From positions 1 to 26,691 of the forward strand of contig JADZBT010000136.1 of assembly GCA_020851915.1 (NCBI GenBank): DNA of 26,691 nt. The letters run 5' to 3'. Of this stretch, positions 1-26,691 are shown piece by piece. Below the pieces are notes generated by a model that was not told the DNA's origin, ran no database searches, and was given only the letters and a program-made list of their open reading frames with translations. The stretch is from Alphaproteobacteria bacterium. GTDB taxonomy: Bacteria > Pseudomonadota > Alphaproteobacteria > Rickettsiales > RI-342. A program made the translations under genes and the position numbers. How positions within the stretch are numbered: the first letter of the stretch is position 1; each line of letters begins with the position of its first letter.

Positions 1-135
1 GCGATCGCGCGCGTCGTCGATCGCGCGCGCGCCAAGGGCATGATCCCGCCCCTGCCGGGCACGTCAAAGGACAAGAAACGCCGCGCCATCGGCGAGCGCC
101 CCGACCCGGCAGGGCTGGAAACGCCGCAGATATGA
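1..135 (+). CDS. 3' end of an unidentified upstream CDS (partial)
   Basis: Frame 1 is open from the window edge (AIARVVDRARAKGMIPPLPG...ETPQI) to TGA at 133-135, with GC-rich codon usage. No recognisable motif. Confidence 0.45.
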   Translation, partial: AIARVVDRARAKGMIPPLPGTSKDKKRRAIGERPDPAGLETPQI

Positions 136-164
136 ATCGGGCGTTGGGGGTTGGGAATTGGCGG

Positions 165-193
165 TTTACATATTTTCTTCGGGCTGGTAGATA
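165..193 (+). promoter_or_regulatory. Putative sigma70-type promoter for prs
   Basis: TTTACA(165-170)-N17-TAGATA(188-193), upstream of the prs ATG. The -10 lacks the last T, which is common in alphaproteobacteria. Confidence 0.4.
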
Positions 194-238
194 GGCCGCA
201 CGTTTTTTGAATCCATGCGCGGCACGGGAGCTTCTCAC

Positions 239-1177
239 ATGAAATTACTCGCAGGCAACAGCAACCGACCTCTCGCCGAAGCCATCGCCGCGCATTTGGG
301 CGAATCGCTCACCTCGGCCAGCGTCAAGCGGTTCTCCGACATGGAGATCTTCGTCGAGATCCACGAGAACGTGCGCGGCGAGGATGTGTTCCTCATCCAG
401 ACGACGTCGTTCCCCGCCAACGATAATCTCATGGAGATGCTGGTCTGTCTCGACACGCTGAAGCGCGCCTCTGCGCGCCGCGTCACCGCCGTCATCCCGT
501 ATTTCGGCTATGCGCGGCAGGATCGCAAACCCGCCCCGCGCACGCCCATCACCGCCCAGCTGGTGGCCAACATCATCACCTCGGCGGGCGCCGACCGCGT
601 GCTCACCATCGACCTGCACGCCGGGCAGATACAGGGATTCTTCGACATCCCGTTGGATCATCTTTATGCCGCGCCGGTGCTGGTGGGCGACATCAAGAAG
701 AATTTCAAGAACGATCTCGACAAGGTCGTGGTCGTGTCCCCTGACGTAGGCGGCGTGGTGCGCGCCCGTGCCTTCGCCCGGCGCATCGACGCGGATCTGG
801 CCATCATCGACAAGCGCCGCGAGAAGGCGGGCGTGTCCGAGGTGATGAACATCATCGGCGAGATCGAAGGCAAGCATTGCGTCATCGTCGATGACATCGT
901 CGATACTGCCGGAACCCTCTGCAACGCCGCCGAAGCGCTCATCAAGTCGGGCGCCACCTCGGTGTCGGCCTATATCAGCCATGGCGTGCTGTCCGGCCCG
1001 GCCGTGGGCCGCGTCACCTCCTCGGCGCTCCGCGAGCTGGTCATCACCGACAGCATCCAGCCCACCGAGGCGGTGAAGAATGCCGCCAATATCCGCGTGG
1101 TATCGGTCGCTCCCCTGCTGGGCGAGGCGGTGCGCCGCATCAGCGAAGAAACGTCGGTTTCCAGCCTTTTTGACTAG
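239..1177 (+). CDS. prs: Ribose-phosphate pyrophosphokinase
   Basis: MKLLAGNSN start, [31 protein letters not shown] and PRPP-binding [13 protein letters not shown] 239 preferred over 215 (GGGAG SD and family N-terminus). Confidence 0.98.
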
Positions 1178-1236
1178 GATTCCCGCGTATTTAAGGGCTG
1201 CCACGGCCCCGGGCCATGCCCGAAGGGCAAAAGCAT

Positions 1237-1265
1237 TTGACTAACCCCGTTTTTTGGAGTACACA
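1237..1265 (+). promoter_or_regulatory. Putative sigma70 promoter for rplY
   Basis: TTGACT(1237-1242)-N17-TACACA(1260-1265). Confidence 0.5.
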
Positions 1266-1318
1266 GCCCACCCCCGCCGAAAAGGGCGGGCATGCAAAGC
1301 ATTGGGTGGAGATTGGAC

Positions 1319-2044
1319 ATGGTAGCAGCAGTGGCATTGAAGGCGATCGCGCGTGAGAAGGCAGGCAAAGGTGTCGCCCGCACGCTTCGCCGTGACGAGA
1401 AAGTTCCCGCGATCATTTATGGCAACGGGCAGGCTCCCCTGCAGATCGCCGTTGATCGCCGCGAGCTCGAGCTCGAATACCAGAAGGGCAAGTTCAACAA
1501 TACGCTGGTGGACATCACCGTGGATGGCAAGACCTATCGCACCCTGCCCAAGGAAGTGCAGCTGCATCCCGTGACCGACCGTCCGGATCATGTGGACTTC
1601 CTGAACGTGGCCGATAATTCCCGCGTGAAGGTATGGGTGCATGTGGACTTCACCAACCGCGACAAGTCGCCGGGCCTCAAGATGGGCGGCGTACTCAATA
1701 TCGTGCGTCACGAGGTGGAGCTGTATTGCACGCCGAAGACCATTCCGACGAAGCTGGTGGCGAATCTCGAAGGCCTCACCATCGGCGACAGCGTGCATAT
1801 CAGCCATATCGCACTGCCGGAAGGCGTAGTGCCCACGATCCGCGATCGTGACTTCACCGTGGCGACCGTTGCGGGCCGCACGAAGGAGGAAGACCTCAGC
1901 GCGCCGGTGGTGGGTGCGCCGATGCCGGGTGCGGAAGAAGCGGCGGGTGCGGAAGGTGCTGCTGCTCCGGCGGCGGCTGCGAAGGCGGGCGACAAGGCTG
2001 CCGCTGCTCCGGCTGCTGCGAAGGCTGCTCCCGCGAAGAAATAA
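1319..2044 (+). CDS. rplY: 50S ribosomal protein L25/general stress protein Ctc (long form)
   Basis: GKGVARTLRR, VPAIIYG, KEVQLHPV, HVDF, GLKMGGVL, GDSVHIS and an Ala/Lys-rich tail. ATG 1319 follows GGAG. Lies in the conserved prs-rplY-pth-ychF order. Confidence 0.97.
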   Translation: MVAAVALKAIAREKAGKGVARTLRRDEKVPAIIYGNGQAPLQIAVDRRELELEYQKGKFNNTLVDITVDGKTYRTLPKEVQLHPVTDRPDHVDFLNVADNSRVKVWVHVDFTNRDKSPGLKMGGVLNIVRHEVELYCTPKTIPTKLVANLEGLTIGDSVHISHIALPEGVVPTIRDRDFTVATVAGRTKEEDLSAPVVGAPMPGAEEAAGAEGAAAPAAAAKAGDKAAAAPAAAKAAPAKK

Positions 2045-2069
2045 ATAACCCCCTCGGAAGGGGAGGCCC

Positions 2070-2684
2070 ATGTGGATGATGGTAGGGCTCGGCAACCCCG
2101 GCCCCGAATACACAGGACACAGGCATAATGCCGGATTCATGGCGGTGGAGGCGATAGCCCACCGCCATCGTTTTTCCGACTGGAAGCTGAAATTTCACGG
2201 CTCTCTGAGTGAAGGCCAGCTTGCCGGGGAGAAAACCCTGTTGCTCCGTCCGCTCACCTTTATGAACCGTTCCGGAACCTCCGTCGCCGAGGCCGCGAAT
2301 TTTTATAAGATACCGCCGGAGCGTATTGTCGTGTTTCACGATGAACTCGATCTGGTTCCGGGAAAGATCCGCGTGAAACTGGGCGGCGGCAATGGCGGGC
2401 ATAACGGGCTCAAAAGTATCGACGCGCATCTGGGCGGCGACTACTGGCGGGTGCGTATCGGCATCGGACATCCGGGCGATAAGGATCGCGTGACGGGCTA
2501 TGTGCTGAATAATTTTTCACGCGAGGAAATAGAGCCTGCGGGGAAGCTCCTTGATGTGATGGCGGAGCTTGCGCCGCTGCTGGTGGAAGGAAAGGCGGAG
2601 GCATTCGCCAGTGAAACGGCGCGGCTGACGCAGCCGGTGAGGGAAAAAGTGGCCAGAGTTCAGAGTCCAGAGTCCAGTGAATAA
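2070..2684 (+). CDS. pth: Peptidyl-tRNA hydrolase
   Basis: VGLGNPG, RHNAGF, FMNRSG, HDELD, GHNGLKSI, RVRIGIGHP. Confidence 0.98.
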   Translation: MWMMVGLGNPGPEYTGHRHNAGFMAVEAIAHRHRFSDWKLKFHGSLSEGQLAGEKTLLLRPLTFMNRSGTSVAEAANFYKIPPERIVVFHDELDLVPGKIRVKLGGGNGGHNGLKSIDAHLGGDYWRVRIGIGHPGDKDRVTGYVLNNFSREEIEPAGKLLDVMAELAPLLVEGKAEAFASETARLTQPVREKVARVQSPESSE

Positions 2685-2729
2685 TGAACATACACTGAAC
2701 TCTGGAGTCTGAACACCGGACTCTGAATT
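2654..2729. repeat. Inverted heptamer tandem array A (CAGAGTY family)
   Basis: Left arm cagagtt cagagtc cagagtc cagtgaa (2654-2681); right arm ctgaact ctggagt ctgaaca ccggact ctgaatt (2695-2729), the degenerate reverse complement. Confidence 0.85.
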
Positions 2730-2758
2730 CGAATTACTGAACGAAGAAGGAAGAAAAA

Positions 2759-3859
2759 ATGGGATTCAACTGCGGCATCGTCGGCATGCCGAACGTCGGG
2801 AAATCGACGCTGTTCAATGCGCTATCGAGCACTCAGGCGGCGGAGGCGGCGAATTATCCGTTCTGCACCATCGAACCCAACACGGGCCGTGTGGCGGTTC
2901 CCGATGCGCGGCTGAATAAGGTCGCGGTCATCGCCGGTTCCGCGCAGATCATCCCGACGCAGCTCGAATTCGTCGATATCGCCGGCCTCGTGCGCGGCGC
3001 CAGCAAGGGCGAGGGATTGGGCAACCAGTTCCTGTCGCATATCCGCGAGGTCGACGCGGTGGCGATGGTGCTGCGTTGCTTCGAGGATGGTGACGTGACC
3101 CATGTGGAGGGCAGCATCGATCCCATGCGCGATGCGGAGATCATCGAAACGGAGCTGGTGCTGGCGGATCTGGAGAGCGTCGAAAAGCGCCTGCCGAACC
3201 TGCAGAAAAAGGCCAAGGGCAACGACAAGGACGCCAAGGCGCAGGCCGCGATACTGGAAAAAGTGCAGGCGGTGCTGGCGGAGGGAAAACCTGCGCGCCT
3301 TACCGATATCTCGGTGGAGGAGCGCCCGATGTTCCGGCAGTTGCAGCTGCTCACCGCGAAGCCGGTGATGTATGTGTGCAATGTGGAGGAATCTTCCGCC
3401 GCCACCGGCAATGCGCTGTCGGAGAAGGTGGCTGCCAAGGCGAAGGCCGAGGGTGCGGCCTGCGTGGTCGTCTCGGCCAAGATCGAGGCGGAAGTGGCGA
3501 TGCTCGAATCGCCCGAGGAGAAACAGGAATTCCTCAATGATCTGGGGCTGAAGGAAACCGGCCTCGCCCGCGTCATCCATTCGGGATACGGGCTGCTTGA
3601 CCTCGTGACCTTCTTCACCGTGGGGCCGAAGGAAGCGCGCGCCTGGACGGTGCATAAGGGCGCGACCGCGCCGAATGCGGCGGGCGCCATCCATACCGAT
3701 TTCGAGAAGGGCTTCATACGCGCCGAAACGATAGCCTATGACGATTTCATCGCCTGCAACGGCGAGCAGGGCGCAAAAGAAGCCGGAAAATTGCGACTGG
3801 AAGGAAAAGAGTATATCGTGAAGGACGGAGATATTTTCCACTTCAGATTTAATGTGTAG
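2759..3859 (+). CDS. ychF: Redox-regulated ATPase YchF (OBG family)
   Basis: [59 protein letters not shown], and C-terminal FRFNV. Confidence 0.98.
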
Positions 3860-3869
3860 AAAGAAAGAG

Positions 3870-5180
<1,311 letters not shown>

Positions 5181-5195
5181 TCACCAACAAATAAA

Positions 5196-5270
5196 CGTCA
5201 TCCTACGCGAAGGCGTAGGATCTCGTGCCGCATACGGAGGGAGATCCTGCGGTCAAGCCGCAGGATGACG
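5196..5270. repeat. Composite palindromic element (REP/RPE-like cruciform) between convergent genes
   Basis: Outer stem cgtcatcct/aggatgacg; hairpin tcctacgc-gaag-gcgtagga; hairpin atcctgcgg-tcaag-ccgcaggat; alternative pairing aggatctc/gagatcct. Confidence 0.85.
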
Positions 5271-5283
5271 GCGTGGAGGGGTG

Positions 5284-5670
5284 TCAGCCCGCCGCGTTGG
5301 AAAGCGTGATACGGTGCAGCAGCGTGCCCGTGCAGCCGTCGACCGTCCAGAGCTCGCGCATGCCGCCGGGGCTGACGACCATCAGCAGTAGATTCGGCCC
5401 TTCATTACGGAAATCCTCGACGCGCGCGCCTTGCGGAAGCGAGAGGGTCGCGTGGTCGTCCTTGCACGGGGCCCCCATCCCTGCTAGGGGAAGGGACGTC
5501 GTGGGACGGTCGTCGGAGGATTCTGCGGAGGATTCCGGAGCTGTTTTACGCTCGTTGTGGCGGTCTATAACTGCGGCGAACAGGAACACCACGCCGCCCA
5601 GCAGCAGTGCGCCCAGCGAGAACACCATGATCTTGAGCGGCAGCAGGCTTTTGTCTTTAGGGGACTCCAT
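5284..5670 (-). CDS. Small single-pass membrane protein of the kind found divergent from rluD in alphaproteobacteria
   Basis: LKIMVFSLGALLLGGVVFLFAAVI TM helix, low-complexity linker, then a compact domain LPQGARV...LLLMV...VDGCTGTLLHRITL. Start at ATG 5670. Confidence 0.8.
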   Translation of the reverse strand: MESPKDKSLLPLKIMVFSLGALLLGGVVFLFAAVIDRHNERKTAPESSAESSDDRPTTSLPLAGMGAPCKDDHATLSLPQGARVEDFRNEGPNLLLMVVSPGGMRELWTVDGCTGTLLHRITLSNAAG

Positions 5671-6658
5671 GCGCGATTCTCTCTCTCCCGGTTCCGATGT
5701 GACCATCGAGGTGGACGCCGCTCATGCGGGCACGCGCCTCGATAAATTCCTCGCAACGCAACTGCCGGAGCTGTCGCGCAGCCGCGTGCAGCTGCTGCTC
5801 GAAGAAGGCCGCGTCACGCGCGGAGCGGATATTATCACCGACCCCGCCCTGAAAACAAAGGAAAAGGAGTGCTACCGGCTAGTCATTCCGCCTACGGAAT
5901 TGACCAGTGTTGAGGCCGAGGACATCGCGCTGAATATCGTCTATGAGGATGCCGACCTGCTGGTCATCAACAAGCAGGCGGGACTCACCGTGCATCCTGC
6001 GCCGGGAAATCGCAGCGGGACGTTGGTCAATGCGTTGCTGCATCATTGTGGGGATTCGCTGTCGAGCCTGGGCGGTGTGGCGCGGCCCGGCATTCTGCAC
6101 CGGCTCGACAAGGACACCAGCGGGCTGATGGTGGTGGCCAAGAACGACGTCGCGCACCGAAGGTTGGCGGCGCAGCTGGCGGATCGCTCCTTGAGCCGTA
6201 CCTATCTTGCGATCGTGTGGGGCGTGCCGAAACCGGCGAAAGGAACCATCACCGGCAATATCGGGCGTAGCACCAAGAACCGCAAAAAAATGGCCGTGGT
6301 GACGAGCGGCGGCAAAGAGGCGACGACGCATTACGCCGTGCTGGAAGTGCTGGGCGACGGCACGGCAAGCCTCGTGGAATGCAAGCTCGAAACCGGTCGC
6401 ACACACCAGATCCGCGTGCATATGACGCATATCGGGCATGCGCTCATCGGCGACCCGGCCTATGGCAGCCCGCGCAAATTGCCTGCGGGCACGACGGAGG
6501 CGCGATCCGTGGCCATCCGGGGATTCTTGCGGCAGGCATTGCATGCGGTGCGCCTGTCATTCCTGCATCCCTCCACGGGGGAAAGACTCTCTTTTGAAGC
6601 GGCTATCCCCAAGGATTTTCAAACACTTAAAAATCACCTCCAACACTTGAAAACCTGA
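5669..6658 (+). CDS. rluD: RluA/RluD family 23S rRNA pseudouridine synthase
   Basis: S4-like RLDKFLA...SRSRVQ, VINKQAGLTVHP, catalytic HRLDKDTSG, LETGRTHQIRVH, RQALHA. Start is ATG 5669 or GTG 5699; the 5225 start of the track ORF is spurious. Confidence 0.95.
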   Translation: MRDSLSPGSDVTIEVDAAHAGTRLDKFLATQLPELSRSRVQLLLEEGRVTRGADIITDPALKTKEKECYRLVIPPTELTSVEAEDIALNIVYEDADLLVINKQAGLTVHPAPGNRSGTLVNALLHHCGDSLSSLGGVARPGILHRLDKDTSGLMVVAKNDVAHRRLAAQLADRSLSRTYLAIVWGVPKPAKGTITGNIGRSTKNRKKMAVVTSGGKEATTHYAVLEVLGDGTASLVECKLETGRTHQIRVHMTHIGHALIGDPAYGSPRKLPAGTTEARSVAIRGFLRQALHAVRLSFLHPSTGERLSFEAAIPKDFQTLKNHLQHLKT

Positions 6659-6675
6659 CCCGTTAGGCCTATAAT
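6646..6675 (+). promoter_or_regulatory. rpoH promoter (sigma70 consensus overlapping a sigma32-like consensus)
   Basis: TTGAAA(6647-6652)-N17-TATAAT(6670-6675). The same bases read CTTG-N18-CCTATA, the alphaproteobacterial RpoH-type consensus. Confidence 0.7.
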
Positions 6676-6726
6676 AAGCACCGAACCCAAAAATTCCGTG
6701 TAATGCTTCAGAAAGCGAGGTGGTGT

Positions 6727-7608
6727 ATGACATCACAGGCACGTGCAATGGCGCTCCCGGCGCTGCTTCCGGGCGGCAATCTCGCCACATACCTGCGCGA
6801 GATCCATAACTTCCCCATCCTCACGGCGGAAGAGGAATACATGCTGGCCAAACGCTGGACGGATCATCAGGACATGGCCGCCGCGCACCGTATGGTCACC
6901 AGCCATCTCAGGCTGGTGGTGAAGATCGCCGCCGGCTTTCGCGGCTATGGGCTGCCCTTCGCCGAGATGATCTCGGAAGGCAGCATCGGGCTGATGCAGG
7001 CGGTGAAACGCTTCGACCCGGAGCGCGGCTTCCGGCTTTCCACCTACGCCATCTGGTGGATCAAGGCGGCGATACAGGAATATGTGTTGAAATCCTGGTC
7101 GTTGGTGAAGGTGGGCACGTCCGGCGCGCAGAAGAAGCTGTTCTTCAACCTCAAGCGCATCAAGAATCGCCTGCAGGCATTCGACCATACCGACCTCTCG
7201 AAAGAGGCGGTGGCCGAGATCGCCCATGAGCTGGGCGTGAACGAGGATGAGGTGGTGGCCATGGATCGCCGCATGATCGCCTACGATCAGGCACTGGATG
7301 CACCGGTGGCGCATGAAAGCGACAGCACCCACGTGGATTTTCTGGCCGATGACGGCGACAGTCAGGAATCGCTGCTGCTGGAATCCGAGGAATATTCGCA
7401 CCGCAAGGTGCTGTTTGATGCGGCGATGGGGACGCTCAACGCGCGCGAACAGGATATCCTTCACGCGCGCAAGCTGCAGGACCCGGCGGCCACGCTGGAA
7501 GAACTGAGCCAGAAGCACGGCATCTCGCGCGAACGCGTCCGCCAGATCGAGGCAAGCGCGATGGACAAGTTGCAGAAAGCCATTGCGGGAGCGGTCGCTT
7601 CGTCCTAA
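6727..7608 (+). CDS. rpoH: RNA polymerase sigma-32 factor
   Basis: VTSHLRLVVKIA, GLMQAVKRFDPERGFRLSTYAIWWIKA, RpoH box QKKLFFNL, GISRERVRQIE. SD GAGGTG precedes ATG 6727. Confidence 0.96.
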   Translation: MTSQARAMALPALLPGGNLATYLREIHNFPILTAEEEYMLAKRWTDHQDMAAAHRMVTSHLRLVVKIAAGFRGYGLPFAEMISEGSIGLMQAVKRFDPERGFRLSTYAIWWIKAAIQEYVLKSWSLVKVGTSGAQKKLFFNLKRIKNRLQAFDHTDLSKEAVAEIAHELGVNEDEVVAMDRRMIAYDQALDAPVAHESDSTHVDFLADDGDSQESLLLESEEYSHRKVLFDAAMGTLNAREQDILHARKLQDPAATLEELSQKHGISRERVRQIEASAMDKLQKAIAGAVASS

Positions 7609-7663
7609 GTTTCGGGGGTGGGGATCTCTCTGTCCCGTGGCAGCGTCCTTGTTGTGGAGCCGT

Positions 7664-8176
7664 ATGAAATATCTCCTGCTTTTTGTGCTTGCGGCATTTG
7701 GGCTGCTGACGGCTGAGACGCCGCTCTGGGCCACTGATGCTGCTCCGGCGGCAAGCGTGGAGACCGCAGGCGTCGCAAAAAAGGGCGCAGTGTTAAGCGA
7801 TACGCAGTTTCGCATGGAAATCCGCAAGGCCATGGACGCGCTGGAAAGTGCCGGGACTCCGGAGGAGCGGGCGCAGGCCAAACGAAAGCTCCGGGCGCTG
7901 CAGGAGCAGGGGCGTGCGCGACGTGCGGCGAATCGAGGCAGGATACCGAAGGTAGATGCGGCGATCCAGGCAGCCCGGCAGGAAAACCGCGAGAAATTGC
8001 AAGGCATGCTGCGTAAGCATCACGAGTCGATGCGTGGAGAGCTGATAGAAGATCACAAGAAAGAAGCGAAGCAGGTACAGGAAAAGAACCCGGATGCGGC
8101 GGGCGCGCAGCTGCGCGAGGCTATGCGGAAAAAGAAAGAGTACCGCAGCAAGGGGCTGGATCCGTACGCCCACTAA
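7664..8176 (+). CDS. Hypothetical secreted, charged alpha-helical protein
   Basis: Signal peptide MKYLLLFVLAAFGLLTAETPLWA after GGAG; the rest is K/R/E/A-rich and helical. Confidence 0.8.
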   Translation: MKYLLLFVLAAFGLLTAETPLWATDAAPAASVETAGVAKKGAVLSDTQFRMEIRKAMDALESAGTPEERAQAKRKLRALQEQGRARRAANRGRIPKVDAAIQAARQENREKLQGMLRKHHESMRGELIEDHKKEAKQVQEKNPDAAGAQLREAMRKKKEYRSKGLDPYAH

Positions 8177-8910
8177 GAACGGAAGGCGGCAGCCGCCTCC
8201 AGACGTGCGATCTTCTCCTCCATATCCGCGCGGAGCTCCTCTATCAGATCCCGTCCTGATCGTTGTGCTTCTTCAGCGCGTGTCTTCAGCGTGTAGAGCG
8301 ACGATGCCAGCATCCGCTCCCGCGCCAGTTGCGCGGCCTTCTGTGCGCGCCGGAGTGCCAACTGGCGTTTCTTTAAGCCCTGCCAGCGCCGCAGCAGCGA
8401 TATTCCGCGCGCCTTACAGAACAGCGTAAAATCCAGCTGCATCAACTCTGCCATGTTCTCCTGTTCGTAGGCCGTGCGGATGCGTGCTTGCAACGCCTCA
8501 TTGTTCTCCATGCCGTGCCGCGCGGCCATAGCGCGGTAGAGCGTGCGGAGCGCCTGCCTGCCGGCGTTCGCGCCCGCGCGCCGATCAGGGAGCGCACGAG
8601 TATCATCATTGGAAACCGGTAGGCCATCGAAGGCCGGGCCTGCTGTCATATCCTCCGTTACCGTCCTGCGCGGCGCGTATTTCTCCTGTGTGGCCTCAAG
8701 CGTGCTCAGCTGTGCATAGAGTGGGCCGAGCGTCCGGCGATGGTAGTCTTCGAATGCCACGAGCGATTCTTCCAGCACGGCGAGGGCGCGGGAATCCCGC
8801 GCATAGGATTCAAGCCCGATGGAGAGCACCTCTTCGATCTGCGCGATCTCGGCGGTGATGCGTTGTAACTCACGGGAGAACAGGCTGGCGATGGCAGCGG
8901 TAGCGGACAT
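8173..8910 (-). CDS. Coiled-coil protein with a degenerate J-domain-like segment
   Basis: N-terminal coiled coil (FEDYHRRTLGPLYAQLSTLEA), J-like LRTLYRAMAARHGM...RIRTAYEQENMAEL, C-terminal coiled coil with GRDLIEEL. Confidence 0.75.
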   Translation of the reverse strand: MSATAAIASLFSRELQRITAEIAQIEEVLSIGLESYARDSRALAVLEESLVAFEDYHRRTLGPLYAQLSTLEATQEKYAPRRTVTEDMTAGPAFDGLPVSNDDTRALPDRRAGANAGRQALRTLYRAMAARHGMENNEALQARIRTAYEQENMAELMQLDFTLFCKARGISLLRRWQGLKKRQLALRRAQKAAQLARERMLASSLYTLKTRAEEAQRSGRDLIEELRADMEEKIARLEAAAAFRS

Positions 8911-8963
8911 AAAACACCATAAGCGGTTAGAGTTTTATGATTACACCCCATATGTAGCATGTC

Positions 8964-9080
8964 TGGGCAATAGGCACTAGGGATTAGGTGCTGGGCATTA
9001 GGATTTAGGGGTTCGGATGTGAAGGGGGCGGCGTTTTGGCAACAGGCAACAAACCCCTAACACCCAATTCCTAATTCCTA
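8964..9080. repeat. Inverted heptamer tandem array C (TRGGNNN family)
   Basis: tgggcaa taggcac tagggat taggtgc tgggcat taggatt taggggt (8964-9012); ggcaaca x2 (9038-9051); accccta acaccca attccta attccta (9053-9080). Confidence 0.85.
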
Positions 9081-10586
9081 GCTTGTTCCCACCCGCGCGC
9101 GGAAGCTGAGGGCTTCGGCGATGTGGGGCTTGCGGAGTTGTTCTGCTCCTTCGAGGTCGGCGATGCTCAGGGCGACCTTCAGTACGCGGTGCATGCCGCG
9201 CATGGAAAGGCGCATTTTCTCGGCGGCCTGCGTCATCAGGGCGCGGCCTTCCGCGTCGGGCGCGGCGTATTCCTGTACCTTCTCGCCCGAGAGATGGGCG
9301 TTGAGGCGGTAGGGGGTTTTGTGGAAGCGCGCCTGCTGCCGCATGCGTGCGGCGCGTACCCGCGCGGCCACGGCGGCGGAGCTCTCAGCGGCGGCGGGCG
9401 TGAACATTTCCGCTACCGGAACTTCCGGCACTTCGACATGCAGATCGATGCGGTCGAGCAGTGGGCCGGAGAGGCGCGACTGATATTCGGACGCGCATTT
9501 GGGTGCGCGTCCGCAGCCGCGCCCGGCATCGCTGATATAGCCGCAGCGGCAGGGGTTCATTGCCGCCACCAGCTGGAAACGCGCGGGATATTCCACATGC
9601 GCCTGCGCGCGCGCTACCGCGACCGTGCCGGTCTCGATGGGCTGGCGCAGGGCTTCGAGCACCGCGCGCGGGAACTCCGGCAACTCATCGAGGAACAGCA
9701 CGCCGTTATGCGCGAGAGATATTTCCCCCGGCTTGGGGCGCTTGCCGCCACCCACCATGGCGGGCGTGGAGGTGGAATGATGCGGGTCGCGGTAGGGACG
9801 CGATGCACAGAGCTTTCCCGCCGTGAGCTTGCCCGCGACGCTCGCTATCATGCTGGTTTCCAGTATCTCCTCGGACGAGAGCGGCGGCAGGATGCCGGGC
9901 AGGCAGGAGGCCAGCAGCGATTTTCCCGAGCCGGGCGGGCCGGACATCAGCAGGTTGTGACCGCCTGCGGCGGCGATCTCCAAGGCGCGGCGTGCGGTTT
10001 CCTGTCCACGTATATCGGCGAGGTCGCGGTAGTGCGCGACGGCGGGTTCATCCACGCGGACGGGCGGCGAGAGCAGTTGCGTGCCACGGAAATGATTGAG
10101 CAGCGCCAGCAATGTGGCGGGGGCCAGTATGTCGAGGTTCCCGGCCCAGCAGGCCTCGCTGCCGTTCTCTGCCGGGCAGAGGATGCCGCGCCCGCGCTCC
10201 GCCGCGCCCATCGCGGCCGGTAGCACGCCCGCCACCGGCAGCAACGCGCCGTCGAGGGCCAGTTCGCCCAGCACGATATAGGGCGCGACCATGTCCTCGG
10301 GAACCACGCCCATCGCCATCAGGATGCCCAGCGCGATGGGCAGGTCGAAATGGGAGCCTTCCTTCTGCAGGTCGGCGGGCGAGAGGTTGACGGTGATGCG
10401 CTTGGCCGGAAGCGCCAGCCCCATCGCGGTGAGCGCGGCGCGCACCCGCTCGCGCGATTCGCCCACCGCCTTATCGGGAAGCCCCACGACCATGAAAGCC
10501 GGCAGGCCGCTGCCTATCTGCACCTGCACGTCGATGGGCGTGACCTCAAGGCCCTGGAACGTGACGGTGCTGACATGGGCGACCAT
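9078..10586 (-). CDS. comM: YifB/ComM family Mg-chelatase-like AAA+ ATPase
   Basis: VGLPDKAVGESRERV, TVNLSPADLQKEGSHFDLPIA, Walker A GPPGSGKS, GEISLAHNGVLFLDE, AMNPCRCG, SGPLLDRID. Confidence 0.95.
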   Translation of the reverse strand: MVAHVSTVTFQGLEVTPIDVQVQIGSGLPAFMVVGLPDKAVGESRERVRAALTAMGLALPAKRITVNLSPADLQKEGSHFDLPIALGILMAMGVVPEDMVAPYIVLGELALDGALLPVAGVLPAAMGAAERGRGILCPAENGSEACWAGNLDILAPATLLALLNHFRGTQLLSPPVRVDEPAVAHYRDLADIRGQETARRALEIAAAGGHNLLMSGPPGSGKSLLASCLPGILPPLSSEEILETSMIASVAGKLTAGKLCASRPYRDPHHSTSTPAMVGGGKRPKPGEISLAHNGVLFLDELPEFPRAVLEALRQPIETGTVAVARAQAHVEYPARFQLVAAMNPCRCGYISDAGRGCGRAPKCASEYQSRLSGPLLDRIDLHVEVPEVPVAEMFTPAAAESSAAVAARVRAARMRQQARFHKTPYRLNAHLSGEKVQEYAAPDAEGRALMTQAAEKMRLSMRGMHRVLKVALSIADLEGAEQLRKPHIAEALSFRARVGTS

Positions 10587-10593
10587 GGAAGCC

Positions 10594-11004
10594 CTATTTC
10601 TTCTTCAGCAGGTCGCGGATCTCTTCCAGCAGTTGTTCGGAACGGGGCGGGGCGGGCGGAGGAGCTGCTTCCTGCGTGCGGCGGAAGCGGTTGGCCTGCT
10701 TCACCAGCAGGAATACGGCGAAGGACACGATCAGGAAATTGATGACCGTGTTGAGGAATATCCCGTAATTGATGGTGGCGGCGCCTGCGGCCTTCGCGGC
10801 GGCGAGCGAGGCGTGTTCTTCGCCCGACAGGTCGAGGAAGAAGCCGGAGAAGTCGATGCCGCCCATGATCTTCCCGATCGGGGGCATGATGATGTCGGCC
10901 ACCAGCGAATTGACGATGCCGGTGAAGGCCGTGCCGATGATGATACCCACCGCGAGATCCAGCACGTTGCCGCGCGAGATGAACTCCTTGAACTCTTTCA
11001 GCAT
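10594..11004 (-). CDS. mscL: Large-conductance mechanosensitive channel
   Basis: MLKEFKEFISRGNVLDLAVGIIIG, YGIFLNTVINFLIV, LLEEIRDLL; SD GGGGAG. Confidence 0.98.
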   Translation of the reverse strand: MLKEFKEFISRGNVLDLAVGIIIGTAFTGIVNSLVADIIMPPIGKIMGGIDFSGFFLDLSGEEHASLAAAKAAGAATINYGIFLNTVINFLIVSFAVFLLVKQANRFRRTQEAAPPPAPPRSEQLLEEIRDLLKKK

Positions 11005-11080
11005 ATGCTCCCCGTAATGATCGTTGGTCCCAGTGCAACCATGAATAGTGTGATTGCCCGGCGATGGCAAGGGAGGAGTC

Positions 11081-11213
11081 GGGGGTTGGTTACACCCACT
11101 ATCGCGCCAGCAGGCCCCTCACCCCGACCCTCTCCCTATGGGAGAGGGAGAAAAAGCCCCTTCTCCCATAGGGAGAAGGCGAGGGATGAGGGGCCTGATC
11201 TATCGGTGTAAAC
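11081..11213. repeat. BoxC/REP-like doublet, left copy, with conserved flanks
   Basis: Core 11113-11197: ggcccctcaccccgaccctctccc-tat-gggagaggg...ccccttctccc-ata-gggagaaggcgagggatgaggggcctg. Flanks match the 13157-13290 copy in inverted orientation. Confidence 0.92.
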
Positions 11214-11270
11214 GCCCAACATGCACAAAAACCACATATTCTCCCGAAAACTCTAGAATTCCGCATCGTC

Positions 11271-11286
11271 TTAACAAATTCTTAAC
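11271..11286 (+). promoter_or_regulatory. CtrA-type binding site
   Basis: Exact TTAA-N7-TTAAC (ttaa caaattc ttaac) upstream of the sensor kinase. Confidence 0.65.
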
Positions 11287-11366
11287 AATTCTGTGTAACA
11301 TAACATGAGGTGGGAATGCGCCGTGGCGCGTTCCTGAAAGTCATGGTCATAGCCGGGTTATGTAGC

Positions 11367-13097
11367 ATGGTGTTACCGCCATTACGCACAGACAGCCGCC
11401 AGCCGATGATACGCAAGCTGATCGCGTTCAGCTCGATTATCATGCTGCTGTTCTGCGTGATCGTGGCGTATCAGGCGTCGCGCGCTTACGAGACCGCGCT
11501 GCGTAACAGCGAGACCAGCGCCACCCGCCTCGCCCATTCGCTGGCGGGGCATGTCGAGCTTACGTTCCGCGCGGTGGATCTGTCGCTCAAGCGCGCGGCG
11601 GAGTACCTGCATCATTATCCGCCCGGCGATGTTCCGCCCTCGAAGGAGATCGAGGATAGCTTCCGCCTGTGGGTCGCCGACGCTCCTCAGACGGTCGCCA
11701 TGTACATCACCGACACCTACGGCAATATCGTGATGTCGGCGGCGCAGAAGGGCTTCACCCGGTTGTTTTCCGACGGGGCCTCGGTAGCATCACGCCCCTT
11801 CTTCCGCGATACCCGCGAGCAGGGCGATGTATTCCTCTACGTAGGGACACAGGAGTTCGACGGAGCGCGCTACGTCATTATGAGCCGCAAATACTATGAC
11901 CACGCGGATCGTTTCGCCGGAATCGTGTTCGCTGTTGTGAATCCCGCCTATTTCAGCCAGTTCTTCCGCGCCATCGAATCCGGCAAGAAGAGCACGATGC
12001 TGCTTACCGAATATGACGGCCATCCGCTGCTTTCCAGCCCCGGCAGCGACGATGCGGCCACGCGCACCGTGCAGGACGCCATTGCGAAGGCCGCAGGCAC
12101 GGGCATGCAGAACACCGTAACCGCCCGTACCACAGTGGATCATGCGCTGGTGGTCTATTCCTATAAACGCCTCTGGAACCTGCCGGTCTATGTCGCGGCG
12201 ATACTCGACGAGGAGGATTTCCTCAGCGGATGGAGCAAGGACCGCGTGAAGGACATCGGCTTCCTCGCCATCTTTGCCATCTTTGGCTCGGTGCTGTCCT
12301 TCTTCGCCTTCACGCTCACCAAGCAGATCAGCCGCATCGAGGAATCCGAGGCCGCCGCCGTGCTGGCCAGCCAGGCCAAGTCCGAATTCCTCGCCAATAT
12401 GAGCCACGAGCTGCGTACACCGCTCAATGCCATCATCGGCTTCTCGGAGATGATCGATAACGGCTATTTCGGGCCGCTCAACACCAAGCAGAAAGAACGC
12501 GTGCGCGACATCAACCTGTGCGGCAACCATCTGCTGCAACTCATCAACGATATTCTCGATTTCTCCAAGGGTGACGCCGGCAAGATGGAATTGCAGGAAG
12601 AGGTGTTCTCCGTCGCCGACGTAGCGGAGGAATGTATCCGCATTATGAGCGAGCGCGCCCGCATGCAGGGCGTCGATCTCCAGATGGATGTGGCGGTGAA
12701 CCTCCCGCCGCTGATGGCCGACAAACGTAAGATCCGCCAGCTGCTCCTCAACCTGCTCAGCAACGCGGTGAAATTCACCCCCGAGGGCGGCCGCGTCATC
12801 GTGCGCGCCCGTATAGGGACGAACCGTATGCTGGTCATCACGGTGGAGGATACCGGCATCGGTATCGCCAAGGAAGACATCCCCAAGGCGATGTCGGTGT
12901 TCGGGCAGGTGCATCGCCGCGAGCACCCGGAGGGCACGGGATTGGGCCTGCCGCTCTGCCGCATGTTCGCCGAACTCCATGGCGGACAGTTGCGTCTGGA
13001 GAGCGAACCCAATGTCGGCACGAAAGTGCATATCCTCCTGCCGCCCGGCAGGCTGGTCACGCGCAGCATCCCCGCACAGGCCGCGATGGCGGTGTGA
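11367..13097 (+). CDS. Membrane sensor histidine kinase (periplasmic Cache/PDC-like domain; PleC/DivJ-like transmitter)
   Basis: Two TM helices flank a ~270-aa periplasmic domain; H-box EFLANMSHELRTPLNAIIGFSE, N-box NLLSNAVKFT, DTGIGI, GTGLGL. Start is uncertain (11310, 11316, 11367 or 11406). Confidence 0.93.
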   Translation: MVLPPLRTDSRQPMIRKLIAFSSIIMLLFCVIVAYQASRAYETALRNSETSATRLAHSLAGHVELTFRAVDLSLKRAAEYLHHYPPGDVPPSKEIEDSFRLWVADAPQTVAMYITDTYGNIVMSAAQKGFTRLFSDGASVASRPFFRDTREQGDVFLYVGTQEFDGARYVIMSRKYYDHADRFAGIVFAVVNPAYFSQFFRAIESGKKSTMLLTEYDGHPLLSSPGSDDAATRTVQDAIAKAAGTGMQNTVTARTTVDHALVVYSYKRLWNLPVYVAAILDEEDFLSGWSKDRVKDIGFLAIFAIFGSVLSFFAFTLTKQISRIEESEAAAVLASQAKSEFLANMSHELRTPLNAIIGFSEMIDNGYFGPLNTKQKERVRDINLCGNHLLQLINDILDFSKGDAGKMELQEEVFSVADVAEECIRIMSERARMQGVDLQMDVAVNLPPLMADKRKIRQLLLNLLSNAVKFTPEGGRVIVRARIGTNRMLVITVEDTGIGIAKEDIPKAMSVFGQVHRREHPEGTGLGLPLCRMFAELHGGQLRLESEPNVGTKVHILLPPGRLVTRSIPAQAAMAV

Positions 13098-13156
13098 GGG
13101 AGAGTCGAGAGTCGTGGAGACAAGGCGTTTCCCGAGTCACGCGAGTTTCATTACGT

Positions 13157-13290
13157 GTTTACATCGATAGATCTGGCCCCTCACCCTAACCCTCTCCCTA
13201 TGGGAGAGGGGATAAGAAAGCCCCTTCTCCCATAGGGAGAAGGCGGGGGATGAGGGGCCTGCGGGCGCGGTGGTGCAGGAGCCAACCCCA
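13157..13290. repeat. BoxC/REP-like doublet, right copy, with conserved flanks
   Basis: Core 13175-13261 is nearly identical in direct orientation to 11113-11197. gtttacatcgatagatc (13157-13173) is the reverse complement of 11197-11213 at 16/17 positions. Confidence 0.92.
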
Positions 13291-13304
13291 AAGATCTCTA
13301 ACCA

Positions 13305-14093
13305 CTAAACCCCCAACACATCCCGCATGGAATAGAGGCCGGGGGCTTTGCCTTCGCTCCATAGGGCCGCGCGTAAAGCGCCTCGGGCGAAGATGGAGCG
13401 GTTGGAGGCCCTGTGTGTGAGTTCGATGCACTCGCCGTCGGCCATGAAGGCGACCGTGTGCTCGCCCACCGCATCACCCGCGCGCCGTACGGAGAAGCCG
13501 ATGGCGCCCGGCTTCCGGCGACCGGTACGGTCGAGTGCCATGACCTCATCGAACTCCACGCCACGGCCCTTCGCCGCCGCGCGCCCCAGCGCCAATGCCG
13601 TGCCTGAGGGGGCGTCGACCTTCTGGCGGTGATGGAGGTCGGAGATCTCGATGTCGAAGCTCTCGTTGAGGATGCCCGCCAGCTGCGCGGTGATGCCCAG
13701 CAGCAGGTTCACCCCGACGCTCATGTTGGGGGCGTGGACGATAGCGATCTTCTTGGCATGCGCGGCAAGCTGCTGTTCCTGCTCCGGCGTGAAGCCGGTC
13801 GTGCCGGTGATGAACGGTACGCCGATCTCCGCCGCGATGCCCGCGCAGGCGATGCTCATCGTGGGCTCAGTGAAATCCACCACCGCATCGCTCTTGGTCA
13901 CCAGCGGCAGCAGCTCGGAGGTGATGGCCACACCCAGCGGCGTACCGCCGAACAGCACGCCGATATCGCGATCCACCGCCGGATGCCCGCGACGCGTCAT
14001 GGCGGCCGCCACGGCGATCTCCGGATGCGCGAAGGCCTCGCGCACCACCGCCTGGCCCATGCGGCCCGTACAACCCGTAATACCGATTTTCAT
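13305..14093 (-). CDS. dapB: 4-hydroxy-tetrahydrodipicolinate reductase
   Basis: GCTGRMG, DFT, GTTG, APNMSVGVN, HHRQKVDAPSGTA, GEHTV, FARGALRAA. Confidence 0.98.
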   Translation of the reverse strand: MKIGITGCTGRMGQAVVREAFAHPEIAVAAAMTRRGHPAVDRDIGVLFGGTPLGVAITSELLPLVTKSDAVVDFTEPTMSIACAGIAAEIGVPFITGTTGFTPEQEQQLAAHAKKIAIVHAPNMSVGVNLLLGITAQLAGILNESFDIEISDLHHRQKVDAPSGTALALGRAAAKGRGVEFDEVMALDRTGRRKPGAIGFSVRRAGDAVGEHTVAFMADGECIELTHRASNRSIFARGALRAALWSEGKAPGLYSMRDVLGV

Positions 14094-14107
14094 GGAGGGC
14101 TCCGTCC

Positions 14108-14181
14108 TAGAGATTAGAAGCTAGAAATTAGATGATAGAACCATACTATTCTAATTTCCAATTTCCAATTTCTAAATTCTA
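14108..14181. repeat. Inverted heptamer tandem array D (TAGAAAT family)
   Basis: tagagat tagaagc tagaaat tagatga tagaacc (14108-14142), 4-nt loop, tattcta atttcca atttcca atttcta aattcta (14147-14181). Confidence 0.92.
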
Positions 14182-15321
14182 CTCGCGCAGGTCGTCCCAG
14201 ATCTCTTTCACCTTGCTGAAGAATCCTTCGGATTCGGGGCTGGTCTTTTCGGAGAGCGTCTTGTCGAGCTGCTTGAGGAGGTCTTTCTGTTCCTTGGAGA
14301 GATGCACGGGCGTTTCCACCGTCGCATGCACATACATGTCGCCGCGCATGGTGGAGCGGATCACGCTCATGCCCTTGCCCTTGAGGCGGAAACGGTTGCC
14401 GGTCTGCGTGCCCGCCGGGATGGAGAGCTTGGTGCGCGTGCCGTCGATGGTGGGAACCTCGATGCTGCCGCCCAGCGCCGCCGTCGTCATGCGGATGGGC
14501 ACATGGCAATGGATGTCCGCGCCGTCGCGCCGGAACAGCGGGTGCGACTGGACCGAGAGGAAGATATAGAGGTCGCCGGCGGGGCCGTTCATGCTGCCCG
14601 CCTCGCCCTCGCCCGCGAGCCGGATGCGCGTGCCTTCCTCGACGCCCGCCGGGATGGTGACTGCCAGCGTCTTCTGCTTGCGGATGCGGCCGCTGCCGCC
14701 GCATTTGCGGCAGGGATCCTTGATGATCTGCCCACGGCCCTGACAGGACGCGCAGGCGCGCTCCATGGTGAAGAATCCTTGCTGACTGCGAACCTTTCCG
14801 GCTCCGTGACAAGTGGGGCATTCCTCGGGCTTGGTGTCTTTGCCCGCGCCCGTGCCGAGGCAGACCTCGCAGTTGACGGCGGTCGCCAGCGTGACGTTCT
14901 CCTGCTTGCCACGGAAGGCTTCTTCCAGCGATATTTCGAGATTGTAGCGCAGGTCGGAGCCGCGCCCCGCGCCGCCGCGCCCACGGCCCCGTGCGCCGCC
15001 GCCGCCGCCCATAAAATCGCCGAACAGGTCATCGAAGATGTCGGAGAAATTACCACGGAATTCGAACCCGCCCGCGCCGCCGCCGCCCATGCCACCTTCG
15101 AACGCCTGATGGCCGTAATGGTCATAGGCCGCGCGCTTCTGCTGGTCCTTCAGCACGTCGTAGGCTTCACTGATCTCTTTGAATTTCTGCTCGGCTTCCT
15201 TGTCGTCGGGATTGCGGTCGGGATGGTATTTCATTGCGAGCGCGCGGTAGGCCTTCTTCAACTCCGCCTCGTCCGCCCCACGCTGCACGCCCAGCACTTC
15301 GTAATAATCTTTTTTCGACAT
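14179..15321 (-). CDS. dnaJ: Molecular chaperone DnaJ
   Basis: J domain with HPD, G/F-rich region, four CxxCxGxG repeats, [13 protein letters not shown]. Confidence 0.99.
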
Positions 15322-15341
15322 GTCTTGCCTGTTCTACACAA

Positions 15342-15373
15342 TGAAGCCCTCATCCCGGAAGATGAAGGCTTCA
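15342..15373. terminator. Hairpin in the dnaK-dnaJ spacer (possible attenuator or processing stem)
   Basis: tgaagcc-ctcatc-ccggaa-gatgaa-ggcttca; only a weak U-tract on the minus strand. Confidence 0.4.
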
Positions 15374-15388
15374 ACATGCGGTTAAAGA

Positions 15389-15411
15389 CCCTCTCCCCTT
15401 GTGGGAGAGGG
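15389..15411. repeat. Isolated BoxC/REP-like palindrome
   Basis: ccctctccc-cttgt-gggagaggg, the same stem as the cores at 11113 and 13175. Confidence 0.75.
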
Positions 15412-15417
15412 ACGACA

Positions 15418-17328
<1,911 letters not shown>

Positions 17329-17363
17329 GATTTCCTAGTCCCTTTGCTATTACCTTACAGGCT

Positions 17364-17391
17364 ATATAGGCAAGAATTCGCCCAATACAAC
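17364..17391 (-). promoter_or_regulatory. Putative sigma32 (RpoH) promoter of dnaKJ
   Basis: Minus strand reads GTTG-N17-CCTATAT, against the alphaproteobacterial RpoH consensus CTTG-N17/18-CYTATNT. Confidence 0.5.
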
Positions 17392-17480
17392 CTTTTTGAC
17401 CAGATTTTTTAACAAATCTGTAACCTGCGGCTGCTAGCCTTGTTCCCGTGGAAATCCGCATATAGGGCAGGAACCAGAAC

Positions 17481-26691: not shown

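What the first reader, a model, noticed from the sequence alone, without database searches (positions are those of the whole stretch)
11081..13290. Sensor kinase bracketed by ~130-bp repeats with direct cores but inverted flanks
Seen: the REP-doublet cores (11113-11197 and 13175-13261) are nearly identical in the same orientation. The inner flanks (gatctatcggtgtaaac 11197-11213; gtttacatcgatagatc 13157-13173) are 16/17 inverted repeats, and the outer flanks (11081-11115; 13257-13290) also align only as inverted repeats (gcctgc.ggcgcg.t.gtg...ccaacccc). One core has therefore flipped relative to its flanks, or cores insert either way into a conserved target. The 2.2-kb unit resembles a REP-bounded, transposase-free cassette carrying the kinase; no target-site duplication is evident. 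Established: REP/REPIN elements are mobilised in trans by HUH (RAYT) transposases, and E. coli BoxC has a similar CCCTCTCCC stem.
Basis: partly seen in the sequence, partly recalled or inferred. Interest (0 to 1): 0.68.

Follow-up and report, generated by a model that had tools for sequence, protein, structure and literature searches.

The report
Resident kinase between two BoxC-pair repeats
The sensor kinase is an old resident gene, and the two repeats beside it are separate copies of a dispersed repeat built from a pair of "BoxC/triplex" motifs, whose middle part occurs in either orientation relative to its arms all over this genome.

Summary
The two 85/87-bp cores are direct repeats (81/87 identical), while their flanks match only as inverted repeats (inner flank 16/17).

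The cassette reading fails. Kinase orthologues lie in the same comM/chlI–kinase–dapB–dnaJ order and orientation in distant relatives that have no repeats there. About 1.3 such close repeat pairs are expected by chance in this genome.

Each core half is a BoxC / PIT / TMECO intrastrand-triplex motif (Holder 2015, PMC4666352); one half is 32/34 identical to E. coli type A. The core is an inverted pair of two motif types, alpha and beta.

The 1.47-Mb MAG holds 31 such doublets and 96 motif units. Every doublet carries short arms at a fixed register, usually one "G-type" and one "B-type". The G arm sits on the alpha side in 13 copies, on the beta side in 12, and 6 are ambiguous. The core-versus-flank discordance is therefore a family-wide two-isomer ("flip/flop") property. 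The kinase simply has one isomer on each side.

No RAYT, TnpB, IS110 or DUF559 gene was found in the 81.5%-complete MAG. In relatives, these motifs co-occur with, and bracket, DUF559 nuclease genes in the same configuration. This scan has met BoxC–DUF559 pairings before on other DNA.

How the two isomers arise is inferred, not shown.

The parts
11076..11233 (-). Left repeat element, isomer II. Read in arm orientation it lies on the minus strand. On the plus strand the order is: reverse-complemented B arm (about 11081-11112), core(+) 11113-11197, then reverse-complemented A/G arm 11198-11213, with weaker family similarity out to about 11233. It lies in the divergent mscL/kinase intergenic region.
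   Evidence: (A-arm HMM 25.0 bits on the minus strand at 11219-11196; B arm 8.9 bits).
11113..11148 (+). Alpha unit of the left core. Its reverse complement fits the TMECO pattern with loop TCG ('type B').
   Evidence: 30/34 to TMECO no. 20, 32/36 to no. 12; pattern from PMC4666352.
11159..11197 (+). Beta unit of the left core: CCTTCTCCC-ata-GGGAGAAGG-cga-GGGATGAGGGGCC. It is a TM variant with matching changes in all three blocks.
   Evidence: read directly from the sequence.
11316..13097 (+). Sensor histidine kinase (dCache_1, HisKA, HATPase_c; 593 aa from the ATG at 11316, or 595 aa from the GTG at 11310). It is a resident, vertically inherited gene and not cargo.
13142..13296 (+). Right repeat element, isomer I: A/G arm (13157-13173, with weaker similarity from about 13142), core(+) 13175-13261, and B arm 13262 to about 13290/13296. 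It lies between the convergent 3' ends of the kinase and dapB.
   Evidence: (A-arm HMM 20.2 bits on the plus strand at 13152-13173; B arm 5.5 bits).
13175..13210 (+). Alpha unit of the right core. Its reverse complement is CCCTCTCCC-ata-GGGAGAGGG-tta-GGGTGAGGGG, which is TMECO 'type A'.
   Evidence: 32/34 to E. coli TMECO no. 17; matches in 4332 of 5426 E. coli genomes.
13223..13261 (+). Beta unit of the right core.
10594..11005 (-). mscL. It lies between comM/chlI and the kinase here but was not seen next to the kinase in the relatives searched. It is context, not part of the repeat.
13305..14093 (-). dapB, the conserved downstream neighbour of the kinase. It is followed by dnaJ (14179-15321, minus) and dnaK (15418-17328, minus).

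Best explanation
The kinase is an ordinary chromosomal gene in its ancestral place. On each side an independent copy of a dispersed, non-coding, hairpin-forming repeat has settled in the intergenic DNA.

Repeat anatomy (shown): the unit is arm - core - arm. It is at least about 111 bp in all copies and about 165 bp in a 12-13-copy subfamily that includes both copies here. The 85-bp core is an inverted pair of two different BoxC/PIT/TMECO intrastrand-triplex motifs, alpha and beta, with the third blocks outermost. It folds into a stem of about 38 bp.

Two isomers (shown): the family exists as two isomers at about 1:1. The purine-rich 'G/A' arm is next to alpha in isomer I and next to beta in isomer II. 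The right copy is isomer I in forward arm orientation. The left copy is isomer II in reverse arm orientation. That combination gives direct cores with inverted flanks.

Mechanism (inferred, not shown): the isomers arise by repeated inversion of the core between its perfect 9-11-bp terminal inverted repeats, (CA)GGCCCCTCA...TGAGGGGCC(TG). This could happen in place or while the element is copied through a hairpin intermediate.

Origin (inferred): the doublet is a gene-less miniature of the TM - DUF559 nuclease - TM cassettes seen in relatives, and is spread or maintained in trans by such an enzyme.
For: Synteny:
- Orthologues (42-56% identity) lie divergent from comM/chlI in 8 of 12 relatives, with dapB(-) downstream in L006 and L031 (dnaJ(-) also follows in L031). 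Orientation is the same as here, and these relatives have no repeats there.
- Kinase GC3 is 0.81, like its neighbours.

Dispersed family:
- 31 full doublets and 96 TM units occur in 1.47 Mb.
- 1.3 doublet pairs within 2.06 kb are expected by chance and 2 are seen.

Core identity:
- All 31 cores keep strict alpha-loop-beta polarity.
- Alpha fits the published TMECO pattern, is 32/34 identical to E. coli type A, and hits 4332 E. coli genomes.

Arms are part of the element:
- Positions -13 to -1 are conserved at a fixed register in all 61 arms, and also in the 38 arms of copies without the strong A arm (p from 1e-4 to 1e-15).
- The 24-nt A-arm HMM hits 12 sites, every one next to a core.
- No empty arm-arm site was found.
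- 25 of 31 copies carry one G-type and one B-type arm.

Two isomers:
- A arm on the alpha side in 7 copies and on the beta side in 5.
- With all arms classified: 13: 12: 6 ambiguous.
- Both core subtypes occur in both isomers.

Link to DUF559:
- 9 of 10 relatives with TM hits have DUF559, against 2 of 20 without.
- Four DUF559 genes have a TM hit within 150 bp or less.
- The G001 cassette reads third-Y-loop-R / DUF559 / Y-loop-R-third, which is the same configuration as the core here.
Against: - No inversion was observed directly. The organism is at about 2x depth in the public runs, which are kept only as contigs; the few exact pieces show the reference orientation.
- The arm tree has no resolved branches, so a single ancient inversion is not excluded.
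- Core subtype correlates partly with isomer (Fisher p = 0.03), as expected if orientation is mostly inherited.
- Arm typing of the 19 copies without the strong A arm rests on mismatch counts to short consensus strings that I chose.
- No DUF559, RAYT, TnpB or IS110 gene was found in this MAG, so no mobilising enzyme is in hand. The MAG is only 81.5% complete and breaks at repeats.
- There are no close relatives (nearest kinase 56% identical), so no empty or occupied orthologous sites could be compared.
Confidence: 0.8

Rival explanations
1. The 2.2-kb segment (repeat - kinase - repeat) is a composite, transposase-free mobile cassette that brought the kinase to this site, or can invert or excise it.
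For: The two flanking elements are inverted with respect to their arms and lie only 2.06 kb apart. In relatives, BoxC-type repeats do bracket a gene, DUF559.
Against: - The kinase has the same neighbours and orientation in distant relatives without repeats.
- Thousands of about 50%-identical orthologues indicate vertical descent.
- Composition is like the neighbours.
- Each flanking element is a complete doublet, not a half-end.
- There is no TSD.
- A repeat pair this close is expected by chance about 1.3 times in this genome.
Confidence: 0.03
2. The 85-bp core is the only mobile unit. It inserts in either orientation into a pre-existing, nearly palindromic 24-26-bp target (the arms).
For: - The core is far better conserved (about 90-99%) than the arms.
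- The arms are a degenerate inverted repeat ending in CA|TG.
- The orientation ratio is about 1:1.
- Other inserts lie between the same arm types: C35 has alpha-X-alpha and C94 has a collapsed palindrome.
Against: - No unoccupied arm-arm site was found in 1.47 Mb with either an HMM or fuzzy patterns.
- 25 of 31 copies pair one G-type with one B-type arm. This looks like an inherited element structure rather than independent targets.
- In the A subfamily, similarity runs about 33 and 45 nt beyond the core.
Confidence: 0.2
3. One ancient inversion produced two master elements that then amplified separately. The mixing of core subtypes between isomers comes from later gene conversion among copies.
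For: Core subtype is partly tied to isomer: CCCCGA is 1 in I and 6 in II, while CCCTRR is 12 in I and 6 in II (p = 0.03). The arm tree does not exclude a single origin.
Against: Both subtypes occur in both isomers. Arms of the two isomers are interleaved in the unresolved tree, and label changes are no fewer than for shuffled labels (4 against 4.1).
Confidence: 0.3
4. Assembly artefact: a metagenome contig wrongly joined at repeats, so that the kinase only appears to lie between them.
For: The genome is a fragmented MAG (191 contigs), and repeats of this family often lie near contig ends.
Against: The gene order matches relatives. Independent 151-nt pieces from two other samples match 11087-11237 and 11135-11285 exactly, across the junction between the left repeat and its unique flank.
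Confidence: 0.02

Closest known systems
BoxC / PIT elements / TMECO intrastrand-triplex motifs (Holder et al. 2015, NAR 43:10126, PMC4666352; the earlier Bachellier and Hoyne & Maher work is cited as in that paper)
   Same: - Alpha fits the published pattern CCCTCNCCC-N3-6-GGGNGAGGG-N3-GGGNGAGGG exactly and is 32/34 identical to E. coli type A.
- The copies are intergenic and have no known transposase.
- The motifs occur as inverted pairs that always combine two different motif types. In E. coli this is A + B at all 5 paired loci.
   Different: - Here the pair is a tight 85-bp unit with the third blocks outermost; by the coordinates in the paper's Table 1, the E. coli pairs have them innermost.
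- It is amplified to 31 copies in 1.47 Mb.
- It carries conserved arms and exists as two orientation isomers.
- Beta is a variant with matched changes in all three blocks.
- None of these points is described in the paper as far as I read it.
REPINs mobilised by RAYT transposases (Bertels & Rainey 2011, PMC3116915, PMC3337134)
   Same: - Two inverted short palindromic units form a long hairpin.
- Doublets are better conserved than singlets.
- The collapsed palindromic singlet at C94 resembles their 'long palindromic REP singlets'.
- Their GI REPINs also occur in two configurations, TT-AA and AA-TT.
   Different: - No RAYT (PF01797) was found in the MAG, and RAYT presence in relatives does not track the repeat.
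- There is no consistent GTAG/CGTC tag.
- Here the whole core flips relative to the arms, rather than a new doublet forming from neighbouring doublets.
TM/BoxC-bracketed DUF559 (Vsr-like) nuclease cassettes: earlier findings of this scan (e1-051545, e1-2825446, e1-5260705), not a published family to my knowledge
   Same: The configuration is the same: third-Y-loop-R ... Y-loop-R-third. In G001 it encloses DUF559 and here it encloses a spacer of about 10 nt. TM repeats and DUF559 co-occur in 9 of 10 relatives.
   Different: No DUF559 gene or fragment was found in this MAG. An enzyme-repeat relationship is untested anywhere.
Correia repeat-enclosed elements of Neisseria, and flip/flop hairpin isomers of parvovirus and poxvirus termini (recalled from memory, not checked here)
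   Same: In both, small elements or termini exist in alternative combinations of end variants and inner orientation. In flip/flop, an imperfect palindrome is found in both orientations at about 1:1 relative to unique flanking sequence.
   Different: There is no sequence relationship. Flip/flop arises at the ends of linear replicons through hairpin transfer by an HUH nickase, and nothing of that kind is shown here.

Membership tests
BoxC / PIT / TMECO triplex motif | Three 9-nt blocks, CCCTCNCCC - N3-6 - GGGNGAGGG - N3 - GGGNGAGGG (Holder 2015) | tested here: met
   The reverse complements of alpha at both copies fit the pattern exactly. Beta fits with one change per block; the three changes stay mutually compatible: C>T, G>A, G>A (read from the sequence).
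BoxC / PIT / TMECO triplex motif | Sequence likeness to the E. coli copies | tested here: met
   32/34 to TMECO no. 17. BLASTN matches at mostly 90-95% identity in 4332 of 5426 E. coli genomes, in unannotated DNA.
BoxC / PIT / TMECO triplex motif | Intergenic, with multiple dispersed copies, some as inverted pairs of two types | tested here: met
   96 units and 31 alpha/beta pairs; none of 31 doublets lies inside a called gene apart from 2 doubtful calls.
BoxC / PIT / TMECO triplex motif | Forms an intrastrand triplex | not testable with these tools
   Only duplex hairpin folding could be computed. In the paper, the triplex was shown in vitro for single strands but not in vivo.
REPIN-RAYT system | Doublet of inverted REPs that folds as a hairpin | tested here: met
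   Stem of about 38 bp; DNA folding energies of -38 to -45 kcal/mol with z-scores of -5 to -7.4.
REPIN-RAYT system | A cognate RAYT (Y1/HUH, PF01797) gene in the genome | tested here: not met
   No match in the MAG, which is 81.5% complete. Among relatives, RAYT/IS200-type hits (7 genomes) do not track the repeat.
REPIN-RAYT system | Conserved GTAG or CGTC tag at the REP end (Di Nocera 2013, PMC3733652; title and abstract only) | tested here: not met
   The arms give GTA on the opposite strand at -13 to -11, but the fourth base is G in only 14 of 38 arms. The core ends are GGCC...
MITE (non-autonomous DDE-transposon derivative) | Terminal inverted repeats plus a target-site duplication and a related autonomous IS | tested here: not met
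   Degenerate 13-nt inverted arms are present. No TSD appears at the ends of similarity. No IS110, TnpB or IS200 genes were found. Other transposase families were not searched.
Gene-less derivative of a TM-DUF559-TM cassette (scan lead) | Same end configuration as DUF559 cassettes, and DUF559 present in the same genome | tested here: inconclusive
   The configuration is the same as in G001, and co-occurrence in relatives is 9/10 against 2/20. DUF559 was not found in this MAG by HMM or tblastn.

The most novel reading that the evidence does not exclude
The roughly 1:1 flip/flop of the triplex-motif pair relative to its arms is a footprint of how BoxC-type repeats are copied. In this reading, the element passes through a single-stranded fold-back (hairpin) intermediate that is nicked at the arm/core border by a partner nuclease (a DUF559 or Vsr-like enzyme, here missing from the assembly or lost). 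Each copying event then re-draws the core orientation, as hairpin transfer does at parvovirus termini. That would give the long-orphan BoxC/PIT/TM repeats both a replication mechanism and an enzyme.
Probability: 0.1. Interest if true: 0.75.

Novelty: new variant of a known kind. Interest (0 to 1): 0.35.

Why it matters
BoxC/PIT/TM repeats have been known since the 1990s and occur in hundreds of bacterial genomes. They still have no accepted function, origin or means of spread (PMC4666352).

This genome offers an unusually rich and tidy population: 96 units in 1.47 Mb. The motif pair is embedded in a larger arm-core-arm unit and occurs as two orientation isomers at about equal frequency. In related genomes, the same pair configuration encloses a DUF559 nuclease gene.

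Together these features give concrete handles on whether such repeats are copied as units, and by what:
- a defined inversion boundary of 9-11 bp;
- a conserved 13-nt arm;
- a candidate enzyme.

For annotating this locus the message is simple. The kinase is not mobile cargo.

Tried and rejected
1. Rfam scan of the region gave only sub-threshold miRNA-hairpin noise.
2. A one-way terminator role was considered because the beta hairpin is followed by a U-rich loop on the core's minus strand. It was rejected: neighbouring genes point at the alpha side in 22/31 cases and at the beta side in 17/27, so there is no polarity. There is only a general preference for 3' ends, at 39 of 58 sides.
3. A general palindromy test of the flanks by local alignment of 30-mers showed no excess over random (5.1 against 5.4). 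The arms became visible only in a fixed-register, position-by-position count. My earlier by-eye impression of long TIRs in all copies was therefore too generous.
4. A search for empty arm-arm target sites found only noise.
5. A tree of the arms, meant to count inversion events, was unresolved.
6. Public reads: the organism is at about 2x depth and only as contigs. They support the left junction but cannot test inversion heterogeneity or empty sites.
7. Looking for closer relatives in metagenome contigs and the 5.8-billion-protein collection gave a nearest kinase of 56% identity. No strain-level comparison was possible.
8. RAYT, TnpB, IS110 and DUF559 were all not found in the MAG.
9. Recombination between the two flanking copies cannot explain a flipped core. 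A crossover between inverted copies would invert the kinase, and the kinase has the ancestral orientation.
Full report
**1. What is at the site**

The window is the whole of contig C137 of a fragmented MAG: 1.47 Mb, 191 contigs, 81.5% complete. Genes around the finding, by Pfam:

| Gene | Coordinates | Strand |
|---|---|---|
| comM/chlI-like | 9078-10586 | - |
| mscL | 10594-11005 | - |
| sensor kinase (dCache_1-HisKA-HATPase_c) | 11316-13097 | + |
| dapB | 13305-14093 | - |
| dnaJ | 14179-15321 | - |
| dnaK | 15418-17328 | - |

The left repeat lies in the divergent mscL/kinase spacer. The right repeat lies between the convergent ends of the kinase and dapB.

**2.

- The cores (11113-11197 and 13175-13261) are 81/87 identical in direct alignment and 68/91 when one is inverted.
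- The inner flanks match 16/17 only as inverted repeats.
- The outer flanks match weakly as inverted repeats (21/32), but in the orientation predicted by a family consensus.
- The core is a quasi-palindrome that folds as one stem of about 38 bp. It still has an unambiguous polarity: genome-wide, each copy scores about 110-170 bits in one orientation and 34 bits or fewer in the other.

**3. The kinase is not cargo**

- Orthologues (42-56% identical) are found in 19 of 30 relatives at E of 1e-100 or better, and in thousands of uncultured Alphaproteobacteria.
- In 8 of 12 fetched loci the kinase lies divergent from comM/chlI. In L006 it is followed by dapB(-) and in L031 by dapB(-) and dnaJ(-), in the same order and orientation as here.
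- In L031 the kinase-dapB gap is 4 bp, so no repeat can be present.
- The kinase's GC3 (0.81) equals that of its neighbours.
- With 31 doublets in 1.47 Mb, about 1.3 neighbouring pairs within 2.06 kb are expected by chance; two are seen.
- An assembly error is unlikely. The gene order matches relatives, and exact 151-nt pieces from two other samples cross the junction between the left repeat and its unique flank.

**4. What the repeat is**

- All 31 full cores have the same polar structure: alpha = GGCCCCTCACCC-yrr-CCCTCTCCC-tat-GGGAGAGGG, then a loop of about 10 nt, then beta = CCTTCTCCC-ata-GGGAGAAGG-cgg-GGGATGAGGGGCC.
- The reverse complement of alpha fits the published pattern of the BoxC / PIT / TMECO intrastrand-triplex motif exactly (CCCTCNCCC-N3-6-GGGNGAGGG-N3-GGGNGAGGG; Holder et al. 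2015, PMC4666352).
- Alpha of the right copy is 32/34 identical to E. coli type A. Alpha of the left copy carries the type-B loop TCG.
- BLASTN of the right element finds the alpha part in 4332 of 5426 complete E. coli genomes.
- Beta differs from alpha by one change in each of the three blocks. The three changes keep Watson-Crick and third-strand compatibility (read from the sequence; this counts as one event, since all copies share it).
- In E. coli, five loci carry inverted pairs, and these always combine type A with type B. The pairing of two unlike motifs is the same here.
- The paper reports no transposase, no promoter or terminator activity, and raised local instability.

**5. The family in this genome**

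A pattern search finds 96 triplex-motif units:
- the 31 alpha/beta doublets;
- three wide alpha-X-alpha doublets with a 45-50-nt hairpin spacer (C2, C35, C139);
- single units, and a collapsed palindromic unit (C94);
- a second family of about 14 copies, CCCCCACCC-n-CCCTCCCCC-tgc-GGGGGAGGG, which includes window 22199-22233;
- three copies with a T-run tail.

The alpha-type unit occurs in 10 of 30 relatives from different families of the order. The arms described below were not matched in any of them.

**6. Arms**

- A 24-nt HMM of the inner flank (the 'A arm', gtGTTTACACCGATAGAyc) hits 12 sites in the genome. All 12 abut a core and none is empty.
- In this subfamily, similarity extends about 33 nt on the A side and about 45 nt on the other ('B') side. 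The unit is then about 165 bp, and no target duplication is visible at its ends.
- A simple local-alignment test did not detect arms in the other 19 copies.
- A fixed-register count did. Reading from outside towards the core, positions -13 to -1 follow T-A-C-n-G-A-n-A-n-A-n-C-A on both sides of the core. Single-position p-values run from 1e-4 to 1e-15, even after the 12 A-arm copies are removed.
- Arms are therefore part of every copy.
- They fall into a purine-rich G type (AyCGATAGAyCA or ACGGAnAGnnCA) and a B type (AyCGCACCsGCA). 25 of 31 doublets have one of each.

**7. Two isomers**

- The strong A arm lies on the alpha side in 7 copies and on the beta side in 5.
- With all arms typed, the G arm is on the alpha side in 13 copies, on the beta side in 12, and 6 are ambiguous.
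- The right copy at the kinase is isomer I in forward arm orientation. The left copy is isomer II in reverse arm orientation. This is exactly what produces direct cores with inverted flanks.
- The discordance is a property of the family, not an event at this locus.
- Core subtype (alpha loop CCCCGA versus CCCTRR) is partly tied to isomer (1/6 versus 12/6, Fisher p = 0.03), but both subtypes occur in both isomers.
- A tree of the arms is unresolved.

**8. How the isomers arise (inference)**

- The segment that differs between isomers is bounded by the perfect terminal inverted repeat (CA)GGCCCCTCA...TGAGGGGCC(TG).
- I favour repeated inversion between these ends, for three reasons: no empty arm-arm site exists; arms come in inherited G/B pairs; and isomers are mixed across core subtypes. 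The inversion could occur in place by template switching or short-repeat recombination, or during copying through a fold-back intermediate.
- Two-way insertion of the core into a palindromic arm target remains possible. So does a single old inversion followed by gene conversion.
- No direct evidence of inversion could be obtained. The organism is at about 2x depth in public runs, which are kept only as contigs.

**9. Partner enzyme**

- RAYT (PF01797), TnpB, IS110 and DUF559 were not found in the MAG. tblastn with six DUF559 proteins from relatives hit only translated repeats.
- Earlier notes of this scan proposed DUF559 nucleases as partners of BoxC repeats. I tested that lead in this order.
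- 9 of 10 relatives with the repeat have a strong DUF559 match, against 2 of 20 without. The relatives are not independent, so the p-value of 3.5e-5 overstates the case.
- Four DUF559 genes have a repeat hit within 150 bp.
- In G001 the gene lies between third-Y-loop-R and Y-loop-R-third, the same configuration as the doublet core here.
- The core thus looks like a gene-less miniature of such a cassette. Whether this genome still has the gene cannot be told from an 81.5%-complete assembly that breaks at repeats.

**10. Comparison and verdict**

- The units are members of the BoxC/PIT/TMECO kind. Pattern, sequence likeness and distribution were tested and met; triplex formation is not testable here.
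- The element works like a REPIN or MITE in form: a hairpin doublet, dispersed, with better-kept doublets and a collapsed singlet like those of Bertels & Rainey. It fails the REPIN membership test on the RAYT gene and the end tag, and the MITE test on the TSD and a cognate IS.
- The new points relative to what I could read are the tight alpha/beta pair with outer third blocks, the conserved arms, and the roughly 1:1 orientation isomers.
- The cassette interpretation is rejected. Interest is moderate: the locus itself is ordinary, but the family is a good system for the open question of how BoxC-type repeats spread.

Noticed in passing
window 14302-17412 (+): A 1036-aa ORF matches Pfam NAD-GH (PF10712, 616 bits) but lies antisense to dnaJ (14179-15321, minus) and dnaK (15418-17328, minus; HSP70, 927 bits). 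Its GC3 is 0.63 against about 0.81 for real genes. It is an antisense shadow ORF, not a gene.
   Followed up: yes
window 22199-22233 and about 13 other sites (e.g. C10 3788, C35 182, C93 2264, C140 886, C146 1529): A second triplex-motif family, CCCCCACCC-yrr-CCCTCCCCC-tgc-GGGGGAGGG, occurs mostly as single units, often preceded by ATG/CATG and by a CTATCGCGC-like (B-arm-like) stretch.
   Followed up: partly
G000 C2 6767-6871, C35 1874-1988, C139 1171-1273: Wide alpha-X-alpha doublets: two alpha units in inverted orientation around a related 45-50-nt GC-rich hairpin spacer (aagccgcc...). They have the same arm types as the alpha/beta doublets; C35 has a strong A arm.
   Followed up: no
G000 C94 1176-1226: A collapsed palindromic unit (third-Y-loop-R-third') lies between a G-type and a B-type arm. 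It looks like a doublet that lost its centre, as in the 'long palindromic REP singlets' of Bertels & Rainey and the partial deletions noted by Holder et al.
   Followed up: no
G000 C2 3098-3189: An isomer-II copy has a 33-nt hairpin-forming insert (cttgcctcggcgaagctccgaaggagcgaagacg) inside the third block of alpha. This is a nested insertion into the repeat.
   Followed up: no
window 10594-11005: mscL lies between comM/chlI and the kinase, 8 bp from comM. In the 8 relatives with comM next to the kinase, no mscL was detected between them. mscL is therefore the lineage-specific newcomer at this locus, not the kinase.
   Followed up: partly
L033 (G016 C14), L034 (G002 C1), L036 (G020 C2), also G009 C234 and G011 C1: DUF559 domains in relatives lie inside very long open frames (980-1467 aa) with proline/glycine-rich translated repeats on both sides. 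These look like in-frame cassette insertions into large host genes, as earlier scan notes reported for leuS and ileS.
   Followed up: no
G022 (relative, complete 1.9-Mb genome): At least 99 IS200/IS605-type Y1 transposase matches occur in a 1.9-Mb genome, which is an extreme load. This genome has no hit to the repeat studied here.
   Followed up: no
G000 C10, about 10940-10990 (beside the isomer-II copy at 11012-11113): An 8-nt tandem repeat, (agactctt) x 4-5, directly abuts the B-arm side of a repeat copy.
   Followed up: no
public runs X1-X4 laid on window 13178-13212 and 11104-11204: The alpha unit alone reaches summed contig depths of 57-409 in wastewater, biofilm and sludge metagenomes where this organism is at about 2x depth. 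The motif is therefore carried by many other community members.
   Followed up: no
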